This document shows, one piece after another, positions 1 through 64,000 of a stretch of 64,000 nucleotides of DNA. Made by a program: the position numbers and the translations under genes. How positions within the stretch are numbered: position 1 is the first letter of the stretch; the number at the start of each line of letters is the position of its first letter. Source of the stretch: a phage. The stretch is taken from sequence record QB031382.1; one strand, given 5' to 3'. The notes under the pieces were generated by a model. The model was not told where the DNA came from. It ran no database searches and was given only the letters and a program-made list of their open reading frames with translations.

Positions 1-521
1 CCAACGATGTTGACCCGACGCACAAGGTACCTTATTATGTTAACGGAACACGTGCCACAATTGTTAAATTTAAGAACAAGGCGGTGGTGGTAGAGCTTGA
101 AGATGGAACACAGGTTGACATAGAGCAGAGGTTGTGGGAGAATAACGAGTATAAGCCATCTCAGAGATACAACATTGCAGAAAGGAAGATGGAGAAGTTT
201 ATAGAGAGGGTAGTGATTGGGTCATACAAGCAACTTCCTCTGAAATCTGGGTACGCCGTAACATCTCATAAAAGTCAAGGGCTTACGCTAGATTGTTACA
301 ACCTAGACCTTGGAAAGAACGGAGCTTTCTCTCCTGGGATGACGTATGTCGCTTTGAGTAGAGTTAAGACAATACAAGGAATAAACTTGTTGCGTCCACT
401 AAGAGAAGTTGACATTATTGTTGACCCGCGAGTCGTAGAGTTTTACAATACAACATTCCCTGACTTAGACAAAATTGTCAGGAAAGATTTTGAAACCAGA
501 GTAGAAGAGGGGGACGTATGA
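1..521 (+). CDS. Dda/RecD-like DNA helicase, C-terminal fragment (gene starts upstream of window)
   Basis: Frame open from window start to stop at 519-521; C-terminal helicase motifs SHKSQGLTLD and MTYVALSRVKT. Confidence 0.6.
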   Translation, partial: NDVDPTHKVPYYVNGTRATIVKFKNKAVVVELEDGTQVDIEQRLWENNEYKPSQRYNIAERKMEKFIERVVIGSYKQLPLKSGYAVTSHKSQGLTLDCYNLDLGKNGAFSPGMTYVALSRVKTIQGINLLRPLREVDIIVDPRVVEFYNTTFPDLDKIVRKDFETRVEEGDV

Positions 522-859
522 GTTTGTGGAGAAATATCGTTAACTACGTGTGTGGCAATCCGACTCCTGAAGAGAAGGTTGTTGTGATTCACGATTTTAC
601 TAAAAGATCTCGTGAAAAAGATCTACTGCTAACAAAGGTGACTGATAAAGATCCTGCAGTAGGGGACTGGGCAGGTTTTGCGTTTACATCGGACAAATAC
701 ACCTTTAACAAAGGTGACTACCTTGTTGTAGATTTTAACGAAGACATTGAGGGTGCTGAACCTTACTATCAAACCCTTATTGTTGCAGGGTGTGTTAATC
801 TCTCTGCAGGCATGCACAGTTTGATTCTTTTTGAGCTTGACTCTGAAGACCTTGAGTAG
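518..859 (+). CDS. hypothetical protein
   Basis: ATG overlaps helicase stop (ATGA); 113 aa ORF. Confidence 0.5.
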   Translation: MSLWRNIVNYVCGNPTPEEKVVVIHDFTKRSREKDLLLTKVTDKDPAVGDWAGFAFTSDKYTFNKGDYLVVDFNEDIEGAEPYYQTLIVAGCVNLSAGMHSLILFELDSEDLE

Positions 860-920
860 TAAGATGTGAGTATAAAGGGGAGGCACTCCTCCCCACAAAA
901 ACTAAGGAGAGCACCAAACG

Positions 921-2249
921 ATGAGTAAAACCAAATTAGAACTTACCTGGGTAGGTAAAAACGAGCGCAAAAAGTTAGAGCCGCACATTTTGTTAGAAGA
1001 TTCTAGCAAATCTTACCACAGCCAGAAAGTGACCGAAAACGATATTTTTGATAATAAACTGATTTTTGGAGATAACTTATTAGCATTGAAGGCGCTAGAG
1101 CAAGAGTATGCAGGCAAAGTGAAGTGTGTTTACATAGACCCACCATTCAATACCGGGAGGGCTTTTGAGCACTACGATGATAGCCTGGAGCATTCCATTT
1201 GGCTGGGCTTAATGAGGGATAGGTTAGAAATAATTCGTAATCTTCTGAGTGATGATGGGGTAATATTCGTTCACTTAGATGGTTGCGAAATGGCGTATTT
1301 AAAAGTTTTGATGGACGAGATTTTTGGTCGTGCAAATCAGTTAAATACCATCTCGATGACCACAAATTCCCCTTCAGGATTTAAGGCAACAGGAGCCACA
1401 GTTTTCTCCACAGCAAACTTTTTGCTTGTATATGCAAAAGATCGCAACCAGAAACCGCTTAACAAAATCTATATACCTAAAGGGTATGATACAGGATATA
1501 ACAAATACCTATTAAACCCGGATGACCATTATAAAAATTGGACGTGGTGTGGTATTGCCGATGCGTTTGCAAAGGCCCATGGCTATAAAGATGCAAAAGA
1601 AGCCAAGAAAAAACTGCCTGACACATTCGATGATGAATTAGCACAATTCGCAATTGATAATGCAGAACGTGTATTTCAATCTGTTGCAATTGGTGGTGGT
1701 GCTAAAATAAAGAGAAAAGAAACTATCGAGAAGTCAAAGAAAGATAGGGATAAGGTTTATGTACATCCAAATGAGGATGTTGAAGGATTTTATATCGCAA
1801 ATGGTAGGCAAATGGTCTTTTACTCCAACAGGCTTTTGGAAATTGACGGTGAGATGCAGCCTGCGGAACTAATAACTGATGTTTGGACAGATATTAGTTG
1901 GAATGGAATAGCAAATGAAGGTGGCGTTAGTTTCAAAAATGGTAAAAAACCAGAAGCGCTTTTGAAGCGGATTTTCGAAATGTGTACGCGAGAAGGCGAT
2001 TTGGTATTGGATTCATTCGGTGGTTCGGGAACTACTGCTGCTGTAGCTCACAAAATGAAAAGACGTTGGATCTTGATCGAACTGGGTGATCATTGTCATA
2101 CCCATATTATTCCGCGCTTGGAAAAAGTGATCGATGGCGAAGATCAAGGTGGTATTTCTAAGTCTGTAAACTGGCAAGGTGGTGGTGGTGGCTTCCGTTA
2201 TTACAAACTTACCCCGGCCTTAATTGCGAAAGATATGTCTGATCAATAA
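921..2249 (+). CDS. DNA methyltransferase, amino-MTase type (N6-adenine or N4-cytosine)
   Basis: Motif IV VYIDPPFNTG followed by motif I LDSFGGSGTT; SD AAGGAGA upstream. Confidence 0.75.
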   Translation: MSKTKLELTWVGKNERKKLEPHILLEDSSKSYHSQKVTENDIFDNKLIFGDNLLALKALEQEYAGKVKCVYIDPPFNTGRAFEHYDDSLEHSIWLGLMRDRLEIIRNLLSDDGVIFVHLDGCEMAYLKVLMDEIFGRANQLNTISMTTNSPSGFKATGATVFSTANFLLVYAKDRNQKPLNKIYIPKGYDTGYNKYLLNPDDHYKNWTWCGIADAFAKAHGYKDAKEAKKKLPDTFDDELAQFAIDNAERVFQSVAIGGGAKIKRKETIEKSKKDRDKVYVHPNEDVEGFYIANGRQMVFYSNRLLEIDGEMQPAELITDVWTDISWNGIANEGGVSFKNGKKPEALLKRIFEMCTREGDLVLDSFGGSGTTAAVAHKMKRRWILIELGDHCHTHIIPRLEKVIDGEDQGGISKSVNWQGGGGGFRYYKLTPALIAKDMSDQ

Positions 2250-2262
2250 AGAGTACAATCAA

Positions 2263-2568
2263 ATGATGAAACGTTATAAACCATACACTTTTGAAATCGA
2301 TTTCGAACTTGACGATATGTTTACTGTAGAAGCTCAGGCAGTTGTCCAGTTGCCAGACCCGGAGTGCCGTGATTCTGATGTTGACTATTACGGATTTAGA
2401 CAAATTACCGATGTGCATGTTTACCACAACGGTGAAGAGGTGGACCTCCACCAACTGCCAAACGATTTGCGACACTCAATTTACAAACGTGCAGCCCGTG
2501 AACTAGAGTCCTATCTGGATGCAGCGACGACAGCAGCTGCATTTGCTGAAGAAGTGGGAGGTTTCTGA
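2263..2568 (+). CDS. hypothetical protein
   Basis: Tool ORF 2224-2568; start moved to first in-frame ATG (MMKRYKPY). Confidence 0.4.
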   Translation: MMKRYKPYTFEIDFELDDMFTVEAQAVVQLPDPECRDSDVDYYGFRQITDVHVYHNGEEVDLHQLPNDLRHSIYKRAARELESYLDAATTAAAFAEEVGGF

Positions 2569-2966
2569 TGATTACAGGTGTGAAGATTATCCAATACCAC
2601 TTAACTAAATTGGAAGATGCTGAAAAAGAGCTTGCAGAAGTTCTGAATAGCGGATATACTTTGCTATCATGCGCCTGCTCAGATACCTACGCTGTGTGGA
2701 CACTTATCCGGAAGGAAGAGCCTGCGGGGATCTTGGTGCCAAACCCTAAGATCATTAGTGAGGTGGATGACTATGCTCAGGACGGCCTGCCAGAAGGCTG
2801 GGAAGTATGGGAAGGTGGTGAAAACCCTGCACCAGGTAAGTGGGTAAAATACAAACTACGTAGCGGTGCACAGTACGCTGACTACTCTGATGACCTGGAT
2901 TGGAGTCATTCTTCACCAGGATCATCTGCAAGTTCATATGATATCATAGCTTTTCAGGAAGAATAA
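2568..2966 (+). CDS. hypothetical protein
   Basis: ATGA overlap with upstream ORF; 132 aa. Confidence 0.5.
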   Translation: MITGVKIIQYHLTKLEDAEKELAEVLNSGYTLLSCACSDTYAVWTLIRKEEPAGILVPNPKIISEVDDYAQDGLPEGWEVWEGGENPAPGKWVKYKLRSGAQYADYSDDLDWSHSSPGSSASSYDIIAFQEE

Positions 2967-2978
2967 GGAGATAGTGTT

Positions 2979-3461
2979 ATGTCAGATTTTATGTGGAAAG
3001 TAGGTTACGCAGCTCCTGAAATGTGTGAGGCTTGCTTTGTGAAAATAGGCCGCGAGGATATCGACAAAGTGATCCTTAAGTTTCGTGATGTGGCTGTGAT
3101 CGGCAACCGAGTGCTTAAGCACTTAAAGAATTTGAAGCTCACTAAAAAGAAGTTCTTCGGACTTTTCGAAGAGAAAGTTGATGCTTGGACCCATTGCATC
3201 CAGGAAGCTAAATCTCACTACAGTGCTATCGTTACTCCAGAACGGGTAGCCAAGATGGAAGGATTCATCAACAGCACAGAATTTGAGTGTCTGAAAGCTG
3301 CACTCGATAGTTATCCGAAATGCCTCAAGCACTTGGACAAGTATGTAGAAAAGGATGGGGAAATGTATCTCACCCTGGACGCATACTATGAGATGCAAGA
3401 AATTTTAAATTTAGATTTGACATTGGTATCCACCGAGTATACAATAGGTATCCGGGTTTAA
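2979..3461 (+). CDS. hypothetical protein
   Basis: SD AAGGAGA upstream; 160 aa. Confidence 0.55.
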   Translation: MSDFMWKVGYAAPEMCEACFVKIGREDIDKVILKFRDVAVIGNRVLKHLKNLKLTKKKFFGLFEEKVDAWTHCIQEAKSHYSAIVTPERVAKMEGFINSTEFECLKAALDSYPKCLKHLDKYVEKDGEMYLTLDAYYEMQEILNLDLTLVSTEYTIGIRV

Positions 3462-3466
3462 CACTA

Positions 3467-3495
3467 GGCCCTGCCCGAAAGGGTGGGGCTTTTTG
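3467..3495 (+). terminator. intrinsic terminator
   Basis: Hairpin GGCCCTGCCC-GAAA-GGGTGGGGC followed by TTTTT; same hairpin recurs at 13952. Confidence 0.6.
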
Positions 3496-3512
3496 CATTA
3501 GGAGACAGCAAA

Positions 3513-4277
3513 TTGAAATTCATCTACAAAGAACACTACCACAAAGGTGTTGTGTGGAGTCTATTTGACGGGTCTGGTGGTGCAGTTATTGACTGGGCAA
3601 AAGCTGGGTACCTGTGCCTGTGCTTTAATGCAGAAGGTGCTGACCACGGCAGTTATGCAGAGGTGATAACCGATCATCCAAATATTCACTATGTGGATTA
3701 TTGGATTGACCCATGGTTCCCTCAAGAAACTTTTTGCATGTATCCAGCTCCAGACTTTATTCTTGCATTTCCTCCGTGCACGCATTTAGCGGTATCAGGA
3801 GCTGCACACTTTAAGAAAAAGCTGGCTAAGGACCCACTGATCCAGATTAACGCTGTAAAGGATGCTCGGGTTGCAGAAGAGTTGGGAGAGATTTACGATT
3901 GCCCGTGGCATGTAGAGAATCCTGTGGGTGTTATGTCCACGCTGTGGCGCAAACCTGATTACCGTTTTCACCCTTCTGATTATGGCGGGTATTTACCGGA
4001 GGATGATGTAAACCCCTGGTTTCCTGAATTTATAGCTCCACGTGATGCCTATCCAAAAATAACTTGCGGCTGGATAGGTAATGGATTTATAATCCCGGTC
4101 ACAAAACCTGTCCCGCAAATAGTTGACGCGGTTAGCGGGTATTCCATGCAACACGCCAAGCTGGGGGGAAAGAGTGCAAGAACAAAGATGATTCGAAGCC
4201 TCACACCCCGTGGCTGGGCAAAAGCTGTATTCTTAGCAAACGAGCCTGCAGTAAGGAGCAGAATTAATGGGAAGTAA
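3513..4277 (+). CDS. C5-cytosine DNA methyltransferase-like protein (small)
   Basis: Motif I WSLFDGSGG, PC motif AFPPCTHLAVSGA, ENV-like HVENPVGV, motif X-like GNGFIIPV; TTG start after SD AGGAGA, since the tool start lies inside the terminator. Confidence 0.55.
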   Translation: MKFIYKEHYHKGVVWSLFDGSGGAVIDWAKAGYLCLCFNAEGADHGSYAEVITDHPNIHYVDYWIDPWFPQETFCMYPAPDFILAFPPCTHLAVSGAAHFKKKLAKDPLIQINAVKDARVAEELGEIYDCPWHVENPVGVMSTLWRKPDYRFHPSDYGGYLPEDDVNPWFPEFIAPRDAYPKITCGWIGNGFIIPVTKPVPQIVDAVSGYSMQHAKLGGKSARTKMIRSLTPRGWAKAVFLANEPAVRSRINGK

Positions 4278-6345
4278 ATTTATGGCATCTGCATACAACC
4301 GTTTCGGTGAGCCAAACCCGAAAGCAACTAAGTATAAAAGTGGGGGAAGTGTGAAACGAGACTATCGTGATGAAAAAGAAGTTGAAACTGTAGAGACTGT
4401 TTTAGAAAATACCAAAATTGTCCCCGTCCCACAACAAAATATCGGTCTGATGGCTGCACAATATTTTGGTGTGCGATCAGCATTATCCCAAGAAGATGGT
4501 GTGACAGTCACTGCAACATATTTCCCATATTACGACCGCTACGGAAATCTGTCCGGTTTCAAAAAGCGTGACTGGACGATTCCTAAAGAGCAAAGAGGCC
4601 ATTTCTCCGTTGTTGGCATAGTAAAGGCTAACTCTCAGATGTTTGGTCAAAAGCTGTGTGCATCTTCCAACAACCGTAAGCAGATTAACGTTTGTGAGGG
4701 AGAAGGTGATGTTATTGCAGCATGGCAGGCTGCATATCAGATACAAGTAAAAGGGATTCTCACCAACGCTAAAGCCCCGGCAAAGGTGAAACAGTGGGCT
4801 AAAGAGGTCCAGGACGGGATCGATGCAGTTATCAACGGTGGCGATCTGGCAGGAAAACCATGCCTGCCTTTTGTTGGAATTAACTGTGGATGTGCAAACG
4901 CAGTAGATACTTTTGCAAACAATGAGAAGTTTATCCGTAGCTATGGAACAGTTGTGCTGGCAATGGATAACGATGCAGCTAACGAGGTAGAGAAGCAAAA
5001 ACACGTCATTAAAGGTGTTGAGGCCACGCACAATATCGCAGCATTTTTGATGGCTGATAACGTTTACCACGTGGAATATCCTGGCGAGGTAAACGACCCT
5101 GATGGTGTAAAAGATATCCGTGACATGCTGAAGGCTAAAAAGCTGGAAGATATTGTAAACATGTTCCGGCATCCTGTTAAGTATGTGCCGGATGCTGTGT
5201 CGGATTTAGAAGACTTCTCTATCGAATCTTTGCGGAAAAAGACTTCCAACGGGGTAGATATCAGCGCAGAGTTCCCAAAACTGCAAAAAATGCTGAAAGG
5301 CTTGCACAAAGGGACACTCGTAATGCTTACAGGGCCATCAGGGGGCGGTAAAACAACTGTAGCTAAAAAACTGGAACATTGTATTGCAAGATACTTGATG
5401 GACCCGACATGCCCGAAGGCCGATGACTATGAAGAGGATGATCGTCTATGCATGATCCATCTTGAGGAGGACCCAGAGGAAGCAATTAACTCCTTGTATG
5501 CAAACCAGTTAGGGTTTGATGTTAAAGAGTTTGTTGAAGATCCTAGCCAGTTTTTAACTGATCAAGAACACGCAGAGATTCACCAATCATGGGCAAAAGC
5601 TGGAAAAATCAAAGTGTTCAAACATTTCGGATCTATTCCGGTGGACGAGTTGATTACCAAGCTTAAGCAAATGGTTTGCCTGTACCATTGCCGTTATATT
5701 GTGCTGGATCACCTGTCCATGGTAATTTCAGGGCTTAATGTTAAGGATGAGCGAAAAGAGCTGGACATGGCTATGACCCAACTGGCTGCGTTTTGTAAGC
5801 AGTTTAACGTGTTTATCCTAGTGATCGCTCACCTCAAACGTACAGAGATTGTGCCTCCTAAGGACAAGGATGGTAACCCGTTACCTTTCTGGTATCCTGT
5901 GCGAAAAGAGAATTTGCGAGGATCGGCTGGGCTTGAACAGTTGAGTTGGGTAGTCATAGGTGTTGAGGCTGAAGAAATGGTAGATCGTTCTCGTGGTCGT
6001 GTCCGTTTAGTAGGTCTTAAAAACCGTCCAGCAAAAACATTGGGTATTGCGGATACTTTGGTTATGGACCCACATACAGGTAAGTTCCATGATGCCAGTA
6101 ATTGGTACTGGGACAAAGAAATGCAGATGTTTACAGACGGAGAAGGTGGGGAGGTTGTTTGGAGACCTCAGGCCATGTTTGAGGACCAAGAGCATGCAGT
6201 TGTAGAAACACCTATGGGCAAGGTTGTAGCTGATAAGGTTGTAACTCCTACTATTAAGCCTGTTGACACGCAGGAAGACCTCCAGTACGATGATCCATCT
6301 TCTGATCCGGTCCCCGGTTTTGAAGATGATGAAACACCTTTTTAA
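4267..6345 (+). CDS. bifunctional DNA primase-helicase (TOPRIM + DnaB-like helicase)
   Basis: TOPRIM motifs CEGEGD and LAMDNDAANE; Walker A LTGPSGGGKTT; SD AAGGAG upstream. Confidence 0.8.
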   Translation: MGSKFMASAYNRFGEPNPKATKYKSGGSVKRDYRDEKEVETVETVLENTKIVPVPQQNIGLMAAQYFGVRSALSQEDGVTVTATYFPYYDRYGNLSGFKKRDWTIPKEQRGHFSVVGIVKANSQMFGQKLCASSNNRKQINVCEGEGDVIAAWQAAYQIQVKGILTNAKAPAKVKQWAKEVQDGIDAVINGGDLAGKPCLPFVGINCGCANAVDTFANNEKFIRSYGTVVLAMDNDAANEVEKQKHVIKGVEATHNIAAFLMADNVYHVEYPGEVNDPDGVKDIRDMLKAKKLEDIVNMFRHPVKYVPDAVSDLEDFSIESLRKKTSNGVDISAEFPKLQKMLKGLHKGTLVMLTGPSGGGKTTVAKKLEHCIARYLMDPTCPKADDYEEDDRLCMIHLEEDPEEAINSLYANQLGFDVKEFVEDPSQFLTDQEHAEIHQSWAKAGKIKVFKHFGSIPVDELITKLKQMVCLYHCRYIVLDHLSMVISGLNVKDERKELDMAMTQLAAFCKQFNVFILVIAHLKRTEIVPPKDKDGNPLPFWYPVRKENLRGSAGLEQLSWVVIGVEAEEMVDRSRGRVRLVGLKNRPAKTLGIADTLVMDPHTGKFHDASNWYWDKEMQMFTDGEGGEVVWRPQAMFEDQEHAVVETPMGKVVADKVVTPTIKPVDTQEDLQYDDPSSDPVPGFEDDETPF

Positions 6346-6403
6346 TGTTTAACAAAGAGTGGGAGGGGTAGTACAACCGCCTCCCCTTTAAGGAGAACTG
6401 TAT

Positions 6404-8827
6404 ATGAGCATGTGGTCGTTCGATTTTGAGTCATCCGGTTTGCTGGAAGACCCAGATCTTTATTATCACTGCGGTCTGTTTAAAGAGTTGAATAAGAACC
6501 GTTTTATGCTGTTCCTTCCTCTAAATGACCGCACACACTACTCCGAGGAGGATATAGAAAAGGCTAAGAACTTCATTCTGGCAAAGAAAACTCTTTATAA
6601 AGATTTTGAAGTTCGCATAGCAGATTTTTCGGAGTTGGAAGGTTGGCTTACAGGAAATTCTGACTGGTCACCAACAGCTTTGAACTGCCATAACTGCTAC
6701 AGTTATGACTTTATGCTGATGGAAAGATTATCCGGTATTCATTTTGATATGTTCCGTGATCCTAAATGCATGGGGACTATCAACGACCACCAGGTTAACC
6801 TGTTTGATACGTTGGCGATGAGCCGAATCTTATGGCCTGATCGCCCTTTACCAAAAGGTTGTCCTGACTCCGTATTCAACCCGGTTACTAAGAAAATGCA
6901 GCCTGTTGGTCCTCACGGCCTTATGGCATGGGGCTACGCCCTTGGTAACCAGAAAGTTCAAATTGATGACTGGCGCGATCTTCCGTTGTGGAAGTATGTG
7001 GATCGTGTATTCGAGGACGTTATCATCCAGGAGCTGCTCTGGAAAGAGCTGGTAGCGGAATCAAAAGGTGTATTCTACGGCAAATCTGACATGCAGAACT
7101 TTATGTACGATCCTGCCAAAGAGAAGCCGAAAGGGTTCAAGAAGATCACCTGGAAGAACGCATTGCGCCGGGGTATGCTGCAACACTTCCTGATGGAGCT
7201 GCAGGCCCGTCAGGGTGTGTATTTTGACATAGATGGGGCTATTGCTTTACGTGACCGTTGCGATGCGTGGATGAAAGAAATCGCTGATCGTGTTGAACCA
7301 CAACTACCTTTAAAAGAGCTGTCAATGTCTCAGCGGCCCAAGTTCCCTGAAAAGCCGTTTAACCAAGATGGGACAATCTCCAATAATGGTTGGAAATGGT
7401 TAAAAGATAAGCTTGGCTATCCTGTGGACATGAGCGCTTTAGAGTTCAAAGCCCCACCTAAGCGAGCATTTACCTCCACAGGGGATGTCAGTAAGATGGG
7501 GATAAAATGGTGTGAAGAGATGGGCTGTAAAGACCCTGATAAGATGGCTGATTTCTTGAGGGGCTATATTAAGGGCACTTCCACACCACAACCTTTACCT
7601 AAAGAGCTAATGGATCAGGCAATAAGTGATCTACAGCAGAAGCGAATGCCTGACTGCAAGATACCTATGAAAATCAGCAATCAGGACGACATTAAGCGAT
7701 ACCTGATTAGTGCTGGTTGGCTTCCGACAATGTGGAGAACTAAGGATGTAACTAAAGACAGCAAGAAGAAAGCTCTACCTGATGCAGATGTTGATGCACG
7801 AGTATATGCATATATGGACGAGCTTTTAGAGTCAGAGTATTGTGACCTGATTATCAACTTCTGGAACAAAACTGATGCTAAGTTCCAGACAACCGTGCAC
7901 AAGTTCCGAAGCTTTCCTAACTCCGAAAGGATTAAAAAGGAAGTATTCGGGAAAATACGTAGAAAAGCTAGGGCACTTATTACTTCTCCGCAACTGAAAG
8001 ATACGTTTGGACACCTATGCCCTAATCTTGAAAAATTGAACGGAGAGATGGCTAAAGATATCGTCTTGTGGTTATCATTGCGAAACCGCAGATCGGTACT
8101 TGATCCAATTAAGGAGGATAAGGTTGATACTGGTCTTCTTAATCACCCACGTTTGAAGATTGACCATAAGCTTCCTGCTAAAAGTTCTGGGTTAACAAAC
8201 ACTTCCCGACAGAAACACAGTATTTGTGCGAACATGCCTAAACCATCTCCTAAAGTGGTTATGGGTAAAGAGATGCGTAGTCTGTGGGGTGTTCCTCCGG
8301 GATACTTTGAGATCGGTATTGACGGGTCCAACTTAGAGCAGCTTATCGGGGCTTGGGGTGCCTTTGAGTTCGACAACGGCTTGTATTATGATGTTGTAAG
8401 TAACGGGGACGCACACCAAAACAATGCTGAGGCATATACAAAAGTAGCAGGCAGAGAGGTGTCTCGTAACGACGGTAAACCTATCACGTATGGGGTTATG
8501 TACGGGGCACAAAAAGATAAAGTTGCAGACATGCTGGATATCTCTCCAGAGTTGGGGCAAAGGGTAATCGATGCGCTTTGGGATGCCAACCCCGGTCTTA
8601 AGGGGCGTAAAGAGGATCTAGAGAAATTCTGGGAAGCAACAGGTAAGAAATTTATCTACTCTTTTGACGGTCATGCCATTTGGACCCGCTCTAAACACTC
8701 TTTGCTTAATGCATATCAGCAAAATGGCGGTGCCTCGTTGTGCGACTTGGTCGGAATCCTCATGCACCACCAAATGGTGAAGCGTGGATGGTATGATGAG
8801 GGTGTTCGTCGTATTATTTATTACCAT
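6404..8827 (+). CDS. DNA polymerase, family A, exon 1
   Basis: Exo I SFDFESSGL, motif A GIDGSNLEQL, motif B KPITYGVMYG; exon ends at the CAT (His) codon 8825-8827 before the intron. Confidence 0.85.
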
Positions 8828-9155
8828 AAATAACATTGTGGCTTCGTGCAGTGATGCACGTCGAAAACCTCTTTAATTGACGGGAAGGCTAAGTTGACTT
8901 TTACACCTAAACATGGTAAAAGCTCAATATGCTAATCCGCAGCGAAGCATCCGAGAGGATGAACGTTCAGAGACTATCGAAAGCATAGCTCCAACATAGT
9001 TTGGTGTGAAGAAGCGAGTAGAGTAGGCCAGCAAGTGCGGTCGAAATGAGAGGTGCCTTGGTAACAAGGCAGTGAGATAGTCCGATCCATACGGGAAACT
9101 GTATGGCTATGCACGTAATGGTGCGGGGTAGCTTAACGACCTACCTGAACTATTG
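8828..9155 (+). ncRNA. group I self-splicing intron (no ORF) in the DNA polymerase gene
   Basis: Core elements P AATTGACGGGAA (8875-8886), Q AATCCGCAGC (8934-8943), R GTTCAGAGACTA (8965-8976), S GAGATAGTCC (9074-9083); U before 5' splice site pairs with guide GUGG 8838-8841; G9155 precedes 3' splice site. Confidence 0.75.
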
Positions 9156-9509
9156 GATGAGTACCAACTTCAAGTACCTGACACACCGAAGTATAAGACT
9201 GTGTACACCTTCGACACAATCGAAGAACTGGAAGCATTTAAGGCAGAGCAGGAGGCCAAACTTCATGTGTTCGACGGTCATAAGTACAAAAAGGCACGCA
9301 AGGATGAGGACGGAAACGAAGTGGTTGACAAGGACGGAAATACGGTATACGATCCTATCTTGAACGATGACGGAAAGCTTGAACTTATCTGGAGCCCTGT
9401 GGGCGAAATGGTGGTGCATTGCTTCTGGCAAGCTTCTAAAATGATGGGCGTTCCGTTCCAGATCACAGGTGAATACTTGTGTGGTCGTAATTGGGGTGAT
9501 TGTCACTAA
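9156..9509 (+). CDS. DNA polymerase, family A, exon 2
   Basis: Begins GAT GAG, completing motif C HDE after splicing; ends with PolA C-terminal motif GRNWGDCH. Confidence 0.8.
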   Translation, partial: DEYQLQVPDTPKYKTVYTFDTIEELEAFKAEQEAKLHVFDGHKYKKARKDEDGNEVVDKDGNTVYDPILNDDGKLELIWSPVGEMVVHCFWQASKMMGVPFQITGEYLCGRNWGDCH

Positions 9510-9558
9510 TGTAAACTATCAACACATGGAAGTGTTGTTGAGCAAAGAGGAGACTTTT

Positions 9559-9843
9559 ATGGTAGTAGAACCAACAAAAACATTTACATCCATGACTATC
9601 CCTGTTATTATGCAGGTGGAGTGTGTTCAGGTATCTCAAGTGTGGCCAGGCACTAAAATCCCAACAGGGCCTGATTTCTTTCAGGTTGGCAAAGTGTACA
9701 ATGTCTGGAAGGCACCAGATTGTTACCCTTTCATCAAAGATGACCGTGGAATGCTGTGGTATCTTGGAAATGATTTGACACTGCACCTTGGGAATGCTAT
9801 TATTGCAGTATTCAGACTTAACAAGAAGGAGACTGATCAATGA
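9559..9843 (+). CDS. hypothetical protein (KDDxG paralogue family)
   Basis: SD AAAGAGGAGA before ATG; motif FIKDDRGMLWY shared with neighbours. Confidence 0.5.
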   Translation: MVVEPTKTFTSMTIPVIMQVECVQVSQVWPGTKIPTGPDFFQVGKVYNVWKAPDCYPFIKDDRGMLWYLGNDLTLHLGNAIIAVFRLNKKETDQ

Positions 9844-10067
9844 CGACTTTGGTTAAAGCTACCTTTGTAGAAGAAAAGATGACAGACCTGTCATTCTTTA
9901 AAGAAGGAAAGACCTACGAGGTTTATTACGATAAAGCTCGTGCAAACAAGATGATTAAAGACGAGGAAGGGATTGCTTGGTTTATCTCCCATCTGGCAAA
10001 CGGTGAGTATCATATCTACGGAACCACCCTGCTTGCCAAGTTTGTAGCTGTTGAAGAGGACCTATGA
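9840..10067 (+). CDS. hypothetical protein (KDDxG paralogue family)
   Basis: ATGA overlap; motif MIKDEEGIAWF. Confidence 0.5.
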   Translation: MTTLVKATFVEEKMTDLSFFKEGKTYEVYYDKARANKMIKDEEGIAWFISHLANGEYHIYGTTLLAKFVAVEEDL

Positions 10068-10258
10068 AAGTAAAGTATCTGGCTGAGGGTATGAGTAGGT
10101 ATTTCACCCTTGGTGAAGAATATTGGCCCTTTACGGAAAATGGAGATGTATACGTGAAGGATGACCAAGGTGTGCCGTGGTTTCTGCACCATAATGGGTT
10201 GGGGTATTCCATCTACTGCGGTGCAGTGAACAACACAACCCTTGCAGAGTTTGTCTAG
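10064..10258 (+). CDS. hypothetical protein (KDDxG paralogue family)
   Basis: ATGA overlap; motif YVKDDQGVPWF. Confidence 0.5.
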   Translation: MKVKYLAEGMSRYFTLGEEYWPFTENGDVYVKDDQGVPWFLHHNGLGYSIYCGAVNNTTLAEFV

Positions 10259-10268
10259 AGGAGGCAGA

Positions 10269-10640
10269 ATGTTAGTAAAAGGTACCCACACAGTAAAGCA
10301 ACGTATTGAAGTTGAGATCGATGATTGTGAGCTGAAGCATATTTTGCGGTCATGCTCCAACGTTTTGCTCCTTAGTATTCTCCAGGAGCGAGCGGAGAAC
10401 GAGTTCTTAAATGCACTGGCAGGCCGTCCTGGGGACTTCTGTGTGCGTAAGCGTGAAGATCATAAGTCATGGTTGTGGGAAATCGATGCCGACTGGGATT
10501 ACCACAAAAATGAGGGCATAGATGAGCCTATTCGTGAATTGACAGATAAAGAGATTCAGATGTACAATGAAGTTTGTCATTGGGCAAAACGCCAACAAAT
10601 TTACCTCGACCCTGTGTGGATGATTGAAAATAGCCATTGA
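10269..10640 (+). CDS. hypothetical protein
   Basis: SD GAGGAGG before ATG (MLVKGTH). Confidence 0.5.
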   Translation: MLVKGTHTVKQRIEVEIDDCELKHILRSCSNVLLLSILQERAENEFLNALAGRPGDFCVRKREDHKSWLWEIDADWDYHKNEGIDEPIRELTDKEIQMYNEVCHWAKRQQIYLDPVWMIENSH

Positions 10641-10665
10641 CAAGAAGTAAGATTGGATATAAGAT
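10637..10665 (+). promoter_or_regulatory. sigma70-like promoter
   Basis: TTGACA, 17-bp spacer, TATAAG. Confidence 0.45.
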
Positions 10666-10716
10666 GCTTCACACAAACAGAGAGTTGATTTTTAAATAAT
10701 TGAGGAGACTGCCAAG

Positions 10717-10971
10717 ATGAAAATTACTTTGAAGCCAGAATGCGTTGCAAATGACCGAGCTTTTAAAGATTGCACAGTCGGTGCAATTTATGAAGCAGAG
10801 TTTTGTGAGAACCCTCTGGTAAAAGCCCTTCTGGAAGAAGGGGCCCCTTTATCACAAGAAGAGATTGATGAGCTGGAAAACTCAGCACAGTGCCTTACCT
10901 TTAAAGATGACGAAGGAGACTCTGTCTGGTGCACTGTTAATGAAGTAGTTTTTGTAAAACCTGAACATTAA
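10717..10971 (+). CDS. hypothetical protein (KDDxG paralogue family)
   Basis: SD GAGGAG upstream; motif TFKDDEGDSVW. Confidence 0.55.
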   Translation: MKITLKPECVANDRAFKDCTVGAIYEAEFCENPLVKALLEEGAPLSQEEIDELENSAQCLTFKDDEGDSVWCTVNEVVFVKPEH

Positions 10972-10974
10972 TAC

Positions 10975-11003
10975 TTGACAACAGTGATGTGGCCTAATAT
11001 AAT
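10975..11003 (+). promoter_or_regulatory. sigma70-like promoter
   Basis: TTGACA, 17-bp spacer, TATAAT. Confidence 0.5.
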
Positions 11004-11034
11004 GGCCCTATCGAAACGGAAGGGGATCACAGCA

Positions 11035-11307
11035 ATGACCAAACAATATCAACGAATTAAAGCCAAGGTTAAGCCAGACTACTTGGAGAAGGACTCTGCT
11101 TTTCGGGACTGCACCGCAGACAAAGTTTACACAGGGGCCGTCCTGTTGAACGACGAATTTGAAGTGGATGTGCTGGGTAAAGAGGCTACTATCAAGGACG
11201 ACCAGGGAGATTATGTTTGCTGCACCACACGCGAGCTAGAAATCTTAGAATACTTCGGTGAAATCTTCACCTCTCTTGATGATTACTTAGATGATGAGGC
11301 AGAGTGA
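11035..11307 (+). CDS. hypothetical protein (KDDxG paralogue family)
   Basis: Start moved to ATG after SD GGAAGGGG; paralogue of 10717-10971. Confidence 0.5.
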   Translation: MTKQYQRIKAKVKPDYLEKDSAFRDCTADKVYTGAVLLNDEFEVDVLGKEATIKDDQGDYVCCTTRELEILEYFGEIFTSLDDYLDDEAE

Positions 11308-11708
11308 TGAAAAACATTTGGGATATCAATATCTTTGAAGCCTCTGAGCTTGACGGTGCCGATGGGGTTATTATAGTTTCTGATGGAAAGGCAACACTGA
11401 CCTCTGGACTGACCTATGAGGACACTACCTACGCATTGGGCGATCTTGCCTTGTTGAAATCAACAGGCGACTCTCTGGAAGAACGTCTGCAAGGATTTGC
11501 CTTTAAAGAAGGCACAAACACCACACTGATGTGCACTACACGCACTGTTCAGTTGGGCAACGGGGTATATATGGTCATTGCAGTGTGCCCCAAATTCAGC
11601 AACATTAATAAAGATGATGCTGACGCTGTCAACGACGTGGTTGTCCTATTCGTGGGTGACGCTATGGCAGATCTGATGAATGCAGGAGAAGCAGCAAATG
11701 AAGACTGA
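11304..11708 (+). CDS. hypothetical protein
   Basis: ATGA overlap with upstream ORF. Confidence 0.5.
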   Translation: MMKNIWDINIFEASELDGADGVIIVSDGKATLTSGLTYEDTTYALGDLALLKSTGDSLEERLQGFAFKEGTNTTLMCTTRTVQLGNGVYMVIAVCPKFSNINKDDADAVNDVVVLFVGDAMADLMNAGEAANED

Positions 11709-12000
11709 AAACATTACACCAGAAGGATTCCTGAAAGTATACCGTGAACTATTGTATACCACAGAGGATAGTGTTCTAGAGTACCCAGAATATCTTTTGC
11801 TGTATAAGTATCTGCAGGAAGCTGGTGAAAATCTTCCAATTAGCGCAGAAGGTGGTCCAAACTGGGTCTACAGTGCATGGAGAAAGGTTGACATTCTCCC
11901 AGATCCCGGTAAAGATATGGTAGTTTGGCAGCTTATCAACAACATCGGGATTCCAATCTTTGATGAAGCTGTTAAAATCTATTTTGAACTTGACGATTAA
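11698..12000 (+). CDS. hypothetical protein
   Basis: ATG after SD GCAGGAGAAG. Confidence 0.45.
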   Translation: MKTENITPEGFLKVYRELLYTTEDSVLEYPEYLLLYKYLQEAGENLPISAEGGPNWVYSAWRKVDILPDPGKDMVVWQLINNIGIPIFDEAVKIYFELDD

Positions 12001-12017
12001 TATCAGGAGACCTTAAG

Positions 12018-12263
12018 ATGGCTGAAGTAGTTGCTCGTGCAGGACAGAAAGTGCGTTGTGTTGAAGTGGGTTTTGGTGGCAAAGGGTGTCAAAACTTGAC
12101 TCAAGGTAAGGAATACACTGTTGTTTCTGGCGGTGGTGACGAAAGTATTGTGTTCGATGACCATATTCTGGATGTTGAAAACTTTGAAATAATTGATGAT
12201 GATGGTGATCCGATCACCTGCCTGCTGAACGGGAGTTGGGGTACTTTCGAAGTAATTGGCTAA
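12018..12263 (+). CDS. hypothetical protein
   Basis: SD CAGGAGA upstream. Confidence 0.5.
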   Translation: MAEVVARAGQKVRCVEVGFGGKGCQNLTQGKEYTVVSGGGDESIVFDDHILDVENFEIIDDDGDPITCLLNGSWGTFEVIG

Positions 12264-12300
12264 CAAATATCTGTTGTAATTTACAGAAGGAGATGCTAAA

Positions 12301-12711
12301 ATGGTGTCTCCTTTATGTTGTTCAAATAAAATCGGAGATTCCATAATGGAACAAATGAACGATCAAGCGTCGGTTGCGATGAACGAGCAAGAACAACCTC
12401 AAGAATTTTTCTTAGGGTTAAGCAAAGATCAGGTGTCTCTCCTGCTAGTGCTCTCTTCTTTCATGGGGAGACTTCAGGAGCTCACACAACAACCAGAGGC
12501 TGAACAATTATTTCAGGCTCTGCGCGAAGAAGAAAAATATCGTCGTTTGGATTATGCCTTAGGTTGGGTAGCTCAGCAACGAGATATGCTAATGGCCCTT
12601 TCTGGGACGACAAGTTTTGCAATGGGCCTGTTGGCTCAAGTGCAGGACAAATTAATTCAAGCAGGGTTTGCACACACAGCAAACACCAACGAAGAACAAG
12701 GAGACAAATAA
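12301..12711 (+). CDS. hypothetical protein
   Basis: SD GAAGGAGA upstream. Confidence 0.5.
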   Translation: MVSPLCCSNKIGDSIMEQMNDQASVAMNEQEQPQEFFLGLSKDQVSLLLVLSSFMGRLQELTQQPEAEQLFQALREEEKYRRLDYALGWVAQQRDMLMALSGTTSFAMGLLAQVQDKLIQAGFAHTANTNEEQGDK

Positions 12712-13937
12712 TGAGCGTTATTCAACAATTTGCCAACCCGATGAATCCGCGTGAAACTGTTTTACTGGCTCACGGCATGATTAAACGTGTCAGCATCAAA
12801 CCTATCAAAGGTGCTGATCCTACAACAGGTATTAAAACCACTGTGTGGCAAGGTAAGAAAATCGAGTCCAGTCACACCATCTCTTTACTGATTTCTGAAC
12901 TGGATTCTTCTGATAACCTACTTCAAGGTGGTGAAGAAGTTTGGATCAGTATGGGTGATAAATTGCTCAAACCTGGTCATCAAGATTCCGTCTCTGTTAA
13001 AATTGATGACAAGTGGGAAACAGTAACGCCAGGATGGATCGTAAATATCCCTTTAAAGGCAAATGAGCATAACGGTAAGACCTACTACAAAGGCTCATTG
13101 GCTAAAATGGTTAAGCTGGGGGCAGGAGAGGCTCCAGCAGCTCCACAGCAACAAAAACAGCAACAAGGCACACAATCACAAGGCCAGAAGCAGAAACCTC
13201 AGCAGAATGCCAATCAGGACGTTTTACGCATCTATGGTGATGTGACTCAGATTGTTGGTAACGTGGTTACTGTCAATGACCACAAGATTGGCGAAGGTGC
13301 TATGGTTGTCTCCGATGAGCAGCTTAAAGACCTGGTGGTTGGCGGTCGTGTTGCAGCTATTGTTGACAAAGACACCGGGAATATTATCAGCGGCTTCAAG
13401 GCCTACCCGCCTAAAGCAGAGAACGGTACACAAGGTTCTGGTGGTAAGCGTAAATCCTCTTACGACCCCATTGGTGTAGAGACAGGGCACAGTATCAATG
13501 CGTTGCAGATCATTCTGGATCGCGGGTTTAAGATTGACAGCCCTTTAGATGTGGCTAAAACATTGCACGTGGTCACCATCGAGCTTAAGAAAGAGTACGC
13601 TCAAGCCACCAACCGGACTGAAGATGAAGTAGGTGCCAGTGTTGGTAACGCGGTATTGAATGCTTGTCGCCGTATTGACAAGAAAACGAAAGTTGATGAT
13701 TTTGCAGCAGCAATTACTGCAGAGGCAAAAGATGTCTTGACTAATCTTGCTGAACCGTTGTACGATTGGATCAAGAATGGTGCGGGGACTACTGAGCATC
13801 AAGAACCTCAAGCTGCCAAACAGGAAGCCACTCCACAGCAAAACACTGTAGATGCCCCTCCTGTAGATGATGACGGAGATGACCCGATGGATCAGAATCC
13901 GGCACAATACGCCTTTGATGATGACATTCCTTTTTAA
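12711..13937 (+). CDS. ssb: single-stranded DNA-binding protein
   Basis: Q/G-rich linker and acidic C-terminal tail AFDDDIPF as in bacterial SSB; start overlaps upstream stop. Confidence 0.7.
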   Translation: MSVIQQFANPMNPRETVLLAHGMIKRVSIKPIKGADPTTGIKTTVWQGKKIESSHTISLLISELDSSDNLLQGGEEVWISMGDKLLKPGHQDSVSVKIDDKWETVTPGWIVNIPLKANEHNGKTYYKGSLAKMVKLGAGEAPAAPQQQKQQQGTQSQGQKQKPQQNANQDVLRIYGDVTQIVGNVVTVNDHKIGEGAMVVSDEQLKDLVVGGRVAAIVDKDTGNIISGFKAYPPKAENGTQGSGGKRKSSYDPIGVETGHSINALQIILDRGFKIDSPLDVAKTLHVVTIELKKEYAQATNRTEDEVGASVGNAVLNACRRIDKKTKVDDFAAAITAEAKDVLTNLAEPLYDWIKNGAGTTEHQEPQAAKQEATPQQNTVDAPPVDDDGDDPMDQNPAQYAFDDDIPF

Positions 13938-13951
13938 CATCTAGTTAACAT

Positions 13952-13980
13952 AGCCCTGCCCGAAAGGGTGGGGCATTTTT
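13952..13980 (+). terminator. intrinsic terminator
   Basis: Hairpin GCCCTGCCC-GAAA-GGGTGGGGC followed by ATTTTT. Confidence 0.65.
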
Positions 13981-13999
13981 GTATAAGGAGATCTGAAAA

Positions 14000-14416
14000 A
14001 TGACATTAGAAGATATCATTGTTAAACCTGAGAACTATGACCAATACAATCTATCAACTCAATCTGTGGACCTTGGATGCGCCACTGCCAGTGCGTGGCT
14101 GGTTAACGGAAAAGAGCTGGATAAATGCTTAGAAGCTCACATGTCTATTAACAAGTTTCTGGATGAAAATACTCACTGGCTTGAGGGTGCAGGCGTATAT
14201 GCTTCATGGTTGGAGAGTATGGGATTCGACTACCAATCTGAAGAGGGGTGGTGGAGCTATTTAGCTATCTGTCCAGAGACGCTACAATGCTTCATGAAAT
14301 ATTCTGAAGATTTGGAGTACCGGGCGATGGTTGATAGTGCTATTGCCCGTTATAGCCGTAAACCTTTTTCCCACGACATTAAAACTGTGGAAGAATTTGT
14401 TGAAGTTTTCTGTTGA
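14000..14416 (+). CDS. hypothetical protein
   Basis: SD AAGGAGA upstream. Confidence 0.5.
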   Translation: MTLEDIIVKPENYDQYNLSTQSVDLGCATASAWLVNGKELDKCLEAHMSINKFLDENTHWLEGAGVYASWLESMGFDYQSEEGWWSYLAICPETLQCFMKYSEDLEYRAMVDSAIARYSRKPFSHDIKTVEEFVEVFC

Positions 14417-14512
14417 CACAGATTGAAAGGTGTGCAATTATAACTTCATAGAACGGGAGGACGTGATGAACGAAGAAAACTGGGATGTATAACTAACAGG
14501 AGGCCACTGCCC

Positions 14513-14710
14513 ATGATTTATCGAATCCGTGTAAGAGAAGATGCACCAGGCTGTTACTTTGACTGGCGTGGGTGGTGGTTTCTCCACCCGATGGATGGAC
14601 TCACAGATAGAATGCTGGATGCTGCCCTTTATACAGATACCGACATAGAATATAATCTCTATCTGAAGGACGGTATAGATAACGGTCTATTTGAAGCAAT
14701 TCCTGTGTAA
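14513..14710 (+). CDS. hypothetical protein
   Basis: SD CAGGAGG upstream. Confidence 0.45.
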   Translation: MIYRIRVREDAPGCYFDWRGWWFLHPMDGLTDRMLDAALYTDTDIEYNLYLKDGIDNGLFEAIPV

Positions 14711-14778
14711 GAGGATGTGATAGCCATGTTTTATGATCTTCCTATAGCGCCACCACCTGTTGAACCCGGAGAACTAAG

Positions 14779-15204
14779 ATGACCTATGAAATGCCAAAAC
14801 TGATTCGTGACGATGCCCAAAACGCTCACACCATTATTATGGGCAAACGCATGGATATTATTTGTCATAAAGATTTCTGGGAAGGAAGTTACTTCACAGA
14901 GTATTTTGGTAAACTGGACAATGGTCTGCTGATCCAGTTCTACACCGATGCGGAAAACAACATTCACTGGGAGTTCGAAACTGAAGATATCCATAAACTT
15001 TTCACCTTCCTCGGTATTAAGGTTGAGGCCAAGTTTGAAGAAGGTGAGTGCGACGATTGTGGATTCTACGAGGTAACAGATTTCTATCTTCCGAGTGGTG
15101 AGAACCTTTACTATGAAAGCCACTTCGGTAACTCCAATATGCCACAGTGCTGGACTGAGTTTTTTGAAATTGTGGAAGAGGAGTTGGCATATCGTGATTA
15201 TTGA
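14779..15204 (+). CDS. hypothetical protein
   Basis: 141 aa ORF with GGAGAA upstream. Confidence 0.5.
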   Translation: MTYEMPKLIRDDAQNAHTIIMGKRMDIICHKDFWEGSYFTEYFGKLDNGLLIQFYTDAENNIHWEFETEDIHKLFTFLGIKVEAKFEEGECDDCGFYEVTDFYLPSGENLYYESHFGNSNMPQCWTEFFEIVEEELAYRDY

Positions 15205-15652
15205 TACTGTAGAGGGAGATTTAATCTCCCTTTTTAAGAGTGGTGCTGGTCACCTGATCCACGGTTGTAACTGCTTCCACACAATGGGCAAGGGTGTAGC
15301 AAAACAGATTGCCCGTGAGTTCCCTCAAGCATTGGCAGCTGACAAAACGACTACCTACGGTTGCCTAAGTAAGCTAGGTGCGTTCTCTCGGTGGGAGCAC
15401 TTATCTCCGAAAGGTATTGTCTACGGAATCAATCTATACACTCAGTTCTACCCAGGGCCTAATGCTGAATATTTCTCAATTCTGAAAGGCTTTGAACGAG
15501 TCAATGAGATATTCAAGGGATCTACTTTACCATTCTACATCCCTAAGATTGGGTGCGGCATAGGCGGCTTGAAATGGGGACACGTAGAGGACGTTATTAA
15601 CCTTGCCACTTTTGATATAGATATTATCGTGGTGGAGTACAAAGAGTGTTGA
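15194..15652 (+). CDS. macro-domain (ADP-ribose binding/processing) protein, divergent
   Basis: VEGDLISL, GHLIHGCNC, MGKGVAKQIA and IPKIGCGIGG align with macro-domain motifs GDIT, VNAAN, GGGVDGAI and ISTGIYG; GTG start assumed. Confidence 0.5.
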   Translation: MIIDTVEGDLISLFKSGAGHLIHGCNCFHTMGKGVAKQIAREFPQALAADKTTTYGCLSKLGAFSRWEHLSPKGIVYGINLYTQFYPGPNAEYFSILKGFERVNEIFKGSTLPFYIPKIGCGIGGLKWGHVEDVINLATFDIDIIVVEYKEC

Positions 15653-15677
15653 CAGCCGGATTTTAAGGTGGTATAGT
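15649..15677 (+). promoter_or_regulatory. sigma70-like promoter
   Basis: TTGACA, 17-bp spacer, TATAGT. Confidence 0.5.
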
Positions 15678-15705
15678 CACCACAACGATTAAGACAGGGG
15701 GCACT

Positions 15706-15906
15706 ATGGAGACTAAAATCTTAATTCTAGCTGTGATAGATACAACAGAAGGGGCTATATTTGAATCTGCAGGAGGGTATTTCTACCTGCCCTATGGAAA
15801 AAGAACTTCCGAGCCGAGTAAAGATTCAATCCTCAAAGTGTTCCCGTGTTCTTTCTGGCTGGAGATTCTGGTAGAGGATTGCAAAGGATTGGAGAGACAA
15901 TTATGA
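15706..15906 (+). CDS. hypothetical protein
   Basis: SD upstream; 66 aa. Confidence 0.45.
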   Translation: METKILILAVIDTTEGAIFESAGGYFYLPYGKRTSEPSKDSILKVFPCSFWLEILVEDCKGLERQL

Positions 15907-16097
15907 GAAACAAGAAAGAGCTTTACTCTGGTGAGTGGATCAACGATCAACAGATCGGAGAGGTAACCTGCTTCCGATGTTTTACCAGGTACAATATTAA
16001 AACTGCACCAAAAAGTGTTCCAAAGACTGACGGTTATTACATAAAAGAACCTCATTGCCCAAAATGTAAATGCCGATTGTACTGGAGCAATCTGTAA
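15903..16097 (+). CDS. small zinc-ribbon protein
   Basis: ATGA overlap; two Cys pairs CFRC and CPKC; SD GGAGAG. Confidence 0.45.
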   Translation: MRNKKELYSGEWINDQQIGEVTCFRCFTRYNIKTAPKSVPKTDGYYIKEPHCPKCKCRLYWSNL

Positions 16098-16101
16098 GAG
16101 G

Positions 16102-16129
16102 TTGACATCTGAAAACTGCAGTGTATAAT
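16102..16129 (+). promoter_or_regulatory. sigma70-like promoter
   Basis: TTGACA, 16-bp spacer, TATAAT. Confidence 0.55.
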
Positions 16130-16160
16130 ATACTCATAAACTAACAGAGAGCGATGTATT

Positions 16161-16352
16161 ATGGTAATTTTTAACCGGGATGGTATCATAGTTAGACAGC
16201 ACCCGTTCCTTGAATACTATCAAATTGAGCAATGGTGCTACGGGGATTGCAGTCACTCCTATGGGCAAAGTTGGGGATATCGCACAGTTTTTGAATCAAC
16301 AGACCTTGACAAAGTAAGACAGAAAGTTTTAGAACTTATTAACAACAAGTGA
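16161..16352 (+). CDS. hypothetical protein
   Basis: Tool ORF downstream of promoter. Confidence 0.45.
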   Translation: MVIFNRDGIIVRQHPFLEYYQIEQWCYGDCSHSYGQSWGYRTVFESTDLDKVRQKVLELINNK

Positions 16353-16359
16353 GTATGAT

Positions 16360-16692
16360 ATGGTAACATTAGAAAGACGTAAAGCTATTGCCGCTACACT
16401 GGCAGACATCTTTTGGGATTGTAATTTAAAAGATACCCGATATTGCGGCGCATCTGTAGATGTATTATTCCCACGGCCCACCATTGTTGCAATGGGCAGT
16501 CTACTGGGCGTAGTTGCAGGTGCATGGGATAAGGAAGGCGGTTTTTATATCTGGCAACCTGACTACGGTACCTGGAAAGAAGTAAGGGGTGCTGATGACT
16601 TTGGGCCTGCAGTTGCTAAGATGGATGGCTGGGAAATTTATGTTGGAAACGACATGAAGCTGAAAGGCGAGATTGTTTACTGGTTACCTTAA
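16360..16692 (+). CDS. hypothetical protein
   Basis: Tool ORF in same-strand array. Confidence 0.45.
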   Translation: MVTLERRKAIAATLADIFWDCNLKDTRYCGASVDVLFPRPTIVAMGSLLGVVAGAWDKEGGFYIWQPDYGTWKEVRGADDFGPAVAKMDGWEIYVGNDMKLKGEIVYWLP

Positions 16693-16712
16693 GAAAGTGC
16701 AGGAGATAAAGT

Positions 16713-16958
16713 ATGAACAAAGGGTGGACATTCGTAGACGGCGTTGAAAACATGCCTCTCGGAAAGTATATCGTAGCCATGGCTGACAAGAATGGCAATG
16801 TAGATTTCGGAGCTTGCGAGGTTGTTCTTGCAGGATCTGGTGGCTATGTGCACAAAACTGGGGTAATTAATGGTCAGTTCTACTTTGATCACAACCCTGT
16901 TGTAGCGTATATGGCTATGCCAGAGTTCAAGCTACCAAAGGAAGGTGCTGATGTTTAA
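16713..16958 (+). CDS. hypothetical protein
   Basis: SD CAGGAGA upstream. Confidence 0.5.
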   Translation: MNKGWTFVDGVENMPLGKYIVAMADKNGNVDFGACEVVLAGSGGYVHKTGVINGQFYFDHNPVVAYMAMPEFKLPKEGADV

Positions 16959-17184
16959 GCTTAAATCTGCATGGAACATTGCTGTAGGCGATGAGATCCG
17001 CATTCCGGGTGGGAAGACCGTTATGAAGATATCCCGTATTGAATACGAAGGTGACCGTGTATTCCATATTTTTGCAGAAGATGGTCGAGAAATTTATATA
17101 CAGGCGGGCTCACACATCTATATTCGTAAAGGGGATGACAAACGACAGAGATCATCATTTCAACTGCAGGGTATGTATTCCTGA
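16951..17184 (+). CDS. hypothetical protein
   Basis: ATG after AAGGAAGG; overlaps upstream stop. Confidence 0.45.
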   Translation: MFKLKSAWNIAVGDEIRIPGGKTVMKISRIEYEGDRVFHIFAEDGREIYIQAGSHIYIRKGDDKRQRSSFQLQGMYS

Positions 17185-17479
17185 CAATCATTGCGCTGAT
17201 CATCTTGGTGGTGGTGTATGGATTTGTTATCCTGCCTATTCTTGAGACATTTAGTTTGTGTCGGTGTTGGAGAAAGGCTTACGGACCACAGCCGTGGAAA
17301 GACTGGCCTCATCTGTTACGCATAGCGTTCTCCTATGCCTATGATCACTCCAGCAGTGCATGCATAACTGGGTATCACGCCCACAACTGGAACTGGGAAG
17401 GGTTGGGGAGATGGAATGTTATAAAAACTATACCTCTACGCATGTACAAGCCTAAAAACAAAGATAGTTGATACTTGAA

Positions 17480-18060
17480 AATCCCTGGCACATCAAACAT
17501 AAGGAGGATTTCTAAAATGGATTTCCTCCTTTTGATATTTTACCTGGCCGGATATTTTAAAATTCTTAGAAAATCAGAAAATGGATCGAAAACTAAAATG
17601 GATTTTTTCAAGACAGGCACGATAAGCTGTGCTAATCATCCTATCGTTCGCACCGTACTTCAAATCACCGTTCCAGATTTTCCGCACACACTCTCACCCT
17701 TCTACCAGAACTTTCCCAACTTACCTTCGGCCTTTTATGACAATAAGTTAATTATTATCAGTAAGTTTTGATACATCTCTCTCAGTACTCGATCTGTTTT
17801 TCATTTCAAAGATTGGATTTTCTGAAAATTTTTCTCGATAAATTTTTCGGTACTCGATCTGTTTTTCGTTTTCTGAATCGGATTTTCTTGAAATTGGTCC
17901 AGCACCAGATCTAAAATTTTTGGGAACGAAAGCGATTTTTCGTTTTCAGAAATGGATTTTTAAAATTTCTATATGGGAATATTTTATGAGGTATTATTTT
18001 ATATAGAATTGTCACGGTAGGTAATTAGCATGCTAACTAAATTTATGAAATGCGAAAAGT
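17480..18060. repeat. AT-rich non-coding region with iteron-like direct repeats
   Basis: TGGATTTT at least six times; GTACTCGATCTGTTTTTC twice, 65 bp apart. Confidence 0.5.
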
Positions 18061-18102
18061 TCTCATTTAGAATTTTGAATGATAATCATTCTCGTTTGCA
18101 GA

Positions 18103-18131
18103 ATAACGGGCACCCCCGGTGATTGTCTCCC
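18103..18131. repeat. GC-rich 29-nt element, left copy of inverted pair
   Basis: ATAACGGGCACCCCCGGTGATTGTCTCCC; exact reverse complement at 26211-26239; degenerate direct copy near 18240-18275. Confidence 0.6.
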
Positions 18132-18640
18132 GGCCCCTACTGCCCCGGCTTGCTATTATAGTATCACACAGGACAAAGAAAGCAAGGAGTTTTTGCATAA
18201 ATTTTTAGACGATAATGATAATCGTTCTCATTTCATGCAGCGCCCATCCCCGGTGGTTGTCTCCCCCGTCACCGGTGCCTGCCGTCCTTTCGATATGTAT
18301 ATTGTGCCACCTGGCGGGGCCGCTGTCAACACTTTTCAAAAATTTTTTTCTAACCTGATGCACTAACCGCTGCAACCTGGCGGGGCCAGCCTGGCAGGAC
18401 CTAACTGACCAGGTGGGCCTATGCTATAGGATAGGTAACAATTGAAGAGGAGGTACAAAAAATGGAAGGTAATATGATCCCCTGGAAAATGTAGCTATTA
18501 ATGACGCTGAGGCTATCGCCCTGGTTGAAAAGGCTATGGCGGGAGCGTTGGAACATAAAGAAGAGTACGAAAAAATTATGGTTAACCTGGCAGGGTCGGC
18601 GGCTGAGGAATTTTGCCCAAAAAATAATTTTAACTAGTGG

Positions 18641-18669
18641 TTGACAGCTCGGACAGTTTTTGCTATTCT
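18641..18669 (+). promoter_or_regulatory. sigma70-like promoter
   Basis: TTGACA, 17-bp spacer, TATTCT. Confidence 0.45.
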
Positions 18670-18721
18670 TATCCTCGCAAGGTGAACAACACCACACTAA
18701 TTAACAGAGAGGATAAAAATC

Positions 18722-18919
18722 ATGAACGCCTACGGAATCAAAGTACGTCGCAACACTCGCCAGGTGGTCACCAATCAAGTGATTTGCCGGGCGGATGTAA
18801 CCATCAACAACGGGCAAGGCCTTTATAAATTTCGTCGCGGTCATAGTTATACCCTGCAACAGCTTAATCGTTGCGCCCTGACAAAAGGCCAGATCAACCA
18901 CTGGTTTAATAAAAAATAA
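18722..18919 (+). CDS. hypothetical protein
   Basis: SD GAGAGGA upstream; promoter upstream. Confidence 0.5.
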   Translation: MNAYGIKVRRNTRQVVTNQVICRADVTINNGQGLYKFRRGHSYTLQQLNRCALTKGQINHWFNKK

Positions 18920-18922
18920 GTA

Positions 18923-18951
18923 TTGACATATAGCCTGACACAAAATACACT
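18923..18951 (+). promoter_or_regulatory. sigma70-like promoter
   Basis: TTGACA, 17-bp spacer, TACACT. Confidence 0.45.
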
Positions 18952-18983
18952 AAAAGCACAAAAGACACTAAGAGGATAAAATC

Positions 18984-19382
18984 ATGAAAACCACTACCTT
19001 TAATTTTGACAATGCGGACTTTTCTTTTTCTGATGTCAAGAACTGCCGCCGTGATCGTGGATTTTATAAGGCTTATAATCTGGTGGGCCTGGACGATGAC
19101 AATAATTTGCACGAAGTAGCTGAGATCCGGTATTATGCCGCCGCCAGTGGGAACACTCACTACTGCGTTTTTTGGATACACGACAACAAGAACAATAAGT
19201 ACGGCTATACTGGCGGCAAGGCGAGCGGTCACGGTTATGATAAAGCTAACGCAGCACTTGAGAGCGCATTAAATGCTATGGGGATCACTGCCGACGGCTG
19301 GATCTACGAAGAAGAGTTTTTGTCGGCACTTGCTGACCGCCTGGGATATAAAAAGCACATTGTAACATGTGCCCACGAATAA
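18984..19382 (+). CDS. hypothetical protein
   Basis: SD AAGAGGA upstream. Confidence 0.5.
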   Translation: MKTTTFNFDNADFSFSDVKNCRRDRGFYKAYNLVGLDDDNNLHEVAEIRYYAAASGNTHYCVFWIHDNKNNKYGYTGGKASGHGYDKANAALESALNAMGITADGWIYEEEFLSALADRLGYKKHIVTCAHE

Positions 19383-19393
19383 AAAAAAAATTA

Positions 19394-19421
19394 TTGACAC
19401 GCTGCAAAATTCAAGTAAACT
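19394..19421 (+). promoter_or_regulatory. sigma70-like promoter
   Basis: TTGACA, 16-bp spacer, TAAACT; A10 tract upstream. Confidence 0.45.
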
Positions 19422-19431
19422 AGACACAAAA

Positions 19432-19450
19432 GGCGGGAATGTTTCCCGCC
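19432..19450 (+). promoter_or_regulatory. 5' UTR stem-loop
   Basis: GGCGGGAA-TGT-TTCCCGCC between promoter and SD; related hairpins before ORFs 20154, 21997 and 22714. Confidence 0.5.
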
Positions 19451-19469
19451 AACACAAAGGAAAAAGATC

Positions 19470-19874
19470 ATGAATAAGAACGTACGCCGCATCATGAACG
19501 AGTTGGCAAACGATGAAAAAATTATTGACATGCATTTGATCAACATTTGCCGCCGTTGTGTAACATATAACAACCGCGCCGCAAAAGCGCGTGAGATGAA
19601 CGCAAAAGGCACCTTAAAGCCATTCCAGGTGGTGGTAAAGGCCATTAAAAATGTAACTAATACGGCAAACCAGGTACAGGGGAACACCAACGAGAGTACC
19701 AATATTGATCCGGCTTACATCATGAAACGGATCCGGACCTGTAAGAACAAAGAGCAAGTGTATAATGTTATAGACTGGTTGGATTCTATGGGCGACGTGG
19801 TGTACAATAGATTCTCGGCAGCTATTGAGATCCAGCTTGACAGGTTGGACGGTAAAGTACTGAAAACTTATTAA
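19470..19874 (+). CDS. hypothetical protein
   Basis: Promoter, 5' hairpin and SD upstream. Confidence 0.55.
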   Translation: MNKNVRRIMNELANDEKIIDMHLINICRRCVTYNNRAAKAREMNAKGTLKPFQVVVKAIKNVTNTANQVQGNTNESTNIDPAYIMKRIRTCKNKEQVYNVIDWLDSMGDVVYNRFSAAIEIQLDRLDGKVLKTY

Positions 19875-19885
19875 GTTTATTTTTA

Positions 19886-19909
19886 GATGGCCTTGACTCC
19901 AGGGCCATC
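19886..19909 (+). repeat. conserved 3' RNA hairpin element, copy 1
   Basis: GATGGCCTTG-ACTC-CAGGGCCATC between TTTATTTTTA and AATAAAGTAAAC. Confidence 0.55.
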
Positions 19910-20074
19910 AATAAAGTAAACTAGTCTCAACTAAGCGAAAAAGGGGGCTTTAAGATGAGCACTACACGCCAATACACAAAGGTAACTATTATCGTTTGCG
20001 TTGTCGGTTACATCCTGGCGCAAATGTTAATGAGTAGCGCCAACAGTTTTGCAAAATTTTTCTTAAATTTTTAA

Positions 20075-20102
20075 TTGACAAGCTAACCCAAATCAGTATA
20101 CT
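20075..20102 (+). promoter_or_regulatory. sigma70-like promoter
   Basis: TTGACA, 16-bp spacer, TATACT. Confidence 0.5.
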
Positions 20103-20153
20103 TAAACACGTAAACGGGAAAACTTCCCAGAACACACAAAAGGAGAAAACACC

Positions 20154-20495
20154 ATGACTACTATGACCGCCGCAGAAAAAGCTATGCAGATCGCCGCGCT
20201 GAAAAAACAGATCGCAGACCTTGAGAACAAGATCGATAACTTTGAAATCGACGAGGACAAGTACGACGAAAACTATAATGAATGGCTAGACGAGATCCAC
20301 GGCGAAATTATGATCGGTAACATTTCTTTTCTTCCGTCGCGTATCCTCAAGGAGTTAGATCCTATCGCTTACCGCTGCGGATTTAGCGACTACATCGACA
20401 GCCTGGGCATTGAGGACGACGAAGACTATCAAGAATTGCAGACAGAGTTGGAAGAAATGAAAGAGGAGCTTTCAAAGCTGGAAGAAAACGAGTAA
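20154..20495 (+). CDS. hypothetical coiled-coil acidic protein
   Basis: Promoter, 5' hairpin and SD AAAGGAGAA upstream. Confidence 0.55.
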   Translation: MTTMTAAEKAMQIAALKKQIADLENKIDNFEIDEDKYDENYNEWLDEIHGEIMIGNISFLPSRILKELDPIAYRCGFSDYIDSLGIEDDEDYQELQTELEEMKEELSKLEENE

Positions 20496-20507
20496 AATTT
20501 ATTTTTA

Positions 20508-20531
20508 GATGGCCTTGACCCCAGGGCCATC
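20508..20531 (+). repeat. conserved 3' RNA hairpin element, copy 2
   Basis: Near-identical to copy at 19886. Confidence 0.55.
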
Positions 20532-20581
20532 AATAAAGTAAACTTTACACTGTTACACTGAACTAATGAGGAGTTAAAACT

Positions 20582-20827
20582 ATGGCAGCACTAATCACAA
20601 AATATTATGCGCCCACCAACACCAAAAGCGCCCGTATCATGGTAAAAGGTTTCGGACGTAAAAAGGTCTACACCTGGGACTATTCCCTAGATATGGAAGA
20701 CAATTATACCAACGTAATGACTGATTTTATTAATGATCTGAATAAACAGATCCTAACCGACTACAAAGTGACCGATATTGTTTACATAGGTGAAGGCGGG
20801 ATCTGTTTTGTAGGCATTGTGAAATAG
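20582..20827 (+). CDS. hypothetical protein
   Basis: SD GAGGAG upstream. Confidence 0.5.
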   Translation: MAALITKYYAPTNTKSARIMVKGFGRKKVYTWDYSLDMEDNYTNVMTDFINDLNKQILTDYKVTDIVYIGEGGICFVGIVK

Positions 20828-20837
20828 TTATTTTTTC

Positions 20838-20862
20838 GGTGGTCCTGGTTGCAGGGGCCATC
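20838..20862 (+). repeat. conserved 3' RNA hairpin element, divergent copy
   Basis: GGTGGTCCT-GGTTGC-AGGGGCCATC; substitutions keep pairing only as G-U in plus-strand RNA. Confidence 0.45.
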
Positions 20863-20903
20863 TATAAAGATAATTTATTAACACCATGAAAGGAGAAAGT
20901 AAC

Positions 20904-21257
20904 ATGATCAGCGGGGCCAGTTTTATTATCGGCGCTATTGCTACGGCTTTAATTGTAAACAAGATCCAGGATAAAAAGGAAAGAGGAAGTACCGCCCTTG
21001 CAGAATATCCATTTTGGACATTCAACGATAACGAAGATTATATTATAAAGTATAAAAATAAAGAAGGCGACCAAGTAACACCGCGACCGATCCCGGCTTA
21101 CAAAATGCAGGAAACACTATACCGCCTTGAGGCGGGCGGCGCAAAAATTGTTGACTTTTGGGGATACGACCACACAGATCAGGAAGTTATAAAGCGCCGT
21201 ATCCGGGCTATTCAGGCCAATATTGAGGTTAGCAAGAGGGGAATATATGAAAATTAA
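20904..21257 (+). CDS. hypothetical membrane protein
   Basis: SD AAAGGAGAAAG before ATG; N-terminal hydrophobic helix. Confidence 0.5.
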   Translation: MISGASFIIGAIATALIVNKIQDKKERGSTALAEYPFWTFNDNEDYIIKYKNKEGDQVTPRPIPAYKMQETLYRLEAGGAKIVDFWGYDHTDQEVIKRRIRAIQANIEVSKRGIYEN

Positions 21258-21444
21258 TTTCGAGAAAATTGTAAAGCGCCCTCATGATTCCGAAGAGTTG
21301 CCAGAACGCCGCCAGCGCAACAATAAGCTGAATAAGCCAAAAAGGTTTGGGAAGATCTGGCGTAATCATTATGATCGTAAATTGCCCGGCCTACTTTTGG
21401 AACGTGAACGACAGGCAGAACGCTACCGCCATAAAGACAAATAA
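21247..21444 (+). CDS. hypothetical basic protein
   Basis: ATG overlapping upstream gene end; Lys/Arg-rich. Confidence 0.4.
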   Translation: MKINFEKIVKRPHDSEELPERRQRNNKLNKPKRFGKIWRNHYDRKLPGLLLERERQAERYRHKDK

Positions 21445-21452
21445 CAACCAAC

Positions 21453-21480
21453 GCCCCGCCATTGTGCGGGGCTTTTTATT
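21453..21480 (+). terminator. intrinsic terminator
   Basis: Hairpin GCCCCGC-CATTGT-GCGGGGC followed by TTTTTATTT. Confidence 0.65.
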
Positions 21481-21601
21481 TCTATCCTACGAATAGCGCC
21501 CCTGGTTGGCCCTGTAAGCGCCAAAAAGGCCCCCACCTATGCAATCGCCCCTTTAACCTGAAAACATCGCCCAGGGCCGTCCTATGGCGTTAAAAATATC
21601 A

Positions 21602-21629
21602 TTGACATCGTCAACAGGTTAGCTATACT
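21602..21629 (+). promoter_or_regulatory. sigma70-like promoter
   Basis: TTGACA, 16-bp spacer, TATACT. Confidence 0.5.
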
Positions 21630-21661
21630 AACCACATCAAAGAGAGAAAGGAGTAAACGCC

Positions 21662-21922
21662 ATGCGTAAATTAAAAAATTTTGATAAAGTTGATGTTATC
21701 CTGAATAATTTTTACTACTGCAACAATAAAGCTATCTGGTGGCGGGATAGTTCCACCGATAAAGTCAAAGCGCGCTTTCTTCAAGGGCACTGGCAAGGCC
21801 GCCCAGTGATTAAAATCATGGGGCAATTGGTAGCGTTTAAAAATTGCCGCCGCGTTGATGACGTTGAGGAGATTTTAAACATTTTGCGCCACAATAATTT
21901 AAAAAATAGTGTTGACAAGTAG
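21662..21922 (+). CDS. hypothetical protein
   Basis: SD AAAGGAG upstream. Confidence 0.5.
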   Translation: MRKLKNFDKVDVILNNFYYCNNKAIWWRDSSTDKVKARFLQGHWQGRPVIKIMGQLVAFKNCRRVDDVEEILNILRHNNLKNSVDK

Positions 21923-21939
21923 ATCTCAATAAGTATAAT
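21912..21939 (+). promoter_or_regulatory. sigma70-like promoter
   Basis: TTGACA, 16-bp spacer, TATAAT. Confidence 0.55.
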
Positions 21940-21949
21940 TAAACACACA

Positions 21950-21968
21950 GGCGGGAAAACTTCCCGCC
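21950..21968 (+). promoter_or_regulatory. 5' UTR stem-loop
   Basis: GGCGGGAA-AAC-TTCCCGCC. Confidence 0.5.
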
Positions 21969-21996
21969 ACTAACAAAGAAAACAGGAGAAAATATC

Positions 21997-22620
21997 ATGA
22001 CCACCGTTAACATTACCACAGGTTACAATTTATCTTTCGACGTGCTGACCGACGAACAAAAAGAAAAAGCCATTGAAATGGTCCGCGAAAGAGAAGAACG
22101 TAGCGGGGACGATTTTTTCGCAGAAAATGTAATTGAATACTATAAAGAACAAGTTTTTCCAGAGTACGGCCTTGAGGATACCGAAGTACATTGGTCCGGC
22201 TTTTGGTGTCAAGGCGATGGCGCATCGATCAGTGCTGAAAATGTAGACTTAGAAAAATTCTTGCGTAAAGTCAAGGCCCTGACCAAGTTCAGATCAATTC
22301 GTCACTTGTTCGGCACAATGCACGATGGCGAACTATCCGCCAGTGTTGAACGCGACAAGTACAGCCATTACAGCCATGAAAACACTATAAGCGGGTACAT
22401 TGATACCACTTGGATAGATCTGACCGCCAAACAAGAAAACAAAGTGGAAGACCTGGAAGAATTGATCACCGAGACGGTACGGGAGCTATCCCGCAAGGTT
22501 TACGTAGACCTTGAGGAGGCCTATCTAGAACAGTTCACCGCAGAAAACCTGATCGGCCTTATTCAGGCCAATGATTGGCGGTTTGATGTCGATGAATATG
22601 GTGAGATGACTTTTTCATAA
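21997..22620 (+). CDS. hypothetical protein
   Basis: Promoter, hairpin and SD upstream; 207 aa. Confidence 0.55.
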   Translation: MTTVNITTGYNLSFDVLTDEQKEKAIEMVREREERSGDDFFAENVIEYYKEQVFPEYGLEDTEVHWSGFWCQGDGASISAENVDLEKFLRKVKALTKFRSIRHLFGTMHDGELSASVERDKYSHYSHENTISGYIDTTWIDLTAKQENKVEDLEELITETVRELSRKVYVDLEEAYLEQFTAENLIGLIQANDWRFDVDEYGEMTFS

Positions 22621-22628
22621 ATAAAGTG

Positions 22629-22656
22629 TTGCAATAACCTAAAAACCTGCTATATT
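22629..22656 (+). promoter_or_regulatory. sigma70-like promoter
   Basis: TTGCAA, 16-bp spacer, TATATT. Confidence 0.45.
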
Positions 22657-22713
22657 AAAACTCAAGGGGGGCAAGACATTTGCCCGCCAACACAAAACAA
22701 AGAGGATAACATC

Positions 22714-23094
22714 ATGAAAAATACTACTAAGGCTATTGACACCGTTATGTTTAACCTGGTTACACTCCGTGAAGATATGAAAGATCTTCCGCGTGAAACA
22801 GTGTGCGACCATATCGAAAACTATCGCAAACTAATCAAAGAGTTGCCATTAAAACGAGATCAGTACGCGGCTAACGCTATGCTAAACGCCATGATCAAAA
22901 AGATGATCCAGTGTGATCTAACCCTGGCCTATGATTATGCAGGCGGTCGTTTTGCAGTATACAATCAGCCCGTGCCTGGTATGAGCACCACCGAAGAATT
23001 GCACGCGCTCAATCTAAAACAGGACGTGTGGGATAGTATGCCTCGCGTGGTGGTATGGGTAGAAAGCGGGAAGATTTACGGCGATAATTTTTAA
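22714..23094 (+). CDS. hypothetical protein
   Basis: SD AAGAGGA upstream. Confidence 0.5.
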   Translation: MKNTTKAIDTVMFNLVTLREDMKDLPRETVCDHIENYRKLIKELPLKRDQYAANAMLNAMIKKMIQCDLTLAYDYAGGRFAVYNQPVPGMSTTEELHALNLKQDVWDSMPRVVVWVESGKIYGDNF

Positions 23095-23158
23095 TCAGGT
23101 AGCAGGCGGCATAATTGCCGCCTTATTGTTGATCAGAACTGCAAAAGGGGTACATAGA

Positions 23159-23530
23159 ATGGAATTTATTATTTTGGCCGTATTGGTTGCCTTATTTAAC
23201 GCCTGGATCGCTGGCAAGATGGGAAGATCCGCCTTTTTATGGTTTATTATATCTATTTTCCTGGGGGTGGTTGCAACTATTGTACTGGTTATCCTTGCAA
23301 TTGTTGACAAGGGGAATAATAGAAAGGGTAAAGTATTTTCAGACCTGTACGACGCTCAAACGTTTGTCAACGCCTATTACAGCGATCTTCCAGTCTCCCT
23401 ACGTTGCAGCCTTGCACAACAGGTTTTTGATGAGGCTAAAACCAGAGATCACGCCCATGAGATTTGTTTAACTGAGGCGGATCGCTTATTTGAGAGGAAT
23501 AGAAAATATGTGGGCCAGCCGTTTAAATAA
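23159..23530 (+). CDS. hypothetical membrane protein
   Basis: Two predicted TM helices; ATG after AAGGGG. Confidence 0.5.
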   Translation: MEFIILAVLVALFNAWIAGKMGRSAFLWFIISIFLGVVATIVLVILAIVDKGNNRKGKVFSDLYDAQTFVNAYYSDLPVSLRCSLAQQVFDEAKTRDHAHEICLTEADRLFERNRKYVGQPFK

Positions 23531-23873
23531 TACCACGTTAATTAATCCATTTAGTGAAGATTTGAGGCCAGCCGCCTGGCGGAATGGATTCAATAACGAA
23601 AAATTTACTTTTAGGCCTGATCTTGAGGAATTTTATAACAATGGATCGAACAACGACAGAAATAATTTTTCTCGTAATGTGCGTGGCGATAATACTCCTG
23701 GGGGCCATTGTAAACCACGTCACTGCTAACAGGAGGAAAGGGGGAGACGATGACAACCAAGGATAAGCCCAGCACCGACAAGGCGCGCCGCGTTATGGTA
23801 TGGCTTGAGATTATCGCCCTTGAAATATTGTTAGGCGTAGGGATGTATTTTATCGCCGTACGTACCTGATAAC

Positions 23874-23906
23874 GGCCCCCGATCCCTGGGGGCCTGACTT
23901 TTTTCA
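23874..23906 (+). terminator. intrinsic terminator
   Basis: Hairpin GGCCCCC-GATCCCT-GGGGGCC followed by T-rich tract. Confidence 0.55.
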
Positions 23907-23933
23907 AAAAAAAAAATTTTTTCTTCCGGGGTG

Positions 23934-23961
23934 TTGCAATCCGGTCCGGAATATGGATAAT
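23934..23961 (+). promoter_or_regulatory. sigma70-like promoter
   Basis: TTGCAA, 16-bp spacer, GATAAT; shares ATATGGATAATA box with promoter at 24752. Confidence 0.45.
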
Positions 23962-24020
23962 AACAATCAACGGGGAGACACTCCCCACCACACAGACAAA
24001 GTTCCAAAAGGAGAAACAAA

Positions 24021-24221
24021 ATGAGCAACAATATCCGCGTTATTAACTTCAAAAAAGAAGAAAAAATAGCTGTGCTGGTTGATGGTCAAGAAATATTCAA
24101 GGGGTATTACGAAGATCATCAGGCGGCGATCAGTATTACCCGCGTAATTGGTTACCATAATTTTTACCCTCAAGGCGCTGAGGCAGCAGTAAAACGAATT
24201 AAGGAGATTGTAGGCCTGTAA
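24021..24221 (+). CDS. hypothetical protein
   Basis: SD AAAGGAGAA upstream. Confidence 0.5.
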   Translation: MSNNIRVINFKKEEKIAVLVDGQEIFKGYYEDHQAAISITRVIGYHNFYPQGAEAAVKRIKEIVGL

Positions 24222-24233
24222 AATTTATTTTTA

Positions 24234-24257
24234 GATGGCCTTGACCCCAGGGCCATC
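24234..24257 (+). repeat. conserved 3' RNA hairpin element, copy 3
   Basis: Near-identical to copies at 19886 and 20508. Confidence 0.55.
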
Positions 24258-24313
24258 AAATAAAGTAAATTTAAAACCTGTTAAAATAATCAGTGCAAAA
24301 AGGAGAAATGATC

Positions 24314-24613
24314 ATGTTTATACCCGCCAATGATCTTTATTTCTTTGATGGTCAGATCGTAGACGGCGTGGAAGTTGAGATCGCTGGATGTAAAGGCGGC
24401 CAGGTAATGATCTTCCGCAATAGTGCCTTTAACGATCATTTTATTACAATGACTGTGGAAGTTAAAAAGCTGGATGATAAGAAAACACTCATTGACTATT
24501 CCGTGAAAGATCATCCAGACTACCACATGATCTATGGTGATTTGTGCATTGTTGACCGTGACAAGGTGGGCGGCATTGTGATCGCTATTGTGAACGATGT
24601 TTTCTCTGAATAA
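24314..24613 (+). CDS. hypothetical protein
   Basis: SD AAGGAGAA 8 nt before ATG. Confidence 0.5.
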   Translation: MFIPANDLYFFDGQIVDGVEVEIAGCKGGQVMIFRNSAFNDHFITMTVEVKKLDDKKTLIDYSVKDHPDYHMIYGDLCIVDRDKVGGIVIAIVNDVFSE

Positions 24614-24673
24614 TTCCGGCAAATGATGCAAAATAAGGCCCATGGCAGGGCCTGCAGCGATATAATCACACAA

Positions 24674-24703
24674 AGGCTATGCAGTTGCATGGCCTTTTTA
24701 TTT
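24674..24703 (+). terminator. intrinsic terminator
   Basis: Hairpin AGGCTATGCA-GT-TGCATGGCCT followed by TTTTATTTT. Confidence 0.5.
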
Positions 24704-24751
24704 TAGCGCTACAGCGGCCCCCAAGGCGTTTAAAAAATTTTTAAAAAGTAC

Positions 24752-24779
24752 TTGCATCAAGTCCGACAATATGGATAAT
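24752..24779 (+). promoter_or_regulatory. sigma70-like promoter
   Basis: TTGCAT, 16-bp spacer, GATAAT. Confidence 0.45.
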
Positions 24780-24838
24780 AGGACTTATCAGGGGGGGGCG
24801 GCCCCCAATCATTAACCGGATAGATGGGAGTTAAAATC

Positions 24839-25123
24839 ATGGCTATTGTTACCGTGGGCGATGTAGTAGAAATGGAAGCAAAATACTTAAAAGCGGGTAT
24901 GCATATCCTACGCAACGATCTTGAACTAGTCCTGACAATGGTCGACTATAATCCCGGTCAGGATTATCCAAGCATCGACTACTTTTTCCAGTATGTTGAC
25001 GAAGAATTAAAAGAAGATGACGCTTATCGTGGTGAATTTTGCAATTTCTTTTGCCCTGATGAGGTTGTAAAAGTTATCTATCAACCTGGCGTACCTTTCC
25101 CGTTGCACGCCATCAATAAATAA
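24839..25123 (+). CDS. hypothetical protein
   Basis: ATG after GGGAG. Confidence 0.5.
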   Translation: MAIVTVGDVVEMEAKYLKAGMHILRNDLELVLTMVDYNPGQDYPSIDYFFQYVDEELKEDDAYRGEFCNFFCPDEVVKVIYQPGVPFPLHAINK

Positions 25124-25584
25124 GCCTGGCGGGGCCGAAAAAGGCCCCTCCTGAAACTATGAAAAAATAAAGATAGGTGAATCATCATGATGGAACAAAT
25201 TAAACGCGCTGAGGCTATTAATGGCAATGATGCCGCCAACATGACAGAATGAAAAACATCATTTACAGATTGACAAAACGCAACATCATGATCGCCACCG
25301 TGATCGCTTGCCTTTTCGCTTTCGTGAGTAACGCAACGTTTAACGCCGTGGGCCGGGTGGTGTTTAATGCTGGCAGTGTTTCAACAGCTAACACAATAAT
25401 CGATTGTTTGCAACTTTTCTTTTATGTTGCCTTTCGTTTAAAAATAGCTTGCAAGGTAGACCGTTTTGATTTACCTTTTATTTGTGGCGGCGTGATCGCT
25501 ATCGTATGCTAACAGAGGATCAGAAGAAAAGTGTACGACATAGGGCGGGGCAATAAGGCAACGCCCATTAATGAGGGTGGAATC

Positions 25585-25689
25585 ATGTTAGAAAAAATTT
25601 TCACGGTTGTAGTAGTTGGCATGGCATTATCGGTTGGAGTGGTTGCAACTATGGCTAACATGATCCTATCTTCCCACGGTATCGGGTAA
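25585..25689 (+). CDS. small hydrophobic peptide (34 aa)
   Basis: Hand-translated MLEKIFTVVVVGMALSVGVVATMANMILSSHGIG; SD GAGGGTGG upstream. Confidence 0.4.
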   Translation: MLEKIFTVVVVGMALSVGVVATMANMILSSHGIG

Positions 25690-25699
25690 GGTGAAACAA

Positions 25700-25858
25700 A
25701 TGATCACGAACAAAACAGGAAAAACGGAATTTTTACGCGGCTTGCAAATAGGTAAGCCTGAGATCTGGTATTGCACTAAAACACCACGTGACGAAATGAA
25801 AGATTTTACCGCCACGCTGAAGCGGGTAAAGATATCTATCACGCAGAAAAAGCCTTGA
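25700..25858 (+). CDS. small protein (52 aa)
   Basis: Hand-translated MITNKTGKTEFLRGLQIGKPEIWYCTK...; SD AAGGTG upstream. Confidence 0.4.
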   Translation: MITNKTGKTEFLRGLQIGKPEIWYCTKTPRDEMKDFTATLKRVKISITQKKP

Positions 25859-26004
25859 TAGTGGTGGAAGGTGAGATCCCTCAAGCCGTTGTTATAGTTG
25901 AGCGTACAGCATAGTTTAATCTATACCGTACGCCCCATTAACTAACAAAGCATAAGCAGGCGGCGGTGACCGCCTTGAACGCAACAGAAAGAGAATAGAA
26001 AAGC

Positions 26005-26139
26005 ATGAGAAAGGTAATTATCACCATAGGGATCGTGGCGGCAATGTTGGCGATCTTTCCCTTTATGGTTAGGTATGTGCTGATCAGTATTGTCCTGATA
26101 GTCAGTGGTCTATTGGAAACGGTTGGCAACTGGTTTTAA
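26005..26139 (+). CDS. small membrane protein (44 aa)
   Basis: Hand-translated MRKVIITIGIVAAMLAIFPFMVRYVLISIVLIVSGLLETVGNWF. Confidence 0.4.
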   Translation: MRKVIITIGIVAAMLAIFPFMVRYVLISIVLIVSGLLETVGNWF

Positions 26140-26210
26140 GATAATAAACAGGGCTTGCAATGGTCCTGTTTTTTGTTATACTTATCTCACGGGTGGCACC
26201 TGGCGACGGG

Positions 26211-26239
26211 GGGAGACAATCACCGGGGGTGCCCGTTAT
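26211..26239. repeat. GC-rich 29-nt element, right (inverted) copy
   Basis: Exact reverse complement of 18103-18131. Confidence 0.6.
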
Positions 26240-26258
26240 ATAAAAACTATAAAAACAG

Positions 26259-26287
26259 TTGACATCTGCCAGGTGGTTAGGTAACAT
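26259..26287 (+). promoter_or_regulatory. sigma70-like promoter
   Basis: TTGACA, 17-bp spacer, TAACAT. Confidence 0.45.
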
Positions 26288-26341
26288 TTATCTTGAAGGG
26301 GCAAAAGTGCCCACACAACAACCAGAAGAGAGGAAAACATT

Positions 26342-26614
26342 ATGTCAAGCTGGATTAATCAAAAAGTTGAATCACGTTTTAATGCTATCTGGGATCTCAT
26401 CGAAAAAGAGGACGGAACATCAAGCCCTTACCTCAATAATCTTGAATTCCATTTTGTGGAAGCGATGAACGCAGAACATGATCACAAAGGTGGCGCGGAT
26501 GAGTTCGCTCAAGGGTATGGCTTCAACAATGCCAACGAAATGATTGAAGCGGTTGTACTTCAGGCTGAGGAAGATTATCAATTAAAAACACTTGAATTTT
26601 GCCGCCGTAAGTAA
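26342..26614 (+). CDS. hypothetical protein
   Basis: SD AGAGAGGAA upstream. Confidence 0.5.
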   Translation: MSSWINQKVESRFNAIWDLIEKEDGTSSPYLNNLEFHFVEAMNAEHDHKGGADEFAQGYGFNNANEMIEAVVLQAEEDYQLKTLEFCRRK

Positions 26615-26675
26615 TAAGATAATGACACGGGCCAAAAGGCCCACCAAACCAGAACCCCATAAAGAGGAAAACATC

Positions 26676-26939
26676 ATGAAACGCCTTGATCAGCTCAAAC
26701 TAGTTCAGTACATGGCCTACAAAGTTATTGAAGTCCAAAAAGGTAGTAAAAAGGAGGTTTGCGAGAAAGCGTATAAGATCTTTACTCGTAAAAAAGATGA
26801 TTGGATGTTACGCCAGACCAAAAAGGCTGATATCCTGGGGTACCTGGAAGAAGAGATCCGGCTTGAAGAGCAAGAAGAGATCCGCCGCAGTGAGGCAGAT
26901 TATCAGGCAGCTTGGGAAAGCTGGATGAGAAACAAATAA
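26676..26939 (+). CDS. hypothetical protein
   Basis: ATG after SD AAAGAGGAAA. Confidence 0.5.
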   Translation: MKRLDQLKLVQYMAYKVIEVQKGSKKEVCEKAYKIFTRKKDDWMLRQTKKADILGYLEEEIRLEEQEEIRRSEADYQAAWESWMRNK

Positions 26940-26951
26940 TAAACATTATCA

Positions 26952-26978
26952 AGGGGCTTAGGCCCCTTTCTTTTTGTT
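26952..26978 (+). terminator. intrinsic terminator ending the plus-strand block
   Basis: Hairpin AGGGGC-TTA-GGCCCCT followed by TTCTTTTTG. Confidence 0.6.
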
Positions 26979-27731
26979 TGCTCTTTTCCTACCATAAACG
27001 GCCCTACCTGGCAAGTGGAATAATTGACGAGCCATTAATCCCGCACACTGTACAAATATACATATAAAATAACTATTGCATAATCTTTCATCTTGTGGTA
27101 GCAGGGTCATTTTTACACGTTTTTCCTTCCAAAAATGCACGTAATGCAGCTATTGCACAAAATTTAACCTGATGCACATTTTCAGCATACTGTCAACAAT
27201 TAAAAACCCTTATAAATCATACACTTACACAAACCAAAAAGCGTGTCCTACGTGAAAAATCGGGTGTAACTATAGCCGACAGATCTCAGAATCCACGTAC
27301 GATCACCATTCTATAGCCTGCTAAGTATTTATTCCAACCACAGAATAACGGAATAGTCAATACCTGTACAAAATAATTATTCGTATAAACTGCATAACAT
27401 AAATTTTCTCATGTGTAAACATTTTTCGTAAACAGTCCGAAATTGTCACGATAGGTTACTATAATCAGAGAAATCTTTAGTCGTCTAATGTTTACTGCAC
27501 ATAACTATACTGACTGGAATCATTAGATGACTAAGAGAAAGATAAGAAATAGTTAACAATGTAATTGTTTTACCTGTAACAATAAGGCAACTATGCAAAC
27601 GAATGTCATGGCGCGACGGAGTCGCGACATAATATAAAAGCAGTAACCATCACCCCCGTGATAGTTTATCTGCAAACTATTGATCAGATCATAGTTGCCT
27701 TAGATTTAGTTAATCATGACATAATAAGCAA

Positions 27732-27759
27732 GGCAACTATAGATCTGATAATAGTTGCC
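27732..27759. repeat. perfect palindrome
   Basis: GGCAACTAT-AGATCTGAT-AATAGTTGCC; half-sites recur nearby. Confidence 0.55.
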
Positions 27760-27789
27760 CTGCTTTTATATTATGTCATATATTATTAA

Positions 27790-27850
27790 CCTGTTAATTG
27801 TCAGCTTATTGGCTGTTAGCTTGTCAATTGTTAACTTGTTAATTGTTATC
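27790..27850. repeat. four tandem 15-bp iteron-like repeats
   Basis: CTGTTAATTGTCAGC / TTATTGGCTGTTAGC / TTGTCAATTGTTAAC / TTGTTAATTGTTATC. Confidence 0.55.
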
Positions 27851-29482
27851 ATGCAAACGAATGTCATGGCTTATCATCTTTGTGTAAACTGTCAGGGTGT
27901 AGACTATTCAAGGTGTAAATTATTCAGATGCAAACTATCCAGGCGTAAACAGTCTATGCGGGAACAATCTGCACGTGAACAATGAAACATGAAATAATAA
28001 CAGTCGTTATTGTATCGAAAGTGTATAAGGTGTCAGATTATGGCATATTGTGTGACATTGTGTCAGACAAGTTTTTCTCCTCTTTGTCAAGTGCTGCATG
28101 TAAAATTTACAAACTGGTATGGTAGCATTTTTGCGGCCCTGTTTACATTCAGGAGTGTATGTATAACCCTTGTTGTGTGGGCGTTTAGACGTCTGGACGG
28201 TCAGAAGTCTGCAGGTTAATATCTAATCTATTGGTCGCTAACTATATCCCCACAAATAATAAGAAATGCAATTGTTATATGCGTAAACAGTAACTCATGT
28301 TATCAATCCCTGTATGTATCGCCAGTGGTGCGCATAATGGGTATTATGTTAAATTGCCCGTAATGATAACGATTCTCACAATGATAGGTATTCTCATTCA
28401 CCCGCCCAGGATAGGTTGCAAATGTTGTGCCACTGTGTGAACGGCCTCGCCTATTAATTTGCCTCACTGCCCCGATATTTGAGAATTATTATAAGAATGA
28501 GAAGTATTCCCATTTCGTCCGCCTGGCAGCACTCCTGTAGGACAAGCACAAAATCGTGGCATAACTGTACCTGTTCAGATATTTCTGGCTGACTCTTCAG
28601 GTCTGTGTGGGAAAAGCCAACCTCTCCGGCGGCGGGGAGTGGGTCAATTAAAAAATTTACGTGGTGTATGAAGCGCTCTTCAGGTAAGGCAGGTATTATG
28701 GGATGAATCACTCTTCAGGTGATGATATTTGTAGGTGTGATATTTGCTGGAAAGCCAGATATGACGGGACTCCCGGCGGGGCAGGGGTAGTACAGACAGG
28801 GAAAATGTGGAGAATGTGGTGGGTAAATTGATCAAGCAGGTAGAGTATGGAATATGTTACAGGTATGTTAAATATGGAGGTAAGATATTTGTAAGATTTG
28901 TGTGTAAAATCAAAGACTTAAGTAGTGTTGTGGTATTTTCTATAAATAATTCAAGTTTAATAGGGAATATTTGCCTCTATCCACTTTGTATGGTAACTAT
29001 ATTCTAATTGAATTGGTTTACAAGTGTATATAAAGTATACAAATTAAAGATACAAGAAACCCCCCTCCCCCTTCGGCTACCATTCACCTTTTCCTCTGAC
29101 TGGTACTTAAACACTTATTCAGACTCTTCAGGTTATCACTCATATATCATATGGCAGTGACTGGTGTCCTCCGGCCCCTCTTTCGTCACCCGTCCGCTTC
29201 GCCATGCTAATGCCATAGCTAACTGTTCGGTTGTTCACCCTGTTCACTCAGGTGTATCTCCATACCCCTTCAAACCGAAGAGAACAGAAAACCCGAATTA
29301 CTCGGTAAAAGAAAAGAGAAGAACTTAATTTTATCAGGATAGGCAAGAATGTCAAGGCATGACTGCTCACTAAACAAGCAAACAGTCATGTGTGGGAGGT
29401 AAGTGATTGTGGTGGTAGGAAATTTAGTTGAAAGATGTGTTATAGGTGCTTCCAGCACTTTAGCCTGGCAGCTAATTGTGTG

Positions 29483-29698
29483 TCAGTCCAGCGGTTCATC
29501 CTCTACTTCACTGAAATCAATGTTCAGGGTCTCTTCCCAACCATCGATCTCAGCACAAGAGTGGAGTTCTTTAGGGTTTACTCCCAAAGCCTCAGCAACA
29601 GAGTCTATATTTAACACCTCTGGCAGGTATGATTCATCGAATTCAAGGTAAATCAGGCCACGAGTGTTGTCAGCTCCACCAAATATTTCTATCTTCAT
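29483..29698 (-). CDS. hypothetical acidic protein
   Basis: Tool ORF; last gene of minus-strand block. Confidence 0.4.
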   Translation of the reverse strand: MKIEIFGGADNTRGLIYLEFDESYLPEVLNIDSVAEALGVNPKELHSCAEIDGWEETLNIDFSEVEDEPLD

Positions 29699-29818
29699 AA
29701 AATCTCCTCTGGAAATGAGAGTGTGAACAGGGTTATACGTTCCAATGCGCAGGAATTTATATACGTTTGCCTCTTCAGGCCATGCTTTAGCATGATAAAC
29801 TTATGTGGGCTCGGTGCT

Positions 29819-30121
29819 TCATAGTCTGCCACCTCTGAACTCTTCGTGCTCGGGCAGGATAGAGAACCAGATGTCTAAGATGTCTTCCCACGTCAGGTCA
29901 TCAGCCTCAGGGTCTAAGTTTTCCTCTACGGTCACTTCTTCAGATGTCTCTTCAGATGCATGTGTGTTGGTCATGTTCCACCCGTTAGTATTCCGGCAAC
30001 AGCCGCTATGGACGTAATGATCATCAGGATCACCACTAAAACTTCGGACAATGTTTTCATTGCGTATTCCATATTCTTCAAACGATGTGAGGATACTATC
30101 ACAGGAGCGGTAATGTGTCAA
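29819..30121 (-). CDS. hypothetical protein
   Basis: Tool ORF; start not refined. Confidence 0.35.
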   Translation of the reverse strand: MTHYRSCDSILTSFEEYGIRNENIVRSFSGDPDDHYVHSGCCRNTNGWNMTNTHASEETSEEVTVEENLDPEADDLTWEDILDIWFSILPEHEEFRGGRL

Positions 30122-30333
30122 CAGAAACGCCGCGAGGGTTGGTTAAAATCCGAGCGTATGGTGATTTGGGTCAAAACGGACGTGCGTTCTCGCTACGCTC
30201 GAAATAGAGAGTTGTTTACAGGCCGCCCTTAAACGCTCTGTAATAAGATTATCCATCTAAGGTATGCAATCGTGCACCAGATAAAGAAAAGGACGCCACA
30301 GAGCGTCCTAGGTGCCTTAAATTTGATATTTTG

Positions 30334-30645
30334 CTATACCCATGAGGGCTTGTCCAGGTTGGAGTAACTGAAAGGGGTCAAAAGGTGACTGTCAAAATCT
30401 TTCAAACTGTCCAGATCTTTTTCCTCGTCCTGACACCATCTGTGTCTACATTTATTGTTGTAGTGCATGGAATGCATAGCGTTCTGCAACTTAATAGGCA
30501 CAAGTGATTCAGGAGTAGATAGAATTGTTGGGTATGCCAGAACTATCTCAAACAATGGAAACACATCGAAACTAAAGTCTACCTCTGCAGAGGTTGATGG
30601 CATATAGGAGTATTTAGCCGCCCTTGTAGACATAATCCACCTCAC
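30334..30645 (-). CDS. hypothetical protein
   Basis: Tool ORF abutting upstream ORF. Confidence 0.4.
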   Translation of the reverse strand: MRWIMSTRAAKYSYMPSTSAEVDFSFDVFPLFEIVLAYPTILSTPESLVPIKLQNAMHSMHYNNKCRHRWCQDEEKDLDSLKDFDSHLLTPFSYSNLDKPSWV

Positions 30646-30872
30646 ACAGGTTTGATAATACCTTTACCGAATAACTCTTCGTATCTAATCTTATCCGGAT
30701 CCCACTCCTGGATAATTTCGAAGACAATATCTAACCCAGGGATAATCACTTCTCCAGTATCAAGTTTGGCAAGAACAAAACCAGAAGGCTGAATGGTTTC
30801 CCAGTTGCGACGATTGGAATAGAAGACCTCAAAAATATCACCGACCTCGATCTGTTGATCAAGATGGTTCAA
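30642..30872 (-). CDS. hypothetical protein
   Basis: Tool ORF. Confidence 0.45.
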   Translation of the reverse strand: MNHLDQQIEVGDIFEVFYSNRRNWETIQPSGFVLAKLDTGEVIIPGLDIVFEIIQEWDPDKIRYEELFGKGIIKPV

Positions 30873-31024
30873 GATTCTCTTTCATACGGACGCAGCGGAT
30901 TTTTCGTGCAGGCCATAGACCACCTGCATCACGTTCATTCAACTCTTTTACAGTGATCGGTATACCCATCTCAAATCTCCTTCATAGATAGTAAAAAGAG
31001 GGGCCCAAGCCCCTCTCTTTGTCA

Positions 31025-31330
31025 TTATTCTACAGAGCGTTTGAACAGAATGTCTGCTTCAGACATGTGCTCAACCTCTTCTTCGATTTTAGCTCGACGT
31101 TTTTCAGCTTCGTAGCGGATATCGAACTCGGTAGCCACCAGAGATTTGATGAATTTAGGAGAATACAGATGATCCTGCTTCTCAACAAGAATGATATCTT
31201 TGATAGCATCTTTCAGATCTTTGATCTGAAGCTGGAGTTCCACCAGTTCTTCGATTGTTTTGCGAAGGCGATCACGTTCTGCAGTGTCAGAAGGAAGAGA
31301 GGTGAACAGTTCAACTTTAGATTTAGCCAT
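31025..31330 (-). CDS. hypothetical coiled-coil protein
   Basis: Tool ORF; terminator-like hairpin downstream near 30975-31000. Confidence 0.5.
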   Translation of the reverse strand: MAKSKVELFTSLPSDTAERDRLRKTIEELVELQLQIKDLKDAIKDIILVEKQDHLYSPKFIKSLVATEFDIRYEAEKRRAKIEEEVEHMSEADILFKRSVE

Positions 31331-31358
31331 AGTAAAAGTCTCCTTATGTTGTTTTAAA

Positions 31359-31610
31359 TTAACGTTCTACAAAAATACCGTTCAGTTCAATAACCAGGAA
31401 TTTCTGGTCTTCACTATCGTCTCGTGCCAGAACCTCACAGACGTATCGGTCATCCCCATCATCATCGCAGTCAAATACAAGACTGAGGACTTTATCATGG
31501 TAAACCTTCGCCACTACCGCCTCGTAAGTATTGCCGATTGTGAATCCAAGATAATCTCCGATGCATTTGACAACAACATGGTCGCCAGCATTTAAGTCAA
31601 TCTTCGTCAT
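31359..31610 (-). CDS. hypothetical protein
   Basis: Start moved to ATG (MTKIDLN) after SD AAGGAG. Confidence 0.45.
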   Translation of the reverse strand: MTKIDLNAGDHVVVKCIGDYLGFTIGNTYEAVVAKVYHDKVLSLVFDCDDDGDDRYVCEVLARDDSEDQKFLVIELNGIFVER

Positions 31611-31765
31611 TACTGTGCTCCTTGGGTGATAATATGGTATGTAAAACTTTAACCAGAGATGTGAATAACGCCCCAAAACACACAGATAGCGCTAAAACGG
31701 ATAAGGCCATCATTAAAGCTTCAGTAAAATCAGTCATTCCTCACCTCTTGTTAGTAACTATACTA

Positions 31766-31966
31766 TCATTTATCTTCGCCGTCAAGAACTTTTTTAAATC
31801 TCTCAGGAATATCTCCTGTTCTTAGATAGCTCATGACCTCCCAAGGTTTCCACTTGAACTTCTTGCACAGTAAGGCAGCCGAGATCGTCTCGTTGCGAAA
31901 AGAAAGGATATTAATATCCCACTCTGAGAACCCCAATTTCCGAAGAGTGGCTATAGAAATCCTCAC
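31766..31966 (-). CDS. hypothetical protein
   Basis: Tool ORF. Confidence 0.4.
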   Translation of the reverse strand: MRISIATLRKLGFSEWDINILSFRNETISAALLCKKFKWKPWEVMSYLRTGDIPERFKKVLDGEDK

Positions 31967-32118
31967 AGCAACCTAACAAGAGAGGCACGCAACAAACGCC
32001 ACTGCCACAACCCACATCAGGATGTTCATACAGCCCCCTTAATGAAATACAAGACATAGTGCCAAGGTCACTATCCAGCAAATAATTAACAGTGCCGTTG
32101 CAACCTTGGCAAGATTTA

Positions 32119-32406
32119 TCATAGCGTCTCTAAAATTTCATACCCTTCGGGTCGGAAAACAAGCCACTCAGGTGCTCCATTTGGTCGATACGCTTTATAC
32201 AGAACAACCTGATCTCGGCACATACACATTGCTACATAGTTTTCATCCACACCTGCAGCCTGCATTGCATCTTCTTCTCCGGCAACCGCTTTGCTTACAA
32301 CTTCCTTGGTAGGCAGGTGGGCGATCAGCTCGTCACCATCGTTAATTCCAAAATGGCTGAGTTCTCCATTGGTATCTTTAATCTTGATCTTAACCAAATC
32401 TTTCAT
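32119..32406 (-). CDS. hypothetical small acidic protein
   Basis: Translationally coupled array 33343 to 32119. Confidence 0.5.
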   Translation of the reverse strand: MKDLVKIKIKDTNGELSHFGINDGDELIAHLPTKEVVSKAVAGEEDAMQAAGVDENYVAMCMCRDQVVLYKAYRPNGAPEWLVFRPEGYEILETL

Positions 32407-32735
32407 TAGTCTTCCCCCAAGTTCAAAGGTCCTAAGATTTCATATGCCAGATTAGAAGTTACCAGGGGATCTTCTGCATCTTTAGTATTATACCACCCGT
32501 GAATAACCAGAGTCCCACTTTGCTTCATGTCTAACTGAAACTGTTCTGCCGTTTCCTCATCCATCTCCAAGATCTCCATGAGGTATTTGATGTTAGGAAG
32601 GTATGCAGCTGTTACAGTCCCCTCTACCAGGCCTTCAGGCCAACCTACATCCGGATGACAAGTAGGGACCAGAGAGGTCAGCTTGATAGTGTATGCTTTT
32701 TCTGCACGAGCCTTCAGTAACGGATCAATTTTCAT
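32406..32735 (-). CDS. hypothetical protein
   Basis: Overlapping start/stop with neighbours. Confidence 0.5.
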   Translation of the reverse strand: MKIDPLLKARAEKAYTIKLTSLVPTCHPDVGWPEGLVEGTVTAAYLPNIKYLMEILEMDEETAEQFQLDMKQSGTLVIHGWYNTKDAEDPLVTSNLAYEILGPLNLGED

Positions 32736-33085
32736 TATTCTTCCTCCTCTTCGGTGCCTGCTTCCAGTAGTAAGTTAAGAACATCTTCAGCAGAAGGTTC
32801 GTAGAACTCCTGGCCTTCGTTGTCGATGATACGATAGTCATCACCACGAATAATCAGAGGATCGTTATCAAAACCTTCAAGACCTTTAACAACGACAACA
32901 CGGTCGATTGCCATCATTGTAAGAACTTTATCAACATCTTCCTCTGCCACACCATACTGCAGTAGGATGTCTTTGGTAGGAGGAACAGCATCAACCACAA
33001 CACCGTTACCAAAACCTTCCGGAAGTTTAGCTAAAATATCTTCCGGAACCGCATTCATATCAAAACCTGTGATCTCTACTTTCAT
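32735..33085 (-). CDS. hypothetical acidic protein
   Basis: Overlapping start/stop with neighbours; poly-Glu C-terminus. Confidence 0.5.
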   Translation of the reverse strand: MKVEITGFDMNAVPEDILAKLPEGFGNGVVVDAVPPTKDILLQYGVAEEDVDKVLTMMAIDRVVVVKGLEGFDNDPLIIRGDDYRIIDNEGQEFYEPSAEDVLNLLLEAGTEEEEE

Positions 33086-33343
33086 TTACAGCACCTCTTC
33101 GTCAACTACTTCATAAAAATGGCTTGGGATTGCAATAGCGTTCTCACCTTCACCTACAAACACGGTCCCGTCAAGGATCAACATCATAAGAATGTCTGTA
33201 ATATCCTCTTCCGGAACGTTGCCAAAACCTTTAATCAACTTATAGGTCGGGATATTCGCCTCTAAGATGTCGCCATCTTTAGAGCGGAAATCAACACCGT
33301 CCTGAATCTCTGCCGTTTCAAGGTTTTTCAATTTAATCTTCAT
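33086..33343 (-). CDS. hypothetical small acidic protein
   Basis: Tool ORF; N-terminus MKIKL shared with 34511-34780. Confidence 0.5.
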   Translation of the reverse strand: MKIKLKNLETAEIQDGVDFRSKDGDILEANIPTYKLIKGFGNVPEEDITDILMMLILDGTVFVGEGENAIAIPSHFYEVVDEEVL

Positions 33344-33422
33344 TAATCAGTCTCCTGCCTTGTTAAGATGAAGGTATTATTGCACACAGGGTTGGTGTTG
33401 TCAACACCTGTGTGGCATAAAA

Positions 33423-33818
33423 TTACTGAAACAGTGCAGATAAATTACCTTCTGGTGGAAACTTATCTGCCAAGAACGGAGTCAGAACAGTGGCCTTCTG
33501 AAGATCTGGAGTCCACTCGTTGTTCAGAACATCCCAGTAGTACGCAATGTTGCTGTGTGGGTGCCGCATTACGAACTTTTTCCCTTCGTAGTCAGTTGAA
33601 ACCTCTACAGAAGAAATAACAACAGAATCTTCAAGAGTTTCTTCATAGAAAGATCCACCCTCGAATTTCCAACGAGATGCAAGAGCTCCTGCCTTAAACG
33701 CTGCAGATAACGGACTGTCGGCAAGAACATACATTTCTTGCACTCTGTCGCTGCGATCTTTGCTTCTTACGTTGTATACAGTATCTGAGCTATACTCAAC
33801 ACGGTATAGACTTACCAT
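33423..33818 (-). CDS. hypothetical protein, paralogue of 35628-36038
   Basis: Shared motif HPxS..YW....WTP. Confidence 0.5.
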   Translation of the reverse strand: MVSLYRVEYSSDTVYNVRSKDRSDRVQEMYVLADSPLSAAFKAGALASRWKFEGGSFYEETLEDSVVISSVEVSTDYEGKKFVMRHPHSNIAYYWDVLNNEWTPDLQKATVLTPFLADKFPPEGNLSALFQ

Positions 33819-34150
33819 TACCGCACCTCCTCAATAACTTCCACATCTGAACCTACCACAAATGCAAAAGGACAGGTTTCATGAAAGACATCCGGATCGC
33901 CGCCAAGCTTGCTAACTATTTCTCCACCACTGATAAACACAAGCTCACCAATATTCATCAGATTGCTGAAATAGTATCCATAATGGTTAAAGAATGCAGC
34001 AGGGTCAGGTAGACTGGTGGCCTCAAGCTCTACATCGGTTGAGATTACTTTCTTATCATACCCTCTGGCCTTTTGAGATGCAAGATCTGCAGAATCCTCA
34101 GGCGACCGAAGATGCACAGGAATTGTTTCACCAATAAAGCGTACTTTCAT
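33818..34150 (-). CDS. hypothetical protein (GxDLxAAGA family)
   Basis: Start moved to ATG (MKVRFIG); family motif present. Confidence 0.45.
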   Translation of the reverse strand: MKVRFIGETIPVHLRSPEDSADLASQKARGYDKKVISTDVELEATSLPDPAAFFNHYGYYFSNLMNIGELVFISGGEIVSKLGGDPDVFHETCPFAFVVGSDVEVIEEVR

Positions 34151-34154
34151 ATTA

Positions 34155-34418
34155 TCACCCAACAACCATAGCTTCAAAAGGGGTCATAAACGAATAAACA
34201 GCATCATCATCTGCTTCAGGAAATGCCCCCAAAGCCTTCATGTCTGAGCCTTTAACAAATACAAGGTTTTGATCAAAAGCTTCTTGTGGATCAATCCGGT
34301 ACATATTTCGTAGGGTATCACTTACCTCATCATCAAGAGGCGAGTATGCTGTGCACGTTTTTCCAATCAAGCTTTGAGAATCAGGGTATCCACCTGAAGT
34401 TTTAAAATAAACAATCAT
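34155..34418 (-). CDS. hypothetical protein (GxDLxAAGA family)
   Basis: Motif FVKGSDMKALGA. Confidence 0.5.
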   Translation of the reverse strand: MIVYFKTSGGYPDSQSLIGKTCTAYSPLDDEVSDTLRNMYRIDPQEAFDQNLVFVKGSDMKALGAFPEADDDAVYSFMTPFEAMVVG

Positions 34419-34510
34419 ATAGTCTCACCTCTGGTAAGAGATGGGGATTCCTTTCCCACAAATAGTTACAAACCTTTCTTGTCGAGGAAAGTATGCTAAC
34501 CCAAGCAGGA

Positions 34511-34780
34511 TTACTCTTCTACAACCTCATACACATCCGGAGTTACAATCAACTCTTCTCCGTTACCCGGTGCAACAAACACCACCAGACCTTCAGGTGT
34601 GTGCTTTTTAGCCATTTCGATGACATCTTCTCGCAGAGCTGGCTCCATCAGATCAAAACCTTCACCCAGGGCATCACGAACCACCTTCATGTAGTCCACT
34701 GGTTGTGCTTCAACGATCATGCCTTCAACCAGTCCACAGTTTTTGTCTGCCAGCTCAGTTTGGAATAATTTAATTTTCAT
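34511..34780 (-). CDS. hypothetical small acidic protein
   Basis: Tool ORF. Confidence 0.5.
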   Translation of the reverse strand: MKIKLFQTELADKNCGLVEGMIVEAQPVDYMKVVRDALGEGFDLMEPALREDVIEMAKKHTPEGLVVFVAPGNGEELIVTPDVYEVVEE

Positions 34781-34806
34781 TTAGAGGTCTCCTCAATTAT
34801 TTGATA

Positions 34807-34908
34807 TTAATAGCCGTAACCTAACACATTAACTACAACTGCGATTGCAAACATAATTTCAAAGCATGCAATCTCTACATTTGGGACTAATTTCTTAATC
34901 ATGCCCAT
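34807..34908 (-). CDS. small hydrophobic peptide (33 aa)
   Basis: Hand-translated MGMIKKLVPNVEIACFEIMFAIAVVVNVLGYGY; SD GAGGTG upstream. Confidence 0.35.
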   Translation of the reverse strand: MGMIKKLVPNVEIACFEIMFAIAVVVNVLGYGY

Positions 34909-34923
34909 TGTAGCACCTCAATC

Positions 34924-35235
34924 TCAAAAGTCAATCTTTACTTTACCTTTTCCCTTACCTTTCTTTCCACCACATTTAGCCAACTGGCGTGCTGCAACAT
35001 CTACCATACGGTCAGTTGCCTCGTAAGCATCACTACCTTTAGCTTTGGCAATGACTTCTTTTCCAGAATTGTCAAAAATGAAAGCCATAACTTCCTGGTG
35101 ATCATTTTCAACTTTTACACTCACACGTGCATAGTTGGCAGAGGGGTGCAAACGCTCCAGCTTAGACATTTTGTGGGAAATGAAAGACACCATACCTTCA
35201 GTGATTTCTACGTTGCCAGTGATTTCAATTTGCAT
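34924..35235 (-). CDS. hpf: ribosome hibernation promoting factor / RaiA family homologue
   Basis: MQIEITGNVEITEGM...KLERL...VSVKVEN...KAKGSDAYEATDRMVDVAARQLAK aligns along its length with remembered E. coli HPF/YfiA; SD GGAG upstream. Confidence 0.7.
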   Translation of the reverse strand: MQIEITGNVEITEGMVSFISHKMSKLERLHPSANYARVSVKVENDHQEVMAFIFDNSGKEVIAKAKGSDAYEATDRMVDVAARQLAKCGGKKGKGKGKVKIDF

Positions 35236-35319
35236 AACGTGCTCCTTTTAAGGAAGAGAGAATAACAACCATCTCTTGAAAACAATAATACTATAGCTGA
35301 AGCGTTGTGTCAACAGTTT

Positions 35320-35610
35320 TTACAGCTTATTATCGATAGTATCTAAAATATCTACAGCAAGATCTGCCATTTTTCGAACATACTCTGCAAACTCAACAGG
35401 ATCCTTGATCAAAGAATTCACAGGGTCGTACCCTAGAGCGTTCAAAATGGCTGCAGCATCTACAACCTTCTCATCATTTGCGAAGATCTCACCGTCAAAC
35501 TTGTAGGTCCATTTTGAGTCAATCTTGGCATGGCAGGATTGGTCCATGCTTATTACACCATCTTTTTTAAACGATTCGGTGTTATCAGTGTCCAAAACTA
35601 AATCCATCAT
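35320..35610 (-). CDS. hypothetical protein
   Basis: Tool ORF. Confidence 0.5.
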   Translation of the reverse strand: MMDLVLDTDNTESFKKDGVISMDQSCHAKIDSKWTYKFDGEIFANDEKVVDAAAILNALGYDPVNSLIKDPVEFAEYVRKMADLAVDILDTIDNKL

Positions 35611-35627
35611 GTAAGTACCCCACTATT

Positions 35628-36038
35628 TCAGCTTATCTTTTCTTCAACAACCCCATAGCTTGGGGCAGAGTCAAGAGCTTTCTGGTTTAAAAGTGGTGTA
35701 GCAGAATCTGCAAACGGTGTCCAGGTTTTTGTTCTGGCATTCCAGTAATGCTTCACTCTAGAATCAGGATGCACTATAATAAAAACTTTTTCACTTGTCA
35801 ACACGTTAATTTCTTCCACACCCTTGCTGACAATTTCTCCGTCATAGCCTCCAGTCTGGTATCCTTCGTACCAGGTTCTTGCATAGGCATATCCAGCCTG
35901 CCAGCATGCAGCCTCTTCAGAGGTGGAGACTACGTAGAAGTCTTTCTCAAACTCTGGGATACGCCCTTGCTTTACGCTCCAAGCTCCGCGAATTTTCATT
36001 GTAACTTTAAACAGTTTATTTTTCACAACAGTCCCCAA
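35628..36038 (-). CDS. hypothetical protein, paralogue of 33423-33818
   Basis: Shared motif HPDSRVKHYWNARTKTWTP. Confidence 0.5.
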   Translation of the reverse strand: MGTVVKNKLFKVTMKIRGAWSVKQGRIPEFEKDFYVVSTSEEAACWQAGYAYARTWYEGYQTGGYDGEIVSKGVEEINVLTSEKVFIIVHPDSRVKHYWNARTKTWTPFADSATPLLNQKALDSAPSYGVVEEKIS

Positions 36039-36293
36039 TCACGGCTCTAAAATATCTGCATCTGACCCTACCCCAAAGGCATAATACGAGTCCTCTCCGA
36101 AATAATATTCCGGAGCACCAGCCGCGATCAGGTCTGATCCCAAAATGAACACCACATTGTGGCCTACATAGCTGTGATTTTGCCGCACAGGATCATCCCA
36201 CGGCAACCCTTCGAAGTATACAGCAGGTACTACCTTTCCCTTCAGGAATGATTGTCCCAAGTAGACGTTAGAGTCAAGAATTTTAACCTTCAT
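36039..36293 (-). CDS. hypothetical protein (GxDLxAAGA family)
   Basis: MKVKILDSN...GSDLIAAGA; coupled to neighbours. Confidence 0.5.
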   Translation of the reverse strand: MKVKILDSNVYLGQSFLKGKVVPAVYFEGLPWDDPVRQNHSYVGHNVVFILGSDLIAAGAPEYYFGEDSYYAFGVGSDADILEP

Positions 36294-36507
36294 AATCGTC
36301 CTCCACTATCTCCACATCCTCCCCTAGGGCAAAGTTGTAGGCCCACTGACTGTCAAAGCATTCCTGAGACGCGCCAGCGGCAATAAGATCTGCCCCTTTT
36401 ATTTTTAAAAGGTCAGGATAATCTTCGTTAGGGATAGCGGTAAACACTTTTCCAACTAAAGGCTCTTGACCAATATAGAAGTTTGAATCTAAAACTTTCA
36501 CTTTCAT
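36283..36507 (-). CDS. hypothetical protein (GxDLxAAGA family)
   Basis: MKVKVLDSN...KGADLIAAGA; start overlaps upstream stop. Confidence 0.5.
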   Translation of the reverse strand: MKVKVLDSNFYIGQEPLVGKVFTAIPNEDYPDLLKIKGADLIAAGASQECFDSQWAYNFALGEDVEIVEDDYEG

Positions 36508-36791
36508 CAGCGGTCTCCATCGGGCGGTTGTGGAACGTAAACACTGTTACGAATCTCGTCAGCAGTGTAGTAACAAGTTTTCCCCTCTCTGTCTCTGGCA
36601 GCAATGTATTCAGCTATACCAATAAGTGCCATAGACTTGGTAGCGTATCTCTTAAGCTCGTTAGCTCCCCAGCAAAATCTCTGCCAAAACGGTATGAAAC
36701 CGAATAGGTACACTTTCTGTTTTACTATCCAATAAGTGCCTTTACAGATCACTTTAAACTCTGCAGCACTGTTGCTGACACCATTGCTCAT
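36507..36791 (-). CDS. hypothetical protein
   Basis: Tool ORF. Confidence 0.45.
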   Translation of the reverse strand: MSNGVSNSAAEFKVICKGTYWIVKQKVYLFGFIPFWQRFCWGANELKRYATKSMALIGIAEYIAARDREGKTCYYTADEIRNSVYVPQPPDGDR

Positions 36792-36803
36792 TATCTTCTC
36801 CTT

Positions 36804-37088
36804 TTATTTTTCTGGGTTTGGTAGATATTGCACATTGGCAGGAGGAACACCGGATAGCTCCCAAACAACCATAGTGCTGTACCCTGGCACACTTCTAACA
36901 TTTAAAAGAGTAGGAGCACCAACACATTTAAACTTCCTTTTCCCAAATCCGTTCTCCATCATAACCCAGTATCCTGTATCCTGATCACCTGGAATTTGTG
37001 TTCCATCATCGTCCACCCAGCGGACGGTCCATTTCGATACAGCAACGGCTCGGTATTTAAACTTTTTAAACCACTCAAACAGTTTCAT
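36804..37088 (-). CDS. hypothetical protein
   Basis: Tool ORF. Confidence 0.45.
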   Translation of the reverse strand: MKLFEWFKKFKYRAVAVSKWTVRWVDDDGTQIPGDQDTGYWVMMENGFGKRKFKCVGAPTLLNVRSVPGYSTMVVWELSGVPPANVQYLPNPEK

Positions 37089-37172
37089 AATTAGCCATAA
37101 TAACTATAAACAGACAAATAATGAATCCGAATGCCACGCCACCCATAAACGTTAATATTGATGCGACCATAA

Positions 37173-37358
37173 TCAATCATCCTCGTTTGGCAGCTCTTCC
37201 ATTTTGACATACCGGAAAGTGTTGCCGTAATAGTTGATCCATGACATCAGCTCGCTTTCTTGCTCTTCCTCTGGGATTGACTCTCGGATGCTGACAAGTT
37301 TTAAGAAAATCCAATCACAATCTGCACCCATCCTACCAGACAGGCAATAGTGCTTCAT
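37173..37358 (-). CDS. hypothetical protein
   Basis: Tool ORF. Confidence 0.4.
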   Translation of the reverse strand: MKHYCLSGRMGADCDWIFLKLVSIRESIPEEEQESELMSWINYYGNTFRYVKMEELPNEDD

Positions 37359-37376
37359 AGAACCCTCCCGACTGGT

Positions 37377-37571
37377 TTAGAATATTGCTTCTTCCATTGC
37401 ACCTGAGAGCAACAAAGAGGTAATATGGCTAACATTCATCTCAGACTCTACTTCCTCCCCTTTGAAAGGTTCGCGGCAGAATAGGACTGTTTCAGGACTT
37501 TTACTTCGAACAATATAATACAAATCATTCAAAGTGTTGTAGTAATAAGTGTTAAAACGTAAGTTTTTCAT
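37377..37571 (-). CDS. hypothetical protein
   Basis: Tool ORF overlapping upstream gene end. Confidence 0.4.
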   Translation of the reverse strand: MKNLRFNTYYYNTLNDLYYIVRSKSPETVLFCREPFKGEEVESEMNVSHITSLLLSGAMEEAIF

Positions 37572-37855
37572 TTTCTAGTCCCCTTCTTAGATTTTTGTGA
37601 AGAAACGCTTTCTGCAATACGAGACAGGCGTTCTTCTGAAGCTTTACCTACCCCAGGTTTCTTGAGCGGGTTATCTTTATGACCGCAATCCAATTGGATG
37701 CTAGATACCTCTCCAACCTTGTAAGTCAATTCTAGCAAAAGGTTGTCGTCCTTGTCAAATGTTTTTACGATAAATTTTTTATCGTCCTCCTGAACTTCAT
37801 ACCTAGTACCTGCAGTATACAGCATGGTGCCATCAGTGTAGGATATCCAAATCAT
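37568..37855 (-). CDS. hypothetical protein
   Basis: Tool ORF; overlapping start/stop. Confidence 0.45.
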   Translation of the reverse strand: MIWISYTDGTMLYTAGTRYEVQEDDKKFIVKTFDKDDNLLLELTYKVGEVSSIQLDCGHKDNPLKKPGVGKASEERLSRIAESVSSQKSKKGTRK

Positions 37856-38199
37856 TGCACCTCCTTCTGCTGCAACAGCATTAACTCTTTGTTGGAAATC
37901 TTTACTACTGTCTTTATTGTTCCATCTTCACGGAACCACGACCAGAATTCTACAGTGTCACCACTATCAAGCAAGGCATGACCATGGTAAAAATCCTTGT
38001 CCTTAGACAGTTTCTCATCTATATCTGCATCGACACATTCGTGATCCATAGCATTTTGCCTGAATGCATCGGTTATGCCAATGCATGCCTTGCTCTCAAG
38101 ACTGGCATATCCGATATCTTTTAATTCAGTTTCCCAAACCCAGAACCCTATAAAAGCCACAACAGCTACCCACATTAATATCGATTTAATCTTTGACAT
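37852..38199 (-). CDS. hypothetical protein with N-terminal signal/TM segment
   Basis: N-terminus MSKIKSILMWVAVVAFIGFWVW hydrophobic. Confidence 0.5.
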   Translation of the reverse strand: MSKIKSILMWVAVVAFIGFWVWETELKDIGYASLESKACIGITDAFRQNAMDHECVDADIDEKLSKDKDFYHGHALLDSGDTVEFWSWFREDGTIKTVVKISNKELMLLQQKEVQ

Positions 38200-38259
38200 T
38201 CTCTCTACCTCTTTCTTAATTTGTTTAATTATGGCACATCCTTTGTGCCTTGTTGCACA

Positions 38260-38730
38260 CTACTTAGACAACAGTTCAAAATAGTGCAAAATTAACAGAA
38301 GTTGAATTACGCCTAGCACAACGGTAAGTATGTTAATCTTAGAATCAAAAAACTTCTTAACTTTTACTCTAAAAGGTTCCTTAATGTCCTTTACGATCCT
38401 ATCTATAGATGACCTCATATCTCTGATTACCATCCTGAACATTAAAGACGGATGCTCCCCCATCTCTGTAACGGAATCGAAAACATACTCTCTTCGGTCA
38501 TAAGGGCCGCCAGCTCTGCGTATTAACCTCTCCACAGAGACCTCGAACGTCACACCTGTAACGTAATCATCTATAACAAGTCGTGACGGGTCTTTACCTT
38601 TACTATCAAGAGGTATCAAAGTTATCTTTCCAGATTTTGTTAAAATTTCTCCTTTTTCAAGCAAGGTGTACCAATGCTCTCTACCAAGATTGTTGAGGCA
38701 CGTTTTTACATATTTAACAAACATCGTCAC
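38260..38730 (-). CDS. hypothetical protein with C-terminal TM anchor
   Basis: C-terminus ILTVVLGVIQLLLILHYF hydrophobic. Confidence 0.5.
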   Translation of the reverse strand: MTMFVKYVKTCLNNLGREHWYTLLEKGEILTKSGKITLIPLDSKGKDPSRLVIDDYVTGVTFEVSVERLIRRAGGPYDRREYVFDSVTEMGEHPSLMFRMVIRDMRSSIDRIVKDIKEPFRVKVKKFFDSKINILTVVLGVIQLLLILHYFELLSK

Positions 38731-38930
38731 CCCTTATCGCACGTCTGATATAACCATTCTATGAAATCTTGATACCACTCTCCCTCTGAGCGCTCCGTAG
38801 GCCAATAATCTTCCCCCTCTCTTGCATTAAAATCTGAGTATTCGACTTTCCACTCCTTTACCAGCTCGTGGAGAAGGTTTTCAGCCTGTTCTAAGGATTT
38901 ATTTTTTGTCATTACTGTCCCCTTTTTCAA
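38727..38930 (-). CDS. hypothetical protein
   Basis: Tool ORF. Confidence 0.4.
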   Translation of the reverse strand: MKKGTVMTKNKSLEQAENLLHELVKEWKVEYSDFNAREGEDYWPTERSEGEWYQDFIEWLYQTCDKG

Positions 38931-39132
38931 GATAATTATACATCAGTGCCGCGCCACCCAAAATGGCTACTAGCAGTAATACTCCAGAGAGCATTTCAAT
39001 AAACATGGCTTGAAACATTAGAAGGCCCCCTCTAATTTCACGCACCATTTTAAATACATACTCTTTTCCCATGAAGATGCTAAACTAAGGTCTGTATAGA
39101 ATGCAATCTCCCTAAGAACAGCATAAACAGTT

Positions 39133-39369
39133 TCAGGCACTGTTACCATTCTTATCTGCCTCCTTCATTTTCCTGACGGTTTTACAGTGATCTACCAAGC
39201 ACATAACCACAATGAAGAGAACAATAGGCCAAAAAGGTGCGGCAGTGATTATAGTTATAAAGTCGTCAAACTTAATTTTTCTACAAGATATGATGCAAAG
39301 AGTTGCTAAAACAACCATTGTCAGAAAGGTCAATGCGCAATACCAAACCAGCACAGTGTCTATAGTCAT
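39133..39369 (-). CDS. hypothetical membrane protein
   Basis: Two hydrophobic helices. Confidence 0.45.
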   Translation of the reverse strand: MTIDTVLVWYCALTFLTMVVLATLCIISCRKIKFDDFITIITAAPFWPIVLFIVVMCLVDHCKTVRKMKEADKNGNSA

Positions 39370-39370
39370 A

Positions 39371-39898
39371 CTATATCTCCTGGTTCAAACTGTTAAGAAA
39401 GGATACCCTGTCTTCGCTATTTTTCTCTGTGATGTACCCTCCAAACATGGAAAGAATCACATGCTTCAAGTAATCTTTTTCTGGGTCGCTTAGATGATTG
39501 CGTGGCTTTATTTCCACATCATGGTAGTCATACAATCCACAATCATGATACCCCCAGTATCGACACACCTCAATACTGATCGGGAGTTTTTTGTCACACG
39601 AAACTTTCCAACGGGTTACGTTGTTACCAGGAGATAAATCCTCTCCCACCTTCACGAATGACAAATCATAATTCATAAACTTTTCGTACAGTTTAAGTAC
39701 AAAACCTTCTACCTGTGGAGAAACACCAGCCACTAGCTGGGCGTATCTATATTTACTTTCAATAATTTTTCGGCGCTTTGCTGTAAGGTTTATTGCAGCA
39801 ATTTGACTCTCCGAGTATCTCCAAGGCTTATATATAAATGCTTTCGGGTCTTTATCGCCATAAAAATCTTTCCAATCAACTAGCAGCATACCTGTCAC
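39371..39898 (-). CDS. hypothetical protein
   Basis: Tool ORF, 175 aa. Confidence 0.5.
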   Translation of the reverse strand: MTGMLLVDWKDFYGDKDPKAFIYKPWRYSESQIAAINLTAKRRKIIESKYRYAQLVAGVSPQVEGFVLKLYEKFMNYDLSFVKVGEDLSPGNNVTRWKVSCDKKLPISIEVCRYWGYHDCGLYDYHDVEIKPRNHLSDPEKDYLKHVILSMFGGYITEKNSEDRVSFLNSLNQEI

Positions 39899-40128
39899 TC
39901 CTCCACAACTTCAAGGCCTTTGCCGCCTCGTTCTGGTAGATTACTTAAAGACAGGTAATACGTATAGTCAGGAGAGATCCTACCAGACTCTGCACCTGCA
40001 GATAGTAAATCTTTTCCCTTAACCATGACAACATTATCGTTTGCAGATAGTCGTTTTGCTTCCACAGTTTTACCAACGCAGTCAACCAAGGAAGGGTACC
40101 CTAAATCTGTAAGAAATTTAACTTTCAT
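39895..40128 (-). CDS. hypothetical protein (GxDLxAAGA family)
   Basis: MKVKFLTD...KGKDLLSAGA. Confidence 0.5.
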   Translation of the reverse strand: MKVKFLTDLGYPSLVDCVGKTVEAKRLSANDNVVMVKGKDLLSAGAESGRISPDYTYYLSLSNLPERGGKGLEVVEE

Positions 40129-40167
40129 GCTACCTCCTACTTCTACCGTCCCTGGTAAGATAAATTA

Positions 40168-40566
40168 TTACTGAACAAAGCGCGGAGCTGGGAAGGATAA
40201 CTCTTCTAAAGAGAAGATTTCATTCCCCACAATCCATGTTGCCGGATCATCTGGGTTGACTGGATAGATAATCATCACCTCGTCCGGGTTACATACCCGC
40301 TTTTTACCTGTGGAGTTATCAGCAACCAGCATGCGCGGTTCTTCAGAAATGCACAGGTAGCCTCCTCGGCCCACTGTTCCTTCCACAGGGTCTTGTCCTT
40401 TGATCACGATGATTATCTTTTCACCTGAGGCGATATTACCTTGCACACTAACCGTTTGACCAACCTTAGATGTGCCAATCTTAGTGACTTCGAACATTGC
40501 ATCCCGAATCACTGTTGCATAATCGCCAGACACTTTCTTACCTTCTTTAGTGATCTCAATCTTCAT
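40168..40566 (-). CDS. hypothetical protein
   Basis: Tool ORF. Confidence 0.5.
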   Translation of the reverse strand: MKIEITKEGKKVSGDYATVIRDAMFEVTKIGTSKVGQTVSVQGNIASGEKIIIVIKGQDPVEGTVGRGGYLCISEEPRMLVADNSTGKKRVCNPDEVMIIYPVNPDDPATWIVGNEIFSLEELSFPAPRFVQ

Positions 40567-40802
40567 ACACTGGGCTCCTTAAATGAATCTATGTAATCAA
40601 TTAAATCCCAAGCATCCCTATGACCTGTCAAAGGGTATACTTCTCCAAGAGGGATCATAGCAATAAGTCTATCAAAAACCCAGTCTGGACGCAACATTTT
40701 ATGATGATATTCCCACTCACCTTCTACAGACTTTTTCTGAGTGATCAGAATCTCTGTGTAGTGTTTTGCCTGTCTTGAGTAGATTGAAAATGACTTGTAC
40801 AT
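40563..40802 (-). CDS. hypothetical protein
   Basis: Tool ORF. Confidence 0.45.
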   Translation of the reverse strand: MYKSFSIYSRQAKHYTEILITQKKSVEGEWEYHHKMLRPDWVFDRLIAMIPLGEVYPLTGHRDAWDLIDYIDSFKEPSV

Positions 40803-40839
40803 AGATGACCCCTCCTCTTGTTGAAAACAAAATACACTA

Positions 40840-41124
40840 CTACCAGGTCACTGTCAAGTAGGCAACCGTGTTATTTTTCTCCGGAGAGATGCCAACAACA
40901 TCCACCTGCAGACCTCCTGCCCTCAAATCCCCAACGATGTGTGGGAAGTAGTCTGAGAGGTGCGATGGGAGATTTATCGAAAATCCGCATCCCAGAAAGC
41001 CTGCTAACGCTTTATTTTGTATCTCCCCTACAATCGCATCATAAATGGAGTTAAGCTCGTCAGGAAGAGTTACAGGACGTTTTAGCGCTAACTGGTGCAA
41101 CTTGTCCTTAGCACTCATTTTCAT
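40840..41124 (-). CDS. hypothetical protein
   Basis: Start moved to ATG overlapping MTase stop. Confidence 0.45.
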   Translation of the reverse strand: MKMSAKDKLHQLALKRPVTLPDELNSIYDAIVGEIQNKALAGFLGCGFSINLPSHLSDYFPHIVGDLRAGGLQVDVVGISPEKNNTVAYLTVTW

Positions 41125-41654
41125 TTCAGGTCTACCTCTGGAGGTGCCAACCACATAAATGGCGGCAGGTCTAAACGGTTCTTCTTGTCCCACACAAAAT
41201 ATGCATATGCTTGCCCGTCAGTTCTGCCATTCGATTGGAATGATGGACGCTTAGATATTGTGATCACAGTGGTAGGTGCATTATCAAGCCACCATTCAAA
41301 TCTGGCTTTGCTTTCCAGAAAATTAAGACGCAAAAGCATAATAACTACGTCAGCATCTTTCAACGCCTTGTCTACAAACTCACGAGCCAGGCTGTACGGT
41401 GGGTTGGTGATAATACAGTCAACATGGTTGTATTCTGTATTCAGATAGTCAACACCTTCTTGGATTTCTCCCCATGCAGATCCTAATGGCATACGGGAGT
41501 AGAACACACCTGAGGCGCTGTTCCTGCAAGGCTCTAGGTAGGTCCAGTCTTCTGGGAACGGAATAAGGTCATACAGCCCTTCTGCACACCACTCCGGTGT
41601 CACATACTCGTCGTAAGCGTTACGTTGTTCATCAGGTTTTCTAGCACAAGTCAT
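41121..41654 (-). CDS. small N6-adenine DNA methyltransferase (phage Dam-like)
   Basis: Motif IV ITNPPYSLA; motif I-like YLEPCRNSASG; only 177 aa. Confidence 0.65.
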   Translation of the reverse strand: MTCARKPDEQRNAYDEYVTPEWCAEGLYDLIPFPEDWTYLEPCRNSASGVFYSRMPLGSAWGEIQEGVDYLNTEYNHVDCIITNPPYSLAREFVDKALKDADVVIMLLRLNFLESKARFEWWLDNAPTTVITISKRPSFQSNGRTDGQAYAYFVWDKKNRLDLPPFMWLAPPEVDLK

Positions 41655-41705
41655 GCAAATCTCCAGATCATAAAAGCCCTCCGAAGAGGGCTTTAGAATT
41701 AATGT

Positions 41706-42755
41706 TTAAGCTTCTTCGACAATTCCTGCACCCAGGATTTTTTCATTGAGCTCTTTTGCTGTTTTAATAATATTGTCCACCAGACGCTTGCGGGTCTTAT
41801 CTTTAACCTGAACTTCTTCACCTCCGTTCAGGGTGGTTTTCAATTGGGACAAAATGTCCTGAAGCTCTACCACAGAGAATCGCTGCAGATCTTCCGAGGT
41901 AATCTCACCCAGTGCAATCTTAACGGTCTCGCCACTCTCCATCTGCAGATTCAGGAACACAGTGTGAACATCACCTTTCACACCATTTGCTTTTGCAGAC
42001 TCAACAGCATGAACCAGCTCGTCCAGAGATGTGCATTGGTGAATCTCTGGCAGGCCTGCTTCACCTAGCACACCTTCTTCATCACTTTTTGCCAGAAGCT
42101 TTTTCGGTTTCTGTCCATTCTGAATGCGCTGAATGTTTTCATCGTCCAGAATAATAGCACCAGTTCGAGATGCCAGCTCTTCTCCATCTAACCACACTTC
42201 GCCGCCAGCTGTGATGGATGCGATCTCATCTTCTGTTAGCACTCCACCGTAGTATTTTTCGATCAGGCGTTCAAAACGTTTCTTCCAGTAGTTGACCTGG
42301 GTATTCATGTTCACACCGTTACCATAGGTGCCACCTTGATAATAGTGGAACATAAATTCTGTGTCCGGAGCCACAGTTCGTTCTTTGCAACCCAGCCATA
42401 AGATTGTTCCTGCTGAACAGCACATCCCTTCAGCGTGTACAACAACGCTTGCCTGAGACTCGCGGAATGCCTGCAAATACGCCATAGCAATGTGAACGCA
42501 ACCACCAGGGCTGTTAATGATTACACGGATACTTTCTTCTGGCTGAGCCATACGAATCGTCTGTAGACGAGACATATGATCTTGCAGGTCGTCCAAATCG
42601 TCAATATAAAGAACGTGGTCAACAACAGGTGTTGGGTAGCTGTATGTTTCCATAATACCACCAGGCATACCAAACATTTTGTTACTCATAGGTTCGAAAC
42701 CGTTCTGTTTTTCTTTCATGCCGTGTACCATGGTGCTGCGAGGTGTTAAATTCAT
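41706..42755 (-). CDS. ClpP-like serine protease with about 170-aa C-terminal extension
   Basis: VIINSPGG, GMCCSAGT (Ser) and MFHYYQGG (His) match ClpP catalytic regions. Confidence 0.7.
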   Translation of the reverse strand: MNLTPRSTMVHGMKEKQNGFEPMSNKMFGMPGGIMETYSYPTPVVDHVLYIDDLDDLQDHMSRLQTIRMAQPEESIRVIINSPGGCVHIAMAYLQAFRESQASVVVHAEGMCCSAGTILWLGCKERTVAPDTEFMFHYYQGGTYGNGVNMNTQVNYWKKRFERLIEKYYGGVLTEDEIASITAGGEVWLDGEELASRTGAIILDDENIQRIQNGQKPKKLLAKSDEEGVLGEAGLPEIHQCTSLDELVHAVESAKANGVKGDVHTVFLNLQMESGETVKIALGEITSEDLQRFSVVELQDILSQLKTTLNGGEEVQVKDKTRKRLVDNIIKTAKELNEKILGAGIVEEA

Positions 42756-42815
42756 GAGAAATCCTTAATATTGGAAGTTGAAAGCTATTTATTTAAACCT
42801 GATTCACATTTACCT

Positions 42816-43127
42816 TTATTTAGCAATCACTATAGAATACTTACGATTGTCAGAAGCATCACAGCTCAATGATTGCCAGTCTACCACATACCACGTATCA
42901 TTGTCAACAATTACTTTATCGCCTGTTCTGTAGCAGGTGCTGCTTTCAATAATCCGAGACTCGATAAAGAATCTGTGTCGGCGCTCACGTAGCAACGCTA
43001 AGTTGATTATATTACCACCACTGTCCTTGGTCCACACATTCTTGGATCCCTTATTTGCCAAAATTGTCTCGCCGTTATATACAAACAGGCAGTATATTTT
43101 ATTCAGTCTCTCTTGTATTGTAGCCAT
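42816..43127 (-). CDS. hypothetical protein
   Basis: Tool ORF; (AAT)7 tract just upstream. Confidence 0.45.
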   Translation of the reverse strand: MATIQERLNKIYCLFVYNGETILANKGSKNVWTKDSGGNIINLALLRERRHRFFIESRIIESSTCYRTGDKVIVDNDTWYVVDWQSLSCDASDNRKYSIVIAK

Positions 43128-43242
43128 ACTGTGCCCTTCTCCTTGTTTTGTTCAATAATAATAATAATAATAATATCTAAAGCTCACCTGTTTGTCAACA
43201 ACTGTTTTAGATATTTAAGGGTGGAATAACCACCCTTCTGTA

Positions 43243-44031
43243 TTACTCGGAAACAGGAGTCCAAATATGATTTGCACGATCCTCAATAAGATTGAGTGCA
43301 ATCTGACGGCCCAACCCGGAACGAACGACATCGTCTGGACTATCAAAGCTAATCATTCCAACCTCAGGATCTGGATGACGAGTAAAGAAATCCGTCACCC
43401 ATGCAAGGCCAGATTTACCAGGGATGTCACGTTGGCTATTATCACCCATAATTACAAGGGTGGCCTGATCAGAGATCCTTGTGATGATTGACAACATTTC
43501 TTCAGGATTGGTTTGCTGTGCTTCATCAATAAGGACAAAGCATCGTTCATCAAAACTACGACCACGAATGCTTTCAACCTCACAAATCTCGATACGGCTG
43601 TTCTGACCGTCCCCAAGCATTGCTGCAAAAGCACCTTTGCCAACACGACGACAAATAGTGTCCATCATGCTTCGAAGATAGGGCCACAGTTTCTGCATTG
43701 CATTTCCGGGTTTAAATCCTGAAGTCTTTCCTGTCTGAACGTAAGGACGTGCAACAATGATCTTATCAATCTCGTTCTTGCGCAGAAGATCACCTGCATA
43801 TGCAGATGCCATGAATGTCTTACCGGATCCAAACACACCGTTTACAATGATAATCTTACGCGACCCTAGATAATCAAGATACTTTTGCTGCTTTTTATTC
43901 ATTGGTCGGAGAGCTGGAGCGGTGTGCTCTCGTTCGTCAGCAAATTTTTCAGCAGCCTTACGCAGGCGATCAGATTTGCGAGCCTCTCTAGCTTCATCAC
44001 GCATGCGTTTTGTTTCTTTAGCTCGACCCAT
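43243..44031 (-). CDS. phoH: PhoH-like ATPase
   Basis: Walker A VNGVFGSGKTF with PhoH-like flanks. Confidence 0.85.
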   Translation of the reverse strand: MGRAKETKRMRDEAREARKSDRLRKAAEKFADEREHTAPALRPMNKKQQKYLDYLGSRKIIIVNGVFGSGKTFMASAYAGDLLRKNEIDKIIVARPYVQTGKTSGFKPGNAMQKLWPYLRSMMDTICRRVGKGAFAAMLGDGQNSRIEICEVESIRGRSFDERCFVLIDEAQQTNPEEMLSIITRISDQATLVIMGDNSQRDIPGKSGLAWVTDFFTRHPDPEVGMISFDSPDDVVRSGLGRQIALNLIEDRANHIWTPVSE

Positions 44032-44070
44032 GTTGGGACTCCTTTCAGATTGAGATGTGCCAAGTACTTT

Positions 44071-44421
44071 TTACTGCAATAGTTTTTCAATAGCCGCTTC
44101 CATGCTGCTTGCAACAGCCTGAACTCGGATATTCATCTCTTCTTGGTGGATCAGCTCCTTAAGCTCTTTAATGGTAAATTCTTTAGAGAAACCTTCCACC
44201 ATAATCTTGTGTAAGGCTTCTTGCGTGTCTACCTGCAAGAACTTTTCCAGTTTGTTGGCAGAGGCTTCTAAATCAGCCCGAATACGAGGGTCATCTGTGC
44301 GATTCAGCATCAGGCGTAAGCCATCAAGATTAGTAGAAATAGCGTCTGCATGTTGAGTAACTAATCGTGGCAAAATGAGATCTACAAACTTATTAGCCAA
44401 ATCGATACGTTCTTGTGTCAC
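44071..44421 (-). CDS. hypothetical helical protein
   Basis: GTG start overlapping upstream small ORF. Confidence 0.5.
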   Translation of the reverse strand: MTQERIDLANKFVDLILPRLVTQHADAISTNLDGLRLMLNRTDDPRIRADLEASANKLEKFLQVDTQEALHKIMVEGFSKEFTIKELKELIHQEEMNIRVQAVASSMEAAIEKLLQ

Positions 44422-44531
44422 TGTTGCACCCCCTCTTCATCCTCATGATGTTTCTTTTCATGCTTGTGTTTTTTCTTAAGCTCAAGCGCAATCTCTTTTT
44501 TGTACGCCTTCTTCAAGGCCTTTTTAGCCAT
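44418..44531 (-). CDS. small Lys/His-rich basic protein (37 aa)
   Basis: Hand-translated MAKKALKKAYKKEIALELKKKHKHEKKHHEDEEGVQQ; SD AGAGGAGGTG; promoter upstream. Confidence 0.4.
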   Translation of the reverse strand: MAKKALKKAYKKEIALELKKKHKHEKKHHEDEEGVQQ

Positions 44532-44550
44532 TTGGCACCTCCTCTGCTTT

Positions 44551-44580
44551 CATTACGCTAATTATAACCAACTTAACAAG
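44551..44580 (-). promoter_or_regulatory. sigma70-like promoter (minus strand)
   Basis: Minus-strand TTGACA, 18-bp spacer, TATAAT. Confidence 0.5.
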
Positions 44581-44593
44581 ACTTTGTCAACAA

Positions 44594-45067
44594 TTAGTCA
44601 ATCTGAACCCAACCGCCTGCTACCTTTTTAAACATTCTTTGGTTATCACTACCTCTGAAAGGTTTTTTGGTTGGTAAATCTTTTACATACTTTCCATCAA
44701 TGACGATATCAGCCAGTTTAAGAACATCACTAGAGATATGCTCAAATGTGAACCCAGTATACACAAGAATAGTTTTCTTGTCACCAAACTTTTCCTTAAT
44801 TCTCCTCATAAGGTCAATAATACCTGGCTCATTATAAGTAGCCAAAGGCTCTCCACCAAGTAAAGAAATACCGCATACAGATTCATTGTCTAAATCCAAC
44901 AAAATTTTCTGCAAATCTTCTTCGGTGAACTCTCTTCCTTTATCTTTTGACCAAAATGCTTGATTAAAGCAACCGGGACAAGCGTGTGGGCACCCAGATA
45001 CCCACAAAGCTGTCCTAATACCTGGCCCCTCGGTGTAAGATATCTCTGTATACCCGACAATATTCAT
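44594..45067 (-). CDS. nrdG: anaerobic ribonucleotide reductase activating protein (radical SAM)
   Basis: GPGIRTALWVSGCPHACPGCFN cluster; start set at second ATG (MNIVGY). Confidence 0.8.
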   Translation of the reverse strand: MNIVGYTEISYTEGPGIRTALWVSGCPHACPGCFNQAFWSKDKGREFTEEDLQKILLDLDNESVCGISLLGGEPLATYNEPGIIDLMRRIKEKFGDKKTILVYTGFTFEHISSDVLKLADIVIDGKYVKDLPTKKPFRGSDNQRMFKKVAGGWVQID

Positions 45068-45180
45068 ACATACTCCGCATCGCATTTAGGACAATGCCAA
45101 ATAAAATCGTCCAGTGCCTTACACCAACGAAGATTGCAATGACAACCACACTTGCAAATTTTATAAATACCTGTAGACAT
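45064..45180 (-). CDS. small zinc-ribbon protein (38 aa)
   Basis: Hand-translated MSTGIYKICKCGCHCNLRWCKALDDFIWHCPKCDAEYV; SD GGAGGT; stop overlaps nrdG start. Confidence 0.4.
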   Translation of the reverse strand: MSTGIYKICKCGCHCNLRWCKALDDFIWHCPKCDAEYV

Positions 45181-45243
45181 GCTGCACCTCCTAGTTTACT
45201 GTGTGACAACAATATGCCACATCCTTGTGACTTTTGTCAAGTA

Positions 45244-46206
45244 TCAGCAACCACAACTTCCGTAGTGCTTAACCCGTTCTATAACCTCCGCTTGCTTACC
45301 TTTATTGTAAGGACGGGAGTTTGGACTGGACAGATACCCGGATACACGTCTAATCACACTGATCGTTCCCTCTTCATGGTTTCCACACTCTGGGCATACA
45401 AAGCCTTTAGCTGTTGCACTGAACTCACCAGAGAATCCACACTTAAGACATTTATCCACAGGCTGGTTAATACCAAAATACATAATGTGTTTATATCCGA
45501 AATCAACAAGAGCTTCCAAAGCATCTAAGTTGTTTTTCAGATTTGGTGTCTCTATGTACCCAATGTTGCCACCAGAGGAGATCATAGCAAAACCTTCCTC
45601 ATACTTCCACTTATCAAAAGGCGAGCTATTGATCCATACTGGCTGATGGAAACTGTTGGTGAGGTATTCATGCTCGTGCTTCAACACTTCTGGGTATTCA
45701 CGATCCAGACAGGTTGCAGCTTTATAGCATAAACTCTCAGAAGGTGTGCCGTACAAGCTAAATGCTAGTCCACTTTCCTTCTTGTATCGCTCACAAGCAT
45801 CTTTCATGTGCTGAAGGATTCCAAGAGCTAAAGCCTTGTCACCCTCTCTGCCCAAAATCTGACAGGTTTCATACACACCAATATACCCAATACTGATGGA
45901 AGCGTACCCGTCATAGAAGAGTTTATCGATACTCTCTTCAGGATCCAGGCGAGCAAGAGCTCCTTCACACCACATGATAGGGTTATGCCCTGCCTTTGTT
46001 CCTTTTAGACGGTTAACTCTTACAAGGTGAGCCTCATATGCCAAATCCAAATATTCGTCAAGAACTGCAAAGAAATCAACACCTTCCGTTTTAGCTTTTG
46101 CCGCAATCATTGGTAGGTTAAGGCTAACAACACCCAAGTTGAATCTGCCAAGGTATTTCTCCTCGCCTGTTACAGGATCGCTATATTTCGATAAGAAACT
46201 TCTACA
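45244..46206 (-). CDS. nrdD: anaerobic ribonucleotide reductase NrdD, exon 2
   Basis: Begins CRSFLSKYSDP; C-terminal zinc ribbon and glycyl-radical motif RRVSGYLSS. Confidence 0.8.
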   Translation of the reverse strand, partial: CRSFLSKYSDPVTGEEKYLGRFNLGVVSLNLPMIAAKAKTEGVDFFAVLDEYLDLAYEAHLVRVNRLKGTKAGHNPIMWCEGALARLDPEESIDKLFYDGYASISIGYIGVYETCQILGREGDKALALGILQHMKDACERYKKESGLAFSLYGTPSESLCYKAATCLDREYPEVLKHEHEYLTNSFHQPVWINSSPFDKWKYEEGFAMISSGGNIGYIETPNLKNNLDALEALVDFGYKHIMYFGINQPVDKCLKCGFSGEFSATAKGFVCPECGNHEEGTISVIRRVSGYLSSPNSRPYNKGKQAEVIERVKHYGSCGC

Positions 46207-46968
46207 CATTATGTTCAAGGTGGTTCGCAAGGCCACCCCCGCACCATTACGTGCTGCTGCATGTCCCCATGCAGATCAGACTATATCTTCACACTTAGTG
46301 TGTCTACCATTTCGAGTGTCATCAGCTTACACCCTACACCGCTACATTCATCACGGTTAGTCGTTAGGCATTTCGTAACAGAACTCGTAATCATAGTTAT
46401 TAGGTGCACCACGTTTCAGGATAGCAGATATTCTTTTTCTATCTATTCCTAAAACATCAGCACAACATCTCAGACTCTTAAAGTGAATAACCACACCAGT
46501 TAATTTGTGGGTGGCTTTCACCCCGTGACATCTTGTGTAAAAAGCATAACAGTTGTTGTCGTATCCTTCTTGAGTATTGTCTGGGCAAGCTCCCCACTCA
46601 AGGTTGTATACGCTGTTATCTTTCCTGTTGTCACCTTTGTGCTTAACATATGGTAAATTGTCTGGATTTGGTAAAAACGCTTCAGCAACAAGTCTGTGAA
46701 CCCTTAGGCAAACAGTCTTTTTGTTCTTGCGTATCCTGACAAGACGGTAACCTGTGTTTATCTCTTCCCACGAATGAATAATTCTTTCATTTTCGTATCG
46801 GGTGCAATAAACATTGCCCATCTCGTCAATTTCATAACCTTCAAAATCACGAATTTGTTTTCTCATTTCAGGACTCCTCTTAGTCAGGAGTTCTGTTACG
46901 TTTAGCACGGGATTGTCCGTTCTGGAGTTTCCCCGTTTAGATAGATTTTACATGAGCAGTTATAGTTT
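46207..46968 (-). ncRNA. group I intron in nrdD carrying an HNH endonuclease ORF
   Basis: U before 5' splice site, G before 3' splice site; P-, Q-, R-like elements at 46880-46940; S element AAGATATAGTC at 46279-46289; 18-nt GCACGTAATGGTGCGGGG (46237-46254) identical to polymerase intron. Confidence 0.6.
46357..46866 (-). CDS. HNH homing endonuclease (intron-encoded)
   Basis: HRLVAEAFLPNP...KHKGDNRKDN...NLEW; start at ATG after SD AAGAGGAG. Confidence 0.75.
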   Translation of the reverse strand: MRKQIRDFEGYEIDEMGNVYCTRYENERIIHSWEEINTGYRLVRIRKNKKTVCLRVHRLVAEAFLPNPDNLPYVKHKGDNRKDNSVYNLEWGACPDNTQEGYDNNCYAFYTRCHGVKATHKLTGVVIHFKSLRCCADVLGIDRKRISAILKRGAPNNYDYEFCYEMPND

Positions 46969-48129
46969 ACCCATGCTTGTTACTTTGCCGTCTGTTGAAC
47001 CTGTCACTTTACGATTTAGCGGAACAGAAACAAAGTCAGGATAAATCCGCTCTGCAGAGCATTCTAAGGCCAATCGTTTCAAATCATAGTTAGGATCCCC
47101 AGGGTTCATGTTGACACCCTCCTCTAAGAAGAACAACACTTTAGGGAACACAGGTGTGATCCGTTCTTCACCAAGACCCATTTTGTGAACTTTCAAGTAG
47201 TTTTTGGTAATCATTCTACCAAAGACCGAAGTATCCAGCCCTAAACTTAATGTGATGAATGGGGTTTGCCCGTTGACAGAAGTTAACGTATTGATTTGGT
47301 AGAGCAAAGTTTGCATACTATCAAACACGTCTTTATCTGTCATTTGCATTGCAACAGTCTCAGCATCTGGCAACCAATGTTCCTGACAAAATTTAAGGTT
47401 CTTCTCATAAGTTGCTTCAGCATACTGTGCCAAATAATGATCAATATGACTCATGGTCTGACCGCCATATTGAGCACTAGCTACTGCACTAGAGATTTGG
47501 CTAAGGATTGTTGTTGCAACCCCTATTGACTTCGGCTTACTGACATGGGCGTTGCCAATGTTGAATCCGTTTTCCAGCATATCCGGATAATTTACCAAAC
47601 AACAGTTTGTTAACGGACTGATCAGGTAGTCAAGATCATGCACATGGATGAAGCCTTTGTTGTGCTCTTCAGAGACACGGTCTGGCAGGATCTGTGTTGA
47701 TGCAAGATGTTTGCTAAGGATGCCTGCAAGCAGGTCACGATGAGTATGCACATGATTAGTAGGCTTATTTGCGTTTTCTTTTGTAAATTCATCACAAGTA
47801 CGATCCAAGAATCCGCTAATATCTGCAAGCAGTTTTCCACCTGCCTCTCTGTTATTATCTCTTGTCTGTCTATACTGGATGTATCCTCTGGCTGCACATT
47901 TTAAACCCATATCCATAAGAGCATCTTCAACAAGGATATGGATATTTTTTACAGAGATCGTGCACTGGTCGGTTGGCAGATTGTTGGCAACAACTTCATT
48001 AACCGCGCAGGCAATCCGGTAAGCTTCTTCTTCAGTATGTCCAGACTCAAGTAAGGCGGACTCTGCCGCCTTGATCACCTTAATTCCGTTATAAAACTCT
48101 TCTCTACCGTCCCGTTTTACAACTTTCAC
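46969..48129 (-). CDS. nrdD: anaerobic ribonucleotide reductase NrdD, exon 1
   Basis: N-terminal ATP-cone-like region; ends ...KVTSMG before intron; in-frame stop two codons into intron. Confidence 0.8.
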
Positions 48130-48404
48130 TTTTTCTCTCCAAAACCATTCTTAACAAAAGAGATGAAATCGTCAGCACCACCTATGTGGATACTGTCAAG
48201 GTTGCTTTCCAAGAAGATCTGAGGCAACGTTCTGGGAACAAATGGGCTACACTTCTCGATAAGCTCTTCTTTTGTGTATCCTTCACCTAGCGTCTTGTAT
48301 ACGAAAGGTATGCCTTTGCTGACTGCAAATTCTTTTGCTCTTACACAATGTGGGCAGTTATCCTTACCGTAAATGATGATGAAAAAAGATTTTTCGCAGC
48401 TCAT
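48126..48404 (-). CDS. glutaredoxin-like protein
   Basis: IYGKDNCPHCVRAKE CxxC active site. Confidence 0.7.
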   Translation of the reverse strand: MSCEKSFFIIIYGKDNCPHCVRAKEFAVSKGIPFVYKTLGEGYTKEELIEKCSPFVPRTLPQIFLESNLDSIHIGGADDFISFVKNGFGEKK

Positions 48405-48407
48405 ATA

Positions 48408-49496
48408 TTAAAACTCCCAAATTTCTTCTTCAGCGTCGTTAACAGTTGTGTTGACGCGGTAGTCAGTGTTCGACATTTCTTGGTTCGCCGTCTGTTGCAA
48501 TGAAGGTTTCATCCACACCTGCATAAACGGTAGCGGGTCCTTTGTTGGCGGCACAAAGTCTTTGTCGATGTCGTAATAATCATAAATCGGTGAGCAGTTA
48601 TAGTCAACCCATTCTTTAAGCAACGGTGAATTAAGACCTATAATCGCTCTTCCTTCGCTGAAAATATAGTCACTCCAACCGTACTCCTTGGTCCGCACTT
48701 CGTCAAGAATTTCTTTTAACTCACCCTTAATCTCAAGAAAGCTTTGCTCCCATGCAGGATCATCAAGCAGAATATCGATGATAGCAAAATCACCTTTCGA
48801 ATGCAGCATTTCGTCAAGCATAATTTTTTGAACAAGTTGCGCCACTTGAACAAAAATACCTTGCTCAGCTACTGCGAACGTACATGCAAAACTTGCAATA
48901 AACTCAATACTTTCTAGAGCTAAAAGTGCAAAAAGTGCTCTAAGGATACATTTCCGTACAACATCTTCTTCAACACTGGAAGGATCCAGTCGGTATTTTG
49001 CACCAATAACCTCAAGCTCTTGCATATATTTGACAATAACTCCAGATCTGCTCAGCACGTTCTGGTTTTCCTGAATCTCTTCTATAATCTCACGAGCATT
49101 AGGAAGGCATTGTCTAACAATCTCTGAGTAAGTTAGTGCATGAAGAACCTCAATCTCAGACTGCTTCATCAACAAGGTGAAAAGCTCACTATTGGTGATA
49201 AATGGTGAAAACAGACAAATGATAGATCTTGCTGCAACACTGTCTGCCTCCCATTGCCACATCAGTGTCTGCACCATCACATCGTAAGTTGACTTTGAGC
49301 ATGTTACGAAATCCGAAATAGACTGTGACAAATCTACTTCGTCCTCTGCCCAATCTTGTTCTTTTTGTTTTTTGTATAGTTCAAACAGCTGTGGATACTT
49401 TTTGTTAATAGAGTCGTACATCCCCATCTGCTGTCCTAGAAACAGCGGATAATCACCAGTTTTATGAGCAGTGTTCTCAGTATTAAATACGGACAT
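48408..49496 (-). CDS. nrdB: ribonucleotide reductase class I beta subunit
   Basis: 362 aa; ferritin-like motifs; directly downstream of nrdA. Confidence 0.85.
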   Translation of the reverse strand: MSVFNTENTAHKTGDYPLFLGQQMGMYDSINKKYPQLFELYKKQKEQDWAEDEVDLSQSISDFVTCSKSTYDVMVQTLMWQWEADSVAARSIICLFSPFITNSELFTLLMKQSEIEVLHALTYSEIVRQCLPNAREIIEEIQENQNVLSRSGVIVKYMQELEVIGAKYRLDPSSVEEDVVRKCILRALFALLALESIEFIASFACTFAVAEQGIFVQVAQLVQKIMLDEMLHSKGDFAIIDILLDDPAWEQSFLEIKGELKEILDEVRTKEYGWSDYIFSEGRAIIGLNSPLLKEWVDYNCSPIYDYYDIDKDFVPPTKDPLPFMQVWMKPSLQQTANQEMSNTDYRVNTTVNDAEEEIWEF

Positions 49497-49504
49497 TATT
49501 CTAC

Positions 49505-49527
49505 CTCTAAAATGGGGCCGAAGCCCC
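49505..49527 (-). terminator. possible attenuator hairpin between nrdA and nrdB
   Basis: Minus-strand GGGGC-TTCG-GCCCC followed by ATTTTA. Confidence 0.35.
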
Positions 49528-49534
49528 TTTTAAA

Positions 49535-51850
49535 TTACAGTGCACAACTTTCGCAATACGGATCTTCAACTGAACTATCTGCAATCAAAGGATAGTTCTT
49601 TCTGGTTTCATCTTCAGCCTGTTTCTTCGCGTGAAGCTCCTCTGTCAAAGAGTCACCAGCACCAACCCGAGAGTTTAAGTAATACCATGTCTTCATCCCG
49701 AATTTAGTAGCACGGATAAGATACCCAAGCTGCTCCTTCATTGAAATTTTACCATCTTTCAACTTGGTGTAATCAATATATAGGTCAGCACTGATTGCCT
49801 GTCCTGTGAATTTTTGAATCACAGCATACATATCAATCATGTCGTTAGTATCAACGTCCCAAGCCGAGGTATAATACTCTTTCAGTTCATCATATTCAGG
49901 AACGATAAACAGCACCTGCCCTTGTGGCGACTTTTTAAAGATAATGTGCTCACGGACAGGATAAACCCCGTTAGTTGTGTTTGTTGCCAACGAAGAGCTT
50001 TCATTAGGCATATATGCTTCAAGAACGCTATTACGTAGTCCACCGTTTTCAATAATTTCTTTACGTAACCCTTCCCAATCCTGCTTAAGAGAAGGATCTT
50101 TCACCACACTATCGACCTCTTTGTTATAAGTGTCGATTGGTAACCAACCATCTGGGTATTTTGTTTTATGCATCCACTCGCAGACACCACGCTCTTTTGC
50201 CAATCGTAAACTTGCCTTATGCAAGCTGTAGCTGTGAAGCTCTGCAAGATCGTGAACAAGCTGTTTACTTTCAGGAGACCCGTAAGCAACCTTGTGGCTG
50301 GCAATAAAATGTGCAATATTGGTAAGGCCAACCCCGATGGATCTGCGTTTTTTAACAGTGCTCTCCATATTTTCATACGGATATGTCATGATTTCCATAA
50401 CATTGTCAATCATAAGCACAGTGTAGTATGCAACATCCTCATACTCCTCTGGGGTAACCCTTCCAGCTACAAGGGATGATAGGAAGCACAATGCAACCTC
50501 ACCATCATCAGCATCGTACTTGAAGATATTACGCATATCTGAATAGCCTTTTGTCGGAAGAGCTATCTCTGCACACAGATTACTTGAATAGATTACATCT
50601 TTAAAAGGTGTATGTCTATTCATCTCATCTGTCCAGTACACATACAGTCTGCCCACCTCGGTACGCTGCGTGATCAGTTCAACAGCAAGGTCTCTAGCAC
50701 GGATCCATGTTTTAGGAATGCTGTCATCTTTAGCGATACGATCAACCTCTGCATCAAACTCCTCCATAGACATGGTGAAGATACCCTCGTGCAGTTGAGG
50801 CGCGTGCTTATAGGAAACAAGCATCCAATCTAAATTCTTAGCCACACGGTTGATAAATGACCTATTAATACCTATAGAGTAGTCCATAGTGTTGATTCTT
50901 TTTGAAGCAACAGTCATAGGGTTTCTCAAACGGATCAGTTCATCAATCTGTGGGTCTAGCGCAAGGAATGATACCGTTGCCGAACCTCCGCGTGATTGTT
51001 GTCTATTCTCCTTAACCCCGGCATCAATGCCTCGATAATATGGAAGCTTACCCATATGTTTAATAGTGTTACCACGAACACCATCACCTGCAGATCTTGA
51101 TGATAGATAGTAGCCAATACCTGCTTGGTTAACCGTCATTGTGTACGCAACTTCACGTGCCACGCCAATAGATTTTGCTGTATCGTCCGCTTTTATTACG
51201 CAACAAGATGCATACCCTGTCTTACCTGTGCGTAGACCGTTTAAGTACGGTGTCGGGGCATTAATCTTCAAGTCCGACAGATAAGTGTATAATTTTACAA
51301 CATCGTCAATACGGCGTTCTTTAGGCATATTCTTCATGACAGCCATTGCTATCCCCATAAACATCATCTGGGGAGATTCAAACAGGGTGTCTTTAAGAGT
51401 ATCCTTGATCCCGTATTTGTCGCGAAACTGTTTAAGGACTGCATAGCCATAACCGAGATCTTTACTGTGATCAATAACAGCGTCTAAAGTGTTTAACTCG
51501 GTAAAGCTATAACCCATATCCTCCCAATACCCTTTATCAACCATGGTATTGTAAAATGAGGGTAAGGAAGGGATCTTTGTAAATCCTCCAAAAGCCTCTT
51601 TATAAATCTGACCAATAAGAACACGACCAGCCATGCGGGAATGTGCTTCGTCTTTACGGCTAACACAGGAGTCTATGATAGCTTGGTTAACTTCTTTTGT
51701 TGTACATCCATCATACAGCCGTTTGTATGCATCGAGTGCAATATGTGACCAATTTCCGTTACCGTCGTCACCGAAAATAGCTGCCTTATTTAAACGTTCT
51801 GGATCGAATGTCACTTCACATCCGTTGCTTTTAATTACCTTGGTGATCAA
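49535..51850 (-). CDS. nrdA: ribonucleotide reductase class I alpha subunit
   Basis: 771 aa; ATP-cone N-terminus; C-terminal CESCAL. Confidence 0.9.
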   Translation of the reverse strand: MITKVIKSNGCEVTFDPERLNKAAIFGDDGNGNWSHIALDAYKRLYDGCTTKEVNQAIIDSCVSRKDEAHSRMAGRVLIGQIYKEAFGGFTKIPSLPSFYNTMVDKGYWEDMGYSFTELNTLDAVIDHSKDLGYGYAVLKQFRDKYGIKDTLKDTLFESPQMMFMGIAMAVMKNMPKERRIDDVVKLYTYLSDLKINAPTPYLNGLRTGKTGYASCCVIKADDTAKSIGVAREVAYTMTVNQAGIGYYLSSRSAGDGVRGNTIKHMGKLPYYRGIDAGVKENRQQSRGGSATVSFLALDPQIDELIRLRNPMTVASKRINTMDYSIGINRSFINRVAKNLDWMLVSYKHAPQLHEGIFTMSMEEFDAEVDRIAKDDSIPKTWIRARDLAVELITQRTEVGRLYVYWTDEMNRHTPFKDVIYSSNLCAEIALPTKGYSDMRNIFKYDADDGEVALCFLSSLVAGRVTPEEYEDVAYYTVLMIDNVMEIMTYPYENMESTVKKRRSIGVGLTNIAHFIASHKVAYGSPESKQLVHDLAELHSYSLHKASLRLAKERGVCEWMHKTKYPDGWLPIDTYNKEVDSVVKDPSLKQDWEGLRKEIIENGGLRNSVLEAYMPNESSSLATNTTNGVYPVREHIIFKKSPQGQVLFIVPEYDELKEYYTSAWDVDTNDMIDMYAVIQKFTGQAISADLYIDYTKLKDGKISMKEQLGYLIRATKFGMKTWYYLNSRVGAGDSLTEELHAKKQAEDETRKNYPLIADSSVEDPYCESCAL

Positions 51851-52077
51851 TTTGCTTCCTCCACTTCATCAACGTATTTATCAAGGCAGGTATCAGTATC
51901 TTGTTGGATAAAGGTATCCTCTTCTACGGAGATATTTATAATTTTACCTGTATACTCGTCATAATAAACATCATCATACATTTTAATATCGTTTGTCAGA
52001 CCGTTGAACCAAAGCCAACCAACATATTCTGCCCGACTTGCAAAACCAAGATCCTTCCACTTGGAGTTATGACTCAT
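51847..52077 (-). CDS. hypothetical protein
   Basis: Start moved to ATG (MSHNSKW) after AAGGTGGTG. Confidence 0.4.
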   Translation of the reverse strand: MSHNSKWKDLGFASRAEYVGWLWFNGLTNDIKMYDDVYYDEYTGKIINISVEEDTFIQQDTDTCLDKYVDEVEEAN

Positions 52078-52087
52078 CTTCACCACC

Positions 52088-52588
52088 TTAGCTTTCAATA
52101 CCGAATAATTTTTCCAGGCGATGCAGATCTTCAAAATTGAAAGGTTCATCAACAATATGAATATCTTCAGCCTTTTCAGATTGTTTTGTATACTTTCTTA
52201 CATTAACACGATCTTCTACAGGGATATCATAGGGGAGATCTTGAACAAGCATTGCCTCATCGGGTGCTTTATCTACATCTAAAATATCTACACCGTTATA
52301 CATTTGCGGGTATCTAAAGTCTGCACGCATGACACCAGCAAATACATCTGCCTTTCTATAATGTGTCGGCTTATTTTTGCATCGAACGTTTTTTCCACGA
52401 AGAACATCAATATTTTTTAAATCAAACCCTACAGCAAAGAGTGCAGCTCGGAGACCGTTTCGTGTGCGAACGTTAAATCCGGGAACAGTAGATAGGAAAT
52501 CTAAAGTAACTGAAATAAATGTCTTTTTAGGAATCATAACATTACTCATATCTGTCTCCATTTCTGGCTCACCAACAAAGTGAGCCAT
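52088..52588 (-). CDS. hypothetical protein
   Basis: Tool ORF, 166 aa, no recognisable motif. Confidence 0.5.
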   Translation of the reverse strand: MAHFVGEPEMETDMSNVMIPKKTFISVTLDFLSTVPGFNVRTRNGLRAALFAVGFDLKNIDVLRGKNVRCKNKPTHYRKADVFAGVMRADFRYPQMYNGVDILDVDKAPDEAMLVQDLPYDIPVEDRVNVRKYTKQSEKAEDIHIVDEPFNFEDLHRLEKLFGIES

Positions 52589-52647
52589 TATTATAGATTA
52601 TCTAATACTATTAGTCAACACAAAAGTTACCTATCGCTGTAATAGGA

Positions 52648-53631
52648 TTAACCTTTCATGAAGTGGTTATTAAGCAGCTGTCTGTGCTGAACCCACCCAC
52701 AAAAGTTGGCAGACCAGAATTTACCATCACGGTCTTGATGGGTTACACCTTCCTGCCAAACACAGCTGTCCTGTGTGATTTCACATGAAGACAGGTAGTA
52801 GTTTAAACGTTCCATTGCGTTATCGTGATCCATAGGTGTTGCCTGGTGCTCGTAAGGGCTTGCATGAATACGATCCCCACCAATCAATTTTTTAGCCACA
52901 CTGTCTGCCTTTTCAAACGTGCTGTCAATATTTCGATAAGATACCTGTGCACAGCAACTAGCACTAATAGACAGAGCTTCTTTAGTATCGAGAATGCAGA
53001 GCTTTCCTTCTGTGTCACGTACAGCGTAGTTAAACTCTCCGTCCAAATAAACGTGCTCTACATATGGGGTGTGCCATTGACCCGGTTTAAGGATTTCAGG
53101 AGTGCTATTCCCAAGAGCCTCCCACATACAATTAGCCAACATCTGAATTGTAGGATCCGCATCGTGCCAGCAACGGAGGTGGAAAAAATTATTCCACTCG
53201 GTGCTTGTTACAACTGTTTTCATGCGTTGAAAAGGTTCCACTAAGCGGTTACATACTTGCTTATGGTAACCAGCAAGGGCGAACTTCTCTGCATGCCAAG
53301 CGGCGTTTTTTGCAGCTTCTTTCCAAAACTCTTCAGGGGTCATCTCCATGTCAGTGTATTCTACACGGATCTTTTGATCGTGTTCCCCTCCATCTTCCAT
53401 TCCTCGCTTATTTACACCGAAGCGAACTGGCATTGCCGGATTCTCCACAATCTGCTGCAGCATCTTGCTGACAGGCACTGCACGAGAAGACATAGCGTTT
53501 CGGCTGAACATTCGATGTGTCATAAGCTCTGAGTGAATAATTCGAGGATATTCTAGCTCAAAAGTAGTGATACGCTTACCTTTCTCGGAAATGCTGTCGG
53601 CAATAATCTTTGCAGTGCACAGTTTTAGCAT
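52648..53631 (-). CDS. thyX: flavin-dependent thymidylate synthase (ThyX)-like protein
   Basis: ELMTHRMFSRNAMSSRA matches ThyX signature RHR-x7-S-x-R with first Arg replaced. Confidence 0.6.
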   Translation of the reverse strand: MLKLCTAKIIADSISEKGKRITTFELEYPRIIHSELMTHRMFSRNAMSSRAVPVSKMLQQIVENPAMPVRFGVNKRGMEDGGEHDQKIRVEYTDMEMTPEEFWKEAAKNAAWHAEKFALAGYHKQVCNRLVEPFQRMKTVVTSTEWNNFFHLRCWHDADPTIQMLANCMWEALGNSTPEILKPGQWHTPYVEHVYLDGEFNYAVRDTEGKLCILDTKEALSISASCCAQVSYRNIDSTFEKADSVAKKLIGGDRIHASPYEHQATPMDHDNAMERLNYYLSSCEITQDSCVWQEGVTHQDRDGKFWSANFCGWVQHRQLLNNHFMKG

Positions 53632-53831
53632 TATTTAGCTCTCCTTGTTTTAATTTTGGAAATTTCGTCTGGGTTTATGTTGGCCTTAAATGCAAGGTAT
53701 CTGTTAAACATATCGGAGCACATATCTTGGGTGATCCTAGAGGCATACACCAGCTTACCGCCCAGATCATACACCTCTATCCAGTCACCGTATCTGACTA
53801 CAGGATCGCCACCTTTAGAACATCTACCCAT
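53631..53831 (-). CDS. hypothetical protein
   Basis: Tool ORF. Confidence 0.4.
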   Translation of the reverse strand: MGRCSKGGDPVVRYGDWIEVYDLGGKLVYASRITQDMCSDMFNRYLAFKANINPDEISKIKTRRAK

Positions 53832-53832
53832 T

Positions 53833-54426
53833 TCAAATACCTTCTAAAAACTTCCCTATTTTATACCAGCTGTTAGCGGTATAGTCAACACTAACCTTCA
53901 ACTCCTCGAATTGCTCGTAAGGAGTGTCTTTTAAGATTTTAATAACTTCAGGGCGTGAAGCGAATTGGTTCAGGTATTCATGCCTGTCGTCAATTATAAC
54001 GTCTACAGCCACATTACCTTTGAAATGTGTGGCGTAGAAGCCGTGACCCTGGGTGTGATCGTCCAGATCCATAAAATCGCTGGTCCAACGCTTTAAGAAC
54101 CTTGATTTAGATGCAAGGTGACCTTTCTTACATACAGAGATAAATGCAAGCTTGTGACCACGAGCCACCAAATCTTTCATAACCTCAATAGCCCCATCTT
54201 CAGGCTTAAGAAAGTCGTAGAGGAACGGGTCACTCCAGAAATCAAAAGGCCCTATGATGTTTTCTTTGGGGCGATCAGGCCAATATTTTGACAGATCGTA
54301 ATACATCAGTCCGTTAGAAGGTTTAGCGACTGTCTTGCTGGCTGGACCATATAAACGCTCTAGCCACTCCCACCATGCTGTTCCTGAGTCTACCAGTGTT
54401 AAATCTACATCAATTCCGATCAGCAT
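53833..54426 (-). CDS. HAD-family phosphatase (deoxyribonucleotidase-like)
   Basis: N-terminal HAD motif I GIDVDLTLV. Confidence 0.6.
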   Translation of the reverse strand: MLIGIDVDLTLVDSGTAWWEWLERLYGPASKTVAKPSNGLMYYDLSKYWPDRPKENIIGPFDFWSDPFLYDFLKPEDGAIEVMKDLVARGHKLAFISVCKKGHLASKSRFLKRWTSDFMDLDDHTQGHGFYATHFKGNVAVDVIIDDRHEYLNQFASRPEVIKILKDTPYEQFEELKVSVDYTANSWYKIGKFLEGI

Positions 54427-54431
54427 TGTTC

Positions 54432-55034
54432 TCAGCCCTCTTTAGCATCAATATACTTGCACACAATCTCAGACGCGCACTCCCAAGGAGCTCCCTCAGG
54501 GTTAACAACATCAAACTCAATACCTTTTATCCCGTTCTTCTCTAGGCTAAGGTAAGTTCTGGAATCATTTCCCCAATCATATCCTGCACGGTGGATACGG
54601 AACAGTAGAAGATCGCCACCTGTGCTGTATGCGTACTCGCCAAGGCATGCCAGCTCCTCTTTGAAGCCACCATCGGAGTAAACAACAACCCCTTTACCTT
54701 CAGGGAAATCTTTCTTCAAGGATGCGACTGCGGCCTTACCGAAAGCATCTTCACCAAAGATAGGTTTAATCAGATTTTCACTACAATGGATCATCCATTC
54801 TCGCGGAGAAACATGCTTGCCGTCTATCATTAAGAACGGGCACGGTTCTTCTTTGTAGCGGCGATCATAAAGTGCATTCCACAACTGTGGTGAAATACCA
54901 GCTGCCTTAATTGCCACACTGAATAGCATTTCCTTTACCTCGCGGTGATGCGAGTTTGGAATGGCTTCCAACAAAAGATCTGCGATATGGTCTTTTCCAG
55001 AACTTGGTGGAGCATTAAGAACAATAATATCCAT
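54432..55034 (-). CDS. P-loop deoxynucleoside monophosphate kinase-like protein
   Basis: N-terminal P-loop NAPPSSGKD resembling T4 gp1. Confidence 0.55.
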   Translation of the reverse strand: MDIIVLNAPPSSGKDHIADLLLEAIPNSHHREVKEMLFSVAIKAAGISPQLWNALYDRRYKEEPCPFLMIDGKHVSPREWMIHCSENLIKPIFGEDAFGKAAVASLKKDFPEGKGVVVYSDGGFKEELACLGEYAYSTGGDLLLFRIHRAGYDWGNDSRTYLSLEKNGIKGIEFDVVNPEGAPWECASEIVCKYIDAKEG

Positions 55035-55237
55035 TAAAAACCTCCGTGGTATTCTTCAACTGCATCAATAATACTTTTACACTTATCTACCAGCTCGTTA
55101 GCTACTACAGCATCGTCTTCCCAAACAGCCTCCTCAATCTGATCAAGCAGTGATCGCATCTTCTTCATCATTTCTGGGATAAAGCTTTCTGAAAAGCTGT
55201 CTGGAATTGTTAACTCTGGTGTCATTGCGGTCTCCAA
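55034..55237 (-). CDS. hypothetical acidic protein
   Basis: Tool ORF. Confidence 0.45.
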   Translation of the reverse strand: METAMTPELTIPDSFSESFIPEMMKKMRSLLDQIEEAVWEDDAVVANELVDKCKSIIDAVEEYHGGF

Positions 55238-55252
55238 TCATACTGCACGTTA

Positions 55253-55711
55253 TTAGAAGTTTGTTTTTACACGTCTCTTTTCATCTACTTCGTTGTTAGC
55301 TAAAAGCGTTACAAAGTCTGTAAAACGAACATGAAGAACTCTTTTCTTATCCAGGTATCCTAAAGCCACACCTGAGAAATTTAGCATTAAAGGGGCTAAA
55401 GAAGCTCTAGCACTGAGATGCTGCTGTTCAACTCTTCCAACACCCTTAGTATAAGAAGGGTTGAGATTGTAAGTTCTGAATCCAAGTTTTGTTGGAGCTT
55501 TAGAATTAAAAACAACTTTATAACGTTTCTTACTCAGCTTATGTTCCAGAATAAGCATTCCCTTTTCGCCACGGATAAGCTGAAAATCTGTAAAATGCTC
55601 TTTTAAGACAAAAGGTAGTGCCAGCCCCATAGCCTGTCCCCTTTGCACAGCTGTCTCACCAAAAGCCTTTGCATCAGTAAGCTCTTTAGTCAAGTCTATA
55701 CTTTTGATCAT
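55253..55711 (-). CDS. hypothetical protein
   Basis: Tool ORF. Confidence 0.45.
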   Translation of the reverse strand: MIKSIDLTKELTDAKAFGETAVQRGQAMGLALPFVLKEHFTDFQLIRGEKGMLILEHKLSKKRYKVVFNSKAPTKLGFRTYNLNPSYTKGVGRVEQQHLSARASLAPLMLNFSGVALGYLDKKRVLHVRFTDFVTLLANNEVDEKRRVKTNF

Positions 55712-56492
55712 ACCTGGTCTCCAAAATGTATTGTAGTTCTTTCTTGCCTATACTCTTCATTCCAGCAGTCTTACCTGCTTCTTCTTGAAAAGAAGAATAG
55801 CATTCAGCAAACACTCTGTCAACACCATCAACTAAAGATTTTATGAAATATGTTGATTCTTCAGATTTTGGGTCATCCTCCCCCAATACTTTTCCAGCAT
55901 TATACCCGACACGTCTTATGCAGAAGTCGTAGTCATCTGGTGTGCTAAAAGAAAATAACTTATTCTCCCCAATCTCTACAGGATTCCTATTGCACACCTT
56001 TTTCTCCCAAATTTGGAAAACACATGGCACGTCATAAGGTTTGCCGTTAAGTAAAAACGAGTTCTTGGGGCACCTTTCGCTGTAAATAAGGTGCATCGAC
56101 ATGTCAAGCCTGTTTGCAAAAAATATTTTTTCAAATGTCCGTGGCAAGATGAAGGCTATAGCCCCACCAGGCTCTAGCAATGATGCACAGTGGTTAAAGA
56201 ACTTGCAAGCTAAAGACGAATTTTTGCCGAATGGAGGATTGCCTATGAAGACATCAGCCTTAGGGTACACCTCTAAGAAGTTTGCCTTAATACACGGTGT
56301 TGGGCCTTCAAATTCAGGATCTGGTACCAAATCGTACGACAGTATCTCTGAAAATAGTTTTGAAAAAGAACCCTTTCCAGCAGAAGGCTCAACGTATGCA
56401 CAATTCCCATACCTAACTTTTACTTTACCAACAAGATATTCTGCATACTCAGGGTCTGTGTAATATTTGTCGTTGGACTCTTTCTTGCTCAA
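55686..56492 (-). CDS. N6-adenine DNA methyltransferase
   Basis: Motif I VEPSAGKGSF and motif IV FIGNPPFGKN. Confidence 0.7.
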   Translation of the reverse strand: MSKKESNDKYYTDPEYAEYLVGKVKVRYGNCAYVEPSAGKGSFSKLFSEILSYDLVPDPEFEGPTPCIKANFLEVYPKADVFIGNPPFGKNSSLACKFFNHCASLLEPGGAIAFILPRTFEKIFFANRLDMSMHLIYSERCPKNSFLLNGKPYDVPCVFQIWEKKVCNRNPVEIGENKLFSFSTPDDYDFCIRRVGYNAGKVLGEDDPKSEESTYFIKSLVDGVDRVFAECYSSFQEEAGKTAGMKSIGKKELQYILETRYDQKYRLD

Positions 56493-56538
56493 GGTGCCTC
56501 CAAAATGAAAAGGGGAGGCGCAAGCCTCCCTCTACTTG

Positions 56539-57522
56539 TCAGATTATCTGAATCAGGGTGTTTTTCATCTCTTCTCGGGTACGGATGTTGTTACGATCAC
56601 GAACAACAGATCCACAACCTTCGCAGCGGTAGGTTTTAAATGCACTCAGTTGAGTATACGCCAAAGCCTCTTCCTCGTGAAGGTGTTCTCCACCACAACG
56701 TGGGCAACGAACTTTTGACTCCTCATCTTGGTAGTACAACGACATGTTGGGGTGCTGCTTAGCAAACGGACGCGCCAGCAAATACAGACCTTCCAGAGAC
56801 AAGATGTCCCCAACATTATACTCCCGCATCTGTTTAAACGCCTCAAGATCACCATGAACACACTTGATCCACATTTCAAATGTGTGGGCAATTAGTTTCT
56901 GTCTGGCCAGTTGGAAGTATTTACATGCATACTCTAACGTGTTTGCATTCAAACGGAATGCCTTTTTAATCATCTTGAGGGTGTCAACCTCTTTGTATGG
57001 GCTTGTTGGCGGCAAACCGTGAAATGCAAATCGTTGGTTGGCCCACCCACAGTCAAAACCAGAGTTGTGCGCTACTGCGATATCGCATTTATCCAGATAA
57101 TACCACAAATCTTGAATCAGTTCAAGATCGTTGTGGATATCCTCGTCCCACATTTTGTAATCAGGAAGAGCACAGTCAACCACGCTAGGACTGTCTAACC
57201 ATTTACCTGCGAAAGTTAGCATATATGGCATAATTTCAATACCGCAGGTTTGAATGTTGGTCTTATAATGCCCAAAGAACCAGCCGTTTGTTGGAGATGT
57301 CTCTGTATCATACACCCAAACTTTGGCACCTTTGTGTTCTTCAAGGAAGCGCTCCGTTGCCTCTCCTACAATCTCTGACATATTCTCTTGTGCACGTTTA
57401 AGCTGTAGTCGGATCCAGCTCTCACGTGACTCACGACCTAAAAATTCACGAGCAATTTGTCTATTAGTGTATCCCTGTTGCTTCAGTGTTAAAATTTGCT
57501 CAAGAGTTAACTTTGTCATCAT
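56539..57522 (-). CDS. DEDD-family 3'-5' exonuclease with N-terminal HTH-like and C-terminal zinc-ribbon regions
   Basis: Exo I VWVYDTETS, Exo II AHNSGFDCG, Exo III YNVGDILSLEGLY; C-terminal CPRCGG...CEGCGS. Confidence 0.65.
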   Translation of the reverse strand: MMTKLTLEQILTLKQQGYTNRQIAREFLGRESRESWIRLQLKRAQENMSEIVGEATERFLEEHKGAKVWVYDTETSPTNGWFFGHYKTNIQTCGIEIMPYMLTFAGKWLDSPSVVDCALPDYKMWDEDIHNDLELIQDLWYYLDKCDIAVAHNSGFDCGWANQRFAFHGLPPTSPYKEVDTLKMIKKAFRLNANTLEYACKYFQLARQKLIAHTFEMWIKCVHGDLEAFKQMREYNVGDILSLEGLYLLARPFAKQHPNMSLYYQDEESKVRCPRCGGEHLHEEEALAYTQLSAFKTYRCEGCGSVVRDRNNIRTREEMKNTLIQII

Positions 57523-57534
57523 CGTTAAGATTCC

Positions 57535-57756
57535 TTAGTAAAACTGAAGAATGTCTTTTAAAGCGAAGTCACGATATTCGCCCTTGTCTACATCAAATGC
57601 ATGCATCAACCACTGCTCTTCTTTATGATACTCTGTAGAGCCAAACCATAAATTGGGCTCAGTAACGCAGCGATCTGCAACAACACCTTTCCAGTTACGG
57701 TATTTCATCCTGATCAGGACTGAATCGCAAGGATTGAATACCTTTTTCATCCCCAT
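57535..57756 (-). CDS. hypothetical protein
   Basis: Tool ORF. Confidence 0.4.
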   Translation of the reverse strand: MGMKKVFNPCDSVLIRMKYRNWKGVVADRCVTEPNLWFGSTEYHKEEQWLMHAFDVDKGEYRDFALKDILQFY

Positions 57757-58300
57757 AGAAATCTCTCTCCTCAGTTTTCTTTATAAACTCCTGCATGTAG
57801 GCCTCAATAGCCTCATGCTTGGTGTACTCTGAATTAATGACAAGATCAAGATCCGATTCTGCCCGTGCAATAATCGTAGCTTTAGAGCATCTCCTCAAGA
57901 ACTTTGTCATATCGTCCCTGTAGTTTTTGTGGAGCGGGAAGTCGCTGTAGTCTTTCTCCAGATAGTCAGCCATCCGGCGCAACGCCTCTGATAAACTGCA
58001 ATCTGTGTACTCGTTACAGTATTTCATCCAGTATTTAAGCACATACCCCTCGAAGGTATTAGTGCATTGGGACAAAACACCCCTGCAACGACCAGTCAGA
58101 TGATCATGATCTAAACAAGGCTTACGAAGTGGTTCACACAAGATCGGATCAAGACCATCCTGCTCTTCTGACAATTCTTTTCGAAAGTTGGCTATGTCCT
58201 TAGAATCTTTTAGCCACCCGCTATGAACGGGGGCTTTGACAGCTTTCTTTCTTATTTTACGCTTTGCGATAATCCCTCCAGATGCGCCCTGCCTATCCAA
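57695..58300 (-). CDS. endonuclease VII-like Holliday junction resolvase
   Basis: CLDHDHLTGRCRGVLSQCTN resembles T4 endo VII HLDHDH...RGLLCNLCN; start uncertain. Confidence 0.65.
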   Translation of the reverse strand: MDRQGASGGIIAKRKIRKKAVKAPVHSGWLKDSKDIANFRKELSEEQDGLDPILCEPLRKPCLDHDHLTGRCRGVLSQCTNTFEGYVLKYWMKYCNEYTDCSLSEALRRMADYLEKDYSDFPLHKNYRDDMTKFLRRCSKATIIARAESDLDLVINSEYTKHEAIEAYMQEFIKKTEERDFYGDEKGIQSLRFSPDQDEIP

Positions 58301-58881
58301 TAAGCATCTGCGAGATCGGCCTTACCTTGTACCAAATTGATCCCATCTAGGAACCCAGGTTCAGATACTTCGCAGGCCTTAACCATCAACTTTTTATCCA
58401 TTGTAACAGGTTTCTTCACAGTATGCTCTTTACCTGTCTTTTTGTCAAGCTTTTTCTTCTCCTCGAAAGCAAGTTCCTCAGGAAGATGACTACGAGCAAA
58501 CTTTTTGGCAGTTGTTGGTGTCACTGTGTGGACCTTAAACAGGCCGTCATTTTCACAATCAGCTAAGGCATCCCAAAGCATAACTTCAAGACCGTAAAAC
58601 AACCCAGCCAGTTCACGTGTGGCATCACCGCGTGATCCAAAGGAAAGCCCTTCCATAACTACGGTGTCAACGCCGTGCGTGTGGATATAATATCTGACCT
58701 GTTTGCAGATCCAGTCAATACGCTCAGCAGCTGTTGCAAAAGAAACCGTCCCTGGTTTCTTCTCTTTTGCAGATGAGCTTTGAGTTCGTAACACAACCTT
58801 ATGAACAGGCTTTCCATCGTCCCATACAACGCAAGCTGTGTGTGTCAACGACTGGTCTATGGATAATAGACGCTCTCTCAT
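58252..58881 (-). CDS. putative RuvC-like resolvase/nuclease
   Basis: LSIDQS, VVMEGLSF and C-terminal DLADAYWIG resemble RuvC catalytic positions; weak. Confidence 0.45.
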   Translation of the reverse strand: MRERLLSIDQSLTHTACVVWDDGKPVHKVVLRTQSSSAKEKKPGTVSFATAAERIDWICKQVRYYIHTHGVDTVVMEGLSFGSRGDATRELAGLFYGLEVMLWDALADCENDGLFKVHTVTPTTAKKFARSHLPEELAFEEKKKLDKKTGKEHTVKKPVTMDKKLMVKACEVSEPGFLDGINLVQGKADLADAYWIGRAHLEGLSQSVK

Positions 58882-59213
58882 GCTTCCTCATCCCCCTCTC
58901 CTTCATCAGGAGCATAAGCCTTATCTTTGAACAAGACGAGAGAGCAAAGCTTAACATCTGTTTCCACACTGGTGAACATGCATAACCGCTCGCCCTCAAT
59001 CAGCTCACAATCCTCTTTTAAAACAGCAGACCATACACGGTCATCTGCGTAATCATCCGTGTACAGGATGTATGAAATGGTGTCATCTTCATACAACCGC
59101 CACATACCTGTGGCAACAACGAATGTGTTTTTTGTTTTAAGTGTCCCTGTTGTATGATCATCCTCAAAAACAGCTTCCATAATTGCGTTATCTACAGCAT
59201 TTTTAGTCATCAA
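58878..59213 (-). CDS. hypothetical acidic protein
   Basis: Tool ORF. Confidence 0.45.
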   Translation of the reverse strand: MMTKNAVDNAIMEAVFEDDHTTGTLKTKNTFVVATGMWRLYEDDTISYILYTDDYADDRVWSAVLKEDCELIEGERLCMFTSVETDVKLCSLVLFKDKAYAPDEGEGDEEA

Positions 59214-60349
59214 ATTGCTCCAACATTTCTAAGAACGTTAACAAGTTTTGTTTGATCATTGAATGTTCGCTTCATATACAAACAGTCAAAAATTATACTC
59301 ATCCATTGACCTACGGAAATTCTGCGATCAATACCATTGAAGTCAGTATACTTAACAACACCTTTCGGGAACCACTTCTTGTACTGATCAATAATAGCCA
59401 CCCACATCTCCTTTGGAGTGCTGCACTGAGACAGTAGGTAGAATGCTGAGGCATCCCCGAACTTACCCTTACCGATAAGTCCTTGATACGGCTTGATATT
59501 GTCAGCAGAGTCACCACACAGCATTTGGTATCCGAAGAACAGCATCCCGTAACCACCAACCTCTCCATTAGGCTTCATGAAGATGTTCCCCATACCGTTG
59601 TCGATCAGCATAGGGGTTTCCCTTACAAAATCTCCCTTATCGTTTCGCATGGGATCGAACACAAGCCCCGGTAGTGTTCTTTGGTCCTTATCAATAGAGA
59701 TAATAAACTTGTTGAACTTACCTGTTTTTTGGTAGTGGTTCCAACCTTCAAATTGCTGGATAGCTAACCAGTCGTCAGCCTCGATACCGTTGATCACTTG
59801 AGCATTATACTGCTTTTGGAGATACTGTCTTGCATCTCCAAGCAGCAGTGGTCGAAGAGTATTGTTACGGTTGGCTTTATATCTTTCCGGCATGGGAAGA
59901 TCTAGTCTGAAATTACCTGTGCCTCCAAGTACCCCCACGCACCGATCTTCCGGAATACCGAGATAATTAAGGACTGCATTAGCTTTACACTTAATTGTGT
60001 GCAAGCAGTTCTCTACAGGATCAGGGGTTTGGATATCCAAGACATCGAAATCTTCTCGTGTCCACGGAATAAACTCCTTGCCAGCCTTTTTACATGCAGC
60101 TTCACGGTTGGTATTCTCAGCTTTTAACCAACCACCAACGGTGTTCTTCTGCCTCCCCCAGAACTCTGTTCGTGTTTTAAACATCTTCTTACGTCCGGAG
60201 GCTTTGTGTGTTACCTCAATTGTCCTTTTTTCACAACTTGCTGCAGCTTGATATGCAACCTGATCGAAGTCATAATAAACTATAGCGTCAGGTTCAAGAA
60301 GATCAGCCAGACAATCTATGGACTCAATAAGTGGATATTCTCTACTCAA
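59210..60349 (-). CDS. 5'-3' exonuclease / flap endonuclease (T4 RNase H-like)
   Basis: IVYYDFDQVA, GIEADDWLA, IISIDKDQ and LCGDSADNI match FEN metal-binding motifs. Confidence 0.75.
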   Translation of the reverse strand: MSREYPLIESIDCLADLLEPDAIVYYDFDQVAYQAAASCEKRTIEVTHKASGRKKMFKTRTEFWGRQKNTVGGWLKAENTNREAACKKAGKEFIPWTREDFDVLDIQTPDPVENCLHTIKCKANAVLNYLGIPEDRCVGVLGGTGNFRLDLPMPERYKANRNNTLRPLLLGDARQYLQKQYNAQVINGIEADDWLAIQQFEGWNHYQKTGKFNKFIISIDKDQRTLPGLVFDPMRNDKGDFVRETPMLIDNGMGNIFMKPNGEVGGYGMLFFGYQMLCGDSADNIKPYQGLIGKGKFGDASAFYLLSQCSTPKEMWVAIIDQYKKWFPKGVVKYTDFNGIDRRISVGQWMSIIFDCLYMKRTFNDQTKLVNVLRNVGAI

Positions 60350-60364
60350 AGACCCTCCTGTTAG

Positions 60365-60649
60365 TTATTCTGCAAGATGGTTGGATGCTGTAATGGAATG
60401 CATCATCACTCTCTGCAATAAGTGACTCAACATCCCAATACTTTTCAAAAAGGAACGGATTAGACCCCAGTGGTGGGTTATTTTCATCAAGGAGTCTGGT
60501 ATCAGATAGCCACAGATCTTAATTACATCGCCAGGTTGAATTGTATTTTCATGAAGGTTGCTTGCCTTCTTCAGGATCATACCTTTATGATTCTCGTTTG
60601 CATACAACTGGACAATATCTTTATCTTCAACAATAAAAATTTTAAGCAT
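60365..60649 (-). CDS. hypothetical protein
   Basis: Tool ORF; C-terminal half low-complexity. Confidence 0.35.
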   Translation of the reverse strand: MLKIFIVEDKDIVQLYANENHKGMILKKASNLHENTIQPGDVIKICGYLIPDSLMKITHHWGLIRSFLKSIGMLSHLLQRVMMHSITASNHLAE

Positions 60650-60708
60650 ACCTAGTTCTCCTGGTTTATAAATATCTGACTGATAATATCAGATTAATAA
60701 CACTTTTG

Positions 60709-61005
60709 TCAAGACTTTTTAGTCTTCCTTGGAGAGCTTTTTGTTGATCTTTTCCTTTTGTGGTAGATTCCAAGTGCAGCGTTTTCTTGGGCGCACGTTT
60801 TAACAGTTCTCAGACAAGAGCTTTCAGCTTTAGGCAGGTTTAGCTCCCACCAACCAAGCCAGTAAAGTTCTGATTCAGACAACTGCTCTGATTCAGCCTT
60901 TCTATACAATGATTGCATACCTCTAATAATGTCGTCCAGAGGTGTATCGAATACAAAAGCTGTCTTATCAAATTTCTCTTTTACAGGTTTCTTAGCCACA
61001 CTCAC
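60709..61005 (-). CDS. hypothetical basic protein
   Basis: Tool ORF. Confidence 0.4.
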   Translation of the reverse strand: MSVAKKPVKEKFDKTAFVFDTPLDDIIRGMQSLYRKAESEQLSESELYWLGWWELNLPKAESSCLRTVKTCAQENAALGIYHKRKRSTKSSPRKTKKS

Positions 61006-61894
61006 CTCTCACACAATCATCCACTGACTTAATGAACTCTTGCACCCAAAGTGCCCCTATTTGCGGAACTATAGCGTTACCGAAGCCTTTGTGGCGAGAC
61101 AATCCCATTGGGGTGGATAGCCCATCAACCAACAAGGGAATGCCGGGTTCAGGAAGTTTACGCCATTTTCCGTCTCGGCATAGACACTGTCCTGTATGCT
61201 CCCACACCCGTAATACATCCTCACCTGCTCCCACAGATTCCCAGGACTTAATGACTTCCTGCCAGTTGCTAAGCGTTGTTGCTTGCGCCTCTCCATCGCC
61301 TCCTGAGATCTGCACCCTACCTGAGTTACCGTAGGGGTTAACCATGTTGCTAACTGCCCCGAAGTAAAGTCGTTCGCGGCGGTGCGGGGCGTTGAGGATT
61401 GCAGCATTAAGTATGGAAGCCCCGAAGCTGTAACCAGCGTTTTCCATTTCATCCTGCATATCGTCGAGCCATCCAGATTCAGTCGCTTTTGCAACCTGCT
61501 CTCCAAACATGAACTCAGGTCTAAGCTGTTTAACGATCCGGAGGTATGTTGGTGCGAGATGTCTTGGGTCAAATTTTCCACGTTGCTTACCTGCCTGAGA
61601 GAAAGGTTGGCAGCACGGAGATCCTGTGCATACCGACCAAGTTTCTGGAATGCCAGCAAGTTTCAAGGCCAAAGGCCATCCACCTATGCCAGCGAAGAAG
61701 TGCCACTGTGTGAAACCTTTAAGATCTTCTACAGTAACCTCTGTGATAGAACGATCATCAACCTCGCCTTGAGGAAGTAGCCCTAAAGATATTAGGTTCT
61801 TCAACCAAGCAACGGCATCTTTATCATTATCGTTATAGTATACCACACTCAACTCTCCAAATACTGATGTATCCAAGAAAAGTCTGTTTCCCAT
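60992..61894 (-). CDS. DNA cytosine-5 methyltransferase (compact)
   Basis: Motif I HFFAGIGGW, IV SPCCQPFSQAG, VI FGEQV, VIII ILNAPHRRERLY, X GNAIVPQI. Confidence 0.8.
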   Translation of the reverse strand: MGNRLFLDTSVFGELSVVYYNDNDKDAVAWLKNLISLGLLPQGEVDDRSITEVTVEDLKGFTQWHFFAGIGGWPLALKLAGIPETWSVCTGSPCCQPFSQAGKQRGKFDPRHLAPTYLRIVKQLRPEFMFGEQVAKATESGWLDDMQDEMENAGYSFGASILNAAILNAPHRRERLYFGAVSNMVNPYGNSGRVQISGGDGEAQATTLSNWQEVIKSWESVGAGEDVLRVWEHTGQCLCRDGKWRKLPEPGIPLLVDGLSTPMGLSRHKGFGNAIVPQIGALWVQEFIKSVDDCVRGECG

Positions 61895-62313
61895 TCTGGA
61901 ACCTTGCTGAGCTCACGCCACTCTGCAAAGCAGTCTCGGTAATAAGCCTCTGCCATACCTTTAGTGATCTTATTCACCTTAGCCAACTGATTAACTGCCT
62001 GAGCATACTTTCCACGGATATTTGCTAACCCAGGATGCACCGATGTGTGACAATCTGGGCACAACGCTATCAGTCCGACAAGCCGGATCACCCCCTCTTC
62101 GAAGGTGTAAAGTTCATGACACTCCACAGGGTGTTTGCTACCTTTGCCGCCGCACACCTCGCAAGTGTAGTTGGCCTCTCTGTAGCACTTCTTACGGATC
62201 TTATCCCACTCACTCTTCTTCACAGCGTTTCGGAGGTTATTATACCAAGCTGTTTCTGGGATCAGTTGCACAATAAGCCTGCGTTCAGACTTCATTAAAC
62301 GTCCGTCTTCCAC
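61849..62313 (-). CDS. hypothetical zinc-binding protein (possible HNH-like)
   Basis: CEVCGG...HPVECHE...CPDCH. Confidence 0.4.
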   Translation of the reverse strand: MEDGRLMKSERRLIVQLIPETAWYNNLRNAVKKSEWDKIRKKCYREANYTCEVCGGKGSKHPVECHELYTFEEGVIRLVGLIALCPDCHTSVHPGLANIRGKYAQAVNQLAKVNKITKGMAEAYYRDCFAEWRELSKVPEWETDFSWIHQYLES

Positions 62314-62322
62314 GTATCCTCC

Positions 62323-62529
62323 TCATTCAAAGAAATGGGTGCGAGGGCAGGAACCTGCCTCACCTTGTTTCACAAGCTCATATAGCTCACCTTGGCTTGT
62401 CTCATAAAGGCAAATACGTTTACCATTGTCCCGATATACATCTACAAGGTACGCTGTCTCACCTGCAAACACGACACCACAGACAAGGCATGCTGCCATG
62501 AACAAAATTGCCAACAGAAAATCTTTCAT
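62323..62529 (-). CDS. small secreted protein or lipoprotein
   Basis: N-terminal signal-like LLAILFMAACLVCG with possible lipobox. Confidence 0.45.
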   Translation of the reverse strand: MKDFLLAILFMAACLVCGVVFAGETAYLVDVYRDNGKRICLYETSQGELYELVKQGEAGSCPRTHFFE

Positions 62530-62592
62530 GGTTAAACCCTCCTGAACATTCTATGAGGCAACAATACCACATCCGTGTGGTTATGTCAATGA

Positions 62593-63063
62593 TTAATCCA
62601 GGACAACGCCGCCTGACTTTTTAAACACCTCGATCAACTTTTCGATCTTCTGTTCGTGCTGACCGTACCCTGCACCTGGGAGGCTTGCCCATCGGGATCT
62701 GCAAAGATGGATGGCCTGGTGAATACGACCTTCATCAATATTATCGAGCGCCTTACACTCACGGATCAGTTGCAACGCAATCTTGTCCTGACTGGTAGGG
62801 CCAAAATCTGGTAATCCTAACTGTTTCATATAGTGTTTAGCAAACTTCTCCAGAATCTGGTAACGCCCAGCAGCAGAGGAGGTAAGTTTAGCATTTAGTT
62901 TAACGTAAACACCTGGATGCTTACTGTAATCGCTAAACAGCTTGCCCCCGACTATGACATCGTAGCCCCGATCCTTGGTAGGTTGTCTACCATTATCTGT
63001 ACCTTCTGAATATGCGATCATATCCAAGAAAGCTTTTCGTTGAACATTTTTATCAAGTTTCAT
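62593..63063 (-). CDS. endolysin, lambda R-type lytic transglycosylase
   Basis: QRKAFLDMIAYSEGTDNGRQ...GYDVIVGG...AAGRYQ...WASLPGAGYGQ near-collinear with remembered lambda R. Confidence 0.9.
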   Translation of the reverse strand: MKLDKNVQRKAFLDMIAYSEGTDNGRQPTKDRGYDVIVGGKLFSDYSKHPGVYVKLNAKLTSSAAGRYQILEKFAKHYMKQLGLPDFGPTSQDKIALQLIRECKALDNIDEGRIHQAIHLCRSRWASLPGAGYGQHEQKIEKLIEVFKKSGGVVLD

Positions 63064-63187
63064 TTTTCATACTCTCCAGTTTACTCATAACTAACCAGAT
63101 CAACAACACTGCATAATGTGGTTATGTAGGTGCCAATTGAAAAACCATCATTCAATTGGCTACCGTTATCTACTAAACATCTCTACA

Positions 63188-64000
63188 TTATTCCAGCACC
63201 TCCCAAGTGTCTGGATTAACATTTCGGACGCAGATACCGACAGGGAATTGGTAGTTGTTGTCTTCTGTCCTTGCTTGATATTTGAAGGTGACAAACTTGC
63301 CGATCATTTCCTGCATCCTGTCATAGCTACGCTCCTCGTGCGTACCTTTCATCTTCATTTTAACAACAATACCTTCCTTGTCAACACAGATAAGAACACC
63401 TTCATCATTCTTATCTTTCTCAACGTCAATAACTTTCACCTCTGCGTCGTTGAACTTTTTCCATTTCAATGCTTCAGATGTTCGCTGACCATACTCATAT
63501 TTACCACAGAAGTTACGCATGATAGTACCTTCATACCCTTCGGACATGAATACACCAACAGACTCTTCGCAATGATCAACTGTGTACGCAATCTCTGCGT
63601 CAACAACCTTGATATGGTCAAGCATCAGAGTGGTAATGGTATCTTCTGCATCCATAAGATCCTTGCAGCGTCCAGACTCTGTTTCTGGATCCCACCACAC
63701 CTTGTCACTAGGGATATCAAAAATGTGATACTCTAGATCATAGCTGCAGTACCCTCCGTAACGCAAATCATCACGAACAGGCTCAACATCGACAGGAATA
63801 TCTACCTTATTGAAGTTTTTGTATGTTGATAAGCCTGCCTTAATTGCGGCATGACGGCGTTTTTTATCTGCCTCGTAGTCTTTATCGATCTCGGCCTGAA
63901 TCTCTTCCTGTGTGCGCCACCGTTTAGCAAGAGACACTATTTTCTGCAGAGGCAGGCCATGAATATAGATCTCTCCGTCGAGCTGTTTAATCCCGGTGGT
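63188..64000 (-). CDS. ATP-dependent DNA ligase, C-terminal part (gene starts beyond window end)
   Basis: Frame open to window end; IKQLDGEIYIHG, EGYEGTIMRN, ALKWKKF and FPVGICVRNV match ligase motifs III-VI. Confidence 0.75.
   Translation of the reverse strand, partial: TTGIKQLDGEIYIHGLPLQKIVSLAKRWRTQEEIQAEIDKDYEADKKRRHAAIKAGLSTYKNFNKVDIPVDVEPVRDDLRYGGYCSYDLEYHIFDIPSDKVWWDPETESGRCKDLMDAEDTITTLMLDHIKVVDAEIAYTVDHCEESVGVFMSEGYEGTIMRNFCGKYEYGQRTSEALKWKKFNDAEVKVIDVEKDKNDEGVLICVDKEGIVVKMKMKGTHEERSYDRMQEMIGKFVTFKYQARTEDNNYQFPVGICVRNVNPDTWEVLE

Follow-up and report, generated by a model that had tools for sequence, protein, structure and literature searches.

The window, i.e., the whole 64-kb stretch of DNA that was analysed, comes from an rV5/FV3-like Vequintavirus, a phage of E. 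coli. In its early region, four small genes (ORF ends at 19874, 20495, 20827, and 24221) have their stops at copies of one hairpin element, c1 to c4 (Table 1). Exactly four copies were recovered by nhmmer and by a covariance model, the latter run over the window without filters, and all of them lie on the + (sense) strand; the count in the whole FV3 genome is likewise exactly four. At every site the upstream ORF's stop codon and the base of the lower stem overlap, and the next gene starts 30-45 nt from the hairpin. The units around the hairpins are ordered promoter-gene-hairpin-gene, and the canonical terminators found in a scan lie elsewhere (21453, 23104, and 23874). The strong promoters of the region, whose spacers are all 16-17 bp, form a separate type of cassette, consisting of a promoter and a 5' stem-loop. 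No strong promoter of its own was found by the promoter scan upstream of the ORF that follows c3 (354 nt, equal in length to FV3 ORF174), and read-through of c3 is therefore needed.

A preliminary description of this DNA had reported a repeated GC-rich stem after the stops at 19874, 20495, and 24221. The stem, GATGGCCTTG-N4-CAGGGCCATC, is indeed matched exactly on the + strand at 19886-19909, 20508-20531, and 24234-24257, with no match expected by chance (100 shuffles), and the divergent copy that had been placed after 20827 is present at 20838-20862. The 10-bp stem and 4-nt loop stand as described; the length, given as about 45 nt, has to be extended to about 55 nt to include a lower stem. 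Besides the lower stem, that description had missed the sigma-70-like motif embedded in the element and the repeats as recombination joints.

Table 1. Hairpin copies, their stems and embedded motifs, and the neighbouring genes (positions in the window)
Feature	Position	Strand	Details
ORF upstream of c1 (134 aa)	19470-19874	+	stop TAA 19872-19874; promoter 19394-19421
Hairpin copy c1	19872-19926	+	covariance model 80.3 bits; exact stem match
c1 lower stem	19874-19883 / 19913-19922	+	from the fold
c1 upper stem	19886-19895 / 19900-19909	+	from the fold; loop ACTC 19896-19899
c1 sigma-70-like motif	19893-19922	+	TTGACT-N18-TAAACT, 9/12; preceded by UP-like tract AAGTTTATTTTT
ORF downstream of c1 (39 aa)	19955-20074	+	from the ORF list
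ORF upstream of c2 (113 aa)	20154-20495	+	strong promoter 20075-20102; 5' stem-loop 20116-20128
Hairpin copy c2	20494-20548	+	covariance model 77.1 bits
c2 lower stem	20498-20505 / 20535-20542	+	additional pairs 20493-20496 / 20544-20547
c2 upper stem	20508-20517 / 20522-20531	+	loop ACCC
c2 sigma-70-like motif	20515-20544	+	TTGACC-N18-TAAACT, 9/12
ORF between c2 and c3 (81 aa)	20582-20827	+	from the ORF list
Hairpin copy c3, divergent	20824-20879	+	covariance model 61.9 bits
c3 lower stem	20826-20835 / 20866-20875	+	from the fold
c3 upper stem	20838-20847 / 20852-20862	+	G-U wobbles; extra G in window phage
ORF downstream of c3	20904-21257	+	AAGGAG before start 20904
ORF upstream of c4 (66 aa)	24021-24221	+	promoter 23934-23961
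Hairpin copy c4	24220-24275	+	covariance model 75.6 bits
c4 lower stem	24221-24231 / 24262-24272	+	from the fold
c4 upper stem	24234-24243 / 24248-24257	+	loop ACCC
ORF downstream of c4	24314-24613	+	ATG 24314; RBS AAGGAG 24300-24305

From base to apex, the fold of the element consists of an AU-rich lower stem of 10 bp, an internal loop (2x3), an upper stem of 10 bp with six G-C pairs, and a 4-nt loop, about 20 bp of helix in total. The lower stem pairs the T-rich 5' tract with the A-rich 3' tract, AATAAAGTAAA. The canonical copies have minimum free energies between -21 and -25 kcal/mol and z values near -6: -25 kcal/mol and z -6.4 for c1 (internal loop UA x AAU), -21.1 and -5.9 for c2, and -23.3 and -6.0 for c4, where the internal loop has one extra A. 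The fold of c3 is weaker (-18.6 kcal/mol, z -3.8), and its reverse strand gives no fold (z -1.1). Among the 60-nt local folds in the window, the hairpins belong to the most stable. The extra G of c3 and the extra A of c4 are missing from most relatives of the window phage.

The preliminary description had made its proposal depend on conservation in related phages, and the element is found in 121 phage records, nearly all of which keep all four sites. The analysis of pairing covered 44 distinct copies, drawn from about 20 phages. Standard pairs fill 98.3% of the pair cells, as against 41-55% when partners are slid. The upper stem is 100% paired and its five variable pairs change by wobble only. 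In the lower stem, four pairs have changed on both sides (e.g., A-U/U-A swaps, G-C to A-U, and U-A to C-G). The pairing is biased to the sense strand: G-U cells number about 80, while A-C cells are few and all at the helix base; the covariance model scores 62-80 bits on the + strand and 23-41 bits on the - strand (about 35-40 bits lower); and the reverse strand folds worse. Natural indels are confined to the loops, apical or internal (one additional A in c4 of the window, a 5-nt loop in c1 of a UViG), and most of the variation is held by loop positions 3-4.

These results support conservation of pairing, specifically on the sense strand, as expected from the selection on RNA structure that had been proposed. 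The argument for action at the RNA level is good but not overwhelming, because there have been only about 10 independent substitution events, because gene conversion has homogenised the copies and so inflates the apparent conservation, and because the 3' arm plus ATAAAG is invariant (GGGCCATC-N-ATAAAG is identical in every copy, c3 included). A sequence-dependent DNA or protein site, instead of structure, could account for this invariance. A role as single-stranded DNA is also possible, since G-T pairs stabilise DNA hairpins too. The c1 copy of phage Gotham lacks half of the 3' arm; at least this copy is therefore dispensable, or the record contains a sequencing error.

The element has gone undescribed so far, and its kind is already known. 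The intercistronic hairpins R0.3, R0.5, R1, R1.1, and R1.3 of T7, known as RNase III sites (Dunn and Studier, 1983), are, with those of T3, a small family of repeated conserved hairpins between early genes, as is the element. When folded, all five T7 sites have a GC-rich upper stem of 9-13 bp, and four of the five have an interior mismatch or loop and an AU-rich lower stem of 3-8 bp, none being predicted for R1.1. The element has in common with them a GC-rich upper stem of about 10 bp, a small apical loop, the lack of a U-tract, and a 3' side more conserved than the 5' side, and with most of them the interior mismatch or loop and the AU-rich lower stem. The overlap of lower stem and upstream stop codon seen in the element recurs at R0.5; at R1 the lower stem begins 3 nt past the stop. 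The early genes of T7 and T3 are polycistronic and transcribed by the host RNA polymerase, and the same transcription probably applies to the genes around the element. The two differ in that there is no sequence similarity between them, the lower stem is longer in the element (10 bp) and its internal loop smaller (2x3), and the phage, unlike T7, is a 137-kb myovirus with, by annotation, no RNA polymerase of its own. RNase III cleavage is established for the T7 sites and predicted for the element.

The element also resembles the REP/BIME stabilisers of enterobacteria, e.g., at malE-malF, in being a repeated palindrome inside operons. REP/BIME sequences are transcribed but untranslated, and they shield upstream mRNA from 3' exonucleases without terminating transcription. 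The element would play a similar role, protecting mRNA without termination; it differs in sequence, is specific to phages, and is much rarer. A host-derived REP/MITE-like repeat is rejected because neither 5,426 complete E. coli genomes nor the GTDB representative genomes contain a match to the element. No Rfam 15 family reaches its gathering threshold on the element, the best being rhtB (24 bits vs 55); elsewhere in the window, a group I intron passes the Rfam threshold.

The reading we favour, with somewhat less than even confidence, is that the element is an intercistronic hairpin transcribed on the sense strand and acting as an mRNA processing or stability signal. The presence of the lower stem makes it a predicted substrate of the RNase III type: all four copies have an interrupted helix of about 20 bp (10 + 10 bp with the 2x3 loop), and their intercistronic position and sense orientation fit such a substrate. 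In E. coli, intergenic stretches inside transcripts are enriched for RNase III sites (PMC6212723). The searchable literature yielded no transcript data on any Vequintavirus.

Promoter activity has also to be considered. An N4-type hairpin promoter is rejected on the annotation of the complete FV3 genome, which lists no RNA polymerase gene. The element does contain a sigma-70-like motif: an UP-like tract, TTGACN, an 18-nt spacer, and TAAAYT, with the -35 of c1 at the hairpin apex and its -10 formed by the 3' strand of the lower stem. It could accordingly be a composite cassette working at the level of DNA and transcription, in which the downstream gene would have its own sigma-70 promoter (UP-like AAATTTATTTTT, -35 TTGACN at the apex, 18-bp spacer, -10 TAAAYT) and the overlapping stem-loop would attenuate transcription from upstream, as in the model put forward, and in part tested, for the RB49/phi1 PeSLs. 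The PeSLs of the T4-like phages RB49/phi1, PST, and nt-1 (Arbiol et al., 2010; Comeau et al., 2014) are likewise repeated intergenic cassettes that fill the stop-to-start gap beside ORFans in a hyperplastic early region. They comprise an AT-rich tract, -35 and -10 motifs, and an overlapping stem-loop between stop and ATG, to which the UP-like tract, the candidate sigma-70-like motif, and the stem-loop of the element would correspond, and, as with the element, recombination between their copies deletes or exchanges the enclosed genes (PMC2839356, PMC4122927). The stem-loop of the element lies in the stop-to-ATG gap and overlaps or adjoins the candidate promoter, and it is associated with ORFans and with indel or replacement breakpoints (the c1/c2 and c2/c3 chimeras, and KKE7M, described below). 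TAAACT, present in c1 and c2, recurs as the -10 of the early promoter at 19394, which appears to be genuine. Of 43 canonical copies, 42 have TTGAC, followed by a freely variable base; near invariance of the loop bases that complete TTGAC is the pattern expected of a -35 box and counts against the RNA reading. The Gotham record labels its equivalents of c2 and c4 'promoter predicted by PhagePromoter'. The KKE7M gene that follows the element has no other apparent upstream promoter and has a 5' stem-loop of the primary-transcript type about 11 nt after the putative -10.

The promoter motif itself is, however, weak. The match is 9/12 only, which is rated not above chance (the scan gives 25 such sites vs 14 expected), the spacer is 18-19 bp while the strong promoters of the region keep to 16-17 bp in cassettes of their own, and c3 lacks a -35 at the corresponding position. 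Natural indels shift the spacer from 18 to 19 bp (c4 of the window, c1 of the UViG) and leave the RNA fold intact, and a promoter does not explain the compensatory and wobble-only changes in the stems. The element is also unlike PeSLs in that it occurs just four times per genome, as a single, highly conserved sequence of 55 nt, in that its stem-loop covers the -35 instead of lying between -35 and -10, and in that its AT-rich and -10-like tracts pair, extending the helix to about 20 bp. Overall, we regard a cassette of the PeSL type as possible and rather improbable.

The copies mark sites of gene-cassette loss or exchange. In magaca, ECP32, and the IMG/VR contig L021, a c1/c2 chimera occurs, and the 622-bp c1-to-c2 segment with ORFs 19955-20074 and 20154-20495 is deleted. 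In 241Ecol014PP, a c2/c3 chimera accompanies deletion of the 81-aa ORF. KKE7M, a phi92-like phage, has a promoter-ORF-hairpin cassette matching the unit of ORF 20154-20495, and this transfer between subfamilies breaks at the element. The loops of c1 and c2 are identical within the genome in 10 of 13 genomes, spanning three alleles. All of this, together with the damaged c1 of Gotham, would be expected of a non-adaptive 55-bp palindromic repeat that has spread in the early region and undergone gene conversion, with recombination as its sole consequence. Such a repeat is nevertheless quite unlikely: c3 has diverged without being homogenised and yet keeps both stems through wobbles and double changes, the four sites all persist in nearly all of the 121 records, and neither the position at the stop codon nor the sense-strand bias is explained.

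A strong GC hairpin straight after a stop codon might also be a weak, non-canonical intrinsic terminator or attenuator that lowers expression of the distal cistron, and one PeSL stem-loop cut lacZ expression as much as rrnB T1 did (PMC2839356). A canonical terminator is rejected: the GC-rich hairpin is there, but no U-run (at least 5 of 8 U, starting 0-2 nt past the stem) follows it, the flank being AATAAAGTAAA and, on the opposite strand, TAAAAATAAA. This bears out the earlier observation that the element has no T-run on either strand, and the terminator scan picked up none of the copies. Even a weak terminator is quite unlikely, as the 3' flank is A-rich instead of U-rich on either strand, the genes after c3 and c4 require read-through, and the same region uses canonical U-tract terminators elsewhere. 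Least credible is a DNA operator or cruciform, in which the inverted repeat GATGGCC-N10-GGCCATC, either extruded or occupied by a dimeric protein from the phage or the host, would regulate early or middle transcription or replication: the invariance of GGGCCATC-N-ATAAAG would suit it, as would the one perfect and one degenerate half-site of c3, which is common among operators, but it predicts neither the complementary AT-rich flanks with compensatory changes nor 5'-arm changes that are all pairing-preserving transitions on one strand only, and no candidate binding protein has been identified.

As an mRNA processing or stability signal, the element would be transcribed by the host sigma-70 RNA polymerase within polycistronic early mRNAs; the hairpin stands at the stop codon of the unit's first gene, ahead of the next cistron. 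Host RNase III may then cut in or beside the internal loop, as at the early R sites of T7; alternatively, 3' exonucleases may be halted by the hairpin. In both cases the GC-rich upper hairpin would remain as a protective 3' cap that stabilises the message of the upstream gene, and expression of one cistron would be uncoupled from that of the other, with transcription reading through the element to the downstream gene. As a side effect, the copies recombine because they are 55-bp direct repeats, with mutual homogenisation, loss of the enclosed genes, and joints for cassette transfer as the outcome.

Four copies of a hairpin, c1 to c4, separate small early genes in the window. The preliminary description had placed an element of about 45 nt after the stops of four ORFs, with a divergent copy after the third; the ORF ends and the position of the divergent copy (c3) hold, and the observation is confirmed and extended. 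The three canonical copies share the 24-nt core GATGGCCTTG-N4-CAGGGCCATC, for which zero occurrences are expected by chance. In the 64 kb, exactly four copies are detected both by a profile HMM and by a covariance model run with filters off. The next-best covariance-model score is 13 bits, and no further degenerate copies were found in the window. The whole FV3 genome also has exactly four copies, each in gene orientation. Coordinates are collected in the table.

Coordinates of the hairpin copies, of their transcription units and of other features of the window, with related segments in two other phages
Feature	Coordinates	Strand	Remarks
Hairpin c1	19872-19926	+	core at 19886; upstream ORF 19470-19874
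Hairpin c2	20494-20548	+	core at 20508; upstream ORF 20154-20495
Hairpin c3	20824-20879	+	divergent core 20838-20862; upstream ORF 20582-20827 (81 aa)
Hairpin c4	24220-24275	+	core at 24234; upstream ORF 24021-24221
Strong sigma-70 promoters	19394, 20075, 21602, 21912, 22629, 23934		TTGACA-N16/17-TATACT-like; promoter scan
Canonical terminators	21453, 23104, 23874		terminator scan
Unit with c1	from 19394		promoter, ORF, c1, ORF
Unit with c2 and c3	from 20075 to 21453		promoter, ORF, c2, ORF, c3, two ORFs, terminator
Unit with c4	from 23934		promoter, ORF, c4, ORF
Second cassette type	19394-19460, 20075-20140, 21912-21977, 22629-22700, 23934-23995	+	stem-loop GGGAAAACTTCCC at 20116-20128
Group I intron	8818-9105	+	Rfam RF00028, 75.6 bits, full-length match
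T-rich repeats	17775-17960	+	three tandem-like copies
Most stable 60-nt local fold	18373-18432	+	-30.8 kcal/mol; upstream ORF 18079-18366
Palindromic hairpin	27718-27777		about -25 kcal/mol on each strand
KKE7M (L012, PQ356295.1), promoter with 5' stem-loop	5684-5745, 6706-6770		same design as second cassette type
KKE7M, cassette	6000-6474		94% identity to window 20072-20542
Gotham (L031, MT682716.1), c1	3888-3937		5-nt deletion

Across the region 19000-25000, identity is 96-97% with the Escherichia phages VB-EcoM-WM, SYGMH1 and FV3, and 90-95% with about 100 further rV5-like myoviruses (genus Vequintavirus). When coordinates are mapped onto FV3, the block that carries the elements corresponds to ORF166-178, small hypothetical genes whose equivalents all read in the plus direction of the window, with the DNA polymerase cluster upstream and a non-coding region of about 2 kb downstream. 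This early region is made up of short units, each with a strong sigma-70 promoter, usually a short GC 5' stem-loop, an RBS and a gene. The gene after c3 lacks a promoter of its own, so that transcription, we infer, must pass the hairpin.

Several other features of the region are recorded here in their own right. A second type of repeated cassette comprises a strong sigma-70 promoter, a short GC stem-loop about 10 nt past the -10 and then an RBS; the promoter-proximal stem-loop is presumably a hairpin that protects the 5' end of the primary transcript. This promoter and 5' stem-loop design is shared by the phi92-like phage KKE7M. The group I intron lies in the DNA polymerase region, and the FV3 polymerase is annotated in pieces beside an HNH endonuclease gene. 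The near-perfect palindromic hairpin is found at the edge of the 2-kb non-coding region, where two convergent gene blocks meet, and is a candidate for a bidirectional terminator or an origin-related structure. The T-rich repeats, with a unit of about 65 nt (TCGGTACTCGATCTGTTTTTCGTTTTC...), occupy an apparently non-coding stretch. Seventeen GenBank records (MG0656xx), named 'Campylobacter phage' with Campylobacter jejuni as the stated host, are 90-94% identical to E. coli rV5-like phages over this region, which points to a wrongly assigned host or to contamination in those data.

Folding shows that the element is larger than first described. The 5' T-rich and 3' A-rich tracts are not flanks but pair with each other as a 10-bp lower stem, AGUUUAUUUU / AAAGUAAACU, that includes one U-G pair. 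A 2x3 internal loop (UA x AAU) separates it from the 10-bp GC-rich upper stem, giving a full hairpin of about 55 nt with a helix of about 20 bp. The fold has a free energy of -21 to -25 kcal/mol (z about -6), and none of 200 shuffles is equally stable; for c3 the values are -18.6 and z -3.8. The reverse strand folds 6-12 kcal/mol more weakly, and that of c3 does not fold (z -1.1). All three canonical copies are among the window's most stable local folds of 60 nt. At each of the four sites the first lower-stem pairs overlap the upstream ORF's stop codon, and the hairpin is followed, after 30-45 nt, by the next start codon. Two indels are private to this phage, an extra G in the 3' arm of c3 (20852-20862) and an extra A in the internal loop of c4 (24258-24261), and the fold tolerates both. 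The most stable 60-nt local fold in the window is a separate long GC-rich hairpin that begins 7 nt past an ORF stop and has no U-tract; it may represent a further intercistronic RNA element, from a sequence family of its own.

The element occurs in 121 phage records; all are rV5-like, and the usual set is the three canonical places plus c3. Copies gathered from about 20 genomes or contigs were aligned both by hand-anchoring with MAFFT (alignment A2, 32 distinct sequences) and to the covariance model (alignment A3, 68 copies, 44 distinct). Standard pairs fill 98.3% of the pair cells of the two-helix structure, a value not matched in any of 500 column shuffles; with the 3' partners shifted by 1-3 columns, just 41-55% are paired. 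The 3' arm and ATAAAG are invariant across copies. The upper stem is 100% paired, and in each of its five variable pairs a single partner changes, always by wobble (A-U to G-U, C-G to U-G, U-G to C-G, G-C to G-U, U-A to U-G). Four lower-stem pairs have changed on both sides: A-U/U-A swaps distinguish the canonical copies from c3, the second pair is G-C, A-U or G-U, and U-A has become C-G among c3 variants. Unpaired cells occur only in the two outermost variable pairs, chiefly in c2, and the indels that occur naturally affect the apical or internal loop (the extra A of c4 in the window; a loop of 5 nt in one UViG copy).

The preliminary description had held that pairing is maintained in plus-strand RNA. 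This is supported by the wobble-only and two-sided changes, by about 80 G-U cells as against a handful of A-C cells (A-C being G-U on the opposite strand), and by covariance-model scores of 62-80 bits on the plus and 23-41 bits on the minus strand, within the limit that G-T pairs would stabilise single-stranded DNA also. The argument is limited further in that the independent substitution events number only about ten, all sequences are from one genus, and the 3' arm with ATAAAG does not vary. Outside the rV5-like phages, a search of IMG/VR with the 3'-arm pattern gave mostly chance matches inside coding sequence (sequences L014-L030), and a metagenome scan added just a few rV5-like contigs; homologues of the flanking genes exist in distant phages. 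The power of covariation thus remains confined to one genus.

The best-supported mechanism, proposed tentatively, is that of a transcribed intercistronic hairpin that would process and/or cap the early message upstream of it, with host RNase III as the most plausible agent. For comparison, the T7 early intercistronic regions R0.3 to R1.3 were folded, which we take to be the RNase III sites of Dunn and Studier (1983). All five folds have a GC-rich upper stem of 9-13 bp, and four also have a shorter AU-rich lower stem and an interior mismatch or loop, none being predicted at R1.1. In T7 the lower stem and the upstream stop codon overlap at R0.5, and at R1 the stem starts 3 nt past the stop; the T7 sites too are a repeated family between early genes. 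RNase III sites of E. coli, mapped transcriptome-wide, show enrichment in the intergenic parts of transcripts (PMC6212723). The present element has features in common both with the T7 sites and with the promoter-early stem-loop (PeSL) cassettes of T4-like phages, which combine an AT-rich tract, a sigma-70-like promoter and an overlapping stem-loop, occupy stop-to-ATG gaps beside ORFans, and recombine, deleting or exchanging genes (PMC2839356, PMC4122927).

The main rival, a PeSL-like promoter or attenuator cassette, is compatible with RNA processing, and we regard it as rather unlikely. The apex and 3' half of the hairpin read TTGACN-N18-TAAAYT, preceded by AAATTTATTTTT, which matches the UP-element core. 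TTGAC is almost invariant, with a variable sixth base, and TAAACT also serves as the -10 at 19394, an apparently real promoter; however, c3 has no -35, the spacer is 18 bp (19 bp in c4 of the window through the extra A), and the motif in c1 and c2 has 9 of 12 matches, a level at which hits do not exceed chance (25 found, 14 expected). PhagePromoter predictions are annotated at c2 and c4 in one GenBank record, and the downstream gene in KKE7M has a 5' stem-loop of the primary-transcript type at the right distance, but a promoter leaves the compensatory stem changes unexplained. We think it improbable that a single 55-bp module acts jointly as an RNase III/3'-cap RNA hairpin, a sigma-70 DNA promoter and a portable recombination joint. 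The UP-like tract and the -10 would then be the two lower-stem strands, with the -35 at the apex; processing of the upstream message would be coupled to re-initiation for the downstream gene, and the joint would move whole promoter-ORF-hairpin cassettes between Vequintavirinae and phi92-like Stephanstirmvirinae.

A mini-ORF inside the hairpin (ATG GCC TTG ACN CCA GGG CCA TCA ATA AAG TAA, MALTPGPSIK; VVLVAGPSIK... in c3), whose third-position variation seemed synonymous at first, is ruled out: it has no Shine-Dalgarno sequence, its ATG is buried in the stem, four independent frame-breaking indels occur in 57 copies, and non-synonymous events are about as many as synonymous ones. A canonical terminator, already rejected in the preliminary description, is likewise ruled out, as neither strand has a U-run after the stem and the terminator scan, which does detect canonical terminators in the same region, passes over the elements. 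A known RNA family (no Rfam match at gathering threshold or E<10) and a host-derived or REP-like repeat (no match in E. coli chromosomes or GTDB representative genomes) are rejected as well. The element is not described in the rV5 genome paper or its tables, which list neither hairpins nor promoters at these sites, in the EdH4 terminator annotation or in Rfam, and a literature search found no published Vequintavirus transcriptomics. It is an undescribed sequence family of known kind.

As a by-product, the copies demonstrably recombine with one another. In 10 of 13 genomes c1 and c2 have the same loop, three alleles (ACAC, ACTC, ACTT) being in circulation, and c2 and c4 of the window both have the loop ACCC; these shared loops imply that copies convert one another. 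Magaca, ECP32 and the IMG/VR contig L021 have one chimeric copy, flanked as c1 is on the 5' side and as c2 is on the 3' side, and lack the intervening 622 bp (two ORFs). The junction of a c2/c3 chimera in 241Ecol014PP lies within the invariant GGGCCATC-N-ATAAAG, and the 81-aa ORF is missing. KKE7M, a Justusliebigvirus of the Stephanstirmvirinae, carries, at 94% identity, a complete cassette of promoter (20075 in the window), 5' stem-loop, ORF (20154-20495) and hairpin, which indicates a recent transfer between phage subfamilies. Homology stops at the 3' edge of the hairpin, where the breakpoint lies. A 5-nt deletion (GGGCC) destroys the upper-stem 3' arm of c1 in Gotham; either this copy is dispensable or the record contains a hairpin-induced sequencing error.

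The rV5-like phages have been isolated widely and serve in work on therapy and biocontrol, and we know of nothing established experimentally about their early-gene expression, on which the element provides a precise, testable handle. If RNase III cuts the element, rV5-like myoviruses share the host-dependent mRNA processing logic of T7, and differing levels of dozens of tiny early ORFans from shared transcripts would be explained. Whatever their function, the elements predict the sites at which cassettes are lost, gained or swapped, which is useful for annotating and engineering these phages, and they extend the PeSL idea, that regulatory repeats serve as shuffling joints, past the T4-like phages.

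Follow-up and report, generated by a model that had tools for sequence, protein, structure and literature searches.

A gene-free gap between converging gene blocks of an rV5-like coliphage: probable site of a direct terminal repeat, with a conserved palindrome and a candidate RNA gene

Two blocks of genes converge on a gap of 2.5 kb in the phage genome studied here, and this gap is very probably the terminal (concatemer-junction) region of a phage with a short direct terminal repeat (DTR), a locus of a known kind. The window, that is, the whole stretch of 64,000 nucleotides that was analysed, belongs, as judged from its sequence, to an rV5-like (Vequintavirus) myophage of E. coli, and 122 phage records match it at 85-95%. 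That packaging cuts fall in the gap is already known in close relatives, whereas a conserved palindrome and a candidate RNA gene that accompany the repeat are undescribed. The features of the gap (Table 1) exceed chance, since the repeats are present in all relatives and none of 200 shuffles (0/200) folds as well as the palindrome.

Table 1. Features of the gap, with their positions in the window; the strand is left empty where none applies
Feature	Position	Strand	Description	Basis or remark
Intrinsic terminator	26951-26968	+	Closes the plus-strand block; left border of the gap	Stem AAGGGGC-TTAG-GCCCCTT, then T run
Module A	26980-27582		AT-rich spacer, C-rich on the plus strand	81-96% conserved
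Module B	27583-27777		Compound palindrome	Repeats, fold z, conservation
20-mer, copy 1	27593-27612	+	ATGCAAACGAATGTCATGGC	
Array 1	27790-27849	+	Four tandem 15-bp units, CCTGTTAATTGTCAG and variants (TTAATTG-type)	Repeat search
20-mer, copy 2	27851-27870	+	ATGCAAACGAATGTCATGGC, between arrays 1 and 2	
Array 2	27882-27988	+	Seven tandem 15-16-bp units, core RYGTRAAC (GTAAAC-type)	TRF
Phased RTGTCA motifs	28030-28065	+	10-11-bp period in relatives	Relatives' alignment
Putative DTR	28066-28523		458 bp, single copy in this circularly joined or collapsed assembly	Homology to mapped relatives
Fur-box-like pair	28364-28396		Neighbouring 7-1-7 palindromes within the DTR (TGATAACGATTCTCA, TGATAGGTATTCTCA)	
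Fur-box-like third copy	28480-28494		7-1-7 palindrome	
Module E	28524-29060		G-rich	Composition
(A/G)CTCTTCAGGT, three copies	28592-28720	+	At 28592, 28675 and 28710	Beyond the right edge of the DTR, by 68-197 bp
AT-rich stretch	28880-29058		179 bp, 25% G+C	Directly follows the G run in which element F ends
Element F	29321->29060	-	About 260 nt, near-invariant, 3' end GGGGGAGGGGGG	Downstream of the promoter, toward the DTR
Sigma-70 promoter	29355-29328	-	TTGACA-16-(TG)TAAAAT, 11/12 matches, aimed at the DTR	Near consensus
Inverted repeat	29358-29390		CATGACTG-N17-CAGTCATG	Directly upstream of the -35 hexamer

The gap and its coding content

On the left, the plus-strand block stops at 26939, and the terminator that closes it is also annotated as a terminator in Murica; on the right, the last gene of the minus strand ends at 29483. 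The first-pass annotation had described the DNA between them as non-coding, and the gene-free gap is real: in its variable parts, no ORF of at least 30 aa is intact across 17-18 relatives, and the few gap ORFs that do stay open in relatives lie within near-invariant DNA and have no Shine-Dalgarno sequence. In this check, the row for a partial gene was no valid positive control, its length not being a multiple of three. The small ORFs called here by the annotators of related genomes are mutually inconsistent, and a protein-coding reading of the gap was rejected on the ground that the ORFs of the variable parts are broken in relatives. The rV5 paper (2013) likewise reports no observable ORFs at 104013-106618, the equivalent locus, which is about 90-95% identical. 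The first-pass annotation had also named a transcription terminus as a possibility, and in the simple sense this holds, as the blocks converge and terminator-like hairpins of the palindrome accompany the border terminator.

Searches for known RNAs gave no match to the covariance models of Rfam 15 in 26800-29700 at E<=5, with phi29 pRNA included among the models, and ARAGORN found no tRNA and no tmRNA; the only match in the window at the Rfam gathering threshold is a group I intron at 8818-9105. Complementarity between the gap modules and the rest of the window is limited to chance-level words of 11-15 nt. The G+C content stays at 0.33-0.38 across 27100-28300. Within the gap, the conservation of the palindrome block, the DTR and element F equals or exceeds that of the flanking genes, and the layout is repeated in another genus (KPP-1, Mydovirus) despite sequence divergence. 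The promoter, the arrays, the palindrome and element F are all unannotated in the rV5 RefSeq and Gotham records.

The terminal repeat and its edges

The termini of this phage are inferred by homology and would correspond to cuts at 28065|28066 and 28523|28524. The same sequence stands at both ends in relatives, as is expected of a short DTR: the Gotham record carries an annotated repeat_region at 1-459 and 136567-137025 in identical copies, and the first 459 bp of HdK5 are identical to its last 459 bp, these terminal repeats mapping to 28066-28523 at 95.6% identity. A 459-bp terminal repeat is given in the Gotham publication, and terminal redundancies of 458 bp for HdK5 and EdH4 in Korf 2019; in the portions available, the papers on these three phages give the length of the repeat alone and that on rV5 just the lack of ORFs, and the arrays, the palindrome, the promoter and element F are not discussed in any of them. 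In the 64-kb window there is no second copy of the DTR, as expected if the assembly was collapsed or circularised, and the gene for the terminase lies outside it.

The edges are further marked by the way in which genomes were deposited and by their conservation. The breaks of the ECP2303 record (28066) and of the bov10K2/bov22_2 records (about 28523) coincide with the two DTR edges, and several further deposited records are opened at or near the gap locus. In all 19 aligned genomes (19/19), the DTR begins with GACAAGTTTTTCTCC right after TGTCA. In the Klebsiella phage KPP-1 (Mydovirus), a 514-bp DTR was mapped by twofold (2x) coverage and PhageTerm and classed as T7-type, and it is located in the equivalent gap between converging blocks. 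The KPP-1 edges are homologous to the edges here (GTCCGCC|TGGCAGCAC vs GTCCGTC|TAGCACCGC), the left DTR edge lies at an equal distance before TTCTC..TTGTCAAG in both phages, and the two DTRs are 52% identical when aligned (z 5.3). The 19 genomes and the edge homology with KPP-1 point to cut sites that are fixed, conserved and defined by sequence. The first-pass suggestion of a packaging site or virion terminus is supported in that the termini of Gotham, HdK5, EdH4 and KPP-1 fall at conserved nucleotides inside the gap; comparison with related genomes, which it had named as a check, found the DTR edges, the palindrome and element F conserved.

In the phi92-like phage BME3, a 342-bp DTR and a compound palindrome both lie in a gene-free gap. 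BME3 was tried and rejected as a third lineage for the edge homology, because a unit of 861 bp is duplicated in its record and the edges annotated there do not align cleanly; for these reasons it is used just for the presence of a DTR and a palindrome in a gene-free gap.

Repeats beside the terminal repeat

The DNA to the left of the DTR is occupied by short repeats of uneven stability. Array 1, which corresponds to the four tandem 15-mers of the first-pass annotation, varies between 0 and 5 copies among relatives and is 26-57% conserved, with many gaps. The two copies of ATGCAAACGAATGTCATGGC that the annotation had listed at about 27593 and 27851 are likewise present, and the second of them is invariant in 19/19 genomes save one G/T position. 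The units of array 2 start at 27882, 27897, 27913, 27928, 27943, 27958 and 27973, and their copy number ranges from about 3 in LL12 to about 12 in rV5. The phased TGTCA array then leads up to the terminus, its final copy stopping exactly there (TGTCA|GACAAG), and TGTCA stands just before the DTR in 19/19 genomes. Genome-wide, neither motif is significantly enriched (GYRWAAAC 25 vs 19 expected, RTGTCA 73 vs 82 expected), and both are clustered only locally.

Between the spacer and array 1 lies the compound palindrome, which proper spans about 150 bp (27626-27777) and is bounded by a perfect outer inverted repeat of 18 bp (27626-27643 / 27760-27777). Inner hairpins of module B lie at 27612-27626, 27645-27666 and 27726-27765, the first of them being CGCGAC-GGA-GTCGCG, the GGA-loop hairpin that had been noted before. 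The 28-bp perfect palindrome claimed earlier at 27732-27759 is in fact imperfect, with 9-bp arms (15 bp with one mismatch) and a non-palindromic spacer of 10 nt, and it is one limb of the larger structure. Module B also holds four copies of AAGGCAACTAT in alternating orientation and a cluster of three GATC sites. Its fold reaches a z of -9.4 as DNA and of -8.5 and -10.2 as RNA of either strand; for RNA, the same outcome is expected on either strand from any DNA palindrome. Module B is 95-100% conserved with invariant arms, and a 33-bp insertion is tolerated at the apex only; because the arms are invariant, there was no covariation to score in the palindrome. Sensitive blastn with this block found no homologue outside the genus and matched just about 120 Vequintavirus records. 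Terminator-like hairpins lie inside the palindrome on both strands, for which the annotations of Murica and Alma can also be cited. The palindrome ends 288 bp from the left DTR edge, outside the DTR, and its structural counterpart in KPP-1 (z -9.6) lies 308 bp outside the same edge.

On the other side of the DTR, module E begins, and ACTCTTCAGGT occurs in four same-strand copies at 28592-29133, the fourth at 29123-29133; these account for 4/5 hits of the whole 64-kb window, where 1.26 are expected. A 17-mer, GCTGACwCTTCAGGTC, is common to this phage and KPP-1. The first-pass annotation had missed array 2, the phased TGTCA array, the ACTCTTCAGGT copies, the promoter at 29355-29328 and the terminal repeat.

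The DTR itself contains palindromes that resemble the Fur box, whose consensus (E. coli GATAATGATAATCATTATC; 7-1-7 model) was taken from PMC7536154. Palindromes of the type TGATAAT-N-ATTATCA are enriched in the window (23 vs 5.7 expected), and in three lineages such Fur-like palindromes gather within the DTR or beside it. The sites in the window agree with 11-12 of 14 core positions and the copies of KPP-1 and BME3 with 13-14/14; in BME3 a 7-1-7 copy is perfect, and the Vibrio consensus is matched at 18/19 positions. The window copies, which are candidate sites, differ from a Fur box in that they match only 14-15/19 positions and carry an ATTCTCA half-site, and the motif is not confined to the gap, being present at 18080-18230 as well.

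A conserved element behind a host-type promoter

The right half of the gap contains element F, a candidate non-coding RNA or transcribed cis element. It may be a free-standing non-coding RNA gene and as such the main functional content of this half, a reading that we regard as quite possible while falling short of probable. The first-pass annotation had suggested the gap as a source of non-coding RNAs; one candidate of this kind was found, on the minus strand, and it is unproven. Its promoter is near consensus. In the most divergent relatives (L029/L011), both hexamers and the TG survive in a spacer and upstream DNA that have diverged (about 82% identical), and the transcribed part is still about 98% identical. 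Element F is 99-100% identical in 17 relatives, and the block 29050-29460, which includes it, is 95.4-99.5% identical in 118 records, as against 86-93% for the whole gap among relatives. It is about 98% identical where the adjoining gene is about 86% identical, and conservation stops directly after the G run, which on the plus strand is the C tract AAACCCCCCTCCCCCTTCGG at 29057-29076 that had been noted before. Divergent loci were reached via the neighbouring gene (3 in IMG/VR, 5 in metagenomes); they served to place the boundaries of element F and were too similar for covariation.

The structure of the putative transcript speaks on both sides. Its pyrimidine-rich 5' end can pair with its purine- and G-rich 3' end, about six one-sided substitutions are compatible with pairing, and the sole variable patch is unpaired. 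Against an RNA gene stand a fold no better than that of shuffles (z -1.0 and +0.9 for the minus and plus strands) and an alifold analysis of 19 distinct variants, too alike to be decisive, that found no compensatory changes and about three pair-breaking substitutions; a strongly structured RNA is not supported by this z or by any compensatory pairs. Further points on this side are the absence of any Rfam match at E<=5 and of a clear intrinsic terminator at the 3' end. Sensitive blastn found no homologue of element F outside the genus, with matches to about 120 Vequintavirus records only, and there was no match in 5,426 E. coli genomes. A search of the literature for transcriptome or other expression data on the subfamily found nothing relevant. 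The uniform conservation could also be explained by a site acting at the DNA level or by a recent recombinational sweep. The RNA reading of element F is compatible with the terminus explanation and the two are not exclusive.

The inverted repeat that adjoins the promoter is kept in most relatives, one arm having a single substitution in L029/L011, and it may serve as an operator or, alternatively, terminate the last gene of the minus strand.

Alternative readings of the gap

The gap, or a part of it, could instead be a replication origin, either of the iteron type, by way of the arrays, or primed from the promoter, with transcript F forming an R-loop primer. Tandem arrays, low-GC DNA and a large palindrome in which three GATC sites lie would suit such a role, as would the order of promoter, 260 nt, GGGGGAGGGGGG and 179 bp at 25% GC, which resembles the primer-RNA origins of ColE1, T4 (oriF/oriG) and mitochondria (CSBII), in a phage with a T7-like primase-helicase and a family A polymerase. 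The arrays, however, change their copy number (0-5 for one, about 3-12 for the other) among genomes that are about 90% identical, a pattern unlike that of iterons co-evolving with a Rep protein; neither an initiator gene nor a conserved ORF adjoins them, and they abut the terminus, as those of T7 do. The AT-rich DNA is present and is not specific to origins. A skew change at the gap was seen by the rV5 authors, who ascribed it to the switch in transcription direction. An origin is unlikely on this evidence, and the iteron-like origin is the weakest of the four readings that the first-pass annotation had offered.

That the gap is a mere transcriptional buffer between converging early-gene blocks, made of terminators and drifting junk and having no role in packaging, would fit the convergence itself, the border terminator, the terminator-like hairpins on both strands and the hypervariable arrays. 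It is hardly credible, however, given that the mapped termini of relatives fall in the gap, that its palindrome, DTR and element F are conserved at least as well as the flanking genes, and that the layout recurs in another genus despite diverged sequence. A further possibility is headful packaging from a pac site in the gap, with permuted, terminally redundant ends and no fixed DTR. The GATC-containing TGATCAGATCA in the palindrome resembles the hexamers of the P1 pac site, and PhageTerm has called several Vequintavirus genomes circularly permuted or headful, two reports based on it doing so for bov10K2 and BpE1AUH. Contrary to these calls, the revised bov10K2/bov22_2 records start at the DTR edge; exact repeats of 458/459 bp with unique starts were obtained by two groups, the record ends are identical to each other, the DTR edges are conserved to the nucleotide, and KPP-1 has a twofold coverage step and a T7-type PhageTerm call. 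Headful packaging is, in the light of these data, very improbable, and the terminal region of a short-DTR phage is the reading that we prefer.

A possible course of junction processing

If the gap is such a terminal region, the 458-bp repeat would be present once in concatemers, flanked by cis-acting DNA, and the terminase would cut at 28065|28066 and 28523|28524, the repeat being copied so that it comes to stand at both ends of each packaged genome, as in T7-type packaging. By analogy, the packaging machinery may use the CTCTTCAGGT sites and the arrays of TGTCA and GTAAAC for recognition or positioning. The palindrome could form a hairpin or cruciform that serves the duplication of the repeat or replication, and its limbs, as terminators, might in addition insulate the junction. 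Transcription from the promoter at 29355 might yield an RNA of about 260 nt or might itself be part of junction processing or priming.

The comparison with T7 is one of anatomy. In both phages the ends are fixed and carry a direct terminal repeat that is short and exact and that must be duplicated during processing. In T7, about 12 CCTAAAG units with a 13-bp period follow at nt 175-341, right after the 160-bp repeat, and a looser array precedes the right repeat; short-repeat arrays flank the terminal repeat here too, without sequence homology to those of T7. The T7 promoters A0 (leftward) and phiOR are aimed at the ends, as a host-type promoter here is aimed at the DTR. A hairpin intermediate of T7 has been reported, as relayed in the discussion of another paper. 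The differences are considerable, as this is a 136-kb myovirus without a phage RNA polymerase, its repeat is 458 bp long rather than 160 bp, it has no sequence similarity to T7, its array units measure 15-16 bp and are joined by a phased TGTCA array, its palindrome of about 150 bp far exceeds any inverted repeat found at the T7 ends, and transcription of the flanking genes runs toward the ends from either side.

A second comparison concerns phi29, in which the gene of the small RNA pRNA lies at the very end of the linear genome and is transcribed from a strong host-type promoter toward the terminus. Element F may be likened to it in position and orientation only: it has neither an Rfam match nor a supported structure, and phi29, a phage of a different lineage, has protein-primed ends in place of a terminase and a DTR. 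It is a doubtful proposition, and one to which we give little weight, that element F gives rise, from its strong host-type promoter at the genome end, to a phage RNA not described so far, which acts in cis or in trans on the terminus. If true, the RNA would be a primer or R-loop former, with its G5AG6 run followed by DNA of 25% GC, or alternatively a cofactor of packaging or junction processing that works with the compound palindrome across the repeat. It would then be the counterpart in a DTR phage of phi29 pRNA or of the transcription-coupled junction processing of T7.

Significance

Vequintaviruses are among the most often isolated E. coli phages and are used in therapy and biocontrol cocktails, and most of their deposited genomes are opened arbitrarily, the gap being left blank or filled with spurious small ORFs. 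Placing the true ends at 28066 and 28523 would allow genomes to be oriented and annotated consistently and would tell engineers which DNA packaging needs. The recognition and duplication of short terminal repeats is only partly understood even in T7, and the combination of conserved cuts, variable arrays and a palindrome that two genera keep some 300 bp away from the cut may offer a natural series of variants for tests. The promoter-driven conserved element, in turn, provides a concrete candidate for a phage non-coding RNA.

Gap borders and coding content

The window derives from an rV5-like E. coli myophage of the genus Vequintavirus, and its region 26900-29600 has matches in 122 phage records; 113 of these fall in the 90-95% identity range, and no record reaches 99%. 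The gap without genes that the first-pass annotation had claimed between two converging gene blocks is real: position 26939 closes the plus-strand block, a terminator follows, and on the minus strand the last gene stops at 29483. In the variable parts of the gap no ORF is kept across 17-18 relatives, the few ORFs staying open in relatives lie within near-invariant DNA and carry no ribosome-binding site, and the small ORFs annotated in relatives' gaps disagree between annotators. In the rV5 paper (2013), positions 104013-106618 already have 'no observable ORFs', are drawn as a 'non-coding' box and coincide with a skew change, with no function assigned there.

The plus-strand block closes with an 87-aa gene whose product is named 'DNA translocase FtsK' in APCEc02, pangalan, nomo and nimi and 'hypothetical' in others; at 87 aa it is far below FtsK size, and the name looks like record-to-record annotation transfer. 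The E. coli Vequintavirus locus is also matched, at 83-93% identity, by 19 records titled 'Campylobacter phage' (many UNVERIFIED, host C. jejuni), whose host assignment looks doubtful.

Probable genome ends

On the best-supported reading, the gap represents the terminal (concatemer-junction) region of a phage with a short direct terminal repeat (DTR), made up of the DTR and flanking cis elements. Several deposited genomes start or end in the gap interior. In the HdK5 record the first 459 bp equal the last 459 bp, and Korf et al. give terminal redundancies of 458 bp for HdK5 and EdH4. The terminal repeats of relatives map onto window 28066-28523 with 95.6% identity, records break at the DTR edges (ECP2303 at 28066, bov10K2/bov22_2 at about 28523), and the DTR start GACAAGTTTTTCTCC stands directly 3' of TGTCA in 19/19 aligned genomes. 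The window holds one DTR copy, as expected for a circularised assembly. Two PhageTerm-based reports instead describe Vequintavirus genomes as permuted; they are given less weight here than the concordant exact terminal repeats.

An independent check is provided by Klebsiella phage KPP-1 (Mydovirus), in which a 514-bp DTR was located from doubled coverage and with PhageTerm, which classed it as T7-type; this DTR lies in the equivalent gene-poor gap, with converging blocks on either side. With the KPP-1 record inverted, the right DTR edge reads GTCCGTC|TAGCACCGC in KPP-1 and GTCCGCC|TGGCAGCAC in the window, and the left edge is equally far ahead of a common TTCTC..TTGTCAAG motif. The two terminal repeats align with 52% identity (z 5.3 vs shuffles).

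Modules and repeat arrays

The conservation profile across 18 relatives defines six modules in the gap (Table). The features of the first-pass annotation are present, but one needs correcting: in the '28-bp perfect palindrome', arms of only 9 bp (15 bp with one mismatch) flank a non-palindromic 10-nt spacer. Four features were overlooked: a second tandem array, an array of phased TGTCA motifs, ACTCTTCAGGT in four copies on one strand, and a promoter close to consensus on the minus strand. From the make-up of module C across relatives it follows that motifs are kept, copy number drifts and the arrays reach the terminus. Three copies of (A/G)CTCTTCAGGT lie within 200 bp of the right DTR edge and one in module F (four of the five window matches, vs 1.26 expected). 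The 17-mer GCTGACwCTTCAGGTC on this side of the DTR is also present in KPP-1.

Coordinates of features (window positions unless a locus is named)
Feature	Position	Description
Last plus-strand gene	26676-26939	87 aa
Terminator	26951-26968	plus-strand block
Module A	26980-27582	moderate conservation
Module B	27583-27777	compound palindrome; 95-100% conserved
Outer inverted repeat, module B	27626-27643 / 27760-27777	perfect, 18 bp
Palindrome apex	27703-27730	33-bp insertion in some relatives
Module C	27778-28065	hypervariable, 23-57% identity, many gaps
Module C, part 1		TTAATTG-type 15-mer (first-pass annotation), 0-5 copies among relatives
Module C, part 2	27851-27870	invariant copy of a 20-mer
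Module C, part 3		RYGTRAAC 15-16-mer; about 3 copies (LL12) to about 12 (rV5)
Module C, part 4		phased RTGTCA array; last copy ends at cut site
Second tandem array	27882-27988	seven units of 15-16 bp; part 3 of module C in the window
Module D (DTR)	28066-28523	85-99% conserved
Module E	28524-29060	77-98% conserved; plus strand G-rich
Module F	29060-29450	99-100% conserved vs about 95% in adjoining gene
C6-T-C5 tract	29059-29076	variable length
Element F	29321->29060	minus strand; candidate transcribed segment
Promoter	29355-29328	minus strand
7-1-7 boxes	28364, 28382, 28480, 26937, 27837, 18080, 18210, 18216	window
7-1-7 boxes	L013 4216-4975	KPP-1 locus
7-1-7 boxes	L030 55, 250, 1161, 1219	BME3 locus
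Duplicated segments	L031 1297-1596 vs 2158-2457; L030 1-771	BME3
DNA polymerase ORF	6404-8833	family A
Group I intron	8818-9105	plus strand
Paired units	18063-18330	box plus C-rich segment
Putative ORF	18079-18366	95 aa

The compound palindrome

Module B folds with z of -9.4, -8.5 and -10.2, and 0/200 shuffles are as good on either strand with either parameter set. Hairpins and long imperfect arms lie within its outer repeat; the arms do not differ among 21 variants, with changes in loops only, plus a 33-bp insertion, TAAACTCAGGCATAGCCTTCGTCTCGAGGATGT, exactly at the apex in rV5, phita32, LL12, typing phage 5 and A112b, which explains why one class in the BLAST table has roughly 82% identity. 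KPP-1 has a counterpart with a 21-bp perfect outer repeat around hairpins (z -9.6) and no detectable sequence similarity to the window palindrome, placed outside the same DTR edge at a distance of 308 bp, vs 288 bp in the window. A 147-bp compound palindrome also lies within the gene-free terminal gap of BME3 (phi92-like, 342-bp DTR), whose distances are not relied on because two copies of an 861-bp unit (DTR, spacer and palindrome) stand near the end of its record (PP239276), reflecting either a repeat longer than reported or an assembly artefact. The feature annotated as 'DTR-L' in BME3 lies inside the record and stops 73 nt short of its end.

The limbs of module B resemble intrinsic terminators on both strands, as also annotated in Murica. 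In T7, checked directly, the 160-bp repeat is followed by about 12 CCTAAAG units (13-bp period, nt 175-341), a looser array just precedes the right repeat, and promoters A0 (leftward) and phiOR are aimed at the genome ends. In the T7 model, concatemer processing needs repeat duplication, and a hairpin intermediate is reported at second hand. By analogy, we infer that module B may act as a hairpin or cruciform element for repeat duplication or replication.

Element F and its promoter

The promoter, TTGACA-16-(TG)TAAAAT, has 11/12 matches and is directed at the DTR. The relatives that diverge most (L028, L029/L011) have about 86% identity in the neighbouring gene, and their promoter spacer and upstream DNA have diverged (about 82%); both hexamers and the TG are retained, and the ~260 nt after the promoter are about 98% identical, conservation stopping right after GGGGGAGGGGGG. 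The block 29050-29460, which includes element F, shows 95.4-99.5% identity over 118 records. This is the pattern that a transcribed functional element would be expected to show. Several observations speak against a classic structured RNA: element F has no Rfam match, a fold z of -1.0 and no clear terminator, and its substitutions include about six that are compatible with pairing and about three that break pairs but none that are compensatory. Sequence searches found no counterpart in E. coli or outside the genus, and a literature search found no transcriptome data for the subfamily. Beyond the G run of element F lie 179 bp with 25% G+C, an arrangement resembling primer-RNA origins, and for this reason a promoter-primed replication origin is kept as a candidate rival. 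The homopolymers of the C6-T-C5 tract vary among genomes from C5 to C7 on either side, through either genuine slippage or errors in sequencing.

Other features of the window

A Fur-box-like 7-1-7 palindrome, TGATAAT-N-ATTATCA, is more frequent than expected, with 23 copies in the window (5.7 expected), 8 at the KPP-1 locus (0.7 expected) and 9 at the BME3 locus (0.8 expected), clustering within or beside the terminal repeat in 3/3 lineages. A perfect core occurs in BME3, as does a match of 18/19 to the Fur consensus of Vibrio; host Fur, or a phage protein with similar specificity, may bind these sites. The two similar units at 18063-18330, overlapping the putative ORF, each comprise a 7-1-7 box and a C-rich CCCCGG(T)G..TTGTCTCCC segment; they resemble DTR sequences (28360-28410) and, in reverse, G-rich CCCGGCGGGGCAGGGG pieces of module E, and together these look like a dispersed element family. 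The group I intron (Rfam RF00028, 75.6 bits, full-length model) starts where the polymerase ORF stops, and the polymerase gene therefore appears to be split by it.

Implications for the genus

That the repeat exists, how long it is and that the gap lacks genes had already been published for the genus. No earlier description appears to cover where exactly the repeat maps, the conservation across genera of its edges and of the palindrome, what kind of arrays these are, or element F, and two testable leads come out of the gap.

Follow-up and report, generated by a model that had tools for sequence, protein, structure and literature searches.

Diverged Paralogs with a Predicted SH3-like Barrel Fold in a Vequintavirus Genome and a Three-Gene Cassette Associated with Host-Specific Infection

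A block of small genes in an rV5/FV3-like E. coli phage carries five diverged paralogs, here termed family A, which are predicted to fold as SH3-like small barrels, and two of these paralogs form, together with a gene of a second family (family B), a cassette that is a host-specific infection module according to public transposon data on the orthologs in phage Bas54. The whole stretch of DNA analysed, referred to as the window (64,000 nt, QB031382.1), is a Vequintavirus genome sequence. The explanation that we favour, and hold to be reasonably likely, is that the family A proteins are diverged SH3-like binding modules and that the cassette supports infection of particular hosts, probably through counter-defence.

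The rV5-like group ranks with the most frequently isolated phages of E. coli and supplies candidates for therapy, and most of the small genes in these phages are without a known role. The present analysis joins three unlinked groups of “hypothetical” genes into one family with a predicted fold, extends its reach far beyond the rV5-like group to temperate phages and further virulent ones, and draws on overlooked public data in which one cassette decides phage growth on a clinical strain. Further work on this cassette might bring to light a new mechanism of counter-defence or a defence system not described before, and both outcomes would inform host-range prediction for therapeutic phages.

Gene Block and Cassettes

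The seven ORFs concerned are all present on the minus strand, and their counterparts in phage FV3 (ORFs 119, 132, 133, 134, 139, 140, and 141) are annotated “hypothetical protein”. They are listed below with their PHROG matches, Bas54 orthologs (amino acid identity in brackets where determined), and pN/pS ranges, and are referred to hereafter by their lower coordinate.

39895..40128, minus strand: family A paralog, 77 aa, stand-alone; phrog_5009 at 2.3e-35; bas54_0166 (93.5%); pN/pS 0.15-0.32
36283..36507, minus strand: family A paralog, 74 aa, gene 1 of cassette 1; phrog_5009 at 6.1e-38; bas54_0159; pN/pS 0.08-0.11
36039..36293, minus strand: family A paralog, 84 aa, gene 2 of cassette 1; phrog_5009 at 3.6e-32; bas54_0158; pN/pS 0.09-0.18
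35628..36038, minus strand: family B member, gene 3 of cassette 1; phrog_7379 at 6e-73; bas54_0157
34155..34418, minus strand: family A paralog, 87 aa, divergent, gene 1 of cassette 2; phrog_13920 at 1e-60, phrog_5009 at 2.8e-5; bas54_0152 (96.6%); pN/pS 0.05-0.14
33818..34150, minus strand: family A paralog, 110 aa, most divergent, gene 2 of cassette 2; phrog_13661 at 3e-75, phrog_5009 only at 0.15; bas54_0151 (97.3%); pN/pS 0.00-0.09
33423..33818, minus strand: family B member, 131 aa, gene 3 of cassette 2; phrog_7379 at 4e-66; bas54_0150 (98.5%); pN/pS 0.00-0.04

Each gene is preceded by a ribosome-binding site, the five family A genes are all under purifying selection (pN/pS 0.05-0.18 for the set), and the block is kept in about 119 Vequintavirus records. 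The order A-A-B, a tandem family A pair followed by a family B gene, occurs twice and accounts for four of the five family A copies. The two family A proteins of cassette 1 are each other’s closest relatives (blastp 5e-14, 41% identity); their genes overlap by 11 nt, and in contigs L010 and L011 they are fused as one 70-aa chimera. The pair in cassette 2 has only weak derived features in common. Given their shortness and divergence, the sequences do not separate a single three-gene duplication from independent tandem duplications. In a relative with protein identities of only 40-58%, cassette 2 is intact and cassette 1 has decayed. A homolog of a ribosome hibernation factor is encoded between the two cassettes.

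Two gene starts deserve comment. The longest ORF at 35628 begins with TTG; translation more probably starts at the GTG at 36026, for a product of 132 aa, or at the ATG chosen in annotations of the Bas phages, for one of 123 aa. For 33818, the ribosome-binding site and the FV3 annotation favour the ATG at 34150 over the TTG at 34177.

Host-Specific Phenotype of Cassette 2

The phenotypic evidence stems from a single pooled transposon experiment on the Bas54 orthologs, reported in the supplement of the HIDEN-SEQ preprint, in which laboratory E. coli K-12 was compared with the uropathogenic isolate CFE311. On CFE311, insertion counts fell from 142.2 to 0.0 in bas54_0152 (log2FC -7.16), from 71.0 to 0.0 in bas54_0151 (log2FC -6.17), and from 108.3 to 0.0 in bas54_0150 (log2FC -6.77), with an adjusted p of 0 for each. 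On K-12, bas54_0150 was non-essential, with insertions in 25/25 TA sites, while bas54_0151 and bas54_0152 were classed as intermediate and tolerated insertions. The CFE311 changes of the flanking genes bas54_0149 and bas54_0153-0156 were not significant. The text of the preprint does not mention the result for bas54_0150-0152, and knockouts were built there only for bas54_0063 and bas54_0140. In the same supplement, the sheet headed as the K-12 versus CFE303 resampling bears the command line for CFE311.

The other three of the five family A paralogs showed no phenotype on either strain: bas54_0166 was non-essential on K-12 and changed by +0.72 on CFE311 (not significant), and bas54_0158 and bas54_0159 were non-essential on K-12 and underwent no depletion on CFE311. 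The second family B gene, bas54_0157, was non-essential on K-12 and did undergo depletion on CFE311 (log2FC -2.14, adjusted p 0).

A comparable pattern within the same block of this phage is that of bas54_0140, a conditionally essential anti-defence gene directed against DS-28, which is likewise non-essential on K-12 and strongly depleted on CFE311; its ortholog in the window lies at 30334-30645. Unlike the genes of families A and B, to which it is unrelated in sequence, bas54_0140 has been validated by knockout and paired with a defence system. By the explanation preferred here, the proteins of cassette 2 would neutralise, through binding, a host factor specific to the strain that is probably part of an anti-phage defence, and the remaining paralogs would serve against barriers absent from both K-12 and CFE311. 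Against this explanation it may be objected that the remaining three family A paralogs are without a phenotype on K-12 and CFE311, and that CFE311 may differ from K-12 in respects other than defence. A more far-reaching version, in which family A constitutes a new and widespread class of modular counter-defence binders, seems possible rather than likely; here an A+A+B complex would disarm a defence of CFE311, the five copies would form an arsenal matched through their loops to specific host barriers, and the tandem-domain proteins of other phages would represent its fused counterpart.

An objection to a role for family A on CFE311 is that the depletion of its two genes in cassette 2 could reflect a polar effect on the family B gene that follows them. 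Only 33423 would then be needed on CFE311, loss of insertions in the two upstream genes would reflect polarity in a translationally coupled operon, and family A would have some other, possibly minor, role. The tight packing of cassette 2, with a 4-nt gap between 34155 and 33818 followed by a TAATG overlap of the 33818 stop with the 33423 start, fits this account, and so does the depletion of bas54_0157 but not of its two upstream family A genes, from which it follows that the CFE311 requirement tracks family B in both cassettes. However, the same observation also speaks against strong polarity, as insertions in bas54_0158 and bas54_0159 lie upstream of the depleted bas54_0157 in the same kind of arrangement and were themselves not depleted, and those in bas54_0153, upstream of bas54_0152, were not significantly so. 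In addition, the HIDEN-SEQ authors argue that polar effects are not widespread and observe that the phage as a rule tolerates insertions lying upstream of essential genes, and purifying selection on the family A genes is as strong as on their neighbours. On this balance, we consider the polarity account unlikely, though it deserves more weight than the two alternatives concerning protein surface that are discussed below.

Predicted Fold and Surface of Family A

An AlphaFold model of 36283 (74 aa; pLDDT 92.3, pTM 0.80) gives a predicted SH3-like small beta-barrel of five strands. A Foldseek search of this model against the PDB returned no match at E<=0.001, and the known SH3-like barrels (PsaE, the KOW domains of Spt5/NusG, the C-terminal domain of retroviral integrase, and eukaryotic SH3 domains) are without sequence relationship to family A. 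The conserved G-x-[DE]-L-I-x-x-G-A motif makes up strand 3 and a short helix of the model and is therefore regarded as part of the scaffold, not as an active site; classical SH3 domains have a tight hairpin where family A has this motif-bearing helix. Conservation is confined to glycines and to hydrophobic or aromatic residues of the core. The loops are variable and hold insertions, with indels after model positions 30 and 59-65 and with additional segments in the beta2-beta3 loop of 36039 (15 residues) and 33818 (roughly 50 residues). A conserved scaffold with variable loops is what would be expected of a binding module without enzymatic activity, and we infer that specificity would reside in the loops.

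The family A proteins are acidic (pI 4.05-5.4), which raises the question of whether they could act as mimics or decoys, for example of DNA, with a negative surface that sequesters a host protein with affinity for DNA, for instance a nuclease of a restriction or defence system. CarS of Myxococcus xanthus, a small acidic SH3-like antirepressor that mimics operator DNA and acts by protein binding, is cited here solely as a precedent of mechanism. The strong acidity of the family and the acidic C-terminal tails on the relatives P0039 and P0044 agree with such a role, but the acidity of 39895 is no more than mild (net charge -1.5), and charge does not distinguish family A because most small proteins of the block are also acidic. 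The decoy reading, which we regard as improbable, is moreover a version of the preferred explanation of binding modules and not a true alternative to it.

Slightly less probable still is the idea that family A comprises nucleic-acid-binding small barrels of the KOW, Sm, Tudor, L24, or L21e type, with a role in adjusting transcription or translation in which the homolog of the ribosome hibernation factor might take part. Family A differs from KOW domains and ribosomal proteins in being acidic, and a test for KOW character found no Pfam KOW match at E<=1 and no conserved basic patch alongside the low pI.

Statistical Support for the Families

The sequence-only reading of the window from which this work started had proposed that the five small minus-strand ORFs are paralogous, a view that would fall if their alignments lacked significance. 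Every statistical test run supports it, and the five members are significantly related. When each member in turn was left out of an HMM and searched for among all 466 six-frame ORFs of the window, it was recovered at E 1e-15, 1e-14, 7e-7 (39895, 6.8e-7), 8e-7 (34155, 8.3e-7), or 8e-6 (33818), with the best unrelated window ORF at E 0.09-4. A profile built from 58 distant relatives, without any Vequintavirus sequence, retrieved exactly the five family A ORFs at E 6e-23 to 2.7e-6 (39895 at 3.2e-17, 34155 at 1.5e-6, 33818 at 2.7e-6), the next match being at 0.15, and a scan of the whole FV3 genome (922 ORFs) likewise found exactly five members. Chance resemblance of short proteins with similar composition, to which some pairwise blastp values that are weak alone (0.003-0.14 for 34155, 9e-4 for 33818) might point, is refuted by these three analyses, each of which selects exactly these five ORFs with matches separated from noise by 4-5 orders of magnitude or more, and has a negligible probability.

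The literal motifs by which the family had been described fared less evenly. The start MK[VI][KR][FVI]L holds for 39895, 36283, and 36039, but not for 34155 (MIVYFK) or 33818 (MKVRFI); [VI]KGxDL[IL]xAGA is exact in 39895 and 36283 but not in 36039 (ILGSDLIAAGA), 34155 (VKGSDMKALGA), or 33818 (ISGGEIVSKLGG). The written motif is a good description of the three core members and a poor one of the two divergent ones. The separate pair 35628/33423, also put forward in that reading, proved homologous (blastp E 1.7e-9 over 111 residues; both match phrog_7379). The statement that these families occupy much of the 29-41 kb region was overstated, since the combined extent of families A and B is about 2.1 kb out of these 12 kb, a figure that rises to about 3.6 kb with the inclusion of another small family of the block (34511, 33086, 32735, 32119, and 32406). 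The lack of a recognisable function holds for sequence libraries, in which Pfam, NCBIfam, and the PDB give nothing and all PHROG matches are labelled “unknown function”, but not beyond them, given the recognisable, predicted SH3-like small barrel fold and the host-specific transposon phenotype of three of the seven genes.

Several further links and roles were considered. A relationship between families A and B was rejected (hhalign probability 0.05%). A link of family A to the other small family was not accepted, with an hhalign probability of 2.4% from a shallow profile and a suggestive 57.6% from a deep one that involved the first 26 residues only; the membership of ORF 29483 in that other family was not confirmed. 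Modelling of family B with AlphaFold on the only six available homologs reached a pLDDT of 50.8. A structural role of family A in the virion was also considered: in its main text, the rV5 proteomics section names gp52, 53, 60, 61, 64, and 133 from a trypsin digest and, for the total proteome, proteins of the tail, tail fibre, and baseplate, and no gene number given in this main text falls at the family positions, as judged by position in the block.

Distribution and Genomic Context

Among 1.84 billion proteins, family A extends over 92 clusters, and a third search round with a broad alignment added few new proteins. Ten PHROGs contain the family (5009, 13367, 13920, 13661, 8603, 7345, 15322, 20482, 9595, and 13854), all of “unknown function”, and 67 of 68 wider relatives match phrog_5009. 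The PHROG classification divides the five paralogs among three unlinked families without fold or function, whereas they are shown here to be one set. Pfam holds no family for the five proteins or the 68 relatives, an NCBIfam search gave nothing meaningful, and the best match of a PDB profile search (0.013) was an unrelated repeat protein. In the literature searched, the PHROG identifiers of family A are mentioned in no paper; paralogs and duplications go unmentioned in the rV5 genome paper, the homolog gp40 receives no discussion in the paper on mEp021, and a CRISPRi-ART study of EdH4, a Vequintavirus, was confined to the capsid and rII genes as targets.

In other phages the family A domain occurs as two to three tandem copies per protein or fused to DUF3310 or to Cys-rich or acidic tails. 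The distant relative P0067 carries a separate C-terminal DUF3310 domain (2.6e-20), and there were 0 matches to DUF3310 (PF11753) among the window proteins. The stand-alone 39895 is the window copy that retrieves the single-copy homologs of mEp-type temperate coliphages. In temperate phages the family adjoins genes for integrase, NinX, RecT, YqaJ, SSB, and NinB, and in mEp021-type prophages it lies between the Q antiterminator and the holin. The single-copy temperate members thus occupy the same regions as the small accessory ORFs of the lambdoid nin and exo-xis segments (NinX, NinB, NinG, RecT, YqaJ, integrase; Q-holin), a likeness that is positional only, as no named lambda gene product was matched.

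The genomic context of family A is that of accessory, early-type genes, on the basis of these positions in temperate phages and of sigma-70-like promoters in the block, one of which precedes cassette 2:

34907..34934, minus strand: sigma-70-like promoter match, TTGACT, 16 nt, TACAAT with an upstream TG (consensus match only)

This candidate promoter could drive a unit of a small ORF, 34511, and the three genes 34155, 33818, and 33423. The next strong sigma-70-like match, at 33404-33376 just downstream of 33423, would start the following unit.

Two families of small proteins

The seven minus-strand ORFs under study, cited below by start coordinate, belong to two families, A and B:

39895-40128, minus strand, family A
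36283-36507, minus strand, family A, cassette 1
36039-36293, minus strand, family A, cassette 1
35628-36038, minus strand, family B, cassette 1
34155-34418, minus strand, family A, cassette 2
33818-34150, minus strand, family A, cassette 2
33423-33818, minus strand, family B, cassette 2

All were present as the sequence-only reading had described them. Its proposal of five-member paralogy was borne out by leave-one-out profile HMMs, a profile of distant relatives and a scan of phage FV3, and the profile searches it had suggested as a check found the relatedness significant. Against all 466 six-frame ORFs in the window, each omitted family A member was recovered at E values of 1e-15 to 8e-6, the best unrelated ORF scoring 0.09 or worse. 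The distant-relative profile, built from 58 sequences with no Vequintavirus among them, recovered exactly the five window ORFs (E 6e-23 to 2.7e-6; next match 0.15), and the complete FV3 genome contained the same five members and none beyond. Family A is therefore statistically solid as a family. The literal motifs by which it had been recognized (such as G-x-D-L-x-A-A-G-A) fit 39895, 36283 and 36039 well, but 34155 and 33818 only loosely. The separate pair 35628/33423 is also homologous (blastp E 1.7e-9, both in phrog_7379).

All seven are real genes, with a purine-rich ribosome-binding site upstream of every start codon and pN/pS values, relative to orthologs 92-96% identical in DNA, of 0.05-0.18 for family A and 0.00-0.04 for family B. 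The longest ORF at 35628 opens with TTG immediately after the preceding stop codon; other annotators have begun the gene at a GTG 4 codons, or an ATG 13 codons, further downstream. In phage V18 (locus L009, 12583-13181), the 34155 and 33818 orthologs are annotated as 180- and 141-bp fragments, and their alignments contain single-base gaps that could be frameshifts or sequencing errors.

Cassette arrangement and turnover

Transcription proceeds through A (36283), A (36039), B (35628), three genes including a RaiA/HPF homolog, a member of another small family, and then A (34155), A (33818) and B (33423). The A-A-B arrangement therefore occurs twice, and the reading frames of the cassettes overlap or nearly abut.

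34924-35235, minus strand, RaiA/HPF homolog (ribosome hibernation factor), Pfam Ribosomal_S30AE, 1.7e-12, between the cassettes
34511-34780, 33086-33343, 32735-33085, 32406-32735 and 32119-32406, minus strand, members of the further small family

Within 32119-34780 lies this further family of small acidic paralogs (MKIK...YEVVEE). Four members were recovered by leave-one-out HMMs at E 5e-6 to 2e-3, with 32406 marginal (0.03), and membership of ORF 29483-29698 was not confirmed by the HMM test. The first 26 residues are similar to those of family A (hhalign 57.6%), and the two families may possibly share a distant common origin.

Cassette 1 is unstable in nature. In two phage contigs (L010, L011, 4001-4213), 36283 and 36039 are replaced by a single 70-aa chimera with its crossover site within the AAGA motif codons. 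Natural deletion variants are represented by database proteins P0015, P0018, P0080 and P0120, of which P0080 and P0120 are internal deletions or fusions of cassette 1 genes. One variant is an internal deletion of 36039, and in another the N-terminal part of 36039 is fused to the C-terminal part of the 35320-35610 product, with the family B gene lost. A divergent relative (40-70% protein identity) retains the 36039 homolog as a 44-aa remnant and lacks the first family B gene; its cassette 2 is intact.

Strain-dependent requirement for cassette 2

Transposon-insertion sequencing of Vequintavirus Bas54 (phage MaxBurger, MZ501093) has been reported in the HIDEN-SEQ preprint (bioRxiv 10.1101/2025.11.20.689424), with insertion counts compared between K-12 and the uropathogenic isolate CFE311. 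Bas54 genes were assigned to window ORFs by blastp. On K-12, bas54 0150, 0157, 0158, 0159 and 0166 were classed as non-essential, and bas54_0151 (16/22 TA sites) and bas54_0152 (10/14 TA sites) as intermediate.

Bas54 orthologs and flanking genes: window ORF, family, amino acid identity; mean insertion counts, K-12 to CFE311; log2FC; significance (bioRxiv 10.1101/2025.11.20.689424)
bas54_0149; flank; 450.1 to 594.9; +0.40; not significant
bas54_0150; 33423, B, 98.5%; 108.3 to 0.0; -6.77; adjusted p 0
bas54_0151; 33818, A, 97.3%; 71.0 to 0.0; -6.17; adjusted p 0
bas54_0152; 34155, A, 96.6%; 142.2 to 0.0; -7.16; adjusted p 0
bas54_0153; flank; 142.2 to 19.8; -2.78; p 0.30, not significant
bas54_0157; 35628, B, 96.7%; 255.9 to 57.4; -2.14; adjusted p 0
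bas54_0158; 36039, A, 94.0%; 188.5 to 153.5; -0.30; not significant
bas54_0159; 36283, A, 91.9%; 176.4 to 348.2; +0.98; not significant
bas54_0166; 39895, A, 93.5%; 374.3 to 618.8; +0.72; not significant

According to these pooled-transposon data on the Bas54 orthologs, the phage can do without cassette 2 on the laboratory strain but needs it on one clinical strain. Such a strain-dependent requirement is the hallmark of a function in host range or counter-defence. The ortholog of the RaiA/HPF homolog was classed as non-essential on K-12, and its insertions were not depleted on CFE311. Genes bas54 0150-0152 are not mentioned in the main text of the preprint, where follow-up was limited to bas54_0063 and bas54_0140, factors against the predicted system DS-28 (bioRxiv 10.1101/2025.11.20.689424). 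This overlooked phenotype makes the function of the family directly testable.

Loss of both cassette 2 family A genes could be explained by polarity onto 33423. However, insertions in the two cassette 1 genes that precede the depleted family B gene show no depletion, and little polarity overall was found by the HIDEN-SEQ authors (bioRxiv 10.1101/2025.11.20.689424). Because these two observations count against polarity, the favoured reading is that the A-A-B cassette functions as a unit; its target, its stoichiometry and any part played by a defence system are inferences. Family A proteins would act as binding subunits of the cassette, and the remaining three paralogs (39895, 36283, 36039), which selection has maintained in about 119 genomes, would serve on other hosts, outside those tested so far.

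The window also encodes, at 30334-30645 (minus strand), an ortholog (94.9% aa) of bas54_0140, the gene reported as necessary for getting past DS-28, a predicted defence system of E. coli CFE311 (bioRxiv 10.1101/2025.11.20.689424). In Extended Data Table 8 (sheets S6/S7), 'resampling_K-12_vs_CFE303' shares its console command and inputs (B54_2_311) with the CFE311 sheet, so both tables represent the CFE311 comparison, and the supplement apparently lacks the genuine CFE303 table.

Predicted fold and conserved residues

Structure prediction, also suggested by the sequence-only reading, yielded a confident AlphaFold2 model of the 74-aa 36283 protein from a 36-sequence alignment (pLDDT 92.3, pTM 0.80), with five strands and a short helix. 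The motif G38-x-D40-L-I-x-x-G45-A46 forms the end of strand 3 and the short helix. Foldseek searches with this model gave no significant match in the PDB and, among viral models, only uncharacterised phage proteins, with T4-like phages among the sources. The predicted fold is assigned with moderate confidence to the SH3-like class, itself already known; homology to any known SH3-like family is not claimed.

Conserved positions in 68 aligned sequences (M1, K2, V3, K4, L5, L6, Y11, A24, I36, G38, D/E40, L41, I42, G45, A46, Y57, F59, V67 and V68) are core or turn residues, except K2, K4 and D/E40, and include no enzyme-type constellation of polar residues. Insertions after position 30 occur in 18 of the 68, including 36039, 34155 and 33818, and a second cluster lies in the last hairpin (39895 and prophage forms). 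All five family A proteins are acidic, a property that speaks against their binding nucleic acids directly. A role as a binding module would fit the conserved scaffold, variable loops, tandem repeats and fusions.

Reach beyond Vequintavirus

Family A had no match in profile searches of Pfam, NCBIfam and the PDB, is absent from the first two as an entry, and no literature on it was found; PHROGs splits the five proteins among three families, each of unknown function. A word-indexed protein search returned chiefly Vequintavirus proteins, together with a 75-aa homolog (>300 sequences from E. coli genomes) carried by mEp021-type prophages between a Q antiterminator and a holin. When 1.84 billion cluster representatives were searched exhaustively with an HMM, 92 clusters matched at E<=0.001, with the consensus MKVKLLNDGGY.GM...G..V.A......G.ELI..GA...F....Y.F....E.EVVEE. 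The 68 aligned members touch ten PHROGs, none with an assigned function, and 67 of them match phrog_5009. Some relatives carry the domain duplicated or triplicated within one chain; others have an extra DUF3310 domain, a Cys-rich tail or an acidic tail. In temperate-phage contigs the gene adjoins integrase, NinX, RecT, YqaJ, SSB, NinB and NinG, positions that are accessory sites of early operons. Small phage accessory proteins deciding growth on particular strains are already known, and family A would belong with them; it is unusual in its breadth, five-fold expansion and pairing with a second family.

Setting of the gene block

At the DNA level, the 7.2 kb around the seven ORFs shares 96% identity with Escherichia phages FV3 and SYGMH1 and matches 122 phage records, nearly all Vequintavirus (rV5-like myoviruses). 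The FV3 counterparts (ORFs 119, 132, 133, 134, 139, 140 and 141) are all annotated 'hypothetical protein'. Eighteen 'Campylobacter phage' records (e.g. MG065646, MG065666; host Campylobacter jejuni), 93-96% identical to the block, look like mislabelled or contaminated deposits.

The ORFs are part of a long minus-strand run of small genes, bounded at one end by a ClpP-like protease and a DNA methyltransferase (41-43 kb) and at the other by an ORF-poor stretch near 27-29.5 kb. Two further minus-strand ORFs lie within it:

39133-39369, minus strand, 78-aa protein with two hydrophobic segments, fitting the description of rV5 gp129, a proposed holin (rV5 study)
38260-38730, minus strand, 156-aa counterpart of an FV3 gene annotated 'virion structural protein'; probably the counterpart of rV5 gp133, which is present in virions (rV5 study)

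With a putative holin and a virion-protein ORF, the block is therefore not purely one of early accessory genes.

The ORF-poor ~2.5 kb (about 26940-29480) is where transcription from the plus strand meets that from the minus strand and where the sign of the GC skew changes; its equivalent is labelled 'non-coding' in the rV5 paper. In Bas54, no transposon insertions were tolerated in the corresponding intergenic region (~2 kb), suggesting that it has an essential function without coding for protein (HIDEN-SEQ, bioRxiv 10.1101/2025.11.20.689424). A whole-window Rfam scan at the gathering threshold gave no match in 26940-29480; elsewhere it identified a group I catalytic intron at 8818-9105, plus strand (RF00028, 75.6 bits, E 2e-17).
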